This document shows, one piece after another, positions 1-64,000 of a DNA stretch of 64,000 bases. The notes beneath the pieces are model-generated. The model did not search any database, had not been told where the DNA came from, and worked only from the letters and a program-made list of their open reading frames with translations. The stretch is taken from NCBI GenBank assembly GCA_963714975.1, contig CAVQQD010000003.1:480001-544000 (forward strand). Reading direction: 5' to 3'. The position numbers and the translations under genes were made by a program. Within the stretch, counting starts at the first letter, position 1. Every line of letters starts with the position of its first letter. Origin of the DNA: an uncultured Gammaproteobacteria bacterium. GTDB taxonomy: Bacteria > Pseudomonadota > Gammaproteobacteria > JAURND01.

Positions 1-768
1 TAAAGGGCGCAAAAGTTTGTCAGGATTATTATATACGAAGTATAAATTTTGCGTGGATTGATTCATATAAGGTTGAGCAGCTGCTAAAACAGTGCCTATA
101 ACCGCTGAGGTTTCTCCACCTTCAGTCACTGCAAAGACGACGTCATGTTTTTCAATTTTATTATCTGCTAATTGTAATTTGCCAATTACTTGTAAATCTT
201 CAAAGCCTTCTAGAGAACTAATTAAGGCGCGGTCTCCGCCAGTTATCTCACCTTTTAGACGATTTTGAAGATCAGGCAGATGAGTTTTAAGTTTTTCCCA
301 TTCTGGAGTTTGTGCCAGCTTTTTCCAAAAAGGGTGCCATAATGAACTTTCCACGGCCTCAGCTAACCGACCCGTAGAGCCAGTACCATAAAAGTATATT
401 TTATGGCCATTTAGCAGGGCGGTTTGAATAGCTGAAGAAGCATCTTCCAGGATTTTTAATTGTTTTGGATCCGTGGCTATTTCATTAAATTTACGAGTAA
501 TATCTTCATCTACTGCCAATAATGATTGCAGACCTACTAGGGTGTTTTGCGAAATTTGATAACTTAGCTGCATCGTTTTAGGATGACTTTGCTCAGTTAA
601 TAACGGATATAGGTGGAATTGTTTTTTATTACTAATGTAATCTAGAGCTTGTTCTGATGGAGTGATCTCCAGCTGACTTAGCAGTGTAGAGTTTGCATAA
701 GCATGCGGAGCAACAATTAAGAATAACCAGAAAATAAGTTTTGCTGAGAACTGATGCAGTGGAAGCAT
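1..768 (-). CDS. SIS-domain protein (MurQ/glucokinase-regulator-like) with N-terminal signal peptide; runs off the window edge
   Basis: Hand translation from ATG 768 (AAGGAG RBS upstream): MLPLHQFSAKLIFWLFLIVAPHAYA...KIYFYGTGSTGRLA...ITGGDRAL..SLEGFED...DVVFAVTEGGETSAVIG. These are MurQ/GKRP-type SIS motifs. Confidence 0.7.
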   Translation of the reverse strand, partial: MLPLHQFSAKLIFWLFLIVAPHAYANSTLLSQLEITPSEQALDYISNKKQFHLYPLLTEQSHPKTMQLSYQISQNTLVGLQSLLAVDEDITRKFNEIATDPKQLKILEDASSAIQTALLNGHKIYFYGTGSTGRLAEAVESSLWHPFWKKLAQTPEWEKLKTHLPDLQNRLKGEITGGDRALISSLEGFEDLQVIGKLQLADNKIEKHDVVFAVTEGGETSAVIGTVLAAAQPYMNQSTQNLYFVYNNPDKLLRPL

Positions 769-853
769 AAAATGCTCCTTCTATTTTTTAATAACTCTTG
801 AGTGTACTCAACGCAAAGGTGTCATGCTATCACATGACACCGGCAGGGTTAAG

Positions 854-2254
854 TTAATTCTGACCTTTCAATTGTTCCTCTAATTCCTCTAAAGTAATTC
901 CCTTGGTTTCTGGCAAGAATTTGGCAACAAAGATGATTGCCAAAATGCAGAAGACGCAGAATAAATAAAATAACGAAGATCTTCCAAAATGTTCCATAAA
1001 TGTCAGCGCATAAGCCATCACAATTCCAGCAAAAGTCCAATTAACCATGGTAGTAATCGTCATGCCCACTTCACGACCTTTTAGAGGGAATATTTCCGAA
1101 CAAACTAACCAAGCAATTGGTCCCCAAGAAAAGGCAAACCCGAAAATATATACAATTACAGCGATTAGCAGTGCTGCCTTAGGTATTGGGCCGACCATTG
1201 CAGGGTCAGTAGGGTTACCAATATACTGGAAGGTTAACCCTGCGGTTAACATACTGATCAACATAATGACTGCGCCCGCATACAATAATTTCTTACGACC
1301 CCATTTTTCTACTAAAAGTATCGCTGGAAAGGTGAACAACATGTTGACTGTAGGTACCGTCAGCATCGCGATTAGGCCTTTCATGCCTGCATAACCAAAA
1401 ATAGTGGGTGAGTAATAAATCATCACATTGATACCCACGAGTTGTTGGAACATTTGCAGCACAACACCAATGAGTAAGATTTTTATAAAATGGCGTTTAA
1501 ATAAGCCTCGAATGGCATGACCCTTGCTCTCGGTCAGCACTTGCTCAATTTCGCTAATTTCAGTATCTATTTCTTGTTGAGTATTAAAAGTACGCCGTAA
1601 AACTCTGTATGCTTGCTCTTTTTTGCCTTTGAGCATCAACCAGCGGGGACTTTCTGGCAAAACTAAGCTGCCTACCAGCATGAAGATAGCAAAGACTGCA
1701 ATCACGCAAAACATCAAAGGTAAGGCAATTGTCGGAGTAACGAATACCCGAGCAATATACACATTCGTTGCGGCAATCAGGAAAATGCCGATTGTAATCA
1801 TTAATTGAAACAGGGTCCCCATCGCTCCGCGAATCTTGGCGGGTGCTGTTTCTGATAAATAAAGTGGGGTAATAAACGAAGCAATGCCCACCCCAAAACC
1901 AAGCAGGAAACGGCAAGCGCTTAATAAAAACAGCGAGGGTAGCGATGCTGAGGCTATTGAAGCAGCGCTAAAAATAAATCCCGCCAAAACCAAACTTTTT
2001 TTACGACCGAGAAAGCGGGCAAATAATCCTGAGAGCAGGGCTCCGATGACTCCGCCGGTGGCGAGAATTGCTGAATAGTTTTCAGCTCCCTGAGTATTTA
2101 AGTGATAAACGGATTTGATAGTATCAAGTGAGTTGGCAATGAAGCCTTGATCCAGACCAAAGAGTAAGCCTCCTAAAGCCCCAACCAAGCAAATAAAATA
2201 GACAATAGATTTATAACCACCGACCTGCTTATTACTATAGATTTCTCCGTTCAT
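854..2254 (-). CDS. MFS sugar porter (GalP/XylE-like)
   Basis: GGLLFGLD, GRKK, YLSETAP..RG, PESPRWL, QQLVGIN and PETKG motifs. Confidence 0.92.
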   Translation of the reverse strand: MNGEIYSNKQVGGYKSIVYFICLVGALGGLLFGLDQGFIANSLDTIKSVYHLNTQGAENYSAILATGGVIGALLSGLFARFLGRKKSLVLAGFIFSAASIASASLPSLFLLSACRFLLGFGVGIASFITPLYLSETAPAKIRGAMGTLFQLMITIGIFLIAATNVYIARVFVTPTIALPLMFCVIAVFAIFMLVGSLVLPESPRWLMLKGKKEQAYRVLRRTFNTQQEIDTEISEIEQVLTESKGHAIRGLFKRHFIKILLIGVVLQMFQQLVGINVMIYYSPTIFGYAGMKGLIAMLTVPTVNMLFTFPAILLVEKWGRKKLLYAGAVIMLISMLTAGLTFQYIGNPTDPAMVGPIPKAALLIAVIVYIFGFAFSWGPIAWLVCSEIFPLKGREVGMTITTMVNWTFAGIVMAYALTFMEHFGRSSLFYLFCVFCILAIIFVAKFLPETKGITLEELEEQLKGQN

Positions 2255-2328
2255 AAACAATATCCCCTTAATGAATTATGGATTAATCGCGGCATTATGT
2301 CTGGTTTTTAAGTCTGAGTCTACTGCTA

Positions 2329-2964
2329 CTAGTTGGGGGTATACCATTGGCGGCAGAGATAGTTAAAGCTTTCTTGATCATTGGTTTTTTCATCTAGTTG
2401 CCTTGAGAAGTAACGCTGAGCAACGTAGCTAAGTGTGGCTACGAAAAGCAAGGGAGCGGCTATTTCTAGGGCAACATAATCTGCATCCCAGATTCCAGTT
2501 GCGATTGTTCTCTGGATTTTTATAGCCGTAAAAAAGCAAGCGCTAGTGGCACAAAGATAGCCAAGCCACCATGAAAAACTCTCCCTTCGGTCGTAAGAGT
2601 CTATTTTTCGGCGCTCATTTGCTGCTAGTGCTTGAAACTCGTTTTTTACTTCTGGGCTTTTGAGCTTATTTTGCCAGTTGGAATATGCAGTTGCTATGCC
2701 ATTTTCACTCAAATATTCACGTTTTTGCTGGTTGAAATAATAAGCCAAACTAAAGGCAATTATGGCAATAACCAAGGGAGCAACCGAGAAAAAAATGGAA
2801 AGCGAATCAGGGGGGCCGTACTCTAATCCGTATATGCAACAACTAACAGAAAAATAGACACAGGGCGCTAGAGCAGTTATCCCTACTAACTTTGCACGAA
2901 AGTTATAGTCCTCATAGCAGGTTGCCTGTTTTTTTTGTTCTAATCCTAGGGCCTGAGTTGCCAT
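2329..2964 (-). CDS. Hypothetical membrane protein (about 4 TM segments)
   Basis: 211-aa ORF with RBS and hydrophobic segments; no family recognised. Confidence 0.6.
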   Translation of the reverse strand: MATQALGLEQKKQATCYEDYNFRAKLVGITALAPCVYFSVSCCIYGLEYGPPDSLSIFFSVAPLVIAIIAFSLAYYFNQQKREYLSENGIATAYSNWQNKLKSPEVKNEFQALAANERRKIDSYDRRESFSWWLGYLCATSACFFTAIKIQRTIATGIWDADYVALEIAAPLLFVATLSYVAQRYFSRQLDEKTNDQESFNYLCRQWYTPN

Positions 2965-3041
2965 ATTTGTCTCCTCGTGTAAAGATGAAGCCCATTATAT
3001 TATTTTTTGACCCATTATGTGAAGTATTTTGTTCAAAATTT

Positions 3042-3707
3042 ATGACATCTTCTGCTCCTTTATATCCTATTCGTAGTTATGTACGCCGCCAGGGGCGGTT
3101 GACATTACGCCAAGAATTGGCGCTTACCCAGCATTCCTCGCGGTATGTTTTACCTGGGGTTGCTATTGATTCTTGGGAGACTGTATTTGGACGCCAGGCT
3201 ATGACCAGCCTTGAAATTGGCTTTGGTATGGGACAGGTATTGCTTGACTTAGCTCGTCGTTACCCAGAAAAAAATTTTATTGGTATTGATATCTATCCGC
3301 CAGGGGTAGGATCGGTGCTGGCTCAGCTGGCGGCAGAAGATATAAGCAATGTACGCTTGTTTTGTGCGGATGTGGTCAGGATTATTCCTTTATTGCCGGA
3401 TGCTTCCTTGCAAGAAATTCTGATCTTTTTTCCGGATCCTTGGCCGAAGCGGCGGCATCATAAGCGTCGTTTAATCCAGCGTAGCTTTGTTGAATTACTG
3501 CTGCCAAAATTACGAGAAAATGGCTGCATTCATCTGGCTACGGATTGGGAAGATTATGCTGTGCATATGGCCAAAATTTTTAGTCAAATTCCTGAGTTGA
3601 GCCAAATTACTGCTGATCCCGCGCTTCGTCCATTAACTAAGTATGAACAGCGGGGACAACGTTTAGGCCATGGGGTTTGGGATTTTGCTTTTGTAAAAAC
3701 GACCTAA
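3042..3707 (+). CDS. trmB: tRNA (guanine-N7)-methyltransferase
   Basis: IRSYVRRQGR, LEIGFGMG, FFPDPWPKRRHHKRR, LATDWEDY, TKYEQRG; start moved to ATG 3042. Confidence 0.95.
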   Translation: MTSSAPLYPIRSYVRRQGRLTLRQELALTQHSSRYVLPGVAIDSWETVFGRQAMTSLEIGFGMGQVLLDLARRYPEKNFIGIDIYPPGVGSVLAQLAAEDISNVRLFCADVVRIIPLLPDASLQEILIFFPDPWPKRRHHKRRLIQRSFVELLLPKLRENGCIHLATDWEDYAVHMAKIFSQIPELSQITADPALRPLTKYEQRGQRLGHGVWDFAFVKTT

Positions 3708-3737
3708 GGTTTCCATTGGCAATGGAAACTTTGTGAA

Positions 3738-4859
3738 CTAAGCTCCTCTTGAGCGTATAAAGGTATAGCTAACACTTCTTCCTCCTGATTCACTTGGCAG
3801 CAAAATCTGGCGTGTAAGCAGGTCATTAATGTCTCTTAAAGCGGTATCTTGAGAACATTTAGCGAGTTTGGCCCATTTTGAAGAAGTAAGTTTGCCATAG
3901 AATGTTCCATCTAATAAGCGATTAAGGATGAAACGCTGTCTTTGGTTAAAGGATTCTCCGGCATGGATTCGCCAAAAATCCGCTTTACCTAGAATGGTTG
4001 TGAGAGTTTTTTCTGATGCTGCAATAGCACGTTGCAGGCAATTTAAATACCATTCGATCCATGCGCTAATGTTTAATGAGCCTTTTTGGCAATTTTCTAG
4101 GACACTGTAATAAGAGTCGCGTTCTCGTTGAATTTGGGCGGATAAACTATAAAATCTTTGTGTGCTTTTTTCGGAACGAGCCAGCGCCATATCGGCTATG
4201 GCACGCGCAATTCGACCATTGCCGTCATCAAAGGGATGGATCGTTACGAACCAAAAATGGGCTATGGCGGATTTTAGGACTAAATCCATTTCAGTCGCAT
4301 GATTATTAAACCATTGCAGAAATTTGGTCATTTCCTGATTTAATCGACTATAATCAGGGGCTTCAAAGTGGACTTTTTCATGTCCATGGGATCCGGATAC
4401 CACCCGCATGGGACCGCTAGATTGGTTACGCCAGTGGCCGACCGTAATCCGGTGTAAACCACTTCTGCCGGTGGGAAACAGGGCAGAATGCCAGCTAAAT
4501 AATCGATCTTTAGTCAGGGATGAAGGATAATTTTGTGTCGCATCAAGCAGTACTGCAACTATACCCTCTACATGCCGGTCTGCTTGGATAGTGCCTCCAA
4601 TATCCAGCCCTAATTTTTCTGCGATAGAAGAACGGACCTGTTTGGCATCAAGCTTTTCGCCTTCAATTTCGCTGGTTTTGATCACATCTTGAGTCAGGGT
4701 GTTTAATGTGGCTTCTTCTTGTAGTTGAAAACCCAGGGTATCCATTTGTCCTAATAAACGGCCTTGGTAATAGCGTACTTCTGCTAGGAGATCGACAAAT
4801 TTTGCTTGATCCCAGGTGAAATTAGGCCATTCTTTCTGCTCGTAAATATACATCGTCAT
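3738..4859 (-). CDS. Fic family protein (DUF4172-type N-terminus, C-terminal HTH)
   Basis: Canonical Fic motif HPFDDGNGRIAR; N-terminal YIYEQKEWPNFTWD; C-terminal SQDTALRDI. Confidence 0.92.
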   Translation of the reverse strand: MTMYIYEQKEWPNFTWDQAKFVDLLAEVRYYQGRLLGQMDTLGFQLQEEATLNTLTQDVIKTSEIEGEKLDAKQVRSSIAEKLGLDIGGTIQADRHVEGIVAVLLDATQNYPSSLTKDRLFSWHSALFPTGRSGLHRITVGHWRNQSSGPMRVVSGSHGHEKVHFEAPDYSRLNQEMTKFLQWFNNHATEMDLVLKSAIAHFWFVTIHPFDDGNGRIARAIADMALARSEKSTQRFYSLSAQIQRERDSYYSVLENCQKGSLNISAWIEWYLNCLQRAIAASEKTLTTILGKADFWRIHAGESFNQRQRFILNRLLDGTFYGKLTSSKWAKLAKCSQDTALRDINDLLTRQILLPSESGGRSVSYTFIRSRGA

Positions 4860-4934
4860 GTAATAAGCCCCATGAACAAAGCTATGGGTAGTCCTAAATA
4901 ATATTCGCCGCATATTTTAAGGAGATTATAGGCT

Positions 4935-5837
4935 CTATTCGCCGCATAAGCCAGAGTCAGTGAGCAGCTGGATAATGGCAGAAAAATCCTTTTCTCCACC
5001 ACCTTGCTTGACAAATAAGGTATAAAGCGCGGTGGCTTCAGCTCCCAAGGGAGTCGTAGCCCCGACCTGTTGGGCGGCATTTTGGCTAAGTAGTAAATCT
5101 TTGAGCATCATTCTTGCCATAAATCCGGCCGCATAATCGTGATTGGCTGGGGCGGTGTCGACTAAGCCAGGCCAGGGAGGATTAACGGTGAGCGACCAAC
5201 ACTGGCCGGAGGAATTGGTGCTAATTTCATGCAGCTTTTTAGCATCCAAACCGAGTTTGTCAGCGAGGGCAAATGCTTCAGAAACAGCAATCATTGAAAT
5301 ACCCAGGATCATGTTGTTACAAATTTTGGCCGCTTGACCATTACCCTCAGGTCCAGCGTGGATGATTTTCGTGCCCATGGCTTCCAGAAGCGGTTTTGCC
5401 CGTTCGAAATGCTCTTCACTCCCTCCGACCATAAAAGTTAGGCTGGCCGCTTCTGCACCCTTCACCCCACCAGATACGGGGGAATCCACCATGGCCAAGC
5501 CCATGTCTTTGGCGTGTTGATGTAACCTCTGGCTGGTAGCAATATCGATCGAGGAACAATCGATAAATAAACAGCCGGATTTTGCCTGGGCAAATAGACC
5601 TGTTTCGCCCAGGCATAACTCACTGACCTGCGCCCCAGTTTGCACCATGGTAATAATGATATCCGCATCTTGGATGGCGTCGAGAGCGGATTCGGTAGGA
5701 ATGGCTCCGTGAGTAGTTAATTCGTGGACTGCTTGTGGGATTACATCATAAATTCGTACTTGATAACCTTTTTTCAGCAAATTGAGCACCATGGGTTTCC
5801 CCATGTGACCTAGTCCGATAAATCCAATGGTATGCAT
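4935..5837 (-). CDS. mmsB: 3-hydroxyisobutyrate dehydrogenase
   Basis: IGFIGLGHMG, DSPVSGG, AAKICNNM, MLKDL; follows mmsA. Confidence 0.93.
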   Translation of the reverse strand: MHTIGFIGLGHMGKPMVLNLLKKGYQVRIYDVIPQAVHELTTHGAIPTESALDAIQDADIIITMVQTGAQVSELCLGETGLFAQAKSGCLFIDCSSIDIATSQRLHQHAKDMGLAMVDSPVSGGVKGAEAASLTFMVGGSEEHFERAKPLLEAMGTKIIHAGPEGNGQAAKICNNMILGISMIAVSEAFALADKLGLDAKKLHEISTNSSGQCWSLTVNPPWPGLVDTAPANHDYAAGFMARMMLKDLLLSQNAAQQVGATTPLGAEATALYTLFVKQGGGEKDFSAIIQLLTDSGLCGE

Positions 5838-5858
5838 GCTTTGTTCCTTCTTTAAAAT

Positions 5859-5933
5859 CCTCTCTCCCACCCGAGCCCTTCGACAAGCTCAGGACAGGCT
5901 CGCGAGGGAAGGTGGGAGAGTAGGGTGAGGGGG
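5859..5933. repeat. REP-like palindromic repeat (CCCTCTCCC...GGGAGAGGG family with CCCTTCGACA.GCTCAGG insert)
   Basis: Hairpin sharing motifs with the copies at 7484, 30810, 54813 and 58680. Confidence 0.8.
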
Positions 5934-5943
5934 TATTACCTCA

Positions 5944-7443
5944 TTACCGTGTAGTAGGAATAGTAAATTCAGCCTGCAGCTTTTTCCCTGCAGGCCAGCG
6001 CTGGGTCACGGTTTTGATTTTAGTGTAAAAGCGCACGCCTTCGCTGCCGTACATGCCAATGTCTGCAAATACCGAGCGTTTCCATCCGCTAAAATTATGA
6101 TAAGCAAAGGGCACTGGAATTGGCACGTTAATTCCCACCATGCCAATTTGCACCCGGCTGGCAAATTCGCGCGCAAAATAACCGTCACGAGTAAAAATAG
6201 CCGCACCATTCCCATATTCGTGCTGACTGACTAAGGAAAGTGCAGTTTCAAAATCGGGAACGCGCACAATACCAAGGACGGGGCCAAAAATTTCTTCTTT
6301 GTAGATCCGCATTTCCGGTCTGACATGATCAAACAAACACCCGCCTAAATAAAAACCTTGAGTCAACTTAGGATGTTGAAAACCCCTACCATCCACCAGC
6401 AATTTTGCACCTTCTTGGACGCCTAAATCGATATACGCAAGAACACGCTCCCGATGCGCCTGCGTGACGAGTGGACCCATCTCCACATCTGGCGCCATAC
6501 CGTCGCCAATTTTCAGTGCTTGCACGCGAGGAAGTAGTTTTTCGACAACAGCAGCTGCTGTGGATTCGCCGACGACTACCACGACGGAGATCGCCATACA
6601 ACGTTCCCCCGCCGAGCCATAAGCAGCGCCGACAATAGCATCTGCAGCCTGATCTAAGTCTGCATCCGGTAGAATAACAGCATGATTTTTAGCTCCACCC
6701 ATGGCTTGTACTCGTTTGCCCTGAGCAGTCGCGGTCTTAAAAACATGCTCAGCCACTGCCGTAGAGCCTACAAAACTAATCGCTGTGACATCCTGATGGG
6801 TCAGTAAACCATCGACAACTTCTTTATCTCCATGCACGATATTAAGCACGCCGCTGGGTAAACCCGCTTCGTGAATTAATTCCGCAATCCGAATGGAGCA
6901 AGAGGGATCTTTTTCCGAGGGCTTCCAGATAAAAGTATTGCCACAAGCAATCGCCAGTGGGAACATCCACAACCCAATCATCGCTGGAAAATTAAAAGGA
7001 GTAATGCCCACGCAGACACCTAATGCTTGGCGCATCGAATAGCTGTCGACTCCCGTCCCGACTGATTCTGCAAATTCGCCTTTGAGGTATTGAGGAATTC
7101 CACAGGCAAACTCCACCACTTCAATGCCCCGTTGTACCGAGCCGCGGGCATCCGCAAAGGTTTTGCCATGTTCTTTAGTGACCAATTCCGCTAATTCATT
7201 GGTGTGCTGACGCAAGAGTTCATTGAATTTAAATAAGATATGCGTGCGCCGCGCCGGTGTAGTTGATGACCATGCAGTAAAAGCTTTTCGTGCTGCGCAG
7301 ACAGCATGATCAATCTCACTGGGACTGGCTACGGCAACACGTCCCGAAACCTCTCCCGTCGCTGGATTGTAGATCTCCAAGAAACGACCGGAATCAGCCA
7401 GTATCCGTTGATTATTAATGTAATGAGAAACCGTATAGACCAT
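5944..7443 (-). CDS. mmsA: CoA-acylating methylmalonate-semialdehyde dehydrogenase
   Basis: ITPFNFPAM, KPSEKDP, SFVGST, GGAKNH, GSAGERCMA, EEIFGPV. Confidence 0.95.
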   Translation of the reverse strand: MVYTVSHYINNQRILADSGRFLEIYNPATGEVSGRVAVASPSEIDHAVCAARKAFTAWSSTTPARRTHILFKFNELLRQHTNELAELVTKEHGKTFADARGSVQRGIEVVEFACGIPQYLKGEFAESVGTGVDSYSMRQALGVCVGITPFNFPAMIGLWMFPLAIACGNTFIWKPSEKDPSCSIRIAELIHEAGLPSGVLNIVHGDKEVVDGLLTHQDVTAISFVGSTAVAEHVFKTATAQGKRVQAMGGAKNHAVILPDADLDQAADAIVGAAYGSAGERCMAISVVVVVGESTAAAVVEKLLPRVQALKIGDGMAPDVEMGPLVTQAHRERVLAYIDLGVQEGAKLLVDGRGFQHPKLTQGFYLGGCLFDHVRPEMRIYKEEIFGPVLGIVRVPDFETALSLVSQHEYGNGAAIFTRDGYFAREFASRVQIGMVGINVPIPVPFAYHNFSGWKRSVFADIGMYGSEGVRFYTKIKTVTQRWPAGKKLQAEFTIPTTR

Positions 7444-7483
7444 GAATTGCAACTCCTGTAAAAAAATAGCTTCCACATTATTA

Positions 7484-7571
7484 TTCCTTCTCCTCTTGTG
7501 GGAGAAGGTGCCGTCCCTTCGACAGGCTCAGGGCAGGCTGGCGGATGAGGGGTAAGCTAAGTTTAGCACCC
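7484..7571. repeat. REP-like palindromic repeat
   Basis: Near-identical to 30810-30894 (CCTTCTCC..TTGTGGGAGAAGGTG...GGCGGATGAGGGG...TAGCACCC). Confidence 0.85.
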
Positions 7572-7575
7572 AGGC

Positions 7576-7789
7576 TTAAATAATCTCCCCTGCCCACAAC
7601 ATTTGAAGAAAGTGCTCCCAGGGCAAACCTTCTATATTACCTTCAATTATTTTAGGTTCTTTTTCGAAAGAAACTAATAGACGACGCCTGATAGTGTTAG
7701 TTTCAGCAAGTGCGTTTAATCCCTTGCAATCGCTAGAGTATACGCGACTGGAAGATTTTATTTCTATAGCAACCTCCATGTCTCCCAAA
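7576..7789 (-). pseudogene. 3' fragment of AAA ATPase/DUF4143 gene, interrupted by the IS605-type element
   Basis: LGDMEVAIEIKSS...LPWEHFLQMLWAGEII, a typical DUF4143-family C-terminus. Confidence 0.75.
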
Positions 7790-7831
7790 TTGACGTCCTC
7801 CCCGCCTAAAGGGCGAGGATTCCTACTGCGG

Positions 7832-9040
7832 TTACGCAACCTGTGCGCAACTCGCTTCGGTGGGTTCTTGCTTCCTCGAGCGACCTGACTGCGTCTTCTC
7901 TCCACAAGCTAGCAAGCGGTGCCCCCGCTCTAAAATATTGATCGCGCCAACCACATCGGCATGGTGGCTATAGCCACAACGCACGCACGCAAACTCAGCT
8001 TGCGTTTTGCGATTGTCTGCACAAACGTGCTGACAGGCAGGACAGGTTCGACTGGTATTTTTCGGATCCACCGCCAGAAAAATGCCACCGTTCCACTCAA
8101 GCTTATAAGCTAACTGGCGTCGAAATTCGCCCCAACCCTGATCCAGTATGGCGCGATTTAAACCTGCCTTTTGTCTGACCTGGCGACCGTGCTGCTCACA
8201 ATTGCCTTGGGCAGATTTCGACATGGCAGCTATCTGCAAATCCTCAACACAGACGAGCGCGTGGTTTTTGCTAATCGCGGTGCTGGTTTTGTGCAGAAAA
8301 TCTTGTCTGACCTGGGCAATCGTGTTGTGAGTCTTTTGAACCCGTCTTTGGGCTTTTATCCAATTACGACTAAATTTTTTCTTACGCTTCAGGCGACGTT
8401 GATAATGCGCAAGGCGTGCTTGATGTTTTTTGAAGCTATTCGCGGGTTCGACATAGGTCCCATCACTCATCGTAGCAAAACGTGCAATACCCATATCGAT
8501 ACCCACTGGGGTAGTAGCTGCTGGCAAGGATTGACTCTCTTCACGCTCGGTCTGCACTGATACAAACCACAAGCCATTGCATTGCTTAACGATGACGTTT
8601 TTAATTTCCCCTACTACAGCACGACTGTTGCGATAGCGTATCCATCCCAACTTTGGCAGAAAAATACGGTTATTATCTTGATCCAGCTTAAACCCTTGTG
8701 GAAAACGAAAACTATCTGATGAGTGAGCTTTTTTCTTGAATTTGGGGAAAGCAGCACGGTGGGCGAAGAAGTTTTTAAATGCGAGATCAAGGTCCTTGGT
8801 GACTTGTTGCAAGGTTTGGGAAGGCGATTGTTGCAGGTAGGGCATTTCTTTTTTCCATACTAACAACCAGTGATTCATACCAAAGCTATGGGTAAACGGT
8901 TTGTTTTCGGCATAGAGCTCTTGTTGACGCGCCAATGCTAAATTCCAAACCTTACGTGCATTACCCGCAAACTGACTCATCGCGCGTTTTTGCGCACCAT
9001 TCGGCTCAATACGGAATTTAAATGCTTTCTGGATTTTCAT
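7832..9040 (-). CDS. tnpB: RNA-guided endonuclease TnpB
   Basis: [12 protein letters not shown], RuvC-I GIDMG, RuvC-II VEDL, zinc finger CPAC...CVRC, Ruv[14 protein letters not shown]. Confidence 0.96.
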
Positions 9041-9061
9041 GCGACTATTATATTCTGGTCT

Positions 9062-9143
9062 ATGCCAAACTCAATACAGTAAAGAGCGAATCCAAAACGG
9101 GTAGACACTACAGTACATTGAGCAGCAACCAAAACCCAAATAA
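9062..9143 (+). pseudogene. tnpA: Internally deleted IS200-type TnpA (HUH/Y1) remnant
   Basis: N-terminal KTGRH (9094-9108) joined directly to C-terminal QYIEQQPKPK* (9111-9143). Confidence 0.65.
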
Positions 9144-9196
9144 TCGAAGGAGTGCCTTACATCCACCATGAATGACGGGGTCTTACGGCACGATGG

Positions 9197-9320
9197 ATAA
9201 ACTGTTCAAAAGATTTTCCAAATTCTGGAGTATTTTGTGCTGGCTTGCGTTGCGCTAAATAATTAGTGACACCAATATCGAATAAATAGAATTTTTCAGT
9301 TTCTATCAGCCTTTTTTCTT
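9197..9320 (-). pseudogene. Upstream fragment of the same DUF4143 ATPase gene (5' part absent)
   Basis: KRLIETEKFYLFDIGVTNYLAQRKPAQNTPEFGKSFEQF. Confidence 0.75.
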
Positions 9321-9686
9321 GGACCCCAGAGGAAAGCAGATTTATCTGCAGGTAACGTTATATTAAGGAGTCGAGATTTAATGTCCATGCAGGGCATTTT
9401 ATCCGGATAAAGTGCCCTGTCAAGGAATAATTGCAAGACGACGGGCTGCCCAAGAAATTCCTTGACAAGTGGTTTAACTATTTACTAAAGTACACACACG
9501 TTAAGGTTTAATTAAATTGCATGGAAAATTTCTCATTATCTACACTTAAGCATCAAGTAATTGGTGTTTTTAAGCATATCAGCTAAGGACAGGCACTTAG
9601 GTGCGTGTTAACTACCTCTCAATCTTCATTGAAAGTAGTGACATTCGAACGAAATTAAAAATTAAAATCATGAGGTTGTCATAGCT

Positions 9687-11285
9687 ATGGAAACTGATCG
9701 AAAACTATTTCAATATTTAGAAAAACTAGTCAAGCAAAGCCATGAAGTTTTCTGGATTCGCAATGCTGACTATTCAAAACAACTCTATATTAATCCCGCC
9801 TATGAAACAGTTTGGGGGAGGACTTGCGAAAATTTATACCAAAACCCTGCTGAATTTATCGATACGATTCTTCCCGAAGATAGGCAAAAGCTCGAGGAAG
9901 ACATAGCGAAAAGAAATCCTGAAGTTTCTCCAGGGGATAATTTTTTTACTGCCTATCGAATAGCCCGCCCTGATGGAGAAATTCGTTGGATAGAAGATGA
10001 AAGTTTCGCCATTTTTGATGATGTAGGGCAGCACTTAGGTTTTGCCGGGACTGCGATAGATATTACTGAAAAGAAAAAGAAAGAGATTGAACTTAGCGAG
10101 GCTAAAGAAGTCGCTGAAGCTTCCGATCGGGCTAAGTCCGAGTTTATTCAAAACATGAGCCACGATGTCAAAACGCCGTTGGCGGGCATTACTTCAATGG
10201 CGGATAGGATTGGCAGGCAACTTGAGGAGCCCGAAGACCTCGAAGATAATTATGAGAATGTACAGATGATTAAAAATTCAGTCAGGGAATTGATCGAATT
10301 TTTTATGAATTGTTTAGAGATGGTGCGGATTGAAACCGGAGAGGTGGCGCTAGCCAATGAAAATTTCAATCCCCAAAAAATAATGAATCAGCTCGTCGAG
10401 ATATTGACCCCTTCCATGAAACAGAAAGGCTTAGGATTTAATGTCACTTATGATCACAATATCCCTGAAATGGTTTATGCCAGCGGGCCTGGATTTTATC
10501 GGATTCTTTTAAATTTATTAGGCAACGCGATTAAATTTACCGAAGAAGGGACGATAGCGGTGGACATTCTGTTGCAGAAAAATCCCGAGTCAGATAAGGA
10601 TGATCTTTGTTTAAAAATCCGCGATACCGGTATGGGCATTCCCCAAGAAAAAATCGCGACTATTTTCGAGCGCTTTACGCGCTTGACGCCTTCCTATGAA
10701 GGCAAATTTGAGGGCCATGGGATTGGGCTTTATATTGTGCATAAATTTGTCACCTTGATGGGAGGGAAAATTGATGTGAGCAGCGAACTGGGCAAGGGTA
10801 GTTGCTTCACCATCACCTTTCCTTTTCTACCCGCCAAGGCATTCCTTAAACCGAGAGCAGTCACGCCTAAGTTTACCAAGCTAGCTCCCCTTGGGGATGC
10901 CTCTAGTGAGGGTGAGGAGACTGGTCCGCGTATTTTGCTGGTCGAGGATAATCGGATGGCTCAAAAAGGCGTGGAATCGATACTCACGCATTTAGGGTAT
11001 AAGCTCGATATTGTGGATACAGGTAAGAAAGCCCTAGATATTTTTGAATTGGATAAATATGTGCTGATTATTACCGATATTGGATTAGATGATATGAGTG
11101 GGACGACGGTAGCAGCGCATATTCGTACTGTAGAAAAGGGTCGAAAAAATCCCGTGCCGATTGTGGCTCTGACAGCCCACAATCTTAAAAAAATTGAAGC
11201 AGCGTGTCAGGCAGCAGGCATTAATGGGGTGCTGGAAAAGCCTCTGACTGAGGAACTAGCCAAGGAGGTGCTGGATCTTTTTTGA
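9687..11285 (+). CDS. PAS-domain hybrid sensor histidine kinase/receiver
   Basis: PAS/PAC, H-box MSHDVKTPL, NLLGNAIKFT, DTGMGI, GIGL, receiver ILLVEDN...TDIGL. Confidence 0.93.
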   Translation: METDRKLFQYLEKLVKQSHEVFWIRNADYSKQLYINPAYETVWGRTCENLYQNPAEFIDTILPEDRQKLEEDIAKRNPEVSPGDNFFTAYRIARPDGEIRWIEDESFAIFDDVGQHLGFAGTAIDITEKKKKEIELSEAKEVAEASDRAKSEFIQNMSHDVKTPLAGITSMADRIGRQLEEPEDLEDNYENVQMIKNSVRELIEFFMNCLEMVRIETGEVALANENFNPQKIMNQLVEILTPSMKQKGLGFNVTYDHNIPEMVYASGPGFYRILLNLLGNAIKFTEEGTIAVDILLQKNPESDKDDLCLKIRDTGMGIPQEKIATIFERFTRLTPSYEGKFEGHGIGLYIVHKFVTLMGGKIDVSSELGKGSCFTITFPFLPAKAFLKPRAVTPKFTKLAPLGDASSEGEETGPRILLVEDNRMAQKGVESILTHLGYKLDIVDTGKKALDIFELDKYVLIITDIGLDDMSGTTVAAHIRTVEKGRKNPVPIVALTAHNLKKIEAACQAAGINGVLEKPLTEELAKEVLDLF

Positions 11286-11365
11286 AAAAGTAAAGTTCTA
11301 AGAGGTACGGATGGTGATACGAGGGAGGACCCCAGTTTAGATATGACAATTAAAGGAGGGGGCTT

Positions 11366-14287
11366 GTGTTACACCAAGTGTTTGAAGAAGTTGCTAGAAA
11401 TTATCCTGACAATATTGCTTTACAATTTGAAGATCAAAAACCTTATACCTATAAACAACTCAACGCATTTGCCAATCAGTTAGCACGTGAATTTTTGGCC
11501 CAAGGGATAAAGTTGCAAGAGTTTGTCCCAGTAATGTTGGAGCGTTCGGCGGAACAGGTCGTTGTTTTATTAGCATTATCCAAAATAGGGGCTGTCTATG
11601 TTCCAGTGACGCCAGAACAGCCCACTCGGTTGCAACAAATTTTGACGGATTGTAAACCTTCTCATCTCATTGTAAGCCGTCGTTCCACTTCCTCTCCTCC
11701 TGCGCTGAGTACTATTTGTATGGCTGAGCTAACAGCAGGCATCGCCAAACAACCTGCTAGCAATCTAAACCAAAGAGGACTGCATGAAGATTTAATTTGC
11801 TATGTGGCTGGTTCATCAGGGACTACAGGTAGAACCAAATTCATGCCATTGTGCCATAGAGGTTTGACAGAATATTGGTCACGAAATCTTGCTGTTGAAT
11901 TGCGGCATCAACCCACTCATGTTTTAGCGAATTGTTCTGCAGATTTTGATGCCCATATTTGGGAATATTTGATGGCGTGGGTGTTTGGCGCATTACTACA
12001 AGTTACCGCAGAAGAGACGCGAAAAAATGCGTTAATGCTTGCAGAATTTATCAAGAAGCATCGTATTACTGATATGACCTTAACGCCAGCGGTGTTGCGG
12101 GAATTTAATGATGCACAATTTGCAGCGTTTGCTCGGAGTGGATTAAAAGCGATTTATTCAACTGGCGATGCGTGTACGCGGGAAATTGTCAGCAAGTGTG
12201 AGCGCTATGGTATAAAAATTTATAATTGTTACGGCCCCACTGAAACTACATTTGGCTTGTCCATGCTCCTGTGTAGCGAACGAAATTTTCACCAAAACTT
12301 AGCGCCTATTGCCTTGCCTCCTCCTGATAGTAAGGTAAGCGTTAAAATAGTTGATGACTTGGGTAAGGAAGTTCCAGAAGGTATGCCAGGAGAATTAGTG
12401 ATTATTTCTCCCTATATTTGTGGGGTAAACGCTAAACCTGGCTACTTGAATCAAGAAAGTACGCAGTTTAAAAAACTACCTGGTGGCTTTGTGGCCTATC
12501 ATACGGGTGATAAGTTCGTCAGACAAAACGGATACTTATATTACCAGGGAAGAAACGGTCACCTTTCTAATGTCAAAATACGTGGCCAATTAGTAGATCC
12601 AAAAGGCACGGAGGAAGTATTGCGTGGCTTCCCTAAGATCAAAGATGTCTATGTCACGGTTGAAGCTAATCCTAGCAAAGAATCGGTATTAGTGGCTTAT
12701 ATTGTTGCTGATGGGGTTCCTAGTCTTACCGCATTAAGACAATTTTGTTATACAGCGGGATTATCAACAGCGTCCATTCCTCAATTTCGTTATGTTCAAA
12801 AATTTCCATTGAATAATAGCGGCAAGGTTGATGGAAATGCTTTAGCAGCGTCATTTGTTCCGGTGTTGAGAGAGACCAGTTTAGCTTGTGAAAAACCCAG
12901 CACGCAGTTAGAGCGACGCTTAACAGCCGTGTGGGAAGAGGTGCTGAAAATTGATCCTAAATTTAAAGTTACTATTGGCACCCAAGACCCCTTTGCTTAT
13001 TTAGGTGGCGATTCCATTAAGTTGATGGGGTTGTTGCGCAAAATACAAGAAGTTTTTGGTGTCAATCCTGTGGTTACGCAGATGGGGTCGTTAGAGGAAT
13101 TAACTATCCATAAACTAGCACGCTTAATTAGAGTAGAACTAAGCATAAAAACAGCAAAGAACAGCATAAAGCTATTAAAGGAAGGTGACTTTCAATTACC
13201 ACCCTTGTTTTTATTGTCTCCTATTACAGGAGAATCTTCTGTAACCTATACGGATTTAGCAAAGGAGTTAAAAACAACGCGAAGAATTTATGCTATTAAT
13301 TGTTCTGAACTGGTTTCTTCTGAATTAATGCCTAATTCAATTCCAGAATTAGGCAAGCTTTATCTGGATTTAATTCGGAGAGTCCAACCCCAGGGTAAAT
13401 TGCACATTGCCGGCTGGTCCTCAGGCGGATTGCTTGCTGCTGAAGTTGCAGCACAAGAGGGTTCTTGTTTTTTAGCGATTATTGACGAAATATGTCCGAC
13501 GATTGGCATGGCAACTAAGACCAACCAAGCATTTTCTCAAGAGTTATTACAGCTGATGGATTATTTTAGCGAATTGTATGATTTTTCACTGGACGTAGAT
13601 CGGGCTAAGTTAGCAACGCTAACCAAGGAACAACAAATTCAGCATGTCTTTAGTAAGATTCCAGAGCAAGATGAAACCCGTAGGTTATTATTACTCTATG
13701 TGAAGAAATTTTTGCTGATGAGTTTAACTTATCAGCCAACGGAAATTACTAAGGCAGATACGGTTGTTTTTAGCTCGCTATCCTCACGAAATAGTACCAC
13801 TTCAAAGACATTAGGCTGGGAAAAATTAATTAAGCAAGCTCGTTATATCGATTTAGATGGCAATCATTTTAATATTATAGAAAAACCCCAACAATTAACT
13901 GCGCAATTACAACCTTTCTTGCAATCTATTGACGCTTTTAAACGGGAGGTTCAACAACGATTATATGTGATTCAAGTGAAATCTTCTGTACTTGAAGAAA
14001 GTAAAGCAAACCTCATTATGAGGAAAGTAACCGTGGAATTAACCCCGCTCTTGCGTAAATTGGAAGAGTTGGGCGAGGGTGAAGATCGCTTATTAAAAGA
14101 AAAAATTAGCGTAAAATTGGTTGAAATTGAAAAAATTCTATCCCAAAATTTGCTCCATCCCGTGCAAAAACAAGGGTTTTTCAAGGTAGCATTTCCTAAT
14201 AATGATTCGGATAAAAGGTTTATCCCTGCACCACAGAAGTTTATCCCAACACCACGGACTCCCACGGGTTTACAATCGAAATTGTAA
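11366..14287 (+). CDS. Monomodular NRPS-like protein (adenylation-thiolation-thioesterase) with C-terminal extension
   Basis: A-domain motifs TYKQL, SSGTTGRTK, NCYGPTE, YHTGD, VKIRG, PLNNSGKVD; PCP LGGDSI; TE GWSSGG. Confidence 0.88.
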   Translation: MLHQVFEEVARNYPDNIALQFEDQKPYTYKQLNAFANQLAREFLAQGIKLQEFVPVMLERSAEQVVVLLALSKIGAVYVPVTPEQPTRLQQILTDCKPSHLIVSRRSTSSPPALSTICMAELTAGIAKQPASNLNQRGLHEDLICYVAGSSGTTGRTKFMPLCHRGLTEYWSRNLAVELRHQPTHVLANCSADFDAHIWEYLMAWVFGALLQVTAEETRKNALMLAEFIKKHRITDMTLTPAVLREFNDAQFAAFARSGLKAIYSTGDACTREIVSKCERYGIKIYNCYGPTETTFGLSMLLCSERNFHQNLAPIALPPPDSKVSVKIVDDLGKEVPEGMPGELVIISPYICGVNAKPGYLNQESTQFKKLPGGFVAYHTGDKFVRQNGYLYYQGRNGHLSNVKIRGQLVDPKGTEEVLRGFPKIKDVYVTVEANPSKESVLVAYIVADGVPSLTALRQFCYTAGLSTASIPQFRYVQKFPLNNSGKVDGNALAASFVPVLRETSLACEKPSTQLERRLTAVWEEVLKIDPKFKVTIGTQDPFAYLGGDSIKLMGLLRKIQEVFGVNPVVTQMGSLEELTIHKLARLIRVELSIKTAKNSIKLLKEGDFQLPPLFLLSPITGESSVTYTDLAKELKTTRRIYAINCSELVSSELMPNSIPELGKLYLDLIRRVQPQGKLHIAGWSSGGLLAAEVAAQEGSCFLAIIDEICPTIGMATKTNQAFSQELLQLMDYFSELYDFSLDVDRAKLATLTKEQQIQHVFSKIPEQDETRRLLLLYVKKFLLMSLTYQPTEITKADTVVFSSLSSRNSTTSKTLGWEKLIKQARYIDLDGNHFNIIEKPQQLTAQLQPFLQSIDAFKREVQQRLYVIQVKSSVLEESKANLIMRKVTVELTPLLRKLEELGEGEDRLLKEKISVKLVEIEKILSQNLLHPVQKQGFFKVAFPNNDSDKRFIPAPQKFIPTPRTPTGLQSKL

Positions 14288-14319
14288 GGGCAGAAATCCT
14301 TTCTGCAGAAAACCGCTGT

Positions 14320-14368
14320 CTACGTCGTCCCGCTCCCGCGACTTGATCGCGGGAGCGAGACGACGTAG
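14320..14368. repeat. Palindromic hairpin downstream of the NRPS (REP-like/terminator)
   Basis: CTACGTCGTCCCGCTCCCGCGA-cttga-TCGCGGGAGCGAGACGACGTAG. Confidence 0.7.
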
Positions 14369-14640
14369 GGGCTAATTGACGAGCGCAATTTTTCGTCAGC
14401 ACTTTGGGCTTAAGCAAGGTGTTGTATTAAATTTTCCCAGGAAATTTCATGAAACATACTATGTCAGACTCAGTTAACTTTTGTGCACGGCCGTGCACAA
14501 AAGTTTAAATTGAACTGAGGCTGGACATGAATAAAGAAATTTCTTTAACGGACTACCAAGAAGTAGTTAAAAAAGCTACCAAAGTTATTTTGACTGTTCA
14601 AGAACATTTTCTAAGACAAAGCAATCAAACTAGTATTATT

Positions 14641-14785
14641 CCAGCAATTCCCGCTGATGCCCTGATCCCTGACGGGTCCTGCCGCTGCGGCACCCCACCG
14701 TGCTCGTTCCTGCGCGCGTTGGGGTGCCCCGCAGCCGGCGGCAGGAGACCCGGTCGGGGATCAGGGCATCAGCGGGAATTGCTGG
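14641..14785. repeat. 145-bp palindromic repeat, same family as the IS110 target
   Basis: 29-bp perfect arms CCAGCAATTCCCGCTGATGCCCTGATCCC; core shared with 41728-41850. Confidence 0.9.
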
Positions 14786-14839
14786 CCCGAGGCGGCACTT
14801 ATGTACATCATTTCCAGCAAATGCTAACCTTGCGCCACT

Positions 14840-16705
14840 ATGAATTTTACGCAAACATTTGATGTCATTGTTATTGGCGGTGGGCACGCGGGTACTGAAG
14901 CAGCTTTGGCGGCAGCGCGGATGGGGGCGCACACTTTATTATTAACTCATAATATTGAGACCTTGGGGCAGATGTCTTGCAATCCCGCTATAGGGGGGAT
15001 TGGCAAGGGACATTTGGTCAAGGAGATTGATGCCCTCGGGGGTGTCATGGCGCAAGCTGCTGATTTGGCCGGAATACAATTTCGGATTCTGAATGCGAGT
15101 AAAGGTCCAGCAGTGCGTGCTACCCGTGCCCAGGCTGATCGGGCCTTATATAAACAAGCCATCCGTCGCTTATTGGAAAATCAGCCGAATCTTTCACTCT
15201 TTCAACAAGCAGTGGATGATTTACTCATTGAGCAAAATCAGGTGACTGGCGTAGTCACGCAACTGGGCTTGGTATTCCGGTCGCGAACGGTGGTGCTAAC
15301 GGCTGGCACTTTCCTAGCTGGCCATATTCATGTCGGTGATCGCCATTATCAAGGAGGTCGGGCCGGTGATCCGCCTGCTAATAGCTTAGCACAACGCTTA
15401 CGTGAATTACCTTTTCGGGTGGATCGATTAAAAACCGGCACACCGCCTCGCATTGATATACGCAGCATTGATCTGTCGCAAATGCAGGAACAACCGGGTG
15501 ATTTGCCTACGCCGGTGTTTTCTTTTTTGGGCAATGAGCAACAACATCCTGAGCAAGTTTCTTGCTATATTACTCACACCTGTGTGCAAACTCATGACAT
15601 TATTCGCAGCAGCTTGGATCGTTCGCCCTTATATACCGGACAAATTGTGGGCATCGGCCCGCGATATTGCCCGTCGATTGAAGACAAAGTGATGCGATTT
15701 GCTGAGAAGCTATCGCATCAAATTTTTGTGGAGCCCGAGGGTTTGACGACTCAAGAGGTTTACCCGAATGGCATCTCCACCAGTCTCCCCTTTGATGTCC
15801 AACTAGCCTTTGTTCGCAGCATTAAGGGATTTGCCAATGCCCATATTACCCGTCCCGGCTATGCAATCGAATATGATTTTTTTGATCCTCGTGATTTGAC
15901 CCCTTGGTTGGAAACGAAATGGATTAGCAATTTATTTTTTGCGGGACAAATTAATGGTACCACCGGTTATGAAGAAGCGGCGGCCCAAGGTTTAATTGCT
16001 GGCCTGAATGCTGCTTTGCGGGTCCAAGAGCGCGAGCCTTGGTACCCACGGCGAGATCAGGCCTATCTGGGTGTTTTGATTGACGATTTGATTACCAGTG
16101 GGACCAAAGAGCCGTATCGCATGTTTACCAGCCGTGCGGAGTTTCGTTTAAGCTTGCGGGAAGACAATGCCGATTTACGCTTAACTGAAATTGGCTATCG
16201 TTTAGGTTTGGTCGATGAGCGGCGTTGGCAAGCATTTTCAGCCAAGCAAGAAGCGATTGTCCGCGAACAACAACGGTTGCAAGCCCTGTGGATTCGTCCC
16301 GGTACGACAGAGGCAGCGCATTTGGCTACGCAAACGGGCCAACTACTTGAGCGCGAATGTCGCGCCTTGGAGCTATTGCGACGGCCTGAAATTGATTATG
16401 CATTGCTTTGGCAGTTGGATAGTGTTAAGGACGAAGAATTATCGCCGCAGGTTGCTCAGCAGGTGGAAATTCAGGCCAAATATGCCGGCTATATTCAAAG
16501 ACAGGCAGCGGAAATTGATCGTCAACGGCGTCATGAAGAAACCCGCTTACCCGCGGACATAGATTATGGAAAGATCCCCGGCTTATCCACAGAAGTACGG
16601 CAAAAATTACAAGCAGTTCGTCCTCTGACCCTAGGACAAGCGGCGAGAATTCCTGGTATTACCCCAGCGGCCATTTCTATTTTGTTGGTATACATGAAAA
16701 GATAA
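14840..16705 (+). CDS. mnmG: tRNA uridine-5-carboxymethylaminomethyl(34) synthesis enzyme
   Basis: [57 protein letters not shown]. Confidence 0.98.
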
Positions 16706-16725
16706 AAGGGTGACTCCCCAGGTGT

Positions 16726-16901
16726 TATACCCATTGCACTTCAAGATGCTGTCTTTTTAGCATCTTGAAGTGCGGCAAGGCGATGGGAGATTCTTAAGAG
16801 GGAAAATCGCCATTTTCCCTCTTAAGTGGCTGTTGCAAGCTTTGCTTGCGACAGTCATATTTAAAAAATTATACCCAGCGCCTTCAAAGGCGATGGGTAT
16901 A
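16726..16901. repeat. ERIC-like TA-bounded palindromic element with nested hairpins
   Basis: TATACCCAT...ATGGGTATA ends; internal hairpins GCACTTCAAGATGCT/AGCATCTTGAAGTGC and CTTAAGAGGGAAAAT/ATTTTCCCTCTTAAG. Confidence 0.65.
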
Positions 16902-16921
16902 TCCCGAGCGAACGTTCAGTG

Positions 16922-18109
16922 CTATCTGGTTTTTGCACCCACATTTAACTCTATCATGCTGTTTAAATCGGTGTTAAATTGTCTGAGGGATTCATTGCCC
17001 ACCTGCGTATCTTGAAAAACTGTACTGAGCCCAGCAAAATCGGTAATGATAGGAAGTAACGGATTGATACTATTGGAGAGTGTTTTATCTTCCAAGTAAG
17101 CATCCTGAGCGCGCAATAATGTTAGAAGGGCAATGGCACATTGAAACCTAGGGGTATAAGGATCGCATTTATTTAAACTTTCTAATACCTCTTGCTCTGT
17201 GCCTTTATTCAATGTATCACAGGTGCTAAGAAGAGAATACTCAGAAAAAATTCCATACTTTACAACAGCTTCAAATTGATGCCGATTTTTTTTACTTGGA
17301 ACGATTAATGCCAAAGGCCTCGCGTAACAATCACCACTAATAACTTTATAACCTGGAAAGGGAACGTTAACATAGAATGTACTAGGAAATAACCCAAAAA
17401 TTTCGGAATATTCAGTAGGATTAACTGCATTCGCTTCCTTCCATTCCTTAGGAATTCGTCTTAAAATGAATTTTTGCTCACAATCCTCTGAGTTTAATTG
17501 TTCAATGAGAGCAGACACTTTATGATCTTTTAATGGAATTGTTTGTAAACAAAATTCTTGATACCTAGCAATTAAAGCTTTTTCATGGATTTTCATGTTT
17601 GTATCATTATAGTAACCATTGTTGAGATCTAAGGGGATATTTGGAACAGGTTCAATGGCTACAACCTGTAATTCTCCGATTCTATTTAGCAATACCCTGC
17701 CTCGATGTTTTGTATATATATGGACAAGGTAAATCACTGGAGAAAAAACCACGGTTAATATTGCAGCCGGGATATACAATAGCATGCATTTGAAAAAAAG
17801 CTCCAAAGCTTGACCAAGTTTAGGGAGCAATTTGCTTACCAGTTTTGATAGTCCTAGAACAATGCACAAAACCAGGGATAAAAGAATTTCTAGAATACCG
17901 TACATAGGAGGAGGCGGAACAGGAAAAATTTTTTGAAGCTTGTATCCCATAGAAGTAGGTGCAAGATAAAGAATTTCAGTAAATTGCTTATCAAAGCCGC
18001 TAAAAAAGAAAAAACAATTTTTCAAGCGATTAGAGAACAATCGACGATAAAATGATCTGTGACTAGTTAACGGGTTGAAAATAACAAAAGGATGATGGCG
18101 CAATTGCAT
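16922..18109 (-). CDS. Hypothetical membrane-anchored protein, paralog 1
   Basis: 395-aa ORF with long identical blocks shared with 18345-19499. Confidence 0.8.
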   Translation of the reverse strand: MQLRHHPFVIFNPLTSHRSFYRRLFSNRLKNCFFFFSGFDKQFTEILYLAPTSMGYKLQKIFPVPPPPMYGILEILLSLVLCIVLGLSKLVSKLLPKLGQALELFFKCMLLYIPAAILTVVFSPVIYLVHIYTKHRGRVLLNRIGELQVVAIEPVPNIPLDLNNGYYNDTNMKIHEKALIARYQEFCLQTIPLKDHKVSALIEQLNSEDCEQKFILRRIPKEWKEANAVNPTEYSEIFGLFPSTFYVNVPFPGYKVISGDCYARPLALIVPSKKNRHQFEAVVKYGIFSEYSLLSTCDTLNKGTEQEVLESLNKCDPYTPRFQCAIALLTLLRAQDAYLEDKTLSNSINPLLPIITDFAGLSTVFQDTQVGNESLRQFNTDLNSMIELNVGAKTR

Positions 18110-18149
18110 AGTTGTTTCTCCAGGAAATAGCGCATAGATTGATACTCTG

Positions 18150-18322
18150 CTAGTACATTAACTGAATGCTAACTTTAGCCTTCTTAGCAAGGATTATCTC
18201 ATGAGAAATCAACCCAGAGCAATTGCAGGAAATATTAATCTGGTTGCAGACTATAGCGGGCGAGAATTCCTGGTATTATCCCAGCGGCCATTTCTATTTT
18301 GTTGGTGTATATGAAAAGATGA
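18150..18322 (+). pseudogene. Duplication scar: copy of the rsmG upstream/5' end fused to a copy of the mnmG 3' end
   Basis: 18150-18238 resembles 19530-19622; 18259-18322 resembles 16642-16705. Confidence 0.85.
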
Positions 18323-18344
18323 AAAAATAGATAGAATTTTTCAT

Positions 18345-19499
18345 TTAATGGAATTTTTGTTCCTGTAACTGAATCGTCCTGTCTAAGTTGTTATTAAATT
18401 GTCTAAGGGATTCATTGGCCTGCTCGTCAGTACCTTGTTGATTATGAACTGTAGAGAACCCAGCAAAATCGGTAATAAAAGGAAGCAATGGATTGATATT
18501 GTTGCGTATTGTACTATCCTCCAAGGAAGTATCCCGAGCACGCAATAAAGTGAGAAGGGCACCTTGAAGCTTAGGAATATAAGGATCAGAATGATTTAAA
18601 CTCTGTAAGACATCCTGCTCTGCATGTTCATTCAATATCTCCTGGCTCGTAGAATGAGTACGAGTATAATTAGAAAAAATGCCATAGTTTAGAACAGCTT
18701 CAAATTCATGCCGATTTTTTTTACTCGGAACAACTAAAGCCAAAGGCCTGGCATAACCAGCATTAGAAGTTGTATAACCTGGAATAAGGTTTTGGAAGTA
18801 CTGGTAATATTCACCAGGAAATAACCCAAAAATCTCGGAATATTCGGTCTGATTATCTTCATCATCCCCTTCCTTCCTTTCCTTAGGAATTCGCTTTAAA
18901 ACAAATTTTTCCTCAAAATCATCTGAGTCTAAGTGTTCAACGAGAGCAGTTGTTCTATGATCTTTTAATGGAATTGTTTGTAAACAAAATTCTTGATACC
19001 TATGAATTAATTCTTTTTCATAAGGCTGTAGGCTTGCGTTATCAGCGGACCCAAAGTGGTTCTCTATATGTGAATCGGGTTCCATGGGTACTACCTGTAA
19101 TTCTCTAATCCTATTAATCAATATCCGGCCTCGATATTGTGTCAATTTATGAACAAGGTAAATCACTGGAGAAAAAACCACGGTTAATATTGCAGCCGGG
19201 ATGTACAATAGCATGCATTTGAAAAAAAACTCCATGGCCTTACCAATCCTAGGGAACAATCTTCTTATCAGTTTTGATAGTCCTAGAACAAGGTACAAAA
19301 CGGGGAATAAAAGAATTTCTAGAATGCCATATATAGGGCCTACAGTAAATTTATAAAAACCACCTTCCTTGAGACCGCTCAAAAAAACAAAACTATTCCT
19401 CAAGCGATTGAAGAATGTCCTACGATAAAATGATCGTGCATTAGATGACGAGGTAAAAACGGAAAAAGGATGACCTCGCAATGCCATAATTGTCTCCAA
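18345..19499 (-). CDS. Hypothetical membrane-anchored protein, paralog 2
   Basis: 384-aa ORF; shares FFKCMLLYIPAAILTVVFSPVIYLVH, RYQEFCLQTIPLKDH and TEYSEIFGLFP with paralog 1. Confidence 0.8.
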   Translation of the reverse strand: METIMALRGHPFSVFTSSSNARSFYRRTFFNRLRNSFVFLSGLKEGGFYKFTVGPIYGILEILLFPVLYLVLGLSKLIRRLFPRIGKAMEFFFKCMLLYIPAAILTVVFSPVIYLVHKLTQYRGRILINRIRELQVVPMEPDSHIENHFGSADNASLQPYEKELIHRYQEFCLQTIPLKDHRTTALVEHLDSDDFEEKFVLKRIPKERKEGDDEDNQTEYSEIFGLFPGEYYQYFQNLIPGYTTSNAGYARPLALVVPSKKNRHEFEAVLNYGIFSNYTRTHSTSQEILNEHAEQDVLQSLNHSDPYIPKLQGALLTLLRARDTSLEDSTIRNNINPLLPFITDFAGFSTVHNQQGTDEQANESLRQFNNNLDRTIQLQEQKFH

Positions 19500-19579
19500 A
19501 AAATAGAGCCTTGATTGAGAAACTCTATCCTAGTACATTAACTGCGTTTTAACCTATGTCCTATGGCAAGGATTATCTC

Positions 19580-20227
19580 ATGAGAACTCAGCTTTTAAAA
19601 GAGCAATTGCGGGAGATATTAACCCAGTTACATATAAAATCCTCGATATCTGAGAGCGTTCAGGAGCAAATTCTTGATTATCTTGCTTTATTGACTCAGT
19701 GGAATCAAACTTATAATTTAACGGCGGTGCGTGATCCCAAAGCCATGCTGGTTAGACATATTGCGGATAGCTTGGCAGTGATTCCTTACCTGAAGCAATA
19801 CCATACCGCTGGGCATCGTTTCTTGGATGTGGGTTCTGGCGCTGGCTTACCCGGTATACCCCTGGCCCTGGCTTTGCCAGATTGGCAATGGACATTATTG
19901 GATAGTCATGGTAAAAAAACCCGATTTTTAATTCACGTCAAAGCGGCTTTAGATTTAAAAAATGTGGAGGTCATCCAACAGCGAGTAGAAACGTTCCGGC
20001 CAACTGCCTGCTTTCAAGGCGTAATTGCTCGAGCCTGGGCAGCGTTGGATGTGATGTTGGCAAAGACCAGGCATTTATATTGTCCAGATGGCCGATTGTG
20101 GGCGATGAAGGGAGCTGTTCCGCAGGATGAATTGCAAGATTTGCAGTATCCTTTCACGGTGTATTCTCTCCAGGTACCGGGTTTAAATGAGCAGCGACAT
20201 TTAGTGAGCATCACATGCATAAGATAA
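19580..20227 (+). CDS. rsmG: 16S rRNA m7G527 methyltransferase
   Basis: WNQTYNLTA, HIADSL, LDVGSGAGLPGIPLA; mnmG-rsmG-parA context. Confidence 0.95.
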   Translation: MRTQLLKEQLREILTQLHIKSSISESVQEQILDYLALLTQWNQTYNLTAVRDPKAMLVRHIADSLAVIPYLKQYHTAGHRFLDVGSGAGLPGIPLALALPDWQWTLLDSHGKKTRFLIHVKAALDLKNVEVIQQRVETFRPTACFQGVIARAWAALDVMLAKTRHLYCPDGRLWAMKGAVPQDELQDLQYPFTVYSLQVPGLNEQRHLVSITCIR

Positions 20228-20976
20228 TTGCTGTAGCCAATCAAAAAGGTGGAGTAGGGAAGACCACTACCTGCGTGAATTTGGCGGCTTCCCTAGTTGC
20301 TATCAAGCATCGTGTGCTATTGCTTGATCTGGATCCGCAAGGAAATGCCTCGGTAAGTAGTGGGGTGCGAAAAGATCCTGATTTATTGACTATTAAGGAA
20401 GTATTGCTCAATGGCTTAAGCATTACCGAGGTGCTGCACCAGACCGCTGCAGGTTATGATATCCTGCCGGCAGACGGTGAATTGACTTTGGCCGAAGTGC
20501 AATTGCTAAAACAAGAGCAGCGTGAGTTTTGTTTAAAAAATGCTTTAGCAAAGGTACGTCATCAATATGATTTTATCTTGATTGATTGTCCGCCCTCGTT
20601 AAATATATTAACCGTGAATGCCTTGGTATCAGCCGATACGGTGCTGATTCCTATGCCGTGTGAATATTTTGCGATGGAAGGACTGGCGAGTTTATTAAAT
20701 ACCATCAGTCAAATTGCCGCGGCAGCAAATCCTGGCTTGAAAATTGAAGGATTGCTGCGAACCCTGTATGATGGCCGCAATCGCCTGACCCAGGAAGTTA
20801 ATGCCCAATTACAGGCGCATTTTCAACAACAGCTTTATACGACAGTGATACCGCGTAACGTGCGTTTGGCGGAAGCACCTAGTTTTGGGATGCCCGCATT
20901 ACTTTATGATCAGCGTTCACAAGGTGCGCTCGCCTATCTCGCTTTAGCCAGTGAACTAGTGCGGCGCCAAACTTAA
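20215..20976 (+). CDS. parA: Chromosome partitioning ATPase ParA/Soj
   Basis: NQKGGVGKTT, DLDPQGN, IDCPPSL, IPRNVRLAEAPS. Confidence 0.96.
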   Translation: MHKIIAVANQKGGVGKTTTCVNLAASLVAIKHRVLLLDLDPQGNASVSSGVRKDPDLLTIKEVLLNGLSITEVLHQTAAGYDILPADGELTLAEVQLLKQEQREFCLKNALAKVRHQYDFILIDCPPSLNILTVNALVSADTVLIPMPCEYFAMEGLASLLNTISQIAAAANPGLKIEGLLRTLYDGRNRLTQEVNAQLQAHFQQQLYTTVIPRNVRLAEAPSFGMPALLYDQRSQGALAYLALASELVRRQT

Positions 20977-21004
20977 AATCCCGGGAGAGGGGGAATTAAT
21001 TACA

Positions 21005-21856
21005 ATGTCCAAACGCAGCCTCGGTCGGGGTTTAAGTGAGTTATTAAGTGGTGTATCTCTGCCGGAAAATTCTGCAGTTAATCCAGAAAAATTGCGAGAA
21101 ATTGCCGTTGATTTTCTGCGGCCTGGTCAATATCAGCCCCGTAAGGCGATCAAAGCGGAAGCTTTACAAGGAATGGCGGATTCCATCCGTGCTCATGGTA
21201 TTCTTCAGCCACTATTAGTCAGGCCCCTTGAGAAAAATTATTATGAAATTATTGCTGGTGAGCGTCGTTGGCGTGCAGCCCAACTGGCTGGTTTAGAGAA
21301 GCTACCTGTCTACGTCCGTGAAATTTCTGATTCAGCAGCCGTTGCGATGGGCTTGATTGAAAATATCCAACGGGAAGATTTAAATGTCTTGGAGCAAGCT
21401 TTGGCACTCAAGCGTCTGGCGGAAGAATTTGCCCTGACTCACGAAGAAGTAGCAAAAGCGGTGGGTAAATCGCGGACCAGCATCACCAATTTATTGCGGC
21501 TATTGCATTTGGCGCCCGAAGTGAAAACTTTATTGCAGGCTGGTGCCTTAGAAATGGGCCATGCCAAGGCCATTTTAGGTTTAGACCCAGAGGCGCAACG
21601 GCAAGCAGCAGAATGGATTGCGAGCAAAGCTCTGTCGGTTCGTGCCGCAGAAGAATTTGTCCGCAAATTACAAAAACTTCAAAATGTACCTAAAGTGCTT
21701 GCGCGGGCTGATCCTGATATTGTACGTTTACAATCCAAGTTATCGGATAAATTGGGCGCTCAAGTACAAATAAAACATAGTGCGAAGGGAAAAGGTAGGC
21801 TAGTGATCCATTATTATAGTTTGGATGAATTGGAAGGAATTTTACAACAAATTTAA
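21005..21856 (+). CDS. parB: Chromosome partitioning protein ParB
   Basis: LGRGL, QPRK, IIAGERRWRAA, IENIQREDL, HTH. Confidence 0.96.
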   Translation: MSKRSLGRGLSELLSGVSLPENSAVNPEKLREIAVDFLRPGQYQPRKAIKAEALQGMADSIRAHGILQPLLVRPLEKNYYEIIAGERRWRAAQLAGLEKLPVYVREISDSAAVAMGLIENIQREDLNVLEQALALKRLAEEFALTHEEVAKAVGKSRTSITNLLRLLHLAPEVKTLLQAGALEMGHAKAILGLDPEAQRQAAEWIASKALSVRAAEEFVRKLQKLQNVPKVLARADPDIVRLQSKLSDKLGAQVQIKHSAKGKGRLVIHYYSLDELEGILQQI

Positions 21857-21865
21857 GGTGATTTT

Positions 21866-23068
21866 ATGATTAATGACACAAACATTCCTTTCAGCGATAT
21901 CGTCGCTACCTTGCGTCAATCCGGGATTCGTTCAGCAACAGAACGCTGCAAGGCCATTGGAGGTATAAATTTAGGCCAGGGAGTTTGCGATATTCCCACT
22001 CAAGACGCAATCAAACAAGCAGCCTCAGCAGCAATTTTTGCTAATAACAATCTCTATGGGCCCTATCTGGGCATCCCGGAATTACGCGAAGCCTTGGCTC
22101 AAAAAATTCAGCATCATAATAAAATAGTAGTCGATCCAGCCACTGAAATTTTAGTCAGTCATGGCTCTACTGGCGCTTATGTTAGCGCTATCAAAGCCTT
22201 ATTCAATCCTGGCGATGAGCTGATATTATTTGAGCCGTTCTATGGCTACCATAAAATGATTGCCGAATTGTTTGGGGTTAAAACGGTTGGCGTACCCATT
22301 GCCGCAGAGGGCTATGTAATCGATTTTGATCGTTTAAAGCAAGCGATTACTCCACGTACCCGCGCCGTGGTGATCTGTACTCCCTGTAATCCTTCTGGTA
22401 AAGTGTTCAGCCAAGAAGAATTGATCCAAATTGGCGAAATAGCTGAGCAACATAATTTATGTATTATCACCGATGAGATTTATGAATACATTGTGTACCC
22501 AGGCTATCAGCATGTTTCAATCGCCAGTTTGAGGAATTTTAAAGAGCGGACCATTACCTTATCCGGCTTTTCCAAAACCTATAACGTGACCGGTTGGCGC
22601 CTAGGCTATGCCTATGGTCCGGCAAGATTGTTGGATAAGATCTCTTTGGTTCATGATTTTCTGTATATTTGCGCTAATACCCCGCTTCAACATGGGATGT
22701 TAGCTGCTTTGCAATTAGATGCTAACTACTATACGCAGATGTGTGCAGATTTCCTGACAAAACAGCATTTGATGGTGCAAGGCTTGCGTGATTTGGGCTT
22801 TATCGTACGCGAACCGCAAGGAGCGTATTATTTATTGGCTGATTTTCGTCAACTAGGTTTTAAAGACGATGAAGAAGCCATTACTGCTTTGCTGGAAAAT
22901 GCCAAGATAGCCGCGGTAACGGGAGGTTCATTCTACCAAAACCCCGAAGATGGTCGTTACGAGCTGCGTTTTTGTTTTGCCTTAAGTGAGGAAAAAATTA
23001 AGCAGGCACTTGCGCAATTATCTAGTTATTTGTTACTCCGTCGTCCTGGCATGGATGCCAGGATCTAG
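21866..23068 (+). CDS. PLP-dependent class I/II aminotransferase
   Basis: TPCNPSG, TDEIYE, GFSKTYNVTGWRLGY. Confidence 0.92.
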   Translation: MINDTNIPFSDIVATLRQSGIRSATERCKAIGGINLGQGVCDIPTQDAIKQAASAAIFANNNLYGPYLGIPELREALAQKIQHHNKIVVDPATEILVSHGSTGAYVSAIKALFNPGDELILFEPFYGYHKMIAELFGVKTVGVPIAAEGYVIDFDRLKQAITPRTRAVVICTPCNPSGKVFSQEELIQIGEIAEQHNLCIITDEIYEYIVYPGYQHVSIASLRNFKERTITLSGFSKTYNVTGWRLGYAYGPARLLDKISLVHDFLYICANTPLQHGMLAALQLDANYYTQMCADFLTKQHLMVQGLRDLGFIVREPQGAYYLLADFRQLGFKDDEEAITALLENAKIAAVTGGSFYQNPEDGRYELRFCFALSEEKIKQALAQLSSYLLLRRPGMDARI

Positions 23069-23133
23069 GTCACAGGGATGTGAAGCTCGTTGCATCTTGC
23101 AGGCTGGATCCCTGCATCCCTGCAGGGACGACG
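23039..23133. repeat. Palindromic repeat overlapping the aminotransferase 3' end
   Basis: CGTCGTCC...GGACGACG ends; internal CCTGGCAT-GG-ATGCCAGG hairpin. Confidence 0.7.
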
Positions 23134-23169
23134 TGCTCATGGGGACGAGGTGCTAAGAAGGGTAGAGGT

Positions 23170-24669
23170 GTGCTAAACAAAATTCTATTAACACTCATTG
23201 GTTTGATTGGGTTTTATTCTTTTCTGGCTTTTGCTCAGCATCCTGCCGCTGAAGATAAATATGCTGCAGTTGCTTATCCCCCTGTGAATTATGGGGAGGG
23301 CGCTAAAGCGGAGCAAATTAAGCGAGGGGAATATTTGGTTAAAGCCGGGGATTGTATTGCCTGTCACACCACACCGGGGGGTAAACCCTTTGCTGGGGGG
23401 TTGGCCGTGGTCACTCCTTTTGGCACTATCTATTCACAGAACATTACGCCTGATCAACAAACAGGTATTGGCCGATGGTCAGATGACGATTTTGTACGGG
23501 CGCTGCGCGAAGGTATTTCACCCAGCGGCGAGTATTATTTCCCGGCCTTCCCCTATAATTATTTTAATCAGTTAAGTCGCCAAGATGCCTTAGACATCAA
23601 AGCTTATTTAGCAGCTATTCCCGCTGTTGCTGAGCAAAACCACCCCTTAGATATGCCTTGGCCATTTCGTGTGCGCTTACTCCAAAGTTTCTGGCGATTT
23701 TTGTTTTTTGATTTTGAACAGGGTGAATTTATACCCGATGATCATCAATCACCGGAATGGAATCGTGGAGCCTATTTGGTACAAGGATTAGCCCATTGTA
23801 GTCTTTGTCATTCACCATTAAATGTATTGGGGGCGGCTGAGAAAAAATACGATTTAGCGGGGGGCTTTATTGAAGGTTATCCTGCCCCAAATATTTCTGC
23901 TTCTCGTTGGAAAGAGGTACCCACCGCGAAAATTTTGCGGGTCTTCTTAGCCGATGAAAAAATTAATGGCGGAAAAGTTCAGGGACCGATGTTACAGGTT
24001 AATCACGATAGTTTGCGTTATCTCACTCCCGAAGATCTTATCGATATAGCGACTTATTTGCGGACGGTACAGAGTGCAACTCCCCCGGCTCCTAGTGTCG
24101 GTACTGGAGTAAAAGCAGGTGAAAACATTTATCAAAAATATTGTGCTGCTTGCCATATGGGTGGAGGTGGTGGCGCGCCCAAATTTGGTAATGCGGCGCA
24201 GTGGGAGCCGATTGTGAAGCAAGGAATGCCAAAGGTATACGACAATGCGATTAAGGGGATTGATGGTATGCCAGCTAAAGGCAATTGTGAAAGCTGTACC
24301 GATGAACAAATCAAAAGCGCGGTTGATTATCTAGTAGGTAAAAGCACAGGTGCGGCAGCTAAACCGACTGTTAGTGGGGCTCCTGCTGGATCTGCATTGA
24401 CTTCTTTGGTGAGAGGCAAAATCGTCTATGACAAAGTTTGCTCGGTTTGTCATGCGCAAGGGCAATTGGGGGCGCCCAAATTAGGGGATCAAAAGGCCTG
24501 GGAACCGATTTTGCATGAAAATTTAGATATTCTAGTATCACGTACTATTTATGGTTACAAGGGACATCCCGCCAAAGGGGCTTGTTATAAATGCAACGAT
24601 GCCGATATTATTTCCGCGGTGAAGTATATGGCTCAAGAAAGTGGTTTAGGCGATTATAGATTATGGTAA
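23170..24669 (+). CDS. Multiheme (four CxxCH) periplasmic cytochrome c with two c5-like domains
   Basis: CIACH, CSLCH, CAACH, CSVCH; signal peptide after GTG 23170; directly upstream of coxB. Confidence 0.9.
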   Translation: MLNKILLTLIGLIGFYSFLAFAQHPAAEDKYAAVAYPPVNYGEGAKAEQIKRGEYLVKAGDCIACHTTPGGKPFAGGLAVVTPFGTIYSQNITPDQQTGIGRWSDDDFVRALREGISPSGEYYFPAFPYNYFNQLSRQDALDIKAYLAAIPAVAEQNHPLDMPWPFRVRLLQSFWRFLFFDFEQGEFIPDDHQSPEWNRGAYLVQGLAHCSLCHSPLNVLGAAEKKYDLAGGFIEGYPAPNISASRWKEVPTAKILRVFLADEKINGGKVQGPMLQVNHDSLRYLTPEDLIDIATYLRTVQSATPPAPSVGTGVKAGENIYQKYCAACHMGGGGGAPKFGNAAQWEPIVKQGMPKVYDNAIKGIDGMPAKGNCESCTDEQIKSAVDYLVGKSTGAAAKPTVSGAPAGSALTSLVRGKIVYDKVCSVCHAQGQLGAPKLGDQKAWEPILHENLDILVSRTIYGYKGHPAKGACYKCNDADIISAVKYMAQESGLGDYRLW

Positions 24670-24689
24670 TTCGTACCTATGAGAAAAAC

Positions 24690-25852
24690 ATGCATATTTT
24701 AAAATACCTAGTATTGATTATTAGTCTGGTGTGCGTAAATGGTAGTGCCTTAGCAGATTACACCCTAAATATGACGCCAGGCGTCACGCCAATTAGTCAG
24801 GACATCTATCATTTGCATATGACTATTTTTTGGATCTGCGTGGCAATTGGGGTGGTGGTTTTTAGTGTACTTTTTTATTCGTTAATTAAGCATCGCAAGT
24901 CTCTAGGTGTTAAACCCGCTAATTTTCATGGCAATCTACGCGTAGAAATATTTTGGGCCATCGTGCCATTTTTAATTTTAGTGATCATGGCAATTCCTGC
25001 TACGCTGGTACTGATTAAGATGGAGGATACCGGGAGTTCCGATGTTAACATTAAAGTGACTGGTTATCAGTGGAATTGGCAATATAAGTATTTGGATGAA
25101 GGCATTAGTTTTTTTAGTAATCTCTCTACTCCTGCTGATCAATTGAAGAATAAAGCTCCTAAAAACCAATGGTATTTATTAGAAGTCGATAAGCCGCTGG
25201 TGGTGCCGATTCATCGGAAAATACGTTTTCTAGTCACAGCCAATGATGTGATTCATTCTTGGTGGGTTCCTGCTTTGGGTATTAAACGGGATGCCATCCC
25301 TGGCTTTATTCATGAAGCTTGGGCGCGAATTGAAAAACCAGGCATTTATCGAGGTCAATGCGCCGAACTGTGTGGCATAAACCATGGTTTTATGCCCATT
25401 GTTGTTGACGCACGAACTGAAGAGGACTATGCCAATTGGGTACAGGAGCAAAAAAATAAGCCGTCTGAATCACAGTCAGACCAAACTAAAATGGCATCAA
25501 ATCAGCCTTTGACTGCTACGGAATTGATGCAGCAAGGCGAAGAGGTTTATGATAGGCGCTGTGCTGCCTGTCATCAGGTGAATGGCATGGGCAGACCACC
25601 TTCTTTCCCAGCATTAGCAGGCAGTGCGATAGCGAATGGCCCAGTAGCAGGACATTTGCATATCGTTATATATGGCAAGCCTGGAACAGCGATGGTGGCC
25701 TTTGCCCACAATTGACAGAGCAAGAAATTGCAGCAGTGGTTACTTATGAACGGAATGCTTGGGGAAATGGGGATCAAAATAAATATGGTTCTAACGCCGG
25801 TGGGGTAGTTCAACCTGCTGATGTTGCTCAAGCAAGTGAAAACAAGGGATAA
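24690..25852 (+). CDS. coxB: Cytochrome c oxidase subunit II with C-terminal cytochrome c (frameshift near 25710)
   Basis: DVIHSWW, GQCAELCGINHGFM (CuA), CAACH; the tail QLTEQEIAAVVTYERNAWGN is in another frame. Confidence 0.93.
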
Positions 25853-25855
25853 ACC

Positions 25856-27503
25856 ATGAGTGAAAAAGCAATAGTACCGGATTCTGAAGTACCGCCTATT
25901 GAGCACGAGCATCATGGACATGGCGGGCCGGTAGAAAAAGGCTGGTGGCCTTATGCCAGGCGTTGGTTATTTACTACGAATCATAAAGATATTGGCACCT
26001 TATATTTATGGTTATCTTGTATTATGTTTTTTATTGCAGGCGCCATGGCATTATTAATTCGTGCTGAATTATTTCAGCCAGGTCACCGCCTATTAGATCC
26101 CGATTTTTTTAATCAAATGACTACCATGCATGGCTTAATTATGATTTTTGGCGTCGTCATGCCTGCCTTTGTCGGTTTGGCAAATTGGCAAATCCCGATG
26201 ATGATTGGCGCGCCTGATATGGCTTTGCCAAGATTAAATAATTGGAGTTTTTGGATTCTGCCGTTTGCTTTTACCTTGCTTTTGAGCACTTTTTTATTAC
26301 CGGGTTCTGCCCCAAATTATGGTTGGACTTTTTATGCGCCTTTATCCACCACATATGGTCCTCCTAGCACGGATTTCATGATTTTTGCGATTCATTTAAT
26401 GGGACTTTCTTCCATTCTCGGCGCGATCAATATTATTGCTACGATTATTAATATGCGTGCTCCCGGCATGAATTTTATGAAAATGCCGGTATTCGTGTGG
26501 AGTTGGTTTATTACAGCATTTTTGTTATTGGCCATTATGCCGGTATTAGCAGGAGCCGTTACCATGATGCTATTGGATCGTCATTTTGGTACGACATTTT
26601 TTCATGCGGCAGGTGGTGGCGACCCGGTCTTATTTCAACATATATTTTGGTTTTTTGGTCATCCCGAAGTTTATGTACTTAATTTTGCCTGCATTTGGGG
26701 TGATGTCAGAAATTATCCCGACCTTTAGTCGTAAGCCATTATTTGGATATTCTTTTATGGTTTAGGCCATTATTGCGATTGCGATTTTGTCCTATATCGT
26801 GTGGGCGCATCACATGTTTACAGTGGGCATCCCTCTAGCCGCGCAATTGTTTTTTATGTATGTCACGATGTTAATTGCGGTGCCAACCGGCATTAAGGTA
26901 TTTAATTGGGTTAGCTACTATTTACCGCGGTGCTTTGACTTTTGAAACGCCGATGTTATTTGCGATTGCTTTTGTTTTTTTATTTACCATCGGTGGATTT
27001 TCTGGATTGATGTTGGCGATCGTTCCGGCTGATTATCAATATCAAGATACTTATTTTGTGGTAGCGCATTTCCATTATGTGTTAGTGCCAGGATCTATTT
27101 TTGGTATTATGGCGGGAGTTTATTATTGGTTACCAAAATGGACTGGGCACATGTATAATGAGACGCTTAGGAAAATGGCATTTTTGGTTATCAGTGATTT
27201 CTCTGAATATGACTTTTTTCCCCATGCATTTTCTCGGCTTAGCAGGGATGCCGCGACGTATTCCTGACTATGCTTTGCAGTTTGCTGATTTTAATGCGAT
27301 TGCGAGTGTGGGTGCCTTTATTTTTGGTGCATCGCAATTATTATTTTTAATTAATATCATTTGGACGATTACAAAAAGGTAAACCTGTACCCGGCAAGGT
27401 ATGGGAAGGGGCGCATGGTTTGGAATGGCAATTGCCTTCACCTGCGCCTTATCACAGCTGGACAACGCCGCCACATGTCATAGAAGAAAGGCAACTTGGA
27501 TGT
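25856..27503 (+). CDS. coxA: Cytochrome c oxidase subunit I (several frameshifts and a TAG at 26763; end approximate)
   Basis: [41 protein letters not shown] spread over several frames. Confidence 0.93.
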
Positions 27504-28183
27504 CCACCCACACCACCACTAAGCGTCGTTCCATTACCCGCGGGTTAATGATAATGCTGGCGTTTGCTGTGGGGATGTTTGGTTTTGGATTTGCACTTAG
27601 TGCCACTTTATAATGTGCTGTGTAAAAAATTAGGCTTAATGGTAAAACGGAGAATAAGCCCGCCGCAGTTAGTGTGGCAGCTATTGATAAAACGCGCACG
27701 GTGATGGTGTTATTTTTAGCGACTAATAATGCTAACTTGCCTTGGAAATTTCATCCTTATCGGGCGTCAATTCAGGTACATCCCGGAGAAAATACCCGGG
27801 TCGCTTATTATGCGAAAAATCAGTCTAATAGCGTAATGACAGTGCAGGCAATTCCTAATGTAGCGCCAGGCATTGCAGCAAAATATTTGAAAAAAACCGA
27901 GTGTTTTTGTTTTACTCAGCAAACTTTAAAAAGTGGTGAGTCGATGGATATGCCGCTGTTATTTCATATTGATCGTGACTTGCCGAAAAATGTGAATACA
28001 GTAGTATTAGCTTATACATTATTTGATGTGAGTCATAAAAAACCCTCTCCCCCGCCCGAGCGTTTTGTCATCCCGAGCGAAGCCGAGGGAACTCCTGCAA
28101 CTGGCATGGAGTTCCCTCGTCGCAAGCTCCTCGGGATGACGAAGGGTCGGGAAGGTGGGAGAAGGTTAGGGAGAGAGGAATGA
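27500..28183 (+). CDS. ctaG: Cytochrome c oxidase assembly protein CtaG/Cox11 (frameshift near 27597)
   Basis: GMFGFGFAL(V)PLYNVLC and KTECFCFTQQ. Confidence 0.9.
28043..28178. repeat. Nested repeat: REP-like element carrying a GTCATCCCGAG...CTCGGGATGAC palindrome, translated within the ctaG 3' end
   Basis: Outer arms match 58782-58843 and 62208-62267; inner inverted repeat is visible. Confidence 0.8.
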
Positions 28184-29058
28184 CAAAACTACAACCCAAA
28201 TCATATTACTTACCAGGTCCCAGCTATTGGCCAATTATTGGGTCTATCGCATTATTTTGCATTATGTTAGGGGCGGCAAATTGGCTCCATGGCGTGCCTA
28301 TGGGGCCGTATTTGTTTGCTGCCGGCATTTCAATTCTTCTTATCGTTATATTTGGTTGGTTTGGTACGGTGATCCGGGAAAATCAAGCAGGTTTTTATGA
28401 TAATAAGCAATTAGACCGCTCCTTTCGTTGGGGTATGTGTTGGTTTATCTTTTCAGAAGTGATGTTTTTTGGGGCATTTTTTGGGGCTCTTTTTTATACT
28501 CGGGTTCTTTCTGTGCCTTGGATTGGGGGCGAAGGTTCGGGAGTTTTAACCCATATTTTATTATGGCCTAATTTTACTGCGCATTGGCCATTGTTACAAA
28601 ACCCTGATCCCCATCTTATAGCCCCAAAAAGTGTCATGGAAACCTGGGGCATTCCAGCCTTGAATACGCTTATTTTATTAAGCAGTGGTTTGACGATTAC
28701 TGTCGCCCATTGGGGTATCTTAAAGCATCGGCATATTCAAGCTTTGGTGGGACAAGGGGTGACGGTGTTGCTGGGTATAACCTTTTTGGCCATGCAAGCC
28801 CATGAATATACGATTGCTTACCTAGAAAAAGGCCTGACCTTAGGCTCGGGAATTTATGGCACCACTTTTTTCGTGCTGACTGGATTTCATGCTTTGCATG
28901 TGACGATCGGAACATTAGCCTTGATTGTTATCTTCTTTCGTATTTATCGTCATCATTTTGATAAACATAGCCATTTTGCTTTTGAAGGGGTAGCTTGGTA
29001 TTGGCACTTTGTTGACGTGGTTTGGTTGATGCTGTTCACTTTTGTTTACTGGATTTAA
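28180..29058 (+). CDS. coxC: Cytochrome c oxidase subunit III
   Basis: WFIFSEVMFF, NTLILLSSG, TGFHALHV, AWYWHFVDVVW. Confidence 0.96.
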   Translation: MTKLQPKSYYLPGPSYWPIIGSIALFCIMLGAANWLHGVPMGPYLFAAGISILLIVIFGWFGTVIRENQAGFYDNKQLDRSFRWGMCWFIFSEVMFFGAFFGALFYTRVLSVPWIGGEGSGVLTHILLWPNFTAHWPLLQNPDPHLIAPKSVMETWGIPALNTLILLSSGLTITVAHWGILKHRHIQALVGQGVTVLLGITFLAMQAHEYTIAYLEKGLTLGSGIYGTTFFVLTGFHALHVTIGTLALIVIFFRIYRHHFDKHSHFAFEGVAWYWHFVDVVWLMLFTFVYWI

Positions 29059-30514
29059 TAAAATTCAACCACCCCTCATATAAATTATTAGCCTCTGACA
29101 CAGGCATTTGAGGTTCAAATTTTCGGTCACATTGCCACAAGGAACTAATTTGTTCCAAGGAAGAAAACATCCCTGCCTGAAAACCCGCTAAAAACGCTAC
29201 ACCTAGGGCAGTAGTTTCATTGATTGTGGCGCGTGATACTGGCAGCGGCAGTACATCTGCTAAAAATTGCATTAGCCAATTGTTTAATACCATTCCTCCG
29301 TCTACGCGCAATTCACCGAAATTCATGTTCCCGTCGTTTTTCATCGCTTCTAAAAGATCTCGTGTTTGGTAGGCAATAGATTCTAATGCTGCTCGGATAA
29401 TGTGAGTTCGACTAGCATCTCGGGTTAACCCAACAATGCTTGCTTTGACCGTGGGATTCCAATAAGGAGCCCCGAGCCCAGTAAAGGCGGGTATGAAATA
29501 AACACCGCCATTATTGGCTAAGTTCTTGGCAATTTCCTCAGTTTCCTTAGCATTTTTGATGATGCCAAGTTTATCTCGTAGCCATTGAATGGTAGTTCCT
29601 GCGGAAAAAATACTGCCTTCGAGACCATAAATTGTTTTATGCTGCAATTTATAAGCGATCGTGGTAAGCAAACGATTTTGGGATAGAACTGCCTTTTCGC
29701 CGGTATTCACAATTAAAAAAGCGCCTGTGCCATAGGTCCCTTTCACCATGCCGGTAGTGAAACAAGCCTGGCCAATGAGAGCTGCTTGTTGATCGCCCGC
29801 CATGGCCGTGATGGGGATCTCTACGCCAAACAACTTAGAGTGAGTTCTTCCAAATAATTCTGTGTTTTCAAATACTTTGGGTAATAAGTTGTAAGGTATT
29901 TGAAAAAGGTCCAGTAACTCTTCGTCCCACTGTTGATTATGGATATTAAAGAGCAGGGTGCGGGAAGCATTCGTGATATCGGTCGCATGTTGTGCTCCTT
30001 CAGTTAAGCGCCATAAAAGAAAACTATCTACTGTGCCAAAGGCCAATTTTCCTTGCAAGGCTTTTTCATGGGCTCCTGGAATATGCTTGAGTATCCAAGC
30101 TATCTTGGATGCTGAGAAATAAGGGTCCATTAACAAACCTGTTTTGCTTTGAATCATGGGTTCATATTCCATGAGAGACTGGCATAGTTCTGCAGTGCGC
30201 CGATCTTGCCAGACTATAGCTCGATAGATAGGTTCTCCGGTTTCTTTGTCCCACAAAATAGTAGTTTCGCGTTGATTGGTGATGCCAATTGCTAAAATGT
30301 CATCGAAACTGATTTTGGCTTTAATAACAGCGACATGTATACAGGTCACTACTGCTTGCCAAATTTCCAGTGGATCATGCTCGACCCAGCTAAGTTCTGG
30401 GAAATATTGAGTTAATTCCAGCTGGTGTTTGCTGATGACTTGGGCATATTGATTAAAAATCATCGCTCGAGTACTGGTAGTCCCCTGATCGATCGCTAAT
30501 AAAAAATTACCCAT
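29036..30514 (-). CDS. glpK: Glycerol kinase
   Basis: AIDQGTTSTR, GITNQRET, VWQDRRT, PYFSASK, GDQQAAL, LRVDGG; converges on and overlaps the coxC end. Confidence 0.96.
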   Translation of the reverse strand: MGNFLLAIDQGTTSTRAMIFNQYAQVISKHQLELTQYFPELSWVEHDPLEIWQAVVTCIHVAVIKAKISFDDILAIGITNQRETTILWDKETGEPIYRAIVWQDRRTAELCQSLMEYEPMIQSKTGLLMDPYFSASKIAWILKHIPGAHEKALQGKLAFGTVDSFLLWRLTEGAQHATDITNASRTLLFNIHNQQWDEELLDLFQIPYNLLPKVFENTELFGRTHSKLFGVEIPITAMAGDQQAALIGQACFTTGMVKGTYGTGAFLIVNTGEKAVLSQNRLLTTIAYKLQHKTIYGLEGSIFSAGTTIQWLRDKLGIIKNAKETEEIAKNLANNGGVYFIPAFTGLGAPYWNPTVKASIVGLTRDASRTHIIRAALESIAYQTRDLLEAMKNDGNMNFGELRVDGGMVLNNWLMQFLADVLPLPVSRATINETTALGVAFLAGFQAGMFSSLEQISSLWQCDRKFEPQMPVSEANNLYEGWLNFIKSSKQK

Positions 30515-30724
30515 CTTCACCTCCATTAATTCACACGGAATAATAATTATACACAAGCACGAAGCTAACTCTAGAGTTATGAATGAGTTAGAAAAAAAAG
30601 TGTGACGAAGATGAGAATAACTTTGTAACTATTTGATTTTAATTGATATTTAAAGATTGGATAGTTCCTGGTCAATTTGTTCTGAAGGCAGTAAATTCAC
30701 GGCATTGTGCTCCTGTCTCATAGA

Positions 30725-30759
30725 ATATCCACAGAGTTATCCACAGATTTTGTGGATAA
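30725..30759. promoter_or_regulatory. Cluster of DnaA boxes
   Basis: ATATCCACA 30725, TTATCCACA 30737, TGTGGATAA 30751, next to an AT-rich tract at 30620-30660. Confidence 0.75.
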
Positions 30760-30809
30760 CCCAGCAATGCCCGCTGAAGCCCTGATTCTTTCATAAGCTT
30801 TCAACATTA

Positions 30810-30894
30810 TTCCTTCTCCCCTTGTGGGAGAAGGTGCCCCTTCGACAGGCTCAGAACAGGCTGGCGGATCAGGGGTGAGCTAAATCTAGCACCC
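30810..30894. repeat. REP-like palindromic repeat
   Basis: Near-identical to 7484-7571. Confidence 0.85.
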
Positions 30895-31009
30895 GCATGA
30901 GGCAACAATCTCATGCGTCACCCACTGGTCAAATTACGGTAGAGTGGGAATTGCGGCCTATCCCCGGTATACTGATTTCAGGGTAAAATTCAGCAAGATG
31001 GAAATTGCT

Positions 31010-32154
31010 ATGCGAGGTTATCGAGCACCAAAATTGCATCAACCAGATGAGGAATTAGAGCGTCATGCGACCTGGTTGGAATTATTTTTTGACCTGGTCT
31101 TTGTTGTCGCAATCACTCAGCTCTCCGATAAATTATCGGATCATCTTACATTATCGGGCATATGGCAATTCCTGGCCCTTTTCATTCCTGTGACATGGGC
31201 TTGGGGTGGTCATACTGTGTATGCTGCACGCTTTGACCCAGATGATCTAGTGCATCGCATCATGACCTTCGTCATTATGTTTGCCGCGGCGATTATGACG
31301 GTGCATATTCCTTACGCTTTTGGAAAAAACGCCAATGGTTTTGCCATAGGTTACATCATAGCGCGTACTAGCCTGTTATTGCTGTACTTGCGGGTGTTTT
31401 TTGTGCCCGCAGTAAAACACATGACCTTGTTATATCTCGTTGGATTCGGTTTGGGAATAATGTGTTGGTGCATTTCCCTGTCTTTTGCGCCGCCAATTAA
31501 ATTTTATTGGTGGGCCTTCGGTATCAGTATAGAGCTTCTAACGCCCTGGGTAGGAAAAAGAAAAATATTATCCAAACTGCCGTTAGATACCAGGCACATT
31601 CCTGAGCGTTTTGGTTTATTTACCATCATTGTGTTGGGCGAATGCGTTGCCGGGGTGATTTTAGGCTTAACGCACACTGATTTGCATTGGAAAGCAATAT
31701 TAGCAAGCATTATGGCGTTTATGCTCTCCACACTTATTTGGCTGCAATATTATTCCTATATGGAAGCAGCAGATTACAAATGCAGTTTAAATTCAGGACA
31801 ATCATTTATTTATACCCATTTTCCCTTAGTGATTGGCATTGTGCTGATAGGTATTTGTGTGGAGAAAATGATTATTGCCTCTGCTGCATCAGTGCCGCTC
31901 TCGGCAGCATTAAATACTACTTTTTGTGCCTCACTTATTTTATGGCTAATATCCTTTTTTCTTTGCAATGCATTTCAATTAAGAAATGTAACAGAAAAAT
32001 ACTAGGGCTTTTGTATGCTCTGGGTTCTTTGGCAATCGTTATTTTATTTATGTTTACCACAGGGCTCCCCTTAATAAAAATTATTGGTGTCAATATAATT
32101 TTTGCAATCATTGTAGGGATGAACAAATATTTCTTAAAAAGAGAGTGCGGCTAG
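31010..32154 (+). CDS. Low temperature requirement protein A family membrane protein (frameshift near 31960)
   Basis: ATWLELFFDLVFVVA, HIPERFGLFTIIVLGE. Confidence 0.88.
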
Positions 32155-32159
32155 TGGCT

Positions 32160-32504
32160 TTATCCTGGCGGCCAAGTCATTAGGCGGCCGCCTAAAAGGT
32201 GTAGATGAATATGAAACACCACCTGCCCGGCATTGGCATTGCAATTCATGATTACCCGATAGCCCGAGTCCGCTATGTCAAATTGCTTCGCCAATTGCTG
32301 AGCAGTGAATAATAATTGACCAGAAATTTCGACATCTTCTGGATTTAGGTCATTTAAGGTAGCAATATGTTTACGTGGAATAATAAGTTTATGGATGGGA
32401 GCTCGAGGATGGATGTCGTCAAAGGCTACGACCTTGTCATCCTCGTAAATAATCTTAGCTGGTATTTCATGGTTGATGATTTGACAAAACAAACAGTTGG
32501 TCAT
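32160..32504 (-). CDS. hinT: Histidine triad nucleotide-binding protein
   Basis: CLFCQII, AGQVVFHIHLHLLGGR, WPPG. Confidence 0.93.
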   Translation of the reverse strand: MTNCLFCQIINHEIPAKIIYEDDKVVAFDDIHPRAPIHKLIIPRKHIATLNDLNPEDVEISGQLLFTAQQLAKQFDIADSGYRVIMNCNANAGQVVFHIHLHLLGGRLMTWPPG

Positions 32505-32679
32505 ATGTAAATTCCTCTTACATGATTATTCATTTCTAAAATAGATATGCCTCTATGGCAATTGGTCCACAGCCTGTGGACTTAAGTTGCATAGTATGTC
32601 TCCACTGTAGTTGGGAACAGCTTGTTTCGCAAGAGGGGTGAAAACCAAGGACGGTTTCATAACCCGGAGGCGGGGACAC

Positions 32680-32712
32680 GTCGGGGAGCAAGGCTTCAGC
32701 GGGAATTGCTGA
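32680..32712 (-). repeat. Single arm of the IS110-target palindromic repeat family
   Basis: Minus strand reads TCAGCAATTCCCGCTGAAGCCTTGCTCCCCGAC. Confidence 0.8.
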
Positions 32713-32781
32713 GGCCGCTGGTGGCGGCACAGTGAAGTCTGTATACTAACCGATCTTGGGGTTAAGTTCAGCAGGTATTCC

Positions 32782-34025
32782 ATGGCGAAAAAAAATATTT
32801 TTTATGCACAATCGGGTGGGGCGACTGCGGTTATTAATGCCACAGCCTGCGGATTAATTCAGACGGCACGACGTAATGCTGACCGCATTGGTAAGGTTTA
32901 TGCAGGGCAAAATGGGATTGTAGGTGCTTTGACCGGGAATTTCATTGATACTAGCCAAGAAACAGATGAGGCAATCGCCGCTTTATACCATACGCCGGCC
33001 AGTGCTTTTGGTTCTTGCCGCTATAAATTAAAGCATATAGAAGAAGATACCAGTGAATATCGAACGCTTGATTCCTGTATTTAAGGACTCACAATATAGG
33101 CTATTTTTTTTATAATGGTGGCAATGATTCACAAGATACTACTCATAAAATTTCGCAAATGAGACAACAATTAGGGTATCCTTTAATCTGCATTGGTTTA
33201 CCAAAAACCATCGATAATGATTTACCTTTTACCGATAATTGCCCGGGTTTTGGTTCAGTAGCTAAATATGTCGCTATATCCATTCGTGAGGCGAGTCTTG
33301 ATGTGGCCTCTATGGCAGCCACGTCAACGAAGGTATTTATTCTAGAAGTAATGGGGCGACATGCAGGCTGGATTGCCGCTGCTAGCGGTTTGGCGGCAGA
33401 ACAACCCGGGCGACCCACCACATATTATTCTTATTCCCCGAAAACCCGTTTGAAGTGGGTCGGTTTATTGGCCAAGTGCAGAAATCGTCAAGAAATATGG
33501 TTTTTGTTCCATTGTGGTGTCTGAAGGATTACAGACTCGGGATGGCAAATTTTTAAGCCAGTTCCGATCTTAAATGATCCTTTTGGACATACCCAACTAG
33601 GTGGGGTTGCGCCAGTAATTGCTCATTTAGTACAAAGTGAATTAGGCCATAAATGCCATTGGGCGGTGGCGGATTATTTACAACGCGTTGCGCGCCATGT
33701 TGCTTCGCAAACTGATGTTGAGCAAGCCTATGCCTTAGGTAAGTCGGTCGTGGATTTTGCTTTAACTGGAAAAAATAATATCATGCTGACGATTGATCGT
33801 TATCAAGATTCCCCTTATCAATGGGGAATTGGTGAAGTCTCTCTGGAAAAAGTAGCCAATGCGGAGACGAAAAATGCCTTTGAATTTTTTAATGCAGATG
33901 GCTTTCATATTACTGAGGAATGTCGACGCTATTTATTACCCCTGATTCAAGGAGAATCGTATCCTCCTTATGTACGGGTTGCCTCATTATCCTCGATTAC
34001 AGAAAAATTATGTTTGCAAAAATAA
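32782..34025 (+). CDS. 6-phosphofructokinase (PPi-dependent-like group), frameshifted in this sequence
   Basis: YAQSGGATAVIN, FGSCRYKL, PKTIDNDL, EVMGRHAGW, DYLQRVARH across several frames. Confidence 0.88.
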
Positions 34026-34043
34026 CGAGATAACCAGTATATA

Positions 34044-34137
34044 ATCCCCTCTCCCCTCGTGGGAGAGGGTTAGGGTGAGGGGAGGCTTGCAGAATCCCCT
34101 CATCCGCCTTCGGCACCTTCTCCCACAGGGGGAAAGG
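34044..34137. repeat. Paired REP-like hairpins
   Basis: CCCTCTCCCCTCGTGGGAGAGGG and CCCTCATCCGCCTTCGGCACCTTCTCCCACAGGGGGAAAGG. Confidence 0.75.
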
Positions 34138-34169
34138 ATATGTCGAAAGTGTATGAGGGAGTATTATCT

Positions 34170-35387
<1,218 letters not shown>

Positions 35388-35475
35388 AGCTCTGCGCTTC
35401 TCCCCCTTGGTAATCCCCCATGGCCGTTGTTCATGGGCTAATACCCATTGTTTGTTTTTATAATTTTGAGATTTT

Positions 35476-38292
<2,817 letters not shown>

Positions 38293-38300
<8 letters not shown>

Positions 38301-38760
38301 AGCTACTAATTTACGTTGGTGTTGGCTGTCAGTTCTGGTCATTTTGTTAGATCAAATGACCAAATATTTAGCATCAGCATTTTTAATGCCTTATCAAGCT
38401 CAACCGGTGTTGCCATTTTTTAATTTTACTTTGATGTTTAATCAAGGCGCTGCTTTTAGTTTTTTGAGTGAGACGCATTTGGCAACTTGGTTGTTTGGGG
38501 GAATTGCGATCGCTGTAAGTATATGGATAGTAGTTTGGTTAGCTAAACTCCCAAGCACTCAAAAATGGACTGCAGGTGCTTTAGCTTTGATTTTAGGTGG
38601 GGCATTGGGCAATTTGTTTGATCGACTTGTAAGAGGCCATGTGATTGATTTTTTAGATTTCTATTTTAAAAATTGGCATTTTCCAGCCTTTAATATTGCT
38701 GATTCAGCCATCTCAGTGGGGGCGGTCATATTGTTTTTTTGCATTCTAAAAAAGCAGTAA
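38293..38760 (+). CDS. lspA: Lipoprotein signal peptidase II
   Basis: DQMTK, NQGAAFS, GGALGNLFDR, VIDF, PAFNIADS; follows ileS. Confidence 0.96.
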
Positions 38761-38770
38761 TCGTACCAAG

Positions 38771-39850
38771 ATGCCTTATAAAGAAAACGTTACTTATTGT
38801 AGTAAAACTTTAAATATTATTATTCCTGCACAGATTAAAGGGAATATAGTAGCACCTAAGCAAACTATTGCTCTTCTTACCCCGGGTACAGGTGGAAGTA
38901 CTTTTGATGCGGCCTGTAGATTGCTAGACATAAAGCAAATTACTAAAGCTAAACGATTTTCAGTTTATGAGGATGGTAGTTATCGTTCACCAATAGCGTT
39001 TATTCCGGGTTGGGGTGGAGGTTGGCAAACTTTAAAAAATGAATTGGAGACCAACCCAAGCTGTTGTGATCAGTTAGATGTAATTCTGTTACATGCACCT
39101 TTTGGCGTACATGAATTATTGCAGAGCTCAAATAATTCTCGTAAATACGTTACTATTATTGCAGACCCCGCTCTACAAATACCTTCCTGTATTAATTTGC
39201 GATACCAGCGTGGATATGACTACGATACCCGAGAAGAATTAGACAATCCTCAAACTCGAATTTGGGCAGGGAAATCAGCCATGGAGGGAAAATGCACAGC
39301 TAAAACACTTGAAATAGCTAAAAAAAATATCGAACAGCATTGCTATTTATGTGGTGTGCAAGATGATATTACAGGACTTCTAGAAGCATTTTTTGGACTG
39401 CAGAGTTGGCCAGCATTTGCCTTTCCTAATTTCCAGGTAAGAGGTGATAAAATTATTATCCCTACAGCTGACACAGCTGAAATCTATCGCAAGCAACATA
39501 AGTTTGATTGGAAACTCTATTGTTGGGCCCGAGAAAATTGGAAACAATGGAAATCCGAACATATGGAACGAGCATTGCGTAAGCCTGACGCCGAAATTAT
39601 CTGTATGCGACCTGAAAATATAAATAGCCGTCGATTTACCTCTGAAACGATACGTGAGATTGAACAATATAATCAATGGATCATGGAAAACTCGGATGAG
39701 TCTAATCCTAATCTTTACGACAGGACTGTAAGTGATGTTTTCAGGCAAGAGGGGTCTACACAAATAAAGTTTAAATTATTTTTTTGGGCAAGTCGAAAAG
39801 ATACGCAAGTTGATGATCAAGAAATAGTAGATATTTGGTTAAAAAAGTAG
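38771..39850 (+). CDS. Hypothetical protein, divergent sulfotransferase-like fold
   Basis: TPGTGGST...HAPFGVH...YVTIIADP...DNPQTR...LEIAKKNI pattern resembles Sulfotransfer_2 proteins. Confidence 0.5.
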   Translation: MPYKENVTYCSKTLNIIIPAQIKGNIVAPKQTIALLTPGTGGSTFDAACRLLDIKQITKAKRFSVYEDGSYRSPIAFIPGWGGGWQTLKNELETNPSCCDQLDVILLHAPFGVHELLQSSNNSRKYVTIIADPALQIPSCINLRYQRGYDYDTREELDNPQTRIWAGKSAMEGKCTAKTLEIAKKNIEQHCYLCGVQDDITGLLEAFFGLQSWPAFAFPNFQVRGDKIIIPTADTAEIYRKQHKFDWKLYCWARENWKQWKSEHMERALRKPDAEIICMRPENINSRRFTSETIREIEQYNQWIMENSDESNPNLYDRTVSDVFRQEGSTQIKFKLFFWASRKDTQVDDQEIVDIWLKK

Positions 39851-39924
39851 ATTTTGTATAAGAAGTAGCCATTACCCAGTTTGTTGCTGCCCCACCCGAT
39901 TCCGATGTTGGAGGCTCCTCGCTA

Positions 39925-40392
39925 CTACGGAGAGGGCATCTGATACAGAGAGTTTTCTTGGACTTCTTCTATAATTAAATCCTCGCGTACAGATTTCATT
40001 GCGCTTATAACCCATTTAAGATCATCAAGATAGATTTTTTTGAAAAGATAAGTAAATGCTGTAACGAACAGTAGTCCTAATCCTTCCCCTGTTAAGGTCA
40101 TACTTTGCTCAGCAGCTTCGTCTAAAGCAGTGTAAGTTTTGTACATGGCATACGGGCTTGCAGTAAATAAAATTAAAAAGGGTAAAACCTGTGCTGCACT
40201 CTTAGCGGCTTGTGCCATTCTCACTTTTTTATAATGATATAGATCGCTATCAGGAAGAAAATTAATTAAGTGAATTCCTTGAACTAAGCTCTGTCTTTCT
40301 GCTGAGGTCGAATTATAAAAACGGTCGATAAAGTCTTTTTTTTGCGCTGGACTGTCCCATAACTGCTTAAACTTATACCCCTCCTCCCCAGG
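39925..40392 (-). pseudogene. Open frame with two C-terminal TM helices; probable 3' part of the gene broken by the repeat/IS110
   Basis: Frame is open from 40392 (PGEEGYKFKQLWDS...) to the stop at 39925 and begins right at the repeat boundary. Confidence 0.55.
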
Positions 40393-40454
40393 CTATCCGA
40401 TGCACATAAATTCGGTCAGCAATTGTAAGTCACCACTTGTGTTAAAGTAGTTCC

Positions 40455-40620
40455 TAAGAGAGAAAAGGCTCCCTCGCAAGAAGGAGCCTGCGGGCGTGAG
40501 CGACCGGTCAGCAATAGGTTATACAGCCGTGGGAATCAAGGTACTCTAGCCCTAACTCTCGATACGTTTGAATAGTTCATTTGGGACTAAAGCTCCCGCT
40601 TACAATCGTAAATATCGAGG
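40455..40620 (+). ncRNA. IS110 bridge RNA (5' stem-loop, target-binding loop, donor-binding loop); ends approximate
   Basis: Guides CGGTCAGCAAT 40505-40515, GGGAAT 40531-40536, ATAGTTCAT 40572-40580 and CTTACAAT 40599-40606 match the target and donor, each pair inside stems. Confidence 0.88.
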
Positions 40621-40625
40621 TTACC

Positions 40626-41579
40626 ATGAAATTGTATAGTTCTTTTATCGGTATGGATATAGGGAAATTTAATTTTGTTGTTGCCTTACATGGAGAAAAG
40701 ATCACGAAAGAGTATCCAAATAGCGCTGAGGGCATTAAGGATTTTTTAAAAGATTATGAAGAAATTTTACCCACAGCATTTTGTGTGGTTGAAACGACAG
40801 GGGGTCATGAAAAAATTTTGTTACTGGCCCTGCGTTCTAATAGATATGCAGTCCATCGTGCAGATACTAGGAAAGTAAAAAACTTTATCCATTCCTATGG
40901 TAAAAAGGCAAAAACAGATGCATTAGACGCTAAAGGACTAGCCCATTATAGTTATGAAAGGTATCAGGAATTAGATATTTATGAACCTCCTGATGAAACG
41001 GATATAGCACTTTTTACATTGGTAATGCGTAAAAATGATTTAACAGAGATGCTGGTTGCTGAAAAAAATCGCCTTAAATCGCCTAATAATCATGAAATAG
41101 TAGAAATAAGTTGTAAAAAAATGATTACCATGCTCTCGGAAGAAATCAAATTGCTCAATGAGAAAATAAATGAGCTGATTGAAGGTGTACCTTATTTAAG
41201 GGAAAAAAGGAAAGTTTTAAAGAGCATTCCAGGGATTGGTGATGTGCTGAGCTGTGAATTGATTACTTTATTGCCTGAACTAGGAACACTGGATAGGAGA
41301 AAAATAGCTGCTTTAGCTGGGTTAGCTCCTCAAGCAAATGAGAGTGGCAAATACAAAGGATACAGGCGCTGTGGTTATGGTCGTCAAGGAGTGAAGCCAA
41401 AATTATTTCTCGCTGCCATGGCGGCAAGGAATTCAAATTCGCATCTAAAAGTCTTTTATGAAAAATTGGTTGGGTCAGGTAAAAAGAAAATGGTGGCTTT
41501 AACCGCTTTAATGAGAAAAATTTTAGTCATCGCCAATGCAAAGGTAAGAGATTTCAATAAAGAATATAATTTGGCTTGA
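40626..41579 (+). CDS. IS110-family DEDD recombinase/transposase
   Basis: GMDIGK, VVETTG, KTDALDA (DEDD); SIPGIG; AGLAPQANESGK (catalytic Ser region); ALMRK. Confidence 0.96.
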   Translation: MKLYSSFIGMDIGKFNFVVALHGEKITKEYPNSAEGIKDFLKDYEEILPTAFCVVETTGGHEKILLLALRSNRYAVHRADTRKVKNFIHSYGKKAKTDALDAKGLAHYSYERYQELDIYEPPDETDIALFTLVMRKNDLTEMLVAEKNRLKSPNNHEIVEISCKKMITMLSEEIKLLNEKINELIEGVPYLREKRKVLKSIPGIGDVLSCELITLLPELGTLDRRKIAALAGLAPQANESGKYKGYRRCGYGRQGVKPKLFLAAMAARNSNSHLKVFYEKLVGSGKKKMVALTALMRKILVIANAKVRDFNKEYNLA

Positions 41580-41871
41580 AAGAGCACCAAGGAGGGTGCG
41601 GTCAAGCCAAATCGACAAGCCCGCTCAGCGGGCGCGTCAGTAGGGAGAAACCCTAGTTTAGGCTGGGGTTTATAGACTTGTATGCTTAAAAATTTTATTT
41701 TTTTAAAATTTTTAAGACATAGTTGATTCCCGCTGAAACCTTGCTCCCCCGACGGGTCCTGCCGCGCTGCGGCCACCCCATCGTGCTCGTTCCTGCGCGC
41801 GTTGGGGTCCCCGCCAGCGGCAGCAAGGCTTCAGCGGGAATTGCTGACCGAATTTGTGTGCATCGGATAGC

Positions 41872-42438
41872 TTCATAGAGAGCACCTGTGTGATTGGGAT
41901 TCGTTATGAGTACATTACAGTAGTGGTTTATTGCGCTGGCAGGAGACGATAGCTTTCCTAGATGATATTCATTCTCAACATGATTCGAGTTTTGCTGCCA
42001 AATATTCCAAACTACCGAAGGTGGGTGATTAAAAATATTGGAATCTTCAGGAATTTTAGAGGCTTCGCCTATACCAATCAAAAAAGCTAATCGACTTGTG
42101 GCATCAATATCGCCGGGATTTTTTCTCAAAACAGCTCGGCAAAGATCCGCTCCTTTTCTTCCTTTTATAGTCAAATAATCGGCTTTACGCCGTTCTGGGT
42201 AATCTTCAGCAATATTTTTTGGCGAGGGTGTTTCCTCTTCTTGAGAGTTGGGTAGAATTTCCTTAGTTTCTTTGATGCGATTTTTCCATAGGGGATGCTC
42301 CTGCTGCTCACTAAAAATTTTCGTATTTTTTGAAATACGAGCCATTACAGCTAAGTCTCGGTCAGCAAGAAAATCATAGACATAAAGCTGCGGATCAACC
42401 GCCAGCTCACTCAAGTGTTTTGGTTTATCTTCAGCCAT
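41872..42438 (-). pseudogene. 5' part of an F-box-like protein gene that runs into the repeat/IS110
   Basis: N-terminal LSELAVDPQLYVYDFLADRDLAVMARISK...W; the frame reads into the repeat after 41872. Confidence 0.5.
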
Positions 42439-42459
42439 TTACACACCACATAGATATTG

Positions 42460-42931
42460 TTGCCAAAAAAAGAATGCGCAAAGCGTACAGGATATCCTGC
42501 ATCAAAAAGGACTGACCTGTAAGGTTATTGAACTTTCTGCTAGCACTCGTACTGCAGATGAAGCTGCTGAAACAATTAGGTGTGAAATCGCACAAATTGT
42601 CAAATCTCTTGTCTTTCGCACAAAAGAAAGCAATAAGCCAATTCTTATTCTTGTTAGCGGAATAAATCGAGTAAATGAAAAGGTAGTTGAATCACAAATA
42701 GGAGAAAAAATATTAAAAGCAGATGCCGATTTTGTGAGAGCAGAAACAGGATTTGCTATTGGTGGTATTCCACCTATTGGACATAAAAAAATAATTGATA
42801 CTTTCATCGATGAGGATTTGTTTAAATTTGAAGAAATATGGGCTGCCGCTGGAACTCCTAATGCTGTTTTTAATCTAAATTCTAAAGATTTAAAAAGCCT
42901 CACAAATGGTAGAATTATTTCAGTAAAATGA
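42460..42931 (+). CDS. YbaK/EbsC family aminoacyl-tRNA deacylase (5' homopolymer frameshift)
   Basis: STRTADEAA...QIVKSLVF...TGFAIGGIPPIGH...WAAAGTPNAVF, open from about 42464. Confidence 0.85.
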
Positions 42932-43069
42932 TACCGGTCTGAATGCAATAGTGGTAGTGGTTGACGGCGGATTTTCTACTATGTAGATTTTTTGAGGAAT
43001 AATGATGAATTTACTTTGCAATTGTACACTGCTGTAGAATTAAAAGAAATACAGAACCATCATGTGATA

Positions 43070-43500
43070 TTTTTTTCATCATCACATGTAAAATGCCAGG
43101 TCGTCATAAGGTTGACCTGTCGTGTTAAATCCGTACTTACCATAAAAATTTTGCAGGTGTATTTGTGCATCGAGCTCAATGGTATTGATATCCAAAGTAT
43201 CAATATGAGACAGAAGTTGGTTCATCAATAATGTGCCGAATCGGTTCTCACGAAAAACTTTACGAACGCAAACGCGGCGAATATAAGCAGTTGCATTTTC
43301 TGTAGTCACTCGACCATAGCAAACCGGTTCTGTGTAATGTTCCAGAACTCCAAAAATATGGATAGCGTGTTGGTTTTGATTATCTAAATCCAAATAGAAG
43401 CTGCGTTACTCTAATATAAAAATATCCATGCGTAATTTAAGTATCGCATAAAGTTCTTCTTTTCTGAGATCATCAAATGGTGTTTTTATAAAACGAATCA
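43070..43500 (-). pseudogene. ElaA-like GNAT acetyltransferase, disrupted
   Basis: EELYAILKLRMDIFI, DLDNQ..AIH, IELDAQIHLQNFYGKYGF. Confidence 0.7.
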
Positions 43501-43835
43501 CAGTTAATTTTCCTCGATAATGGCGATGGAGCTGTCATCAAAATGCCAGTCAGTACCATGTGTGGTAATGCGGGTATTCCTGATTTTCTATCTACTTCCT
43601 CAAAAAAATAACGTAATGTTTCTATGTCATGAATAAAAGCATCTATTTTCCAGCCATCATAGGAAAAGGCTTCGCGATAAGCATTCTGAACCAGATCAAA
43701 AACAACGATAATATCCAAGTCAGAGTGATTGGTGTAATTGTTACCAATTGCAACGGATTCCGGCCCAAATTATGACAGGTGCGTCGCTATACTTATGTTC
43801 ACAAAGTTGTGTGACTGTTTTTTTGGGATTAATCA
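43490..43835 (-). pseudogene. Nucleotidyltransferase-domain gene fragment
   Basis: GSVAIG...SDLDIIVVF...AYREAF.YDGWKIDAFIHD; frameshifted and truncated. Confidence 0.6.
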
Positions 43836-44078
43836 TCTATTTGTCCTTTATGCAGATCAGATAAAAATCGTAACATAGCTTTTCTAAGGCTTGAGAAGAC
43901 TCATGATGCATAAAATACCCTGATACTGTCTTGCAAGCATTTTTTAGGCTTATTGTATGTTCATTTAATCATTTTAGCTAATTTTGATGCAATAAGTATG
44001 ATAAAATGCGCTTCTTGTGACGGAGAGCATTATAAGCCAAGGACGAGGAAATAATCATTTGATGAAACACTAAAGACC

Positions 44079-45653
44079 ATGAATGCCTTATTTTTAGAGA
44101 CTAAACGCTTATTATTGAAGTCTCCGACTTCTGGTGATTTGACATCATTGCTGCAGTTACGTGCTAATCCAGAGGTTATGCGTTACATTGGCGATGGTAC
44201 TACCCACCAAGCCGAACAAGTGGAGCGTTTTTTAGCCTATGCAATTCCTTATCAAGAGCGGCATGGTATCGGATTTTGCTCTGTTTTTGAAAAAAATAGC
44301 GGCGAATTCGTAGGGCAAGCAGGATTGTTTCACTTGGGGTTCGACGATACTCAACCTGAAATTGAAGTTGCTTATCGCTTACTGCCTAAATTTTGGGGGA
44401 AAGGCTATGCGACGGAACTTGCTAAAGCGCTGGTGCAATGGGGGTTCACTCATCTTGAGGTTAAAAAATTAATAGCGGTGACTCATCCAGAGAATATTGC
44501 CTCCCAGCAAGTATTAAAGAAAACGGGATTTATATCCGTAGGTGATATGGTATGGCATACAGAGCAAACCGTCGTACGATTTGAAATATATAAAGAAGAT
44601 GCGATTAAGTTGGAGCCCTATAATCCTGCTTGGCCTCTACTCGCAGCGCGAGAAATTCGAAAACTGCAAGAAATATTACCAACACGTCATGTATTGGATA
44701 TACAGCATGTGGGTAGTACCGCCATTCCTGGTTTATTGGCCAAACCTATTATTGATATTCAAATTGCAGTGGATTCATTGAGCGCGATTAAACCGCGGAT
44801 CATCACTCAGGTAAAAGCGTTTGGCTATGTCTTTTGGGATGAAAATCCTGATCCAACGCGTCTATTTTTTGTGAGGGGTATGCCGCCTTATGGCAACAAA
44901 CGAGAAGCCCATATCCACATTGTCGAACCTGCCTCTAAACATTGGCAGGATAAACTGCAATTTCGTGATTACTTAGTAGCGCATCCAAATACCGCTCATG
45001 ATTATGCTCAGTTAAAACAAGTACTAGCTGAAGCGTACCGTTATGATCGCGAACAATATACCCAAAGCAAAACGTCATTTATTGAAGCTGTTTTGCGTCA
45101 TGCAAATCAGGATAAACTCAATTGTTTAAAGCCAAAAGTCATTTTTATTACCGGTAGTTCTGGCGCGGGTAAAACGACATTGCTTGAGGCACTGGAACGT
45201 GAATTAGTTGGTACGACAATCGCCTATCACCATTTTGATAGTATAGGCGTTCCCGCCGTTGAAGAAATGAATAGGGTCTATGGTTCCGGTAGTGAATGGC
45301 AAAAAGCGATGACTTATCACTGGGTTCAGCGCATACAACAGCAGGATGCTGATAAAGAAGTGGTTATTTTGGAAGGGCAGATTAATTTGGATTTTATTGT
45401 GGCAGCGTGCAAAGGTTGGAATATCCGCGATTATCGCATCGTATTAGTGCATTGTGCTGATGCTGTTCGACATCAAAGACTGGCTGAATTCCGTCAACAA
45501 CCCGAATTAATTCATCAGGAAATGGATCATTGGGCGCAGTATTTGCGACAACAAGCTTTTGCACATCGAGCACTGATGTTGGATAGCGGTGTACTCAGTA
45601 TTCAAGCCATGGTTACAGAAGTTAAACAAGTGTTAACACGAAGGCGTGATTGA
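44079..45653 (+). CDS. GNAT (RimJ/RimL) - GrpB/UPF0157 - P-loop kinase fusion protein
   Basis: LETKRLLL, WGKGYATE; HVGSTAIPGLLAKPIIDI, FRDYL; FITGSSGAGKTT. Confidence 0.85.
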   Translation: MNALFLETKRLLLKSPTSGDLTSLLQLRANPEVMRYIGDGTTHQAEQVERFLAYAIPYQERHGIGFCSVFEKNSGEFVGQAGLFHLGFDDTQPEIEVAYRLLPKFWGKGYATELAKALVQWGFTHLEVKKLIAVTHPENIASQQVLKKTGFISVGDMVWHTEQTVVRFEIYKEDAIKLEPYNPAWPLLAAREIRKLQEILPTRHVLDIQHVGSTAIPGLLAKPIIDIQIAVDSLSAIKPRIITQVKAFGYVFWDENPDPTRLFFVRGMPPYGNKREAHIHIVEPASKHWQDKLQFRDYLVAHPNTAHDYAQLKQVLAEAYRYDREQYTQSKTSFIEAVLRHANQDKLNCLKPKVIFITGSSGAGKTTLLEALERELVGTTIAYHHFDSIGVPAVEEMNRVYGSGSEWQKAMTYHWVQRIQQQDADKEVVILEGQINLDFIVAACKGWNIRDYRIVLVHCADAVRHQRLAEFRQQPELIHQEMDHWAQYLRQQAFAHRALMLDSGVLSIQAMVTEVKQVLTRRRD

Positions 45654-45998
45654 TGTGGCGTTCCTATTTTAAAAATGATGTGCTGCCTTTATGGCAGCTG
45701 GCGATCCCTTTAGTGCTGATAGGACTATCACAAGCATTAGTGCCGTTCTTTGAGACGTTATTTCTAGCACGATTAGGGGCGGATAGTTTGGCAGCTGGCG
45801 CTATTGTTAGTTGGTTATTTGGCATGGCGCTAACATTAATGGTGGAGCAGTCGGTAGCAGTGAATGGATGGCAGCCAGTCAGGTGGCTTTGCAGTATATG
45901 GGATTTTGGATGTCGATGATTTTTGCAGTCGCCCAAGCCATTACCGTTAGAATGGGACATCTGTTGGGGGCGGGGGAGTTACATTCCGCGAAGCGTGC
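45653..45998 (+). pseudogene. MATE efflux gene remnant (large internal deletion)
   Basis: LWQLAIPLV...ARLGADSLAAG joined to MAASQVALQY...AQAITVRMGHLLGAG. Confidence 0.7.
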
Positions 45999-46074
45999 AG
46001 CAATTTGTGGACTACATGAGGAAATTTGCCAAACTCTGCCCTGTAATTGTGCAACAGCCTGTTGCACAATTACC

Positions 46075-46790
46075 TTACGCATTTTAACTGCTTTTGCACA
46101 CGGGACATTTTTTGGCGTCGGCTCAATTGTCGCCACTAGCTTAGTTGCTCCGCAAAAACGCGCTTCGGCAATTGCCATCATGTTCACCGGCCTGACTGTG
46201 GCGACTATCGTCGGTGTGCCATTTGGGACGTGGTTGGGACAGGCTTTTGGCTGGCGCACCACTTTCTGGGCGGTAACGTTGATCGGTATGATTGCCATCA
46301 TCATATTATCCCGCTTTGTGCCACGCGACAAAGCTGCTGCTCCCGAAGCCACGGATTGGAGAATCGACCTCAAAGCCATGGCTCGCCGTCCCGTTTTACT
46401 CGGACTACTGAGCACAGTGCTGGGTTATGCTGGTTTGTTTGCGGTTTTTACCTATATTGCGCCCATTTTAACGCAGCTCAGTGGCTTTGCAGAAAAAACT
46501 ATTTCGCCCATTCTGTTATTATTCGGCCTTGGTTTAGTCGGCGGTAATTTATTGGGTGGCAAACTGGCTGACAAAAAATTATTACCCGCAGTGATAGGCA
46601 CGTTGTTAGCGCTGGCACTCACGCTTGGCTTAATGAGCTTTGCGATACATAACAAAGTGCTGGCAATTTTATTTGTTGTCTTTCTAGGTGCAGCAGCTTT
46701 TGCGACTGTCGCCCCCTTACAGCTATGGGTATTGGAAAAAGCTGCAGGTGCCGGACAAAGTTTGGCATCCAGCTTGAATATTGCCGCTTA
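46075..46790 (+). pseudogene. DHA1-type MFS transporter fragment (both ends missing)
   Basis: RILTAFAHGTFFG, GLTVATIVGVPFGT, FGWR, FTYIAP, GGKLADK, ASSLNIAA*. Confidence 0.78.
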
Positions 46791-46901
46791 ATGCGACAGC
46801 CCTAGGCCGCGCGCCCCACCCGCCCACAACTTGCTTTGCGCAGCTGAATTCATTAGAATACCCGCTGCCTACCAACAAACACACTAAGGGAGAAAAATAT
46901 A

Positions 46902-47582
46902 ATGTTAAAAAAGCCTGCAGTATGTATTGCTCTAGGCCTGGTCGGTCTAAGCTGTGCGCCATCTACTTTAGCAGGTGGTAATTACTATGGTTATTCTTAT
47001 AGCAATCAATATTCGGAGGCTCCGGTTCCAATTGCCATAGCCCCTCCTTATGTTTATTCAGATTCAGGTTTTGTCCTTGGTCTACAGGGCGGCTATGGAA
47101 ACACGCATTGGTCTAATATCAATTTCGATGATGTCATAGATTTTTCTGATGGAGGTTTTGCTGGTCGTGCCTATCTGGGCTATGACATCAATAAATTTTT
47201 TGGTTTTGAAGGAGGGTTTACTTATTTGCCTAAAGCTACCAGTGACTTTGGGCACATTACTAACTATGCGTTTGATATATTAGCAAAGCTTTCTTTGCCA
47301 GTAACCGGTGGTTTTAGCATTCATGCCAAGGCAGGTGGTGGTTTCTTCCACTCTAGCGTGGATGATGATATCGTTGAAGTGGTTGGTGGAAGTACGAGTC
47401 GTAGCCATTTTGGCCCTGTCTTTGGCGTGGGCGCGGCCTATGAGATTATTCCTAATTTAGCCATTGGTTTGGATTGGGAAAGGTACAGTGGTAATGGAAA
47501 AATCTCTTCTTCCAGTTACCAACCTAGCCCCGATGTGGTGTTTTTAGGTCTCTCGTATAAATTTCCGACCCATGTTGGCTAA
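46902..47582 (+). CDS. Outer-membrane beta-barrel (OmpA-like transmembrane domain)
   Basis: Signal peptide; GRAYLGYDINKFFGFEGG; C-terminal LGLSYKF. Confidence 0.85.
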   Translation: MLKKPAVCIALGLVGLSCAPSTLAGGNYYGYSYSNQYSEAPVPIAIAPPYVYSDSGFVLGLQGGYGNTHWSNINFDDVIDFSDGGFAGRAYLGYDINKFFGFEGGFTYLPKATSDFGHITNYAFDILAKLSLPVTGGFSIHAKAGGGFFHSSVDDDIVEVVGGSTSRSHFGPVFGVGAAYEIIPNLAIGLDWERYSGNGKISSSSYQPSPDVVFLGLSYKFPTHVG

Positions 47583-47590
47583 ATGGTACT

Positions 47591-47779
47591 ATGTCTGAAG
47601 ACCATCAAGCATGTACTCAATTACTCTATGAGGTGACTCAAGCTGACTTGCCACTTTCCTGCCCCCTGTCGGATGATCGTTTATGGGACGCTCATCCCAG
47701 GGTTTATTTGCCAATAGCAGCAACTGGCGAAATAGTGTGCCCTTATTGTTCTGCTAAATATGTGTTGATTGAATCGTAA
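47591..47779 (+). CDS. zf-CHCC zinc-finger protein
   Basis: LSCP...HPRVYL...CPYC. Confidence 0.85.
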   Translation: MSEDHQACTQLLYEVTQADLPLSCPLSDDRLWDAHPRVYLPIAATGEIVCPYCSAKYVLIES

Positions 47780-47799
47780 CTATTCACCACGATAAATCC

Positions 47800-49221
47800 C
47801 TATATCAGCTGCGAAAAGGGTTGCTTCCTTTGTTCCTCAGGATAATCTGGATACGCAGTCGACAATTGTTGCGTTAGCTCTTTCTTTGCTTGATAGGCCA
47901 TGAATAGCTTGATCATAACCCAAGCTACGCAAAGACCAGCAACAGAAAAGGTGCCAATTTCTAGGTTGTTAGGTAAATCTGAATTTTGGGGTAGTAGGTT
48001 GAAAAAATCCCCCTCTGTATGATGTAAGTAGCTGGCAAAACCTACACCTAATACTCCTAAGCCAAGTTGGATTTTGGTCCAATCGGATAATAGGCCACCT
48101 CTTATCCTATTACTCAGAGTGCAAAAACGTTGTTCTTGCTGCAGATTGATATCGGCATTTGTTATTGCCAATTTTACATCATTAATGCCTAGAGTTTGTA
48201 AGCACGCAACCATGTCGGGGTGAAGTAATAAACTGACTGCACTAATATGCTGATGTTCCTCGAGTAATTCATCAAAAACTGCAACCAATCTTTGTTGGAT
48301 CTGATTTAACTGGAAGTCTGCTGGGATGGCTTTTTGATAAGCATCATATATCACGGTCCAAAAATGCTGGATAGGGTAATAATATTGGCTACAAAAATTT
48401 GCGGTATCCGCTCCACTGTGCCCGTCGTCCACCCCATAGCTGGCGCAAAATTCTTTTTCTTCTGGCAAATCTGCTGGAATATCGATAACAATAGCGGAAA
48501 TGTCGTCGGTTGATCCTTGATCACAGGCATCGTCCACTAGGTATTCTGCATCAAGCTCCTCAAACGTAATTCGTGGTGGTGAAACATACGGATCATCGGC
48601 TTTATAAGTATCTTGATTAGCAAGGTGAAATATTCCATCACTGGCTAATATAATTTTACAAGGTCCTTGGAGCTCTTGTACAACAGTCTCGGGTTTTGAT
48701 GTAAAATCAGGGTCCTTTTTATGCGCGCGGTCATTCATTGAACGACCCATAGCTATGTGGGAGGCGATCAGCAACCCATAGCGGTCTTTCTGTGCTACGT
48801 GGCGCCAATCATTCACTTCCGGGTTGAGGCGGTTTACAATATTGCGGTTTACAATATTAGCCTTAAACTCAGTTTGCATTTCAGCACGATTAAGGTTATG
48901 AGAGCTGGTTAAAAAAGTCGATTTTTTTTCATCAGCGAGGATGATGGGGCTATCTCCAACGGTACATCCGGCGATTTGAACAACTTTTTCCCCATTGCTA
49001 TTTTTAGTAAAAATGTTGACCCGACTTAAAGTGGAGCCATCTTGAAATCCTGTTGCTTGTAGCAAGATTTTATCGAGGCTGGCTACTGCCTGTATCATGA
49101 CATTTTTTTGAGATTCAGGTGTTAAGCGGAAAAAAGCTGGAAGCCCGGGGGCGCTAGATATGCGATCTTCTCCCTTGGCTTCCTTGGGACGTATTTGAGC
49201 TTGTGATGTTGGAAGAGCCAT
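47800..49221 (-). CDS. PP2C/PPM-family phosphatase-like protein, apparently circularly permuted, with two C-terminal TM helices
   Basis: DGST, VGDS, RSMND, LASDG, GSTDDIS, then YGVDDGHSG. Confidence 0.72.
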   Translation of the reverse strand: MALPTSQAQIRPKEAKGEDRISSAPGLPAFFRLTPESQKNVMIQAVASLDKILLQATGFQDGSTLSRVNIFTKNSNGEKVVQIAGCTVGDSPIILADEKKSTFLTSSHNLNRAEMQTEFKANIVNRNIVNRLNPEVNDWRHVAQKDRYGLLIASHIAMGRSMNDRAHKKDPDFTSKPETVVQELQGPCKIILASDGIFHLANQDTYKADDPYVSPPRITFEELDAEYLVDDACDQGSTDDISAIVIDIPADLPEEKEFCASYGVDDGHSGADTANFCSQYYYPIQHFWTVIYDAYQKAIPADFQLNQIQQRLVAVFDELLEEHQHISAVSLLLHPDMVACLQTLGINDVKLAITNADINLQQEQRFCTLSNRIRGGLLSDWTKIQLGLGVLGVGFASYLHHTEGDFFNLLPQNSDLPNNLEIGTFSVAGLCVAWVMIKLFMAYQAKKELTQQLSTAYPDYPEEQRKQPFSQLI

Positions 49222-49339
49222 TATAGTTTCGTAACCTCGTAGTTAATTAGTTGTAGTGCAGCTTAGCATTGAAAGCTTATATGAATATTAACAGATATAG
49301 GACAGCCCATTAAAGTCTCTGTAGGGGACAAAAATAATT

Positions 49340-49418
49340 TCCCCCTTTGAAAAAGGGGGATTAAGGGGGATTTAAAAAGATGAGGGCCCCCCTACCCCCC
49401 TTTAGCAAAGGGAGGGAT
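49340..49418. repeat. Paired CCCCCTTT...AAAGGGGG hairpin repeats
   Basis: TCCCCCTTTGAAAAAGGGGGA and CCCCCTTTAGCAAAGGGAG. Confidence 0.65.
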
Positions 49419-49441
49419 TATTTGTCTAGTGCCGAGCCCTT

Positions 49442-50215
49442 TTAAAGGGGGTCTAGAGTCTTCATCGCTAATTTTAGGTGACGATAATAGCTGCCTTGGG
49501 CATTAAGCATTGCGATAATAAATCCCATTTTGCCATCGAGAAATCCGAGACGGAAAAAATAAGGATAGATAAAGGCCCACAGTCCATGGATAAGCGCTTT
49601 AAGAAAGCTGCTTTCGTGGCCTCTTTCATGTCTTAATTGGGCTGATAAGCTGGAATAAGCATTCATTCGTTCAATTAATTGTTCCAAATTGCGGTGCGAA
49701 TCGTGCCATAGTGGCTGAGATAATCGCACTAGTTTACTATTTTCCGCTAGAACCACGGCTTCGTGCACAATATTATTTTTAAATTTGCCTAGGCTACGTT
49801 TAAATAAGCGAATTAACCGATCATGGCCATCCTCGCCAAAACGGAGCCATTGCCCACAGTAGATATTCCTGCGTGGTACGCTATAGGCATCGGCAGCAGG
49901 TGGCGCAGTAATAATTTTTTGTATTGCTACTTGTAAAGATTCACTGAGCCATTCATCAGCATCGATAGTCAATACCCATTCTTGCGTCGCTTTTTGCAAA
50001 GCCCGATTTTTCTGTTGGCCAAAACCAGGCCAATCGGTATTATAAACATACGGGGTATATTCCTGACAAATTTGAAGTGTGTGGTCAGTGCTTCCTGAAT
50101 CTAAAACAATAATTTCTCCTGCCCAGCGAACTGAGTCTAAACAACGCCGAACATAGTGCTCGACGTTTTTGGTAATGATAATCACACTAAGCGGATATAA
50201 AGTTTCAGTGACCAT
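49442..50215 (-). CDS. Family 2 glycosyltransferase (KdtX/WaaE-like, LPS core)
   Basis: LSVIIITKN, LDSGSTD, WPGFGQQKN, IDADE, VHE, GFLDG. Confidence 0.9.
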   Translation of the reverse strand: MVTETLYPLSVIIITKNVEHYVRRCLDSVRWAGEIIVLDSGSTDHTLQICQEYTPYVYNTDWPGFGQQKNRALQKATQEWVLTIDADEWLSESLQVAIQKIITAPPAADAYSVPRRNIYCGQWLRFGEDGHDRLIRLFKRSLGKFKNNIVHEAVVLAENSKLVRLSQPLWHDSHRNLEQLIERMNAYSSLSAQLRHERGHESSFLKALIHGLWAFIYPYFFRLGFLDGKMGFIIAMLNAQGSYYRHLKLAMKTLDPL

Positions 50216-50217
50216 AA

Positions 50218-51477
50218 TTATTTTAAATCTCGTGCCTGCAAAAACCATCCGCACAACAATGAAAAAACCCCGGCGGCCATAATGTACCAAGCAGGAGCAA
50301 AATCGTTGTGGGCATAATGACTTAAACTGATCGCAACCAGTGGTGCTGTTCCCCCAAAAATAGCCAAACTTAAATTATAACTCAAGGCAGCAGCTGTATT
50401 GCGGATGCTGGTAGGAAATAGTTCGGTTAGTGCCGTAAGAATTAAACCATCAATACCCGCTAGAACAATCGCAAATAGTATCTCGGCAATTAATGCCGCA
50501 GCAAAAGTTTTTTGCAGCAGTAGCTGAAATACGATTGGAGCACAGGCAATCATCAATAAGGTGTTTAAAATATAAATGCGTCTTCTACCAAATACATCAG
50601 ATAGTAAACCGAATAAAGGTGTAAACACCACAAAAAACGCCATAGCGATAACGTTAATTAGCATGGCATCACTTAAAGGGAGTTTGGCGGACTGCACGAG
50701 ATAAGTATTGAAATAGGTTATAAAAAAGTAATTACCAACCGCAATAATCACGGTTAATCCAGCCCCGTGCAATACTTTTAGAGGGTGCGTGCGTAGTAGT
50801 GTTTTGAAAGGGGTCTTGGTTGTTGCTTCGATGGCGACAAATTTAGGTGATTCTACCGCGCGTAAGCGCAGCCACAGGCCGAACAAACCTAATAGGCTGG
50901 CTAATAAAAAGGGAATTCGCCAGCCCCAACTTTGCAGTATTTCCGTGGGCATGAGTTCTGTTTGCAAGGTGGCAATGCCTGCCCCGAGCAGGATGCCACT
51001 GAAGGCGCTGGACATAACCAGGCTACCCGCATAACCGCGGCGATTTTTGTTGGCGTGTTCCACCAAATAGCAGGCAGCGCTGGTAATTTCGCCACTGACT
51101 GCGAAACCTTGAACGCAGCGAATAATCGTCAATAAAATAGGCGCCATTATGCCGATGCTGGCATGGGTGGGCAACAGGCCCATGGCGACCGTAGGGATCG
51201 TCATCAAAGAAATAGAGAATATTAATGCCTTGCGTCGTCCATAGCGATCACCCCATTGTCCGATGACAATGGCTCCCAAGGGTCTCACCAAAAACCCAAG
51301 TGCAAAGACGCTAAAGGTCATCAATAATGATAAAAAAGCTGTTTTGGCAGGAAAAAATAGCGGGGCTAAAATGGGCGCGAAATAGGAATACAGCAAAAAA
51401 TCGTACCATTCGAGGGCGTTGCCAATGATACCTGCAAATAAAGTTGTTTTTGAGCGATGTTGTTGTATATTCTCCAT
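50218..51477 (-). CDS. MFS metabolite:H+ symporter (ProP-like)
   Basis: GNALEWYDF, RPLG, GDRYGRR, WGWRIPF, ELFPT.IR, FGGTAP. Confidence 0.92.
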   Translation of the reverse strand: MENIQQHRSKTTLFAGIIGNALEWYDFLLYSYFAPILAPLFFPAKTAFLSLLMTFSVFALGFLVRPLGAIVIGQWGDRYGRRKALIFSISLMTIPTVAMGLLPTHASIGIMAPILLTIIRCVQGFAVSGEITSAACYLVEHANKNRRGYAGSLVMSSAFSGILLGAGIATLQTELMPTEILQSWGWRIPFLLASLLGLFGLWLRLRAVESPKFVAIEATTKTPFKTLLRTHPLKVLHGAGLTVIIAVGNYFFITYFNTYLVQSAKLPLSDAMLINVIAMAFFVVFTPLFGLLSDVFGRRRIYILNTLLMIACAPIVFQLLLQKTFAAALIAEILFAIVLAGIDGLILTALTELFPTSIRNTAAALSYNLSLAIFGGTAPLVAISLSHYAHNDFAPAWYIMAAGVFSLLCGWFLQARDLK

Positions 51478-51512
51478 ACGGTAACTTTAATATACTTTTA
51501 TATAAAAACCAA

Positions 51513-51585
51513 ATCCCCTCTCCCCCAATAAACTTGTGGCATTATTCCTTCTCCCACAAGGGGAGAATGAATAGTTAGAGGGGGT
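51513..51585. repeat. Degenerate REP-like repeat
   Basis: CCCCTCTCCCCC...TTCCTTCTCCCACAAGGGGAGAA...GAGGGGG. Confidence 0.6.
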
Positions 51586-51586
51586 A

Positions 51587-51755
51587 CGCATTTTAATTGA
51601 GACCGATGCTCCCTATTTAGCTCCAGTGCCGTATCGAGGTCGACCCCAACGAGCCCGCTTATGTGCGTTATGTAGGTGAGGCTGTGGCGCAGTTGAAAGG
51701 CCTAAGTGTGGAGGCGGTGGCAGAACAAACCACCGCTAATTTTCAGAAGTGCTTT
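51587..51755 (+). pseudogene. tatD: Orphan 3' end of a TatD/YcfH nuclease gene
   Basis: RILIETDAPYLAPVPYRGR / NEPAYVRYVGEAVAQLKGLSVEAVAEQTTANFQKCF. Confidence 0.8.
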
Positions 51756-51786
51756 CTCGCTATGGTTTCTACTGCCGAATCTAGGT
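51756..51786. repeat. Solo terminal repeat of the 63677-63856 MITE family
   Basis: CTCGCTATGGTTTCTACTGCCGAATCTAGGT matches 63826-63856 with one mismatch. Confidence 0.85.
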
Positions 51787-52209
51787 TTGTTGAATAGATC
51801 CAATCTGGTATACGGGAGTGGGTTGAATTGTTTCAAGTGCTGTTGAGGGTTTTGAAGGTTCTCGAGTGAGATAGGCTGTTATCGGAGTAGCGATCAAAAG
51901 GGCCGGTATAGCCATAGCCAGTACAAATGAAACAAGATCCCCCATCTCAGTGCCGCTCAAACCTAAATTCATTGGGTTTGATACGTCACCGATGCTGATG
52001 TCAAGCCAGTTGAAAGAATGAAGACCAGTAGAAAATATGCTTGGACCATGTGTTTCTTGTGACGATAACCATACCAAAGTCATTAGGGGAATGATGGTAG
52101 ACAAGGCGTAGGAACATGTGTAGCAGATTGAAAATGTTTCCATGGGAGAATAGGAAGAAGTTGTACCAATCTTTTTTTGCTGCTTTGTTTCTGGAGTATT
52201 TTCGGCCAT
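51781..52209 (-). CDS. Hypothetical two-TM protein
   Basis: 142-aa ORF; the stop codon is supplied by the MITE end. Confidence 0.55.
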   Translation of the reverse strand: MAENTPETKQQKKIGTTSSYSPMETFSICYTCSYALSTIIPLMTLVWLSSQETHGPSIFSTGLHSFNWLDISIGDVSNPMNLGLSGTEMGDLVSFVLAMAIPALLIATPITAYLTREPSKPSTALETIQPTPVYQIGSIQQT

Positions 52210-52308
52210 AGATCCGCTCTTATGTTTATGGTTCGTATGGGGGGCAATGCCGCTAGTCTAAACCAAGTTTCGTTTAGCCACAATGAATTTAGGAACGCAG
52301 CGCCTAGT

Positions 52309-53601
52309 TTAATGCGGATGTACCGAGACTAACAAAATTCGTGGGCCTTTCATTTTTAGAACGGTAATGTCGAATTTATCAAAAGGGACATTTTCATTGA
52401 GTTTTGGGAGACGTTCTAGGGTAGTGTGGAGAAGACCTGAAATTGTATTGGCTTCCGTAGGAGGAAGCGTAATAGCTAAAGATTTTTCCAGTAAATAGAG
52501 CGGAGCATTTCCCTTCATGAGCAAATTGCCTTCCTTGGTGCGGACACTGTTTGGTTTCGGTCGAATAAATTCATCACCAATTTGACCCACTAAGGCATTT
52601 ATAATATTGTCGAGAGTGATAAAACCCACCAGAGCGCCGCCGTGATGTTTTACTAAAGTGAAATGGGTTAAGCCAGCACGAAATTTGCGAAATAATTCAA
52701 TGGCAGGTAAGTCAGTATGCACAGTCAGAATGGGCCGGATGAATTTAGTTAAAGCAGGGTTTTTAGCGGATTGGGTGGCAAAGAAAATATCTTTGATGTG
52801 CAGGATCCCCACAATATTCTCCGGTTTTTTCTCATAAGCTGGATAGCGGCTAAAACGATAGCGGGTGGTAATCTGTAGATTTTCTGCTAACGGACGCGCT
52901 AAGGATAAGGAAACCATCTCCTCTAAAGGCTGCATAATATCCGCTACTTTTAACTCAGCAAAATCCAATACGTTATCTAAAATTTCTGCTTCTTCTTTTT
53001 CAATTCCCCCATATAAGTGGCGGCTGTGTAAGATGACTTTTAATTCCTCGGTAGAATAATGAGTACTTTCAGTTTCATGTTTGGCAGCGTCTCCTAATGA
53101 GCGCAGAGTTAAGTTGGCGCACTTATGGAGAAGCCAGATAAATGGGTACATCACCCAATAAAAATAATAAAGGGGTAATGCTGTCCACAAAGAGATCCGC
53201 TGTGGTTTGCGAATAGCTAAAGATTTGGGCGCCAATTCTCCCAGCACAATATGTAACACGGAAATGGTGAAAAAGGCCGTAAAGAAAGCGATGGCACTGA
53301 TGGTGGTAGCTGAAAAAATGCCTAAGCTATGTAGGGCAGGTTCTAATAATTTAGCAAATGCGGGCTCACCAATCCAACCCAGTCCTAAAGAAGCTAAAGT
53401 GATGCCAAGTTGGCAAGCCGACAGGTAAGTATCGAGATGACCATGCACGGTGGCTAGCACTTTTCCACGTAAACCATAAATTTCTTGGATCGCTTTTAAT
53501 TGTGTGTGTCTTAATTTAACTAGGGAAAATTCTGCAGCGACAAAAAAACCGTTGAGAACCACTAATAACAGCGAGGCGAAGATCAGAAAAATTTCAGTCA
53601 T
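52309..53601 (-). CDS. HlyC/CorC (CNNM/DUF21-CBS) family transporter
   Basis: NGFFVAAEFS, CQLGITLASLGLG, GELAPKS, RFSRYP, CBS pair. Confidence 0.93.
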   Translation of the reverse strand: MTEIFLIFASLLLVVLNGFFVAAEFSLVKLRHTQLKAIQEIYGLRGKVLATVHGHLDTYLSACQLGITLASLGLGWIGEPAFAKLLEPALHSLGIFSATTISAIAFFTAFFTISVLHIVLGELAPKSLAIRKPQRISLWTALPLYYFYWVMYPFIWLLHKCANLTLRSLGDAAKHETESTHYSTEELKVILHSRHLYGGIEKEEAEILDNVLDFAELKVADIMQPLEEMVSLSLARPLAENLQITTRYRFSRYPAYEKKPENIVGILHIKDIFFATQSAKNPALTKFIRPILTVHTDLPAIELFRKFRAGLTHFTLVKHHGGALVGFITLDNIINALVGQIGDEFIRPKPNSVRTKEGNLLMKGNAPLYLLEKSLAITLPPTEANTISGLLHTTLERLPKLNENVPFDKFDITVLKMKGPRILLVSVHPH

Positions 53602-53604
53602 AAG

Positions 53605-53859
53605 TTAGCGTTTTTTGGGCCCTGGACGACCTTCTTCTGGGGTTGTTGGAGCGGCCAATTTTCGTGGCAATAGTTCCCCCAAATTGTCACAAATTTGCTT
53701 GAATTCCTTTTCAGCACCTTTTAGGAAAGTGATTGCGGTTTCTAAATCATCTCTAAAGTCTTTGGCTTGTTCGTCAGCTATGTGTTGTAATGCAGCGACT
53801 TGCTGTTCAAATAAATTTCGTCCTTCTTGATTTACTGTTTTGTCTACATAGTAAGGCAT
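53605..53859 (-). CDS. Small hypothetical protein
   Basis: MPYYVDK... helical 84-aa ORF; the upstream extension is repeat-derived. Confidence 0.5.
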   Translation of the reverse strand: MPYYVDKTVNQEGRNLFEQQVAALQHIADEQAKDFRDDLETAITFLKGAEKEFKQICDNLGELLPRKLAAPTTPEEGRPGPKKR

Positions 53860-53864
53860 AATGA

Positions 53865-53911
53865 ATCCCCCTCTCCCTACGCCCTCTCCCACCTGAGTGG
53901 GAGAGGGGATT
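53865..53911. repeat. REP-like hairpin
   Basis: CCCCCTCTCCCTACGCCCTCTCCCACCTGAGTGGGAGAGGG. Confidence 0.7.
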
Positions 53912-53919
53912 AGTACGGT

Positions 53920-54708
53920 TTAAATGTGCAAGATTTTTTTCAAAATTTTGACAATATCGTCTGGTTTATGTGGCAACATGCGACGGCTTAAAGAAGCATG
54001 AGTAGTCAAATAAGCCTTCAATTTAAAATAGGTAGTAAAATTGGGTTTATCTAATTTTAAGTAAGCTGGGATTGGCAATCCTAGAGTTTGGAACCTACGA
54101 ATTATTTCTGGCCAAGTTTCTTGGTCCAAAAGTTCCTTTTTTTCAATTTCAGATAATTCCACGCCAGAAGCTGCTAGGTCATCAGCAATTTCAGATAAAT
54201 GGTGGCGACGATAATCTTCCCAGGCTTGATCATGCACTTGCGTGAGTTCGACTACTTGTTTCTTAAATCCTCGGATTTGTGGTTCCAATGCCACGAGGTG
54301 AGCATGAGTTTGTGAAATCAGTTTATGAGATTCTTCTAGGGCGGTTAATGATTCCAACAATTCTTCTTTTTCTGCATCAGCGACTTCAGTAAATTGATCA
54401 CGTAATGCTTGGATAGTATCTTGAGTCGCTTTGCGTTGTTTTTGGCTTTGTTCGATGGCTTCCAGCACTTCTAAATGTAACTTTAGGAGGTTTGCGAAGG
54501 CGACCATGGTAGGTTTAATGGTGCTCTGGGGGTTAAGTAAGGCTTCTTCTATTTGTTGTAAGGTGAGCAAGCTGGAGAATTGGAATGCGGACTTAGTTTT
54601 TTCTTTGGAGGGCAAGGAATATTTCCGGATTAGATCAGCTAAGCTTTTTAGATCGCTTAGGATCGCTCTGGCATAAGTAGAATAGTGAAATTCCTGGCGT
54701 TTTCTCAT
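53920..54708 (-). CDS. Hypothetical coiled-coil protein
   Basis: 262-aa helical ORF; no family recognised. Confidence 0.65.
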   Translation of the reverse strand: MRKRQEFHYSTYARAILSDLKSLADLIRKYSLPSKEKTKSAFQFSSLLTLQQIEEALLNPQSTIKPTMVAFANLLKLHLEVLEAIEQSQKQRKATQDTIQALRDQFTEVADAEKEELLESLTALEESHKLISQTHAHLVALEPQIRGFKKQVVELTQVHDQAWEDYRRHHLSEIADDLAASGVELSEIEKKELLDQETWPEIIRRFQTLGLPIPAYLKLDKPNFTTYFKLKAYLTTHASLSRRMLPHKPDDIVKILKKILHI

Positions 54709-54812
54709 AAAAGCTTATTTAAAGACCCGATTGAATGGGGTGGATTATAACACAGAAGCAAACTTCTGTACAAAACCTTGAATTCTAGAAACTATTCAGC
54801 CAAACTTTAGCT

Positions 54813-54946
54813 ACCTTCTCCCCTTGTGGAAGAAGGCGCCCCTTCGACAGGCTCAGGGCAGGCTGGCGGATGAGGGGTGAGTGGAGTAAGACCCCCTCTC
54901 CCTCTAACCCGCTCCCACCAACAAAAACGGTTGGGGGAGCGGGGAT
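54813..54946. repeat. Two REP-like palindromes
   Basis: Same family as 7484 and 30810, followed by a CCCCTCTCCCTCTAACCC...GGGGATT hairpin. Confidence 0.78.
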
Positions 54947-54973
54947 TAAGGTAACCATACAAGGAAAAGTCCC

Positions 54974-56359
54974 ATGCTGAATTGCTTCGCTAAACCTTCA
55001 GAGCAACCCTCCATTCCCATTATTCCCATTGTTGAGAAACAGCTTGATGAGTGGGTACAAGCTCAACAGACACGGGTACAAAATTGGGTACAATCTACAT
55101 ATTTTCGGGCGAAATCAGGGAATGTAGGTTTGCTTTGTGATGTACAAGGCAAACTTGAGAAAGTTTTGGTTGGGATGAGCAACCCCCAGGATTTAGCCGT
55201 GTTTGGGTTATTAGCCACGCAACTGCCCAAAGGGAATTATCATATTGGTGTAGAATATGCTGCCCCGCAAAATTATCATGCCTATTTAGCTTGGGGATTG
55301 GCAAGCTATCAGTTTACTCCCTATAAAAAATTCCCCGCTTTAGAGGCTAAATTAATTTTAGCCGAACAAGGTTTGGATACTAGCTATTTAGAGGCGGTAT
55401 TAAGAGCCACTTATTTGGTTCGCGATTTAATTAATACTCCTGCAGAAGATATGACGCCAGCCGATATCGCTGAGGCTGCCATGGAACTCGCGGATGAATT
55501 TGGCGCTCGAGTCAACAAAGTAATCGGTGATGATTTATTAAAAGAAGGCTATCCCACTATCTATGCCGTAGGCAAGGGAAGCCCACATGCTCCGCATTTC
55601 ATTGATCTGCGCTGGGGAGAGGCTCATCATCCCAAGGTAACTTTGGTAGGTAAGGGTATTAGTTTTGACACGGGTGGCTTGGATATTAAAAATGCCGCGG
55701 GTATGAGCTTGATGAAAAAAGATATGGCAGGTGCTGCTCATGTTTTGGGGTTAGCACGAGTCGTCATGGCGTTAAAATTGCCGATCAACTTACGAGTGTT
55801 GATTGCGGCTGCTGAAAATGCGGTTTCAGGGGAAGCCTATCATCCTGGCGATGTGATTGTCACGCGTAAGGGTTTGAGTGTCGAAGTCACGAATACCGAT
55901 GCCGAAGGGCGTTTGGTGTTGTGCGATGCCCTAGCAGAAGCGGTGACGGAAAAGCCTGAGTTATTGCTGGATTTTGCCAGTCTCACTGGCGCTGCTCGAG
56001 TGGCCCTCGGTACTGAGGTTTCCGCAATGTTTACTGCCGATGATCACTTGGCGCAAGGCCTGATGGAGTGTGCGCAAAAAGAAAATGATCCGCTTTGGCG
56101 CTTGCCTCTGCATACCCCCTATCGAAAGTTGTTAGACAGTAAAATTGCTGATATTACCAATGCTTCTTCTTCTGCTTATGGGGGTGCAATTACGGCGGCG
56201 CTATTTCTGAAAGAATTTGTACCGGATGAAATTGTCTGGGCGCATTTCGATATTATGGCTTGGAATGTTGCGGGTAAAATGGGCCTATCCGAAGGAGGAG
56301 AAGCCACGGCGTTACGGGCTACGGCCGCTTATTTGTGTCAGCGTTTTGGTCGGCTTTAA
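54974..56359 (+). CDS. M17 leucyl aminopeptidase (PepB-like)
   Basis: VGKGISFDTGG, MKKDMAGAA, NTDAEGRL. Confidence 0.94.
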   Translation: MLNCFAKPSEQPSIPIIPIVEKQLDEWVQAQQTRVQNWVQSTYFRAKSGNVGLLCDVQGKLEKVLVGMSNPQDLAVFGLLATQLPKGNYHIGVEYAAPQNYHAYLAWGLASYQFTPYKKFPALEAKLILAEQGLDTSYLEAVLRATYLVRDLINTPAEDMTPADIAEAAMELADEFGARVNKVIGDDLLKEGYPTIYAVGKGSPHAPHFIDLRWGEAHHPKVTLVGKGISFDTGGLDIKNAAGMSLMKKDMAGAAHVLGLARVVMALKLPINLRVLIAAAENAVSGEAYHPGDVIVTRKGLSVEVTNTDAEGRLVLCDALAEAVTEKPELLLDFASLTGAARVALGTEVSAMFTADDHLAQGLMECAQKENDPLWRLPLHTPYRKLLDSKIADITNASSSAYGGAITAALFLKEFVPDEIVWAHFDIMAWNVAGKMGLSEGGEATALRATAAYLCQRFGRL

Positions 56360-56383
56360 TACGGTTTTAATAGGGATATTAAT

Positions 56384-58663
56384 TTGTCAGTTTTGCTTTG
56401 GATTTTATTGCTGATTGTTATCAGTGCGGTAATTATTTCGACTGTCCCTAAGTTTCGAATCAGGCTCGTGACCCTGAGAATACTGAAATATTTTCGTTAT
56501 GTGTTACCTCCTATTCATGATACTGAGCGTGATGCTATCGAAGCAGGTCATGTGTGGTGGGAAGGTGAATTGTTTCGAGGTAATCCTGATTGGCAAAAGC
56601 TTGCTGCTATTCCAAAAGCTCAGTTGACCCAGGAAGAGCAGGATTTTTTAAATAACCAAGTAGAATCCCTGTGCACATTGCTGGATGATTGGGAGATCGT
56701 GACCCAGGGGCAATTTCCTCCTGCCGTTTGGGATTTTTTAAAACAAGAACGATTTTTTGGGTTAACGATCAGCAAACAATATGGTGGCTTAGGGTTTTCA
56801 GCCTTGGCGCAATCACATATTATCAGCAAAATTTCTAGCCGTAGTTCCAGTGTCGGAGTAACCGTCATGGTCCCCAATGCATTGGGTCCGGCTGAATTCT
56901 TACAACACTATGGAACCGACGAACAACGAAACTACTATTTACCTCGTTTAGCACAGGGTTTAGAAATTCCTGCTTTTGCTTTAACTTCGCCAGAATCAGG
57001 GAGTGATGCCAGTCATCTTCGGGATACAGGAATTGTTTGTGAAGGTGATTACGAAGGCAAGCAAGTTTTAGGTATCCGATTGTGTTGGAGCAAACGTTAT
57101 ATCACCCTAGCCCCATTGGCCAGCTTAATTGTTTTGGCAGTGAAGCTTTATGACCCGCAACTTTTATTAGGTCAGCAGGAAGACATAGGAATTACTTTAT
57201 GTTTGGTGCCTACGCATCTTCCCGGTGTTACTACTGGAGCGAGGCATTCTCCATTAGGTTTGGCTTTTCTTAATGGTCCCACTGCTGGAAAGGATGTGTT
57301 TATTCCTTTAGAGTTTGTGATTGGCGGAGTGGAATATTGTGGTCAAGGATGGCGGATGCTGATGGAGGGTTTGGCTGCTGGACGTGGCATTTCCTTGCCA
57401 GCTCTTAGTACGGCAGCGGCGAAACTTTGTTATCGGATGACGGGTGTCTATGCCAGCATCCGCGAGCAATTTGGGGTTCCTATTGGGCAATTTGAAGGGA
57501 TTGAAGAAGCTTTGGCAACCATAGGGGGCTTCACTTATCAGTGCGAAGCGGCACGACTTTTTACCTTGGATGGCATCAATCTAGGTATTAAGCCGGCTTT
57601 AGTGGCTGCTATAGCAAAATACCATATTACTGAAATGGCCCGTGTAGTCGTTGACCTCGCTATGGATATTCATGCCGGTCGAGGTATTCAATTAGGTCCG
57701 CGCAATTATTTAGGCCTGTTATATCAATTCTCTCCGATTGGGATTACGGTTGAGGGTGCTAATATTTTGACCCGCAATCTCATTATCTTTGGTCAGGGAG
57801 CGATGCGCTGCCATCCTTTTCTTCAAGAAGAAGTGGCTGCAGCCAATCAGCCTGATGTTGAGGCGGTGCCCTTATTTGACGCTTTACTTTGTCGGCATTT
57901 GCGCTATGTGGTGATCAACTTATTTCGGGTGGTGGCTTATGGTCTCACTGGGGGTTTGCTCATTCATTCGCCTCTGCCAGAGCCGGTGGCTCAATATACT
58001 CGGCAATTAACCCGAATGAGCGCTGCACTGGCTTTAAGCACGGATGTTATTTTGGCAGTATTAGGTGGGCAATTAAAAAGAAAGGAACGCATTTCGGCAC
58101 GTTTGGGAGACGTTTTAAGCCAGCTGTTCCTGGCCTCAGCTGCGATTAAATATTATTTGGATTGTGGGCAACCCCAGGAAGATCAGCCTTTTCTGCATTG
58201 GACCCTGCGCAATTGTTTGTACAAAATGCAGGTGGCATTGGATAATTTGTTACATAATTTTCGGCCGCGTTGGTTAGGTTGCCTAATGCATTTTCTGATT
58301 TTTCCCTGGGGGAGAGCTTATAAGCCGCCCGAGGATAAAATGGATCACGCTTTAGCAACAGCGGTGATGACTTTTTCGGCACAGCGTGATCGTCTGACTG
58401 AGCATTGTCATATCAGCCAAAACGTGCAAGATGCCACGGGACGGATGGAGAGAATTAGCAAGATTTTAACCCAAACCGAGCAGACCCGAGAAAAATTACG
58501 ACAAGCTATTGCTAAACAACAAATCCCTAAGTCAGCAACCGAGCTAGAACAAATTACCCTAGCGGAACAACTGGGCATCTGTTCAGAGAATGAGATACAA
58601 TGCTGGAAAGAATTGGCAGAATTGCGATGGGAGGCCATCCAAGTCGATGAATTTAGGACTTGA
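56384..58663 (+). CDS. fadE: Acyl-CoA dehydrogenase
   Basis: VMVPNALGPAE, FALTSPESGSDA, KRYITLAP, ITVEGANILTR, IFGQGAMRCHP. Confidence 0.92.
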   Translation: MSVLLWILLLIVISAVIISTVPKFRIRLVTLRILKYFRYVLPPIHDTERDAIEAGHVWWEGELFRGNPDWQKLAAIPKAQLTQEEQDFLNNQVESLCTLLDDWEIVTQGQFPPAVWDFLKQERFFGLTISKQYGGLGFSALAQSHIISKISSRSSSVGVTVMVPNALGPAEFLQHYGTDEQRNYYLPRLAQGLEIPAFALTSPESGSDASHLRDTGIVCEGDYEGKQVLGIRLCWSKRYITLAPLASLIVLAVKLYDPQLLLGQQEDIGITLCLVPTHLPGVTTGARHSPLGLAFLNGPTAGKDVFIPLEFVIGGVEYCGQGWRMLMEGLAAGRGISLPALSTAAAKLCYRMTGVYASIREQFGVPIGQFEGIEEALATIGGFTYQCEAARLFTLDGINLGIKPALVAAIAKYHITEMARVVVDLAMDIHAGRGIQLGPRNYLGLLYQFSPIGITVEGANILTRNLIIFGQGAMRCHPFLQEEVAAANQPDVEAVPLFDALLCRHLRYVVINLFRVVAYGLTGGLLIHSPLPEPVAQYTRQLTRMSAALALSTDVILAVLGGQLKRKERISARLGDVLSQLFLASAAIKYYLDCGQPQEDQPFLHWTLRNCLYKMQVALDNLLHNFRPRWLGCLMHFLIFPWGRAYKPPEDKMDHALATAVMTFSAQRDRLTEHCHISQNVQDATGRMERISKILTQTEQTREKLRQAIAKQQIPKSATELEQITLAEQLGICSENEIQCWKELAELRWEAIQVDEFRT

Positions 58664-58679
58664 GGGGGAATGAGACTTA

Positions 58680-58843
58680 CCCCTCATCCGCCAGCCTGCC
58701 CTAGCCTGTCGAAGGGGCACCTTCTCCCACAAGGGGAGAAGGAATCACGGCGAAGGTGCGGGTTAAAGGGGTTTCATTAAATCCCCTCTCCCCCACCCGA
58801 GCGTCAGCGAGGGAAGGTGGGAGAGGGCTAGGGAGAGGGGGAA
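58680..58843. repeat. Two REP-like palindromes (the first is an inverted copy of the 7484 type)
   Basis: CCCCTCATCCGCCAGCCTGCCC...GGAGAAGGAA and CCCTCTCCCCCACCCGAGCGTCAGCGAGGGAAGGTGGGAGAGGG. Confidence 0.82.
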
Positions 58844-58846
58844 TCA

Positions 58847-60151
58847 ATGCAACAAAATCAGCCAAAATATGCCCGTGATGTTTTTATCGTCGATGGGGTT
58901 CGCACTCCGTTTTTAAAAGCTCGCAGTCATCCAGGTCCATTTTCTGCTAGTGCTCTTGCGATGGATGCCGCCAGAGCACTGTTATTACGTCAACCATTTC
59001 AACCCAGCGACCTCGATGAAGTCGTGATGGGCTGTATTATGCCAAGCCCTGATGAGGCCAATATTGCTCGGATTATTTCCCTACGCCTAGGTTGTGGAAA
59101 GTCGGTACCCGCTTGGACAGTCCAGCGCAATTGTGGGTCGGGGATGCAAGCCGTGGATTCTGCAGCTCAGGACATTGCGACGGGCCAGTATGATTTAGTG
59201 CTAGCCGGTGGCACTGAAGCGATGAGTCATGCTCCCTTGTTGTGGAATGAAGAGATGGTGAATTGGTTGGCAAATTGGCGAGCTAAACGCCGTTCAGAAG
59301 AACGGCTGCGCCTATTATTTGCGCTACGACCCCGGTTTTTTCGGCCCATAATTGCCCTCTTACATGGTTTATCCGACCCAGTAGTCGGGCTGAATATGGG
59401 GCAAACGGCAGAAGTGTTGGCTTATCGCTTTGGAATTACTCGGGAACAAATGGATGCATTTTCAGTGCGAAGCCATCGACGTTTAGCTGAAGCACAAAAT
59501 CGCGGTTACTTAACCAATGAAGTTACCCCTGCTTATACTGCTCAGGGAAATTACTATGAGCTTGATGATGGTCTGCGCTTGGATAGTACGCTTGAGAGTT
59601 TAGCGAAACTTAAGCCCTTTTTTGATAAGAGATTTGGGATGGTAACTGCAGGCAATAGTTCGCAAGTCAGTGACGGAGCAGCCATGCTCATTCTTGCGAG
59701 TGAAACCGCCGTGGCGCGCTATAATTTGCCGGTTTTAGGCAAGATTGTCGATAGTCATTGGGCGGGGGTTGAGCCTGAAACTATGGGTTTAGGGCCAGTC
59801 TATGCAGCGACACCCTTGTTACAACGGCAGCAGTTAAACTTAGAAGATATCGATTATTGGGAGATCAATGAGGCCTTTGCAGCGCAAGTATTAGCCTGTT
59901 TAGCGGCCTGGGAAAGTGAAGAATATTGTCGTAGCAATTTAGGCTTATCTCAGGCCTTAGGTGTATTGAATCAAGAGCGTCTTAATGTCGATGGTGGAGC
60001 AATTGCTTTAGGTCACCCGGTGGGAAGCAGCGGCGCACGCATCGTATTACATGCATTGAATGTGTTACAGCGTAATCAGTGGAATCGAGCTGTGGCTACC
60101 CTCTGCATTGGCGGAGGTCAAGGCGGTGCGATGTTATTGGAGAGAGCTTAA
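58847..60151 (+). CDS. Acetyl-CoA acyltransferase (thiolase, FadI/FadA type)
   Basis: VQRNCGSG, TAGNSSQVSDGA, EINEAFA, GHPVG, CIGGGQG. Confidence 0.94.
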   Translation: MQQNQPKYARDVFIVDGVRTPFLKARSHPGPFSASALAMDAARALLLRQPFQPSDLDEVVMGCIMPSPDEANIARIISLRLGCGKSVPAWTVQRNCGSGMQAVDSAAQDIATGQYDLVLAGGTEAMSHAPLLWNEEMVNWLANWRAKRRSEERLRLLFALRPRFFRPIIALLHGLSDPVVGLNMGQTAEVLAYRFGITREQMDAFSVRSHRRLAEAQNRGYLTNEVTPAYTAQGNYYELDDGLRLDSTLESLAKLKPFFDKRFGMVTAGNSSQVSDGAAMLILASETAVARYNLPVLGKIVDSHWAGVEPETMGLGPVYAATPLLQRQQLNLEDIDYWEINEAFAAQVLACLAAWESEEYCRSNLGLSQALGVLNQERLNVDGGAIALGHPVGSSGARIVLHALNVLQRNQWNRAVATLCIGGGQGGAMLLERA

Positions 60152-60153
60152 TT

Positions 60154-62193
60154 ATGGATACCTATACACACTGGAAAGTAACGGTTGATGCCGATCGCTT
60201 ATTATGGCTTAGCTTGGATCGAGCAGGCTCTGCGGTTAATTCATTGCATCGAGAGGTCATCAATGAATTAAGTAATTTGCTTGAAGTAATTGAGGCCACT
60301 GCTGACTTGGCAGGGGTCATTATTTTATCCGGCAAAAAATCGGGCTTCATTGCCGGGGCAGCCATTGAGCAATTTGTCGAATTACAGGATGAAGAGCAGG
60401 CTTTTACCCTCGTGCGGCAGGCGCAAGAAGTATTTTCTCGCTTGGAATCATTAAAAGTTCCGTCTGTGGCAATGATTCGGGGATTTTGTTTAGGGGGAGG
60501 TTTGGAGTTAGCGCTTGCTTGTACTTATCGGGTGGCTGAGGAGGACAAATCCCAATTAGGCGCCCCTGAAGTGAAATTAGGTTTGATTCCAGGATTTGGT
60601 GGAACCGTGCGTCTGCCGCGTTTAGTCGGGGTCATGTCGGCCATGGATATTAATTTAACCGGGCGCGTGATCAATGCCAAAGCAGCGGCTAAGATTGGCT
60701 TGGTGGATGCTGCAGTGCCGCTGCGTCATTTAGAACGTGCGGCACGGTATTTTGCGCTCAATAAACCCCCGGTCCACCGACCGCCTCCTTGGCAAACTCC
60801 GCTGGGTTATCCTTGGCTCAGGCCGATCGTGGCGAAACTGTTCTATAAAAAATTGGCCGCCAAAGTCAATAAGTCGCACTATCCTGCGCCCTATGTGATT
60901 GTTGACAATTGGGTCCATAATGGAGCAGTGGGTGAGAAGGCCATGAATCAGGAGGCCAAATCCATTGCTAAGTTGTTAGTCTCTGACACCAGTCGGAATT
61001 TGGTGCACGTATTTTTCTTGCAGTCACGGCTAAAATCCCAGGGTAAAGACATCTCCTTCCCGGTGCAACATGTGCATGTGGTAGGGGCTGGGACCATGGG
61101 GGGAGACATAGCGGCTTGGTGCGCGCTGCGTGGTTTTAAGGTGACTTTGCAGGATCGAGGACCGGAATTGATTGCCCCGGCCATTAAACGTGCGCATCAG
61201 TTATTTGTTAGAAAGCTGAAGCAGCCGCGTTTAGTGCAAGCGGCTATGGACCGTCTTATCCCCGATACAGAAGGTGACGGTGTTAGTGAGGCAGAATTGG
61301 TGATAGAAGCAATCTCGGAAAATTTGCATACTAAACAAGCCTTGTATCGCTATCTCGAACCCTCGTTGCGACCGGATGCGCTTTTGGCCACTAATACTTC
61401 AAGCTTGCCCTTGCATGAGCTTGGTCAGGCCTTGGAGAATCCTGAGCGTTTAGTGGGGATACACTTTTTTAACCCCGTGGCCATGATGCAGTTGGTAGAA
61501 GTTGTGCATGGGGAGAAGACCGCCCTGGAGGTGGCTGCCAAGGCAATGAGTTTTGTCCGCCGCTTGGATAAATTGCCCGTACTGGTCAAGAGTAGTCCCG
61601 GATTTTTAGTCAATCGAATTTTAATGCCGTATTTAATGGAAGCGTTTTTATTATTAGAAGAAGGTAATCCCCCGGCGGTAATTGATAAGGCGGCAGTAAA
61701 ATTTGGGATGCCGATGGGGCCAATTGAATTAGCGGATGTGGTTGGTTTGGATATTGTGCTGGCTATTGCTGAAATTCTCATCCCTTATTATGGTGGAGAA
61801 CTTTCCATTCGGCTCAGGCAAATGGTGGAGAGGGGAGAGCTGGGGCAAAAGACCGGTCGTGGCTTTTATCAATATGAAAAAGGGAAAAAGATCGCAGAGC
61901 TTAATACCAGTAAATATTTCCATTTGTCCGATATTAGTGATCGCTTGATTTTCCGGATGCTCAATGAATCAGTCACTTGTTGGCGAGAAGAAATTGTCGC
62001 TGATTATGATTTAATCGATGCGGCGATGATTTTTGGTACGGGTTTTGCGCCATTTCGGGGTGGTCCGATGCATTACGCGAAAAACTTAGGGATTACTTCT
62101 GTGCTCGCCAAGCTAAAGACTTTGCAGGACCAGCAGGGTGAACGGTTTAAGCCGGATGAGGGTTGGGAGCAACTTTTGGAGCAAAAGCTATGA
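60154..62193 (+). CDS. fadJ: Fatty-acid oxidation complex alpha subunit (enoyl-CoA hydratase/3-hydroxyacyl-CoA dehydrogenase)
   Basis: CLGGGLELALAC, PEVKLG, VVGAGTMG, TNTSSL, HFFNP, PGFLVNR, PFRGGP. Confidence 0.9.
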   Translation: MDTYTHWKVTVDADRLLWLSLDRAGSAVNSLHREVINELSNLLEVIEATADLAGVIILSGKKSGFIAGAAIEQFVELQDEEQAFTLVRQAQEVFSRLESLKVPSVAMIRGFCLGGGLELALACTYRVAEEDKSQLGAPEVKLGLIPGFGGTVRLPRLVGVMSAMDINLTGRVINAKAAAKIGLVDAAVPLRHLERAARYFALNKPPVHRPPPWQTPLGYPWLRPIVAKLFYKKLAAKVNKSHYPAPYVIVDNWVHNGAVGEKAMNQEAKSIAKLLVSDTSRNLVHVFFLQSRLKSQGKDISFPVQHVHVVGAGTMGGDIAAWCALRGFKVTLQDRGPELIAPAIKRAHQLFVRKLKQPRLVQAAMDRLIPDTEGDGVSEAELVIEAISENLHTKQALYRYLEPSLRPDALLATNTSSLPLHELGQALENPERLVGIHFFNPVAMMQLVEVVHGEKTALEVAAKAMSFVRRLDKLPVLVKSSPGFLVNRILMPYLMEAFLLLEEGNPPAVIDKAAVKFGMPMGPIELADVVGLDIVLAIAEILIPYYGGELSIRLRQMVERGELGQKTGRGFYQYEKGKKIAELNTSKYFHLSDISDRLIFRMLNESVTCWREEIVADYDLIDAAMIFGTGFAPFRGGPMHYAKNLGITSVLAKLKTLQDQQGERFKPDEGWEQLLEQKL

Positions 62194-62669
62194 TTAGATT
62201 TATTAGACCCCCTCTCCCCCGCCCGAGCGTCAGCGAGGGAAGGTGGGAGAGGGTTAGGGAGAGGGGGTTCCAAATAATATTAACTATCCTCTGTTTCGCC
62301 TGTCTTTCAGCCTACCCCTTAGCCAAGCCCCCTGTCCCCGCGGAGGTCAAGCCGTATGCTCATGCCCAAGATTTTAGTTGGATTAGTGGCCAGCTGAAAT
62401 TTGATCCATCCACGGGATGGAACGTGGTTTACGCTGCCCAGGTTAACCCAGAACTAGCGGAATTTGGTACTGATGATGCCTTAGAAAGAGTGCGCCTCTA
62501 TGATCCGGGCATGAAATTCGACAGCCTACACTTCAAAGTGCCTAATGGTATAAAAGCAGGGGATCTGGTAATAGTGCAGGGCACATTGGCGCATGTGACC
62601 GAAATAATCCAGGGGGAAAGAGCGGGCCGCACGATGTATGAGGTAAAGTCGATTAAAAAGCAGGAATAG
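62190..62669 (+). CDS. Hypothetical exported protein with a REP-derived peptide at its N-terminus
   Basis: ATG overlaps the fadJ stop; the hydrophobic signal-like stretch follows the repeat. Confidence 0.55.
   Translation: MIRFIRPPLPRPSVSEGRWERVRERGFQIILTILCFACLSAYPLAKPPVPAEVKPYAHAQDFSWISGQLKFDPSTGWNVVYAAQVNPELAEFGTDDALERVRLYDPGMKFDSLHFKVPNGIKAGDLVIVQGTLAHVTEIIQGERAGRTMYEVKSIKKQE
62208..62267. repeat. REP-like palindrome in frame in an ORF
   Basis: Near-identical to 58782-58843. Confidence 0.82.
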
Positions 62670-62728
62670 GTCTCTTCCCCTATAGAGGGCCTCTTCTTTA
62701 ACTGTGCGAAAATTAAGGTGATTTTAAT

Positions 62729-63658
62729 TCACTGAGAATTGCTACTGCTCATGTGTGTTGCTGTAGGTGTTATAGGAAGAACCGGGGCTTTACGGCGACA
62801 ATACCATAAAGTGAAGAGAAGGAGCGCTGGTACTCCTACTGATACCGCTACCACACCAAGAATTTGTGCATTAGCCGAAAACCAATCCCTAACTGCTTTC
62901 GTATATTCCCAACCATTTTTTCCATCCAAGTAAAGAACCGTTCCAACGCTGACCACAGCAGCACCTACACCTACCCGCCAAAAAGAACAACATGGGGTTG
63001 AAGTACGCTTTTGCCTTTGACTAAAAAATTCTATCAACTCGCCCCACTCATCCTCTGGGTCAAGTAAACCATTCGCAACTGTTGGTAAATCCTCGGTTGT
63101 AGAATCCTCATTTTGCGGTAGCTTGAAAACTTGACGGAATGCCTTTGCCAACACCCCCTTCACACCCTGTGAGGCAAGTAAATCATTCGCCGCTGTTAGT
63201 AAATGCTCGGGTGTAAAATTCTCAACCTCATCTTCATCCTTTCTCTGTCCACTCCGATTAAAAAAATTAGGTAGCTCTTTTAATCCAGGGCGTTCCAGAA
63301 TCGCGCGTAGCTGCGACCCAATGAAATGTTTATTCCTGCCCCGTTTTTGGAATTTTTCAAGAAAAAGCAGAGCTATCACTTGAGTATTACTACCTGAAAG
63401 GAAATACGGACCTTTTCCATCATCTTCCCGCTCACGCTGAATATCACCAACCCAGCTCTCCACAGAATCAATCTCATACCTAGATTGGAACTGAAGGGCC
63501 TGCAATACATACACTGTATCAATAATCTCTTGGCGAATTTGCCCTGCTTTCTCAGCATCCACTACATAAACCATATCAGCAACTAGAGCATTTTTTTCTT
63601 TGATGCTGAGTTTAGTATCTCGTGGTTGTGGTGGACTAGAGTCTTTGAGTTCTTCCAT
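62729..63658 (-). CDS. Hypothetical protein with two C-terminal TM helices
   Basis: 309-aa ORF with an internal repeat (L.T.AN.LL) and hydrophobic C-terminal segments. Confidence 0.65.
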   Translation of the reverse strand: MEELKDSSPPQPRDTKLSIKEKNALVADMVYVVDAEKAGQIRQEIIDTVYVLQALQFQSRYEIDSVESWVGDIQREREDDGKGPYFLSGSNTQVIALLFLEKFQKRGRNKHFIGSQLRAILERPGLKELPNFFNRSGQRKDEDEVENFTPEHLLTAANDLLASQGVKGVLAKAFRQVFKLPQNEDSTTEDLPTVANGLLDPEDEWGELIEFFSQRQKRTSTPCCSFWRVGVGAAVVSVGTVLYLDGKNGWEYTKAVRDWFSANAQILGVVAVSVGVPALLLFTLWYCRRKAPVLPITPTATHMSSSNSQ

Positions 63659-63676
63659 ATTAACCTATTAGCTTTA

Positions 63677-63856
63677 ACCTAGATTCGGCAGTAGAAACCT
63701 ACTGCGAGGGCTTAATACATTGAATCTCTCGCTTATTTTTATATTTTTTTCTTTCACCGTACGGGTGAGTACGCCTTCAAGAAAAAAATTTAAAAATAAT
63801 CAAGATCTTCAACGTCTTAATCCCTCTCGCTACGGTTTCTACTGCCGAATCTAGGT
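63677..63856. mobile_element. 180-bp MITE with 23-bp perfect terminal inverted repeats and TTA flanks
   Basis: ACCTAGATTCGGCAGTAGAAACC at 63677-63699, reverse complement at 63834-63856; TTA on both sides. Confidence 0.8.
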
Positions 63857-64000
63857 TTAAATATTAAAAACTTTAACTATTTTACCAGTTAAGTAGACTA
63901 AAGCAACTTGAATCTCCTCTGTGCCGCTCGAGTGCGGCTGGAAACAGGAGGGAGAGGGGATTTATTCAACAACGCCCTTTTAAGCGGGAGAGGGAATTTC

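Follow-up and report, generated by a model that had tools for sequence, protein, structure and literature searches.

A probable bridge-RNA insertion sequence of the IS110 family with its target in the ends of a lineage-specific MITE-like repeat

For some IS110/IS1111-type elements, the landing site is a terminal inverted repeat belonging to a different mobile element. IS621 of E. coli, a member of the IS110 family, has a two-domain DEDD and serine recombinase and a 5' non-coding region encoding a bridge RNA with a target-binding loop (TBL) and a donor-binding loop (DBL). The left guides of this RNA are described as equal to the top strand and the right guides as complementary to it, with the core contained within the guides (PMC11208160). 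For ISPpu10 of Pseudomonas putida, the reported target is a repeated intergenic palindrome, often arranged in convergent pairs with less than 200 bp between them, of which some copies are occupied (bioRxiv 10.64898/2026.03.19.712850). ISPpu9 of Pseudomonas putida is described as a further IS110-family occupant of REP sequences (PMC12288879). In Coxiella burnetii, IS1111 is reported to use a hot-spot palindrome within the 150–190 bp MITE QMITE2 and to leave unoccupied copies (PMC5896051). According to PMC11187229, the IS110 subgroup carries the longer of its non-coding regions ahead of the transposase gene, while in the IS1111 subgroup this region and the guide RNA are located downstream of the gene and subterminal inverted repeats are present.

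The locus described here lies in a window of 64,000 nucleotides, the whole stretch of DNA analysed, from an uncultured Gammaproteobacteria bacterium. Its insertion sequence (IS) joins a known kind of association, that of IS621 with REP, ISPpu10 with REP, and IS1111 with QMITE2; because it is already well established that IS110-family elements target repeats, what is described here is in the main a clean natural example and no discovery. The explanation which we consider highly probable as a whole is a bridge-RNA IS110 element with the target TCAGCA-AT-TCCC in the ends of a lineage-specific MITE-like repeat. With IS621 it has in common the two-domain DEDD and serine recombinase, a 5' non-coding region for a predicted bridge RNA with TBL and DBL, and a target in a dispersed palindromic repeat (REP in the case of IS621) of which many copies are empty; the comparison with IS621 and REP drawn in an initial annotation of this DNA was judged apt. 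It differs from IS621 in the core (AT instead of CT), in the target (TCAGCA-AT-TCCC instead of ATCAGGCCTAC) and, as judged here from sequence, in the repeat, which is MITE-like and 133–145 bp long with terminal inverted repeats, whereas IS621 uses the short REP. ISPpu10 and ISPpu9 share with it the repeated palindromic target and the partial occupancy, but ISPpu10 is described as gated by a stem-loop on the 5' side, and here DNA structure is no more than a possible contributor. IS1111 and QMITE2 resemble it by description, not by sequence, as an IS of the IS110/IS1111 superfamily in the palindrome of a MITE with empty copies; IS1111 belongs, however, to the other subgroup, and the repeat of the window was found in none of 20 related genomes. 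The IS110/IS1111 elements in transposon ends have autonomous transposons as targets, in contrast to the MITE-like repeat found here. The features of the locus and of the repeat copies in the window are as follows.

40392..40424, + strand: 33-nt outer arm (inverted repeat I1) on the left side of the palindromic repeat, severed from the rest by the IS
40416..40423, + strand: left target (LT) TCAGCAAT with the AT core at 40422-40423, with the same letters as the left target guide (40508-40515); CAGCAAT is found here in 5/5 IS copies
40424..41727, + strand: IS110-family insertion sequence, 1304 bp with one AT core counted, delimited by BLAST copies with differing flanks
40626..41579, + strand: transposase/recombinase gene, 317 aa, from Pfam domains and full-length alignments
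41718..41727, + strand: right IS end, left donor CATAGTTG plus AT core, from sequence; CAT(A/G)GTTG-AT in relatives
41728..41871, + strand: rest of the palindromic MITE-like element, with the right target TCCC (41728-41731), a GC-rich interior, and the right inner and outer arms
41836..41847, − strand: exact 12-bp target, unoccupied, on the right arm; the 15-mer is 41836-41850
14642..14784, without strand: intact 143-bp repeat member (G000:C3:494642-494784)
32701..32712, − strand: exact 12-bp target, unoccupied, within a partial copy of the repeat (G000:C3:512715, minus)

Outer inverted-repeat arms of 33 nt (40392–40424 and 41839–41871, 97% complementary) and inner arms of 23 nt (41726–41748 and 41819–41841, 91%) were found, and deletion of the IS in silico restored a palindromic element of 176 bp (33 + 143 bp), as expected from the earlier proposal that the IS splits the left arm of such a palindrome. 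The position of the IS junction is ambiguous over ATT. The unused perfect target that had been noticed in the right arm is present as an exact 15-mer on the minus strand. Related copies in the window are likewise real, with CAGCAATTCCCGCTGA occurring exactly at 14642 (+), 14784 (−), and 32711 (−) and weaker matches at 23612 and 30762; matches with at most three mismatches numbered 6 versus 0.69 expected, and 6 was reached by 0/100 shuffles. These copies had been regarded as near-targets, but they are no worse than sites that are occupied elsewhere in the genome, and 32701–32712 (−) is an exact 12-mer. The member at 14642..14784 carries two empty targets, each matching in 11/12 positions with C at the first.

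The transposase contains both the N-terminal DEDD (RuvC-like) and the C-terminal Tnp domain of the IS110 family, with matches to PF01548 (E 3.9e-19, 69.4 bits, cut-off 29) and PF02371 (E 9.6e-14, 52 bits, cut-off 21.3). It could be aligned from end to end with the IS621 transposase (8wt6, E 4.6e-29), and the best match to a solved structure was the ISCro4 transposase (9t56, E 9.4e-32, residues 6–304), a likeness in sequence only. The segments GMDIG, VVETTG, KTDALDA, and NESGKY align to the catalytic-residue segments of IS621, D11, E57, D98, D101, and S240 of the query being placed against IDTA, IEATG, KTDTVDA, and ESGS. The catalytic residues of IS621 are given as D11, E60, D102, D105, and S241 (PMC11208158), the numbering of the PDB chain being apparently 2 off from that of the paper. 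By homology with IS621, catalysis would be performed by the DEDD residues together with the serine. All four guides are contained in the 5' non-coding region of about 200 nt (40424–40625), and the 3' non-coding region has about 147 nt. Members of the IS110 subgroup lack terminal inverted repeats and have a 2-bp core on either side; pairing of the two IS ends as an inverted repeat was likewise not seen among the best 25 of 37 inverted repeats. With a two-loop predicted RNA, guides to left and right target (LT, RT) and to left and right donor (LD, RD), and a shared AT core, 40424–41727 is taken, within the highly probable explanation given above, as an active-looking insertion sequence of the IS110 subgroup of the IS110 family. 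The predicted RNA has the following parts, all on the + strand.

40466..40489: 5' hairpin ahead of the two guide loops, from folds
40492..40552: predicted TBL with three short stems, internal loop, and distal hairpin, from unconstrained and guide-constrained folds and the RNAalifold consensus of 5 homologues
40505-40507: CGG upstream of the left target guide, conserved scaffold as judged by alignment
40508..40515: left target guide (LTG) TCAGCAAT, 8 programmable nt, from flank identity and covariation in 4 relatives
40531..40536: right target guide (RTG) GGGAAT, reverse complement of AT-TCCC; the slot matches the right flank in 4/4 relatives
40553..40623: predicted DBL, from the guide-constrained fold and RNAalifold
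40572..40580: left donor guide (LDG) ATAGTTCAT, matching the right IS end ATAGTTGAT over 9 nt with one mismatch
40599..40606: right donor guide (RDG) CTTACAAT, 8 nt, kept in relatives; its reverse complement, AT-TGTAAG, is found at the left IS end

The guides thus follow each other in the order LTG-RTG-LDG-RDG. When matches were anchored, the 11 nt at the LTG were reached by 0/5000 shuffles, the 6 nt at the RTG by 275/5000, the 9 nt with 1 mismatch at the LDG by 133/5000, and the 8 nt at the RDG by 11/5000, and all four jointly by 0/5000. The mismatch of the LDG to the donor affects the base adjoining the core, and the LDG of one relative (G166) stops short of the core. From five homologous non-coding regions RNAalifold yielded, unprompted, two modules of stem, internal loop, and hairpin with the guides in the loops; compensatory double changes occurred in 9/23 of its pairs, including the TBL stems, and single-sequence folds agree with the modules. 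A search of Rfam 15 matched no bridge-RNA family, either permissively in 40000–42200 or at the gathering threshold in the whole window, the sole match being a spurious IRES. Because Rfam 15 is without a matching family, the bridge-RNA assignment rests on analogy and on an alignment of only 5 sequences. A crude scan gave a weak candidate for a junction promoter (TTGATT, 18-nt spacer, TAAAGT, with TG). No RNA sequencing run was found to contain the region. Contigs of four soil-metagenome runs (shares at most 0.13) contained short pieces of IS and repeat and no circle junction or excision joint, and are uninformative either way about activity, and about habitat.

The 5' non-coding region would encode a bridge RNA containing two internal loops. 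Its TBL would specify the 12-bp TCAGCA-AT-TCCC through a left guide of 8 nt, UCAGCAAU, and a right guide of 6 nt, GGGAAU, with strand exchange expected at the AT core, and the DBL guides would correspond to the ends of the element itself when joined, CATAGTTG-AT-TGTAAG. Homology with IS621 suggests that the RNA is produced, that it pairs with both DNAs, and that a circular intermediate is formed.

The programmable part of the guides was delimited with relatives from a class-wide sample, in which 6/399 other scored genomes had a match at E <= 1e-70. Four of these were used for the comparison of guides and flanks, leaving out G074 (contig too short) and G130 (misplaced in the alignment); their transposases are 51–57% identical to that of the window. 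In the genomes of 40 relatives the best match of the transposase had 36% identity, and a search of genome and metagenome contigs gave distant partial relatives only (31–50% identity over 40–110 residues). Homologous proteins at E <= 1e-30 numbered 6452, the nearest (87, 81, and 79% identity) being encoded on short metagenome contigs. The guide and flank pairs are the following.

Own element: left guide TCAGCAAT, left flank cggTCAGCAAT; right guide GGGAAT, right flank AT-TCCC
G054: left guide ATAGCTAT, left flank ttTAGCTAT; right guide TAGAAT, right flank AT-TCTA
G166: left guide CTCGCAAT, left flank cCTCGCAAT; right guide CGTCAT, right flank AT-GACG
G205: left guide GCAATCAT, left flank cgGCAATCAT; right guide GTGTTAAT, right flank AT-TAACAC
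G294: left guide TACGACAT, left flank taACGACAT; right guide ATAGAT, right flank AT-CTAT

Both target guides change along with the flanks in 4/4 relatives, and the donor ends are conserved as TGTAAGT ... CAT(A/G)GTTG-AT. In the window, the 11-mer CGGTCAGCAAT occurs twice, in the left flank (40413–40423) and within the IS (40505–40515), and the initial annotation had taken 11 bases as guide. The match to the left flank ends, however, after 7–8 nt in the four relatives. Ahead of the left guide, in GCGACCGK, five homologues with unrelated targets all keep the C and the G and have either G or T as third base. This comparison with four relatives shows the three distal bases (CGG) to be conserved RNA scaffold and the 8 nt of TCAGCAAT to be programmable; CGG, whose match in the window copy is fortuitous, has no detectable part in site choice.

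Further copies of the IS were found in this genome by BLAST, three full or interrupted ones at 99.75–100% identity and one fragment of 162 bp. Outside the target motif, beyond about 12 bp, they have different flanks, but CAGCAAT|T stands at the left junction of all five copies and fragments; CCCG follows in the four with a right flank, and AT is found at both junctions of every copy. The five occupied sites have 0, 3, 2, 3, and 4 mismatches at the CGGT positions. Empty CAGCAATTCCC sites number 36 in the whole genome, 7 perfect 15-mers and 29 others, compared with 4–5 occupied ones. Sites with CGGT were occupied in 1/8 cases and those without it in 4/33, while 16 sites which keep CGGT with one proximal mismatch include no occupied one; with only five insertions, these occupancy statistics have almost no power.

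It had been claimed that only copies with a perfect guide match are occupied, which is trivially true in the window because it holds a single IS copy. Genome-wide, 4/5 copies and fragments sit at sites with CGGT mismatches and occupancy did not follow the match at CGGT. That the full 11-mer CGGTCAGCAAT is the guide, that a perfect match is required, and that variant repeats are empty through their mismatches is therefore very improbable: the single occupied site of the window is the one with 11-nt identity, but this reading has to face the mismatches at the occupied sites, the seven empty perfect 15-mers, an identical guide region in the four long copies, and the conserved scaffold bases and short flank matches of the homologues. 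The preferred pair of guides would lead one to expect the target TCAGCAATTCCC, with variation tolerated at the first LT position only. On mismatch tolerance, for which unoccupied variants had earlier been proposed as a natural read-out, the first LT position proved tolerant, and occupancy was independent of the CGGT bases. Some of the target variants that differ by 1 nt in a homopolymer (CCC versus CC) may be sequencing errors, since housekeeping genes near the region are frameshifted in the assembly.

Whether the recombinase also reads the DNA structure of the repeat, so that repeat context helps to decide which sites are used, has to be weighed at this point. The target itself is a small palindrome (TCAGC-AATTCCC-GCTGA) in a long hairpin-forming element, 4/4 insertions of judgeable context are in ends of the repeat family, and about 8/36 empty CAGCAATTCCC sites lack the GCT continuation of the family, no such site being occupied; a precedent is described for ISPpu10, with a stem-loop at its REP target (bioRxiv 10.64898/2026.03.19.712850). 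The small stem is, however, imperfect at 2/4 occupied sites (GCTCT, GGTGA), and the numbers of sites are too small to discriminate. We consider such a dual recognition rather unlikely.

The repeat family comprises 53 merged loci in this genome, with a modal length of 133–145 bp between terminal inverted repeats of 14–16 bp, CAGCAATTCCCGCT(GA/CT), and some repeats sit within an additional outer palindromic shell. They are short, non-coding, and multi-copy with terminal inverted repeats, as MITEs are. No evident direct repeats were found as target-site duplications beside 16 listed elements, and none of 7 longer pairs of terminal repeats enclosed repeated or transposase-like sequence as an autonomous parent would, which is why the family is called only MITE-like. 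REP and BIME palindromes have 20–40 nt, are tagged by GTAG or CGTC, and have a cognate RAYT (Y1 transposase) gene. The repeat units found here are longer and composite compared with these palindromes, and the genome contains three near-identical Y1_Tnp frames of 142 codons, two with an in-frame TAG, which look like IS200-type copies.

The family as a dispersed palindromic target of a bridge-RNA-type IS110 element, as first suggested from the window, is supported, and most of its copies are empty. As two mobile-looking repeats co-occur, the palindromes might alternatively be carried by or derived from the IS, or the repeat might have inserted around a pre-existing IS. But the IS ends (TGTAAGT ... 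CATAGTTG) are unlike the repeat, the flanks of the IS copies diverge beyond about 12 bp, most of the 53 loci are without IS, and the joined flanks yield an uninterrupted family member, which makes such a secondary association extremely improbable. Under the preferred explanation, insertion into a pre-existing repeat, each repeat has two inverted landing sites because the 12-bp site belongs to the terminal inverted repeat, and most sites would be empty because the IS is low-copy and recently spread. Landing sites are mostly outside long open reading frames: 14/36 empty sites and 0/5 occupied left junctions lie inside mechanical reading frames of at least 150 aa, which make up 81% of the genome.

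The 162-bp IS fragment (G000:C3:400239) is decayed and has the variant left guide GCAGCAAT with GCAGCAAT also in its flank. Its TBL carries two changes, T to G in the left guide and a right guide GAGAAT; a sub-variant of the terminal repeat, G-CAGCAAT-TCTC, is empty at two other loci and fits both. It was also considered whether the fragment had been truncated through recombination at the DNA of its own left donor guide; this was rejected, as the break is 7 nt past the AT.

A second bridge-RNA element of the IS110 family (IS-B) was observed in the same genome, with its target in the end of IS605-family elements with TnpB only. This end lies directly downstream of the tnpB gene and presumably encodes the TnpB guide RNA. 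Tentatively, the sequences raise the possibility that guide RNA and repeat ends are co-diversifying within one genome and that IS-B is a case of one RNA-guided transposon harboured in another.

An apparent guide match of 11 nt can consist of 8 nt of guide and 3 nt of scaffold, which calls for caution when targets of bridge RNAs are deduced from a single locus. The element and its relatives represent an AT-core subfamily with conserved donor ends and offer five naturally reprogrammed pairs of guide and target for studying programmability. About 40 natural sites in one genome, together with 5 insertions, therefore provide a small natural read-out, and the same genome has with IS-B a second bridge-RNA IS, aimed at the ends of TnpB elements. 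If the tentative co-diversification were true, the guide changes in the decayed fragment would be natural bridge-RNA reprogramming between sub-families of landing pads.

The insertion sequence in the window carries a single gene, the product of which contains both Pfam domains of the IS110 family (PF01548, E 3.9e-19; PF02371, E 9.6e-14) and aligns over its full length to bridge recombinases with solved structures, namely ISCro4 (9t56, E 9.4e-32) and IS621 (8wt6, E 4.6e-29). Its segments GMDIG, VVETTG, KTDALDA and NESGKY align to the IS621 segments with the residues D11, E60, D102, D105 and S241, which have been reported to be catalytic (PMC11208158). All family tests that could be run gave the same answer, and the element belongs to the IS110 family. 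It splits one arm of a palindrome, and its removal restores a 176-bp palindromic element, an anatomy which had been correctly described in the initial annotation.

Features of the insertion sequence and its target in the window; modules and guides are predictions.
40392-40424 and 41839-41871: outer arms of the palindrome, 33 nt, 97% complementary
41726-41748 and 41819-41841: inner arms of the palindrome
40424-41727: insertion sequence, 1304 bp
40466-40489: 5' hairpin, from folding
40492-40552: target-binding module, from folding, guides in internal loop
40505-40515: left target segment, identical to the left flank through AT
40531-40536: right target guide GGGAAT, complementary to AT-TCCC
40553-40623: donor-binding module, from folding, guides in internal loop
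40572-40580: left donor guide ATAGTTCAT, one base off identity with the right end of the element, ATAGTTGAT
40599-40606: right donor guide CTTACAAT, complementary to AT-TGTAAG, the left end of the element
40626-41579: transposase gene, 317 aa
41695-42438, minus strand: 247-codon reading frame lacking a Pfam or NCBIfam match

The 247-codon frame is unique upward of about 41872; from this part it crosses the right arm of the repeat palindrome and enters the end of the insertion sequence, so that its last approximately 60 codons are repeat-encoded.

BLAST of the restored element against the host genome (2.56 Mb in three contigs, 43-45% G+C; window at C3:480001-544000) gave 88 hits, which merged to 53 loci, and a sequence search across genomes yielded 63 matches in the host and none in 20 related genomes. 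The members are composite. Imperfect terminal inverted repeats, CAGCAATTCCCGCT(GA or CT), enclose the GC-rich interior of a core element, whose modal length from terminal repeat to terminal repeat is 133-145 bp besides shorter (85-89 bp) and longer (about 160 bp or more) forms, and an extra outer shell GCTATCCGATGCACACAAATTCGGT is found on roughly twenty arms. As no target-site duplications were seen around the repeats and a search for an autonomous parent element found none, the family is termed MITE-like only. The target of the insertion sequence sits exactly within the terminal repeat, which gives two inverted sites per full element. The genome also contains three near-identical Y1 transposase frames (PF01797) of 142 codons, two of them with one in-frame TAG, at C2:659197-659559, C2:509016-509378 and C1:106334-106696.

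The four guide segments predicted in the 5' non-coding region follow the strand logic of IS621, where, as reported, left guides carry the sequence of the top strand and so pair with the bottom one, whilst right guides pair with the top strand and the core is covered by the guide pairings (PMC11208160). Anchored matches as long as these occurred in 0, 275, 133 and 11 of 5000 shuffles for the segments in their order, and jointly in none of 5000.

Relatives of the transposase with 47-57% identity occurred in 6 of 399 other genomes scored in a class-wide sample, and four of these six genomes gave usable loci. Their 5' non-coding regions are alignable with that of the window, and RNAalifold on the five sequences independently predicted the same two modules, with a compensatory double change in 9 of 23 pairs. 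The donor ends are kept among the relatives (TGTAAGT ... CAT(A/G)GTTG-AT) and the flanks vary, with guides at homologous slots changing together with them.

Predicted target guides and observed flanks of the window element and its relatives in four other genomes (G054 to G294).
Window element: left guide TCAGCAAT, left flank cggTCAGCAAT; right guide GGGAAT, right flank AT-TCCC
G054: left guide ATAGCTAT, left flank ttTAGCTAT; right guide TAGAAT, right flank AT-TCTA
G166: left guide CTCGCAAT, left flank cCTCGCAAT; right guide CGTCAT, right flank AT-GACG
G205: left guide GCAATCAT, left flank cgGCAATCAT; right guide GTGTTAAT, right flank AT-TAACAC
G294: left guide TACGACAT, left flank taACGACAT; right guide ATAGAT, right flank AT-CTAT

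This co-change is natural reprogramming, and the guide-flank comparison establishes AT as the core dinucleotide and 7-8 nt as the length of the programmable left guide. Directly 5' of the left guide a scaffold GCGACCGK is conserved (ACGATCGT in G166), for which a match to the flank was sought and found in none of the four relatives. Three of the 11 bases originally assigned to the guide (CGG) are thus scaffold, and their identity to the flank in the window is a coincidence of that repeat copy. Two loci of G166 (L042 and L039) have a second, solitary right-end word about 40 nt downstream of the right end of the element, again with the right target behind it (…CAACATAGTTGAT next to GACGG); this could be a footprint or belong to the target repeat of that genome.

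BLAST of the insertion sequence against the host genome located the following copies.
Window, 40424-41727: the copy described here
C3:459658: full copy, 99.9% identical
C2:68586: full copy, 100% identical
C3:402656-405375: copy with its 3' non-coding region split by a 1414-bp IS3-family element
C3:400239: left-end fragment, 162 bp, 96% identical

The IS3-family element (C3:403869-405270, outside the window; three copies in the genome; a 285-aa integrase-like frame) interrupts the hairpin region in the 3' non-coding part of the split copy. Guide regions are identical in the four long copies. The fragment differs at six positions, three of them in guide slots: its left guide GCAGCAAT equals its own flank GCAGCAAT exactly over 8 nt, a full match that the main variant would not make, its right guide GAGAAT would read AT-TCTC, and its left donor guide has A beside the core versus C in the main variant, both mismatching the donor G. 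The fragment no longer has a right flank; empty terminal repeats of the variant form G-CAGCAATTCTC are present at C2:510436 and C3:55285. This single observation of a matching guide and flank points the same way as the covariation across genomes.

The left flanks of the five copies are CGGTCAGCAAT, AGTCCAGCAAT, AGGACAGCAAT, TCATCAGCAAT and TTAGCAGCAAT, each followed by T, and the four available right flanks begin with CCCGCTGA, CCCGCTGA, CCCGCTCT and CCCGGTGA. Farther out than about 12 bp the flanks show no relation to one another, and this sets the boundaries of the element; ATT at both junctions leaves the exact boundary ambiguous over 3 nt. The requirement common to the copies is CAGCAAT-TCCCG and not the 15-mer proposed initially.

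Host-genome sites with intact proximal 11 nt (CAGCAATTCCC), sorted by the number of mismatches to the distal CGGT.
0 mismatches: 1 occupied, 7 empty
1 mismatch: 0 occupied, 1 empty
2 mismatches: 1 occupied, 5 empty
3 mismatches: 2 occupied, 6 empty
4 mismatches: 1 occupied (the fragment; right flank lost, guide differs), 17 empty

Occupancy with CGGT (1/8) is indistinguishable from that without (4/33), and the proposal that a perfect match to the longer guide explains occupancy, which counted the scaffold CGG as guide, has to be abandoned. By the 12-bp definition, 14 exact sites are empty and two occupied, two more occupied sites differing at the first position only. Sixteen sites with CGGT carry a single mismatch among the proximal 11 nt, and all of them are empty; with five insertions this fits, weakly, a requirement for the proximal bases. 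Ten of the 16 are CCC-to-CC variants, some of which could be homopolymer errors, and caution on variants of one nucleotide is advised by housekeeping genes split nearby into adjacent reading frames (window 32782-38300), due to either assembly indel errors or gene decay.

Split housekeeping genes in the window.
32782-33084, 33159-33524 and 33666-34025: PPi-phosphofructokinase, three pieces
34271-34564 and 34549-34947: exodeoxyribonuclease III (xth), two pieces
35476-36045 and 36195-38300: isoleucine--tRNA ligase (ileS), two pieces

Mechanical reading frames of at least 150 aa, which make up 81% of the genome, contain 14 of the 36 empty sites and none of the five occupied left junctions, a placement which fits the idea of a safe harbour. 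In a hybrid sensor kinase frame (9687-11285) about 1.19 kb (10107-11290) recur at five other places of the genome with 85-92% identity, probably as a paralogous kinase family.

Excision as a circle joining CATAGTTG-AT-TGTAAG would be expected by homology to IS621. At this junction a crude scan found a weak candidate promoter (TTGATT, an 18-nt spacer and TAAAGT preceded by TG), to which nothing corresponds at the same place of the integrated element. The donor loop of the bridge RNA would next take up the circle junction and its target loop a repeat end, and strand exchange at the AT core would be carried out by the DEDD/Ser recombinase. An extra structural check on the palindrome is possible, such as has been reported for the palindromic target of ISPpu10 (bioRxiv 10.64898/2026.03.19.712850).

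A second, unrelated IS110-family element of about 1225 bp, with a transposase approximately 30% identical to the first, is present in four full copies and one partial copy. Its core is CT, and four guides of its own lie in the 5' non-coding region in the order TGACATCCT, GAGGAG, GACGGTATCT and ACAAG. Three of the four full copies lie at TTGACNTC-CT-CCYCGCC, about 10 nt inside the tnpB-3'-side end of a 1.4-kb IS605-family TnpB-only element (PF01385, PF07282, PF12323).

TnpB-only elements and the second IS110-family element.
C3:467741-468963, C3:~329121-330355 and C2:~654146-655383: occupied copies
Window 7790-9202: unoccupied TnpB-only element, empty target at about 7790-7806

Landing of IS110/IS1111 elements in REP sequences, MITEs and inverted repeats of other transposons is already well documented. 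IS4321/IS5075 and IS1383 are reportedly further cases. Insertion into REP sequences has been described for IS621 (PMC11208160, PMC11208158), in line with the analogy drawn initially, as well as for ISPpu10 (bioRxiv 10.64898/2026.03.19.712850) and ISPpu9 (PMC12288879), and insertion into QMITE2 for IS1111 (PMC5896051). The element of the window is a further case, with an AT core and a new, lineage-specific repeat as target. Since each of the three multi-copy relatives is flanked by sequence that is itself repeated, repeat targeting seems to be common in this subfamily.

What the first reader, a model, noticed from the sequence alone, without database searches (positions are those of the whole stretch)
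40424..40620. IS110 bridge RNA readable from sequence, with an AT core and all four guides matching its own junctions
Seen: the left junction is CGGTCAGCA-AT-TGTAAG and the right junction is ATAGTTG-AT-TCCC. This gives target CGGTCAGCA[AT]TCCC and donor ATAGTTG[AT]TGTAAG. The 200-nt non-coding left end has a 5' hairpin (AGGCTCC/GGAGCCT, 40466-40489). A first loop follows with CGGTCAGCAAT (40505-40515, 11/11 to the left target + core) and GGGAAT (40531-40536, reverse complement of core + right target). A second loop, closed by CTCGATA/TATCGAG, holds ATAGTTCAT (40572-40580, 8/9 to the left donor + core) and CTTACAAT (40599-40606, reverse complement of core + right donor, 8/8). Each loop has a small hairpin between its two guides. 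Established: this is the target-loop/donor-loop architecture of IS621-type IS110 bridge RNAs, where the core is CT. Inference: an intact programmable RNA-guided recombinase with a different core and possibly longer guide pairing, on a compact 317-aa enzyme.
Basis: partly seen in the sequence, partly recalled or inferred. Interest (0 to 1): 0.92.

Follow-up and report, generated by a model that had tools for sequence, protein, structure and literature searches.

The report
Intact IS110 element with bridge RNA
This is an intact, recently active IS110-family mobile element whose 5' non-coding end encodes a bridge RNA that matches both its insertion site and its own ends; the reading is correct, but it is an ordinary new member of a class described in 2024.

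Summary
The element is window 40424-41727 (1304 bp), flanked by AT. It encodes a 317-aa DEDD/Ser recombinase (40626-41579) homologous to IS621 and ISCro4.

Fifteen orthologous elements share the ends TGTAAG...GTTGAT but sit in different sites. Their first-loop segments change with their own flanks. The left guide matches 5.2 of 7 on its own flank against 2.3 on others'. The right guide matches 4.25 of 5 against 1.2. No permutation of 100,000 reached either sum. The stems covary: 17 of 33 pairs carry compensatory changes. A split sigma-70 promoter, with its -35 across the right-end/left-end joint, is conserved. The target is the terminus of a GC-rich repeat with 29 empty copies in the genome.

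So this is a genuine IS621-type bridge RNA. The claimed extras fail:
- The guide is 7 nt plus core, because the two extra matches are invariant linker bases.
- An AT core is within the reported range.
- 317 aa is typical for this clade.

No expression or activity data could be obtained. Verdict: new member of a known kind.

The parts
40390..40423 (+). Left flank: outer part of the left arm of a host GC-rich palindromic repeat. It ends in the left target GTCAGCA (40415-40421) plus the core AT (40422-40423).
   Evidence: The right arm (about 41806-41872) is its inverted copy and holds the uninterrupted site.
40424..41727 (+). IS110-group insertion sequence, 1304 bp. Left end 202 nt, recombinase gene, right end 148 nt. 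No terminal inverted repeats. The AT dinucleotide is present at both junctions.
   Evidence: There are three full copies: one has 0 differences from the window copy and one has 1 difference in 1304 bp. There is also one copy interrupted by another IS and one truncated relic.
40424..40429 (+). Right donor (RD) TGTAAG, the first bases of the element.
   Evidence: The same end was found by copy comparison in G166, G054 and G205.
40440..40448 (+). Extended -10 box (TG-n-TAAAGT) of the split promoter. Its -35 (TTGAT|T) forms only when the right end (41723-41727) is joined to base 40424.
   Evidence: -35 TTGATT in 12 of 12 orthologues with a known right end. -10 at least 4/6 in 14 of 15. TG extension in 10 of 15. 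This is a consensus match only, with no transcript data.
40455..40621 (+). Predicted bridge RNA. The 5' end is inferred from the -10 box; the 3' end is taken as the end of the donor-loop basal stem.
40466..40489 (+). 5' stem-loop (AGGCTCC / GGAGCCT).
   Evidence: All 15 orthologues have a hairpin here, variable in length and sequence.
40492..40552 (+). Target-binding loop. Stems: GGGC/GCCC (40492-95 with 40549-52), GAG/CTC (40498-500 with 40544-46), ACC/GGT (40503-05 with 40540-42). Left target guide GTCAGCA plus core AT (40507-40515). Inner hairpin GGTT/AGCC (40517-20 with 40525-28). Right target guide TGGGA plus core complement AT (40530-40536). Handshake dinucleotide CA (40537-40538).
   Evidence: helix 1 has 10 pairs, 7 with compensatory changes, 100% of cells paired; guide/target covariation; handshake.
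40556..40620 (+). Donor-binding loop. Basal stem CTCGATA/TATCGAG (40558-64 with 40613-19). GTTTG/TAAAT (40566-70 with 40609-13). Left donor guide ATAGTTC(AT) (40572-40580). Inner hairpin GGGA/TCCC (40583-86 with 40594-97). Right donor guide CTTACA plus AT (40599-40606), followed by CG (40607-08). The Shine-Dalgarno GAGG (40617-40620) lies in the 3' strand of the basal stem.
40626..41579 (+). Recombinase gene, 317 aa. RuvC-like DEDD domain plus Tnp domain. D11, E56, D98, D101 and S240 align with the GID, E(A/T)TG, KTDxxDA and ESG motifs of IS621.
   Evidence: PF01548, PF02371. (NF033542, 160.7 bits against a cutoff of 140). (ISCro4 9t56 E 9.4e-32; IS621 8wt6 E 4.6e-29). (these residues are invariant in 6 orthologues).
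41580..41727 (+). Right end, 148 nt. It ends in the left donor ATAGTTG (41719-41725) plus the core AT (41726-41727). It contains a GC-rich hairpin (about 41618-41637) that another IS interrupts in one sister copy.
41728..41732 (+). Right target TCCCG. The host repeat continues from here.
41835..41846 (-). Unoccupied copy of the target (CAGCAATTCCCG) in the right arm of the same palindrome.

Best explanation
Window 40424-41727 is an intact, recently mobile IS110-group insertion sequence. Its 202-nt left end encodes a bridge RNA of roughly 165 nt on the + strand.

The RNA has a 5' stem-loop and then two stem-enclosed internal loops.
- In the first loop, GUCAGCA-AU has the sequence of the top strand of the left target plus core, so it would pair with the bottom strand. 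UGGGA-AU is complementary to the top strand of core plus right target.
- In the second loop, AUAGUU(C) and CUUACA-AU do the same for the element's own right and left ends.

By homology with IS621, four copies of the 317-aa DEDD/Ser recombinase would hold this RNA. They would synapse the circular element (joined ends ...ATAGTTG-AT-TGTAAG...) with the site GTCAGCA-AT-TCCCG and exchange strands at the AT core.

The site is the terminal sequence of a GC-rich repeat family, so the genome offers many copies. Joining the ends would create the promoter for the RNA and the recombinase gene: -35 TTGAT|T across the joint, -10 in the left end.

Shown here: the anatomy, copy number, guide/target and guide/donor covariation, stem covariation and protein homology. 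Inferred: transcription, RNA-protein binding, the circular intermediate and catalysis.
For: 1. All strings are at the stated coordinates. The four guide matches in order occurred in 0 of 200,000 shuffles.

2. Boundaries come from copy comparison. The five insertions share CAGCAAT on the left. The four with a right end share TCCCG(C/G)T.

3. Orthologues at 47-57% protein identity have the same ends and AT core but different flanks. Their loop-1 segments follow their own flanks.
- Left guide, 7 nt: own flank 5.2 matches against 2.29 for others' flanks; 0 of 100,000 permutations reach the observed sum.
- Right guide, 5 nt: 4.25 against 1.23; 0 of 100,000.
- The 4 bases next to the core match in 11 of 12. 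The twelfth (G205 copy L019) has a G:T wobble, and its two sister copies match fully by my reading of the flanks printed.

4. The left donor guide follows the right end. ATGGTTG occurs in exactly the 3 elements (G054, L043, L051) whose right end reads ATGGTTG. Eleven of 12 match 7/7; the window element matches 6/7.

5. Structure: 94.6% of cells pair against 86.3% in shuffles. Seventeen of 33 pairs have compensatory changes, 0 of 500 shuffles reach this, and slid controls pair 32-50%. Thirty-four of the 482 cells are G:U, which would be C:A on the other strand. This favours an RNA of the + strand.

6. A covariance model of the two loops finds a match just upstream of the recombinase gene in 59 of 98 loci. 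Ten of those are training loci, so 49 of 88 others match. The model also finds exactly the 5 expected places in the own genome. For the 50 matches in metagenome loci, the gap to the projected start codon ranges from -20 to +30 nt, with one at 99.

7. Protein: PF01548 and PF02371, NCBIfam 'IS110 family RNA-guided transposase' above its cutoff, homology to IS621 and ISCro4 with catalytic motifs aligned.

8. The split promoter is conserved.

9. The orientation of all four guides is the one described for IS621 (PMC11208160, passages read).

10. The target motif CAGCAATTCCCG occurs 29 times, against 0.2 expected from base composition.
Against: - No transcript, circular junction or recombination product was observed.
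- The single-sequence fold is not more stable than shuffles (z = -1.34).
- Rfam 15 gave no match for the region; the best hits were unrelated families at E of 0.16 or worse.
- Guide/target agreement is imperfect. The left guide matches its flank poorly in L050 (1/7), L049 (3/7), L048 (4/7) and L047 (4/7).
- The window element's left donor guide has a C where its right end has G (6/7).
- One sister copy carries a G-to-A change that breaks a pair in the donor-loop basal stem.
- For G294 and the 10 metagenome elements, the ends were located by searching for TGTAAG and GTTGAT. Conservation of the ends in those 11 is therefore by construction. Their flanks were not selected.
- The orthologues are related, so shuffle and permutation counts overstate independence.
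Confidence: 0.93

Rival explanations
1. The element is an IS110 member and the RNA once worked, but this lineage is now inert. The weakened -10 box with an 18-nt spacer, the mismatch in the left donor guide and the short donor-loop hairpin could have disabled it. On this view the copies are relics.
For: The -10 box is TAAAGT (4/6) with an 18-nt spacer, where 14 of 15 orthologues have 17 nt. The left donor guide matches 6/7 where 11 of 12 match 7/7. The inner donor hairpin is only 4 bp where orthologues have longer ones. One copy is interrupted and one is truncated.
Against: Three full copies at different sites differ by 0 and 1 bases in 1304, which indicates recent transposition. The ORF is intact and all catalytic motifs are present. 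All five insertions lie in the cognate motif.
Confidence: 0.04
2. The guide segments act as DNA rather than RNA. Single-stranded left-end DNA would pair with target and ends, as in the subterminal guide sequences of IS200/IS605 elements (comparison recalled, not tested).
For: Sequence complementarity alone cannot tell RNA from DNA. No transcript was seen here.
Against: The recombinase is homologous to IS621 and ISCro4. For IS621, RNA binding and RNA-guided recombination were shown (PMC11208160 and PMC11208158, passages read). Thirty-four G:U cells in the conserved stems are strand-specific. A conserved promoter precedes the structure.
Confidence: 0.02
3. The left end is only a 5' UTR and promoter region, and the four matches are chance or reflect protein-binding repeats.
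For: Single-sequence fold z = -1.34. No Rfam match.
Against: Zero of 200,000 shuffles give the four matches in order. Loop-1 segments change with the flanks in orthologues, which protein-binding repeats of the element cannot explain. The stems covary.
Confidence: 0.01

Closest known systems
IS621 of Escherichia coli: bridge RNA plus IS110 recombinase (Durrant et al. 2024, PMC11208160; Hiraizumi et al. 2024, PMC11208158; PDB 8wt6)
   Same: - The RNA is encoded in the longer left end.
- It has a 5' stem-loop, then a target-binding loop, then a donor-binding loop, each with an inner hairpin between two guides.
- The left guides have top-strand sense and the right guides are complementary to the top strand.
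- The left target is 7 nt plus a 2-nt core, and the right target is short.
- The dinucleotide 3' of the right target guide is complementary to donor positions 6-7 (handshake): position 7 in 12 of 12 and position 6 in 9 of 12.
- The DEDD and Ser motifs are present.
- The promoter is split across the joined ends.
- The target lies in a repeated palindromic element.
   Different: - The core is AT instead of CT.
- The protein is related only at E 4.6e-29 over residues 7-304.
- In this clade the left donor guide is followed by the core AT in only 2 of 15, whereas the IS621 paper says all four guides include the core.
- The base 3' of the right donor guide is an invariant C. It can pair with the element's own G7 in 12 of 12. 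It pairs with target position 7 in only 5 of 15.
- A 5'-terminal GAGAG pairs with CUCUC ahead of the donor loop.
- Whether IS621 shares these last features I did not check.
ISCro4 recombinase (PDB 9t56), used as a bridge recombinase
   Same: It is the best match among solved structures (E 9.4e-32, residues 6-304), with the same domain order and catalytic motifs.
   Different: It is a distant relative. Its RNA and target were not compared here. For the related preprint on human-genome rearrangement (10.1101/2025.05.14.653916) I saw only the search listing.
ISPpu10 of Pseudomonas putida (bioRxiv 10.64898/2026.03.19.712850; abstract read), and REP-targeting IS110 members such as ISPpu9 (PMC12288879; listing only)
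   Same: All insertions fall in copies of one conserved intergenic repeat with a GC-rich stem-loop next to the base-paired site. Here, 29 empty and 5 occupied sites lie at the terminus of a GC-rich repeat.
   Different: Whether the adjacent GC-rich structure contributes to recognition here was not tested. Only 16 of the 29 empty sites carry the GACGGGT motif within the 70 nt counted from the start of the site.
IS1111 group and seekRNA-type elements of the IS110 family
   Same: They have the same recombinase family and the same principle of RNA-guided target and donor recognition (PMC11208160, section 12 passages).
   Different: Those elements carry the RNA in the right end and have 7-17 bp subterminal inverted repeats. 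Here the RNA is in the left end (202 nt against a 148-nt right end). No long subterminal repeats were looked for beyond reading the ends.

Membership tests
IS110 family (IS110 group) bridge-RNA element | Recombinase with an N-terminal RuvC-like DEDD domain and a C-terminal Tnp domain carrying the catalytic Ser | tested here: met
   PF01548 (E 3.9e-19) and PF02371 (E 9.6e-14). NF033542 scores 160.7 bits against a cutoff of 140. D11, E56, D98, D101 and S240 align with the IS621 motifs and are invariant in 6 orthologues. The IS621 residue list comes from PMC11208158.
IS110 family (IS110 group) bridge-RNA element | No target-site duplication beyond a 2-nt core present at both junctions | tested here: met
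   AT is at both junctions. The paralogous empty sites read CAGCA-AT-TCCCG with one AT. The ends TGTAAG and GTTGAT are not inverted repeats.
IS110 family (IS110 group) bridge-RNA element | The non-coding left end is longer than the right end and holds the RNA upstream of the gene | tested here: met
   Left end 202 nt, right end 148 nt. Model matches lie just upstream of the gene in 59 of 98 loci.
IS110 family (IS110 group) bridge-RNA element | The RNA has a 5' stem-loop and two stem-enclosed internal loops | tested here: met
   Thirty-three pairs, 94.6% of cells paired, 17 pairs with compensatory changes, 0 of 500 shuffles as high. A 5' hairpin is present in all 15.
IS110 family (IS110 group) bridge-RNA element | The first-loop guides covary with the target. 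The left guide has top-strand sense and the right guide is complementary to the top strand. | tested here: met
   own flank against others' flanks is 5.2 vs 2.29 of 7 and 4.25 vs 1.23 of 5. Zero of 100,000 permutations reach either sum. Misses are L050, L049, L048 and L047 for the left guide.
IS110 family (IS110 group) bridge-RNA element | The second-loop guides match the element's own ends | tested here: met
   Left donor guide: 7/7 in 11 of 12, with an A/G change tracked in 3 elements. Right donor guide: CUUACA or UUUACA against TGTAAG in 15 of 15. The ends of 11 elements were found by motif, so only the 4 elements defined by copy comparison are fully independent.
IS110 family (IS110 group) bridge-RNA element | A promoter is reconstituted at the right-end/left-end joint of the circular form | tested here: inconclusive
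   Consensus hexamers are conserved. The script chose the best of four spacer lengths, and no transcript or circle was observed.
IS110 family (IS110 group) bridge-RNA element | The RNA is expressed, binds the recombinase and directs recombination that can be reprogrammed | not testable with these tools
   No RNA holder was listed. Only four short DNA contig pieces in the coding region could be laid.
IS1111 group of the IS110 family | RNA in a long right end, with 7-17 bp subterminal inverted repeats | tested here: not met
   The structured, covarying RNA is in the left end, and the right end is the shorter of the two. Group features are as stated in PMC11208160.

The most novel reading that the evidence does not exclude
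This large, mostly metagenomic clade (ends TGTAAG...GTTGAT, AT core) may run a variant of the IS621 scheme in three respects.
1. The left donor guide omits the core.
2. An invariant C after the right donor guide pairs with the element's own G7. In IS621, cognate pairing at that position locks the complex. Only the next base follows target position 6 (Watson-Crick in 8 of 15).
3. A 5'-terminal GAGAG competes with the recombinase Shine-Dalgarno (GAGG) for the same CUCUC. Folding of the RNA would then be coupled to translation of the enzyme.
Probability: 0.2. Interest if true: 0.45.

Novelty: new member of a known kind. Interest (0 to 1): 0.3.

Why it matters
It shows that a bridge RNA can be read correctly from a single raw sequence. 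It also adds one well-delimited natural system to the catalogue, with known ends, core, 14-nt target, 29 natural empty sites and 14 orthologues carrying different natural targets.

For tool builders, the clade offers an AT-core recombinase family with near-invariant donor ends and naturally varied target guides. For biology it is one more case of an IS110 element living on a host repeat family.

It does not change the picture set out in 2024. NCBI already names the protein family 'IS110 family RNA-guided transposase'. At least 4,818 relatives at E of 1e-40 or better exist in public data.

Tried and rejected
- Rfam 15 on 40000-42200 at E up to 10 gave 7 unrelated weak hits and no bridge-RNA family.
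- The single-sequence fold was not significant (z = -1.34), so I turned to comparative evidence.
- The search for related loci in genome contigs with the single protein gave only 2 distant actinobacterial hits. I replaced it with the genome search.
- The order-level search covered 9 genomes and gave one distant relative at 33% identity.
- Sequencing runs: no RNA holder was listed and shares were at most 0.16. Laying X1, X2, X3 and X14 gave four contig pieces of 185-264 nt inside the coding region, no joints and no raw reads. This says nothing about expression or circles.
- A regular expression for the guides missed 3 of 15 elements. I then read the guides from the alignment and checked that each string is present in its left end.
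- RNAalifold on the MAFFT alignment mis-drew the donor loop by pairing the two donor guides with each other. I wrote the structure by hand from per-sequence folds and tested it.
- The plasmid collection held nothing closer than 57% identity over 58% of the protein.
- One paper search on coupling of the bridge RNA to the ribosome binding site found nothing relevant. That is one search of the held library, not proof that the idea is absent from print.
- Supplementary tables of the bridge-RNA papers were not opened. They are said to list orthologues, cores and targets, and they may already contain this clade.

Elements left out of the guide/target test:
- L020: the contig is cut inside the RNA.
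- L021: the 5' part of the gene is missing.
- L042, L053, L055 and L056: no TGTAAG within 400 nt upstream.
- L044: the contig holds neither end.

Full report
**Observation.** The left junction reads CGGTCAGCAAT|TGTAAG and the right junction ATAGTTGAT|TCCC. The window is G000:C3:480001-544000.

The same 1304-bp sequence occurs at four places in the genome:
- at C2:68585, with 0 differences;
- at C3:459657, with 1 difference (G to A at position 138);
- at C3:402655, identical up to about position 1203, then interrupted by a 1.4-kb element, with the remainder at C3:405271-405374;
- as a truncated, diverged relic of the first 163 nt at C3:400238.

All five left flanks end in CAGCAAT. All four right flanks begin TCCCG(C/G)T. 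The window copy sits in the left arm of a GC-rich palindrome, and the right arm still holds the uninterrupted site CAGCAATTCCCG (41835-41846, minus strand). In 200,000 shuffles of the left end, the four guide matches never occurred together in order.

**The protein.** The gene at 40626-41579 encodes 317 aa.
- It carries PF01548 (DEDD_Tnp_IS110) and PF02371 (Transposase_20).
- It passes the NCBIfam model 'IS110 family RNA-guided transposase'.
- Among solved structures it matches ISCro4 (9t56, E 9.4e-32) and IS621 (8wt6, E 4.6e-29) over residues 6-304.
- D11, E56, D98, D101 and S240 align with the motifs that hold D11, E60, D102, D105 and S241 of IS621. That residue list is from PMC11208158. The same residues are invariant in six orthologues.
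- The collection holds at least 4,818 relatives at E of 1e-40 or better among the 8,000 candidates scored. The closest is 87% identical, and nearly all are of similar length.

**Comparative test of the guides.** A sample of 400 genomes of the class gave six genomes with relatives at 47-57% identity. Three of them (G054, G166, G205) hold several copies, so their ends could be set by copy comparison. A metagenome scan added fourteen loci at 45-59% identity.

Every element whose ends I could place begins TGTAAG and ends (A/G)GTTGAT. For G294 and the ten metagenome loci I found the ends by searching for those motifs, so their conservation there is by construction. The flanks differ. Examples are CTCGCA-AT-GACGG in G166, AGCT-AT-TCTAA in G054, GCAATC-AT-TAA(C/T)AC in G205 and TCTCAGG-AT-GACAG in L051.

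In the alignment of the left ends, the first loop has this layout:
- a conserved linker (consensus GAGCGACCG);
- seven variable bases;
- the core;
- a hairpin, (A/T)GGT...ACCG;
- five variable bases;
- AT;
- CA in 9 of 15, then (A/G)GGT...

The seven bases equal the element's own left flank at a mean of 5.2 positions, against 2.29 for other elements' flanks. The five bases are complementary to the element's own right flank at 4.25, against 1.23. No permutation of 100,000 reached either sum.

The four bases next to the core match in 11 of 12. The twelfth (G205 copy L019) has a G:T wobble, and its two sister copies match fully by my reading. The misses are real and are reported: L050 1/7, L049 3/7, L048 and L047 4/7 for the left guide.

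In the second loop, AUAGUUG changes to AUGGUUG in exactly the three elements whose right end reads ATGGTTG.

The orientation of all four guides is the one published for IS621. The left guides pair with the bottom strand and the right guides with the top strand (PMC11208160).

**Structure.** On the 15-sequence alignment I wrote a structure by hand. It has three stem segments closing loop 1, an inner hairpin in each loop, a basal stem, and a GUUUG/UAAAC helix closing loop 2.
- It pairs 94.6% of cells, against 86.3% in shuffles.
- Seventeen of 33 pairs carry compensatory changes.
- No shuffle of 500 reaches these values.
- Slid controls pair 32-50%.
- Thirty-four of the 482 cells are G:U, which fits an RNA of the + strand.

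A covariance model built from this alignment finds a match directly upstream of the recombinase gene in 59 of 98 loci. Ten are training loci, so 49 of 88 others match, including relatives at only 35-40% protein identity. In the own genome it finds only the five expected places. The RNA therefore belongs to a wide left-end RNA family, not to a peculiarity of this element.

**Promoter.** The last five bases of the right end plus the first base of the left end give TTGATT in 12 of 12 elements with a known right end. Seventeen bases further on (18 in the window element) lies a -10 box. It scores at least 4/6 in 14 of 15, and TG precedes it in 10 of 15 (the script took the best of four spacers).

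This matches the published observation that excision reconstitutes the promoter (PMC11208160). It would place the 5' end of the RNA near 40455. This is a consensus match, not an observed transcript.

**Target.** CAGCAATTCCCG occurs 29 times in the 2.56-Mb genome, against 0.2 expected from base composition. Twenty-five of the 29 continue CGCTG or CGCTC, and 16 have GACGGGT within the 70 nt counted from the start of the site. Unique sequence gives way to the repeat just before CAGCAAT. The element therefore inserts a few bases inside the terminus of a GC-rich repeat family, as other IS110 members do with REP-like repeats (ISPpu10 abstract). Four empty sites lie in the window itself.

**What is not special.**
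Those two columns are invariant in all 15 orthologues. Only 7 of the 29 empty sites carry the GT that matches guide positions 1-2, and the sister copies match 7-9 bases (my reading). The guide length is that of IS621.
- The AT core fits the published rule that the T is almost invariant and the first base variable. GT, AT and TT cores work for IS621 (PMC11208158). Two metagenome copies even have GT at the left junction and AT at the right (L043, L045).
- The size of 317 aa is typical of the clade.

**What may differ from IS621.** These points were seen in passing and only partly followed up.
- The two bases after the left donor guide equal the core in only 2 of 15.
- The base after the right donor guide is an invariant C. 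It can pair with the element's own G7 in 12 of 12, whereas it pairs with target position 7 in 5 of 15. The next base pairs with target position 6 in 8 of 15. In IS621, cognate pairing at this position was reported to block strand exchange (PMC11208158).
- The dinucleotide after the right target guide behaves as published. It is complementary to donor position 7 in 12 of 12 and to position 6 in 9 of 12.
- A GAGAG at the predicted 5' end pairs with CUCUC just ahead of loop 2. This helix pairs 97.3% of cells, 3 of 5 pairs carry compensatory changes, and slid controls pair 31-64%. The CUCUC overlaps the 5' strand of the loop-2 basal stem, whose 3' strand contains the recombinase Shine-Dalgarno GAGG (40617-40620). 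The two pairings exclude each other, which could couple RNA folding to translation. This is a hypothesis only.

**Limits.**
- No RNA run holds the sequence, and the DNA runs gave only short contig pieces.
- Rfam has no matching family.
- The earlier-findings tool and the tool that fetches contigs for a given protein were closed.
- Supplementary tables of the bridge-RNA papers were not opened and may already list this clade.
- The orthologues are related, so the permutation and shuffle figures overstate independence.

**Verdict.** This is an intact, recently mobile IS110-group element with an IS621-type bridge RNA, and a new member of a known kind.

Noticed in passing
window 40458-40462 with 40556-40560; Shine-Dalgarno at 40617-40620: GAGAG at the predicted 5' end of the RNA pairs with CUCUC ahead of the donor loop. 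In 15 orthologues 97.3% of cells pair and 3 of 5 pairs have compensatory changes. This helix excludes the outer part of the donor-loop basal stem, whose 3' strand holds the recombinase Shine-Dalgarno GAGG. It could be a folding/translation switch.
   Followed up: partly
window 40607-40608 (CG after the right donor guide) and 40579-40580: The base after the right donor guide is C in 15 of 15. It can pair with the element's own G7 in 12 of 12 but with target position 7 in only 5 of 15. The next base pairs with target position 6 in 8 of 15. The left donor guide is followed by the core AT in only 2 of 15. Both differ from what the IS621 papers describe.
   Followed up: partly
window 14642 (+), 14773 (-), 32700 (-), 41835 (-); 29 sites genome-wide: A GC-rich repeat family has the terminus CAGCAATTCCCGCTG... 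The motif occurs 29 times against 0.2 expected. Some copies carry a second outer layer (GCTATCCGATGCACA...AATTCGGT). The nature of the family (REP, MITE or other) was not worked out.
   Followed up: partly
G000:C3:403869-405270 (L012 about 2513-3914): One sister copy is interrupted in the GC-rich hairpin of its right end by a 1.4-kb element. That element has roughly 13-bp imperfect terminal inverted repeats, an apparent 3-bp duplication (CTC), and an ORF with rve, rve_3 and rve_2 integrase domains. It looks like an IS3-family element; the family name is recalled, not tested.
   Followed up: partly
G000:C3:400238-400400: This is a truncated relic of the left end (163 nt, 96% identity) with changed guides: GGGCAGCA-AT, GAGA-AT and ATAGTTA-AT. 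Its own left flank reads AGCAGCAAT, so the changed base in the left guide matches its flank. The covariance model scores it 81.8 bits.
   Followed up: partly
L043 (left junction at 144-145) and L045 (932-933): Two metagenome orthologues have GT at the left junction and AT at the right. In L043 the left guide also reads GU at the core positions. This fits a tolerated mismatch at the first core base, with the left junction keeping the target's core.
   Followed up: no
window 41695-42438 (-): A 247-aa ORF with no Pfam match in its unique part runs from unique sequence through the host repeat into the last 33 nt of the IS right end. Its C-terminal tail is therefore repeat- and IS-derived.
   Followed up: no
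L031 (G054:C4), between positions 250 and 1504 of the locus turned to the recombinase gene's strand: One copy of the G054 orthologue is interrupted near the start of its recombinase gene by about 1.25 kb, with roughly 10 bp duplicated at the edges. The insert was not examined.
   Followed up: no
L019, L033, L039 (G205): The three G205 copies lie inside a larger region repeated at 87-91% identity over 2.7-3.9 kb. Their target may be part of a multi-copy gene or of another mobile element.
   Followed up: no
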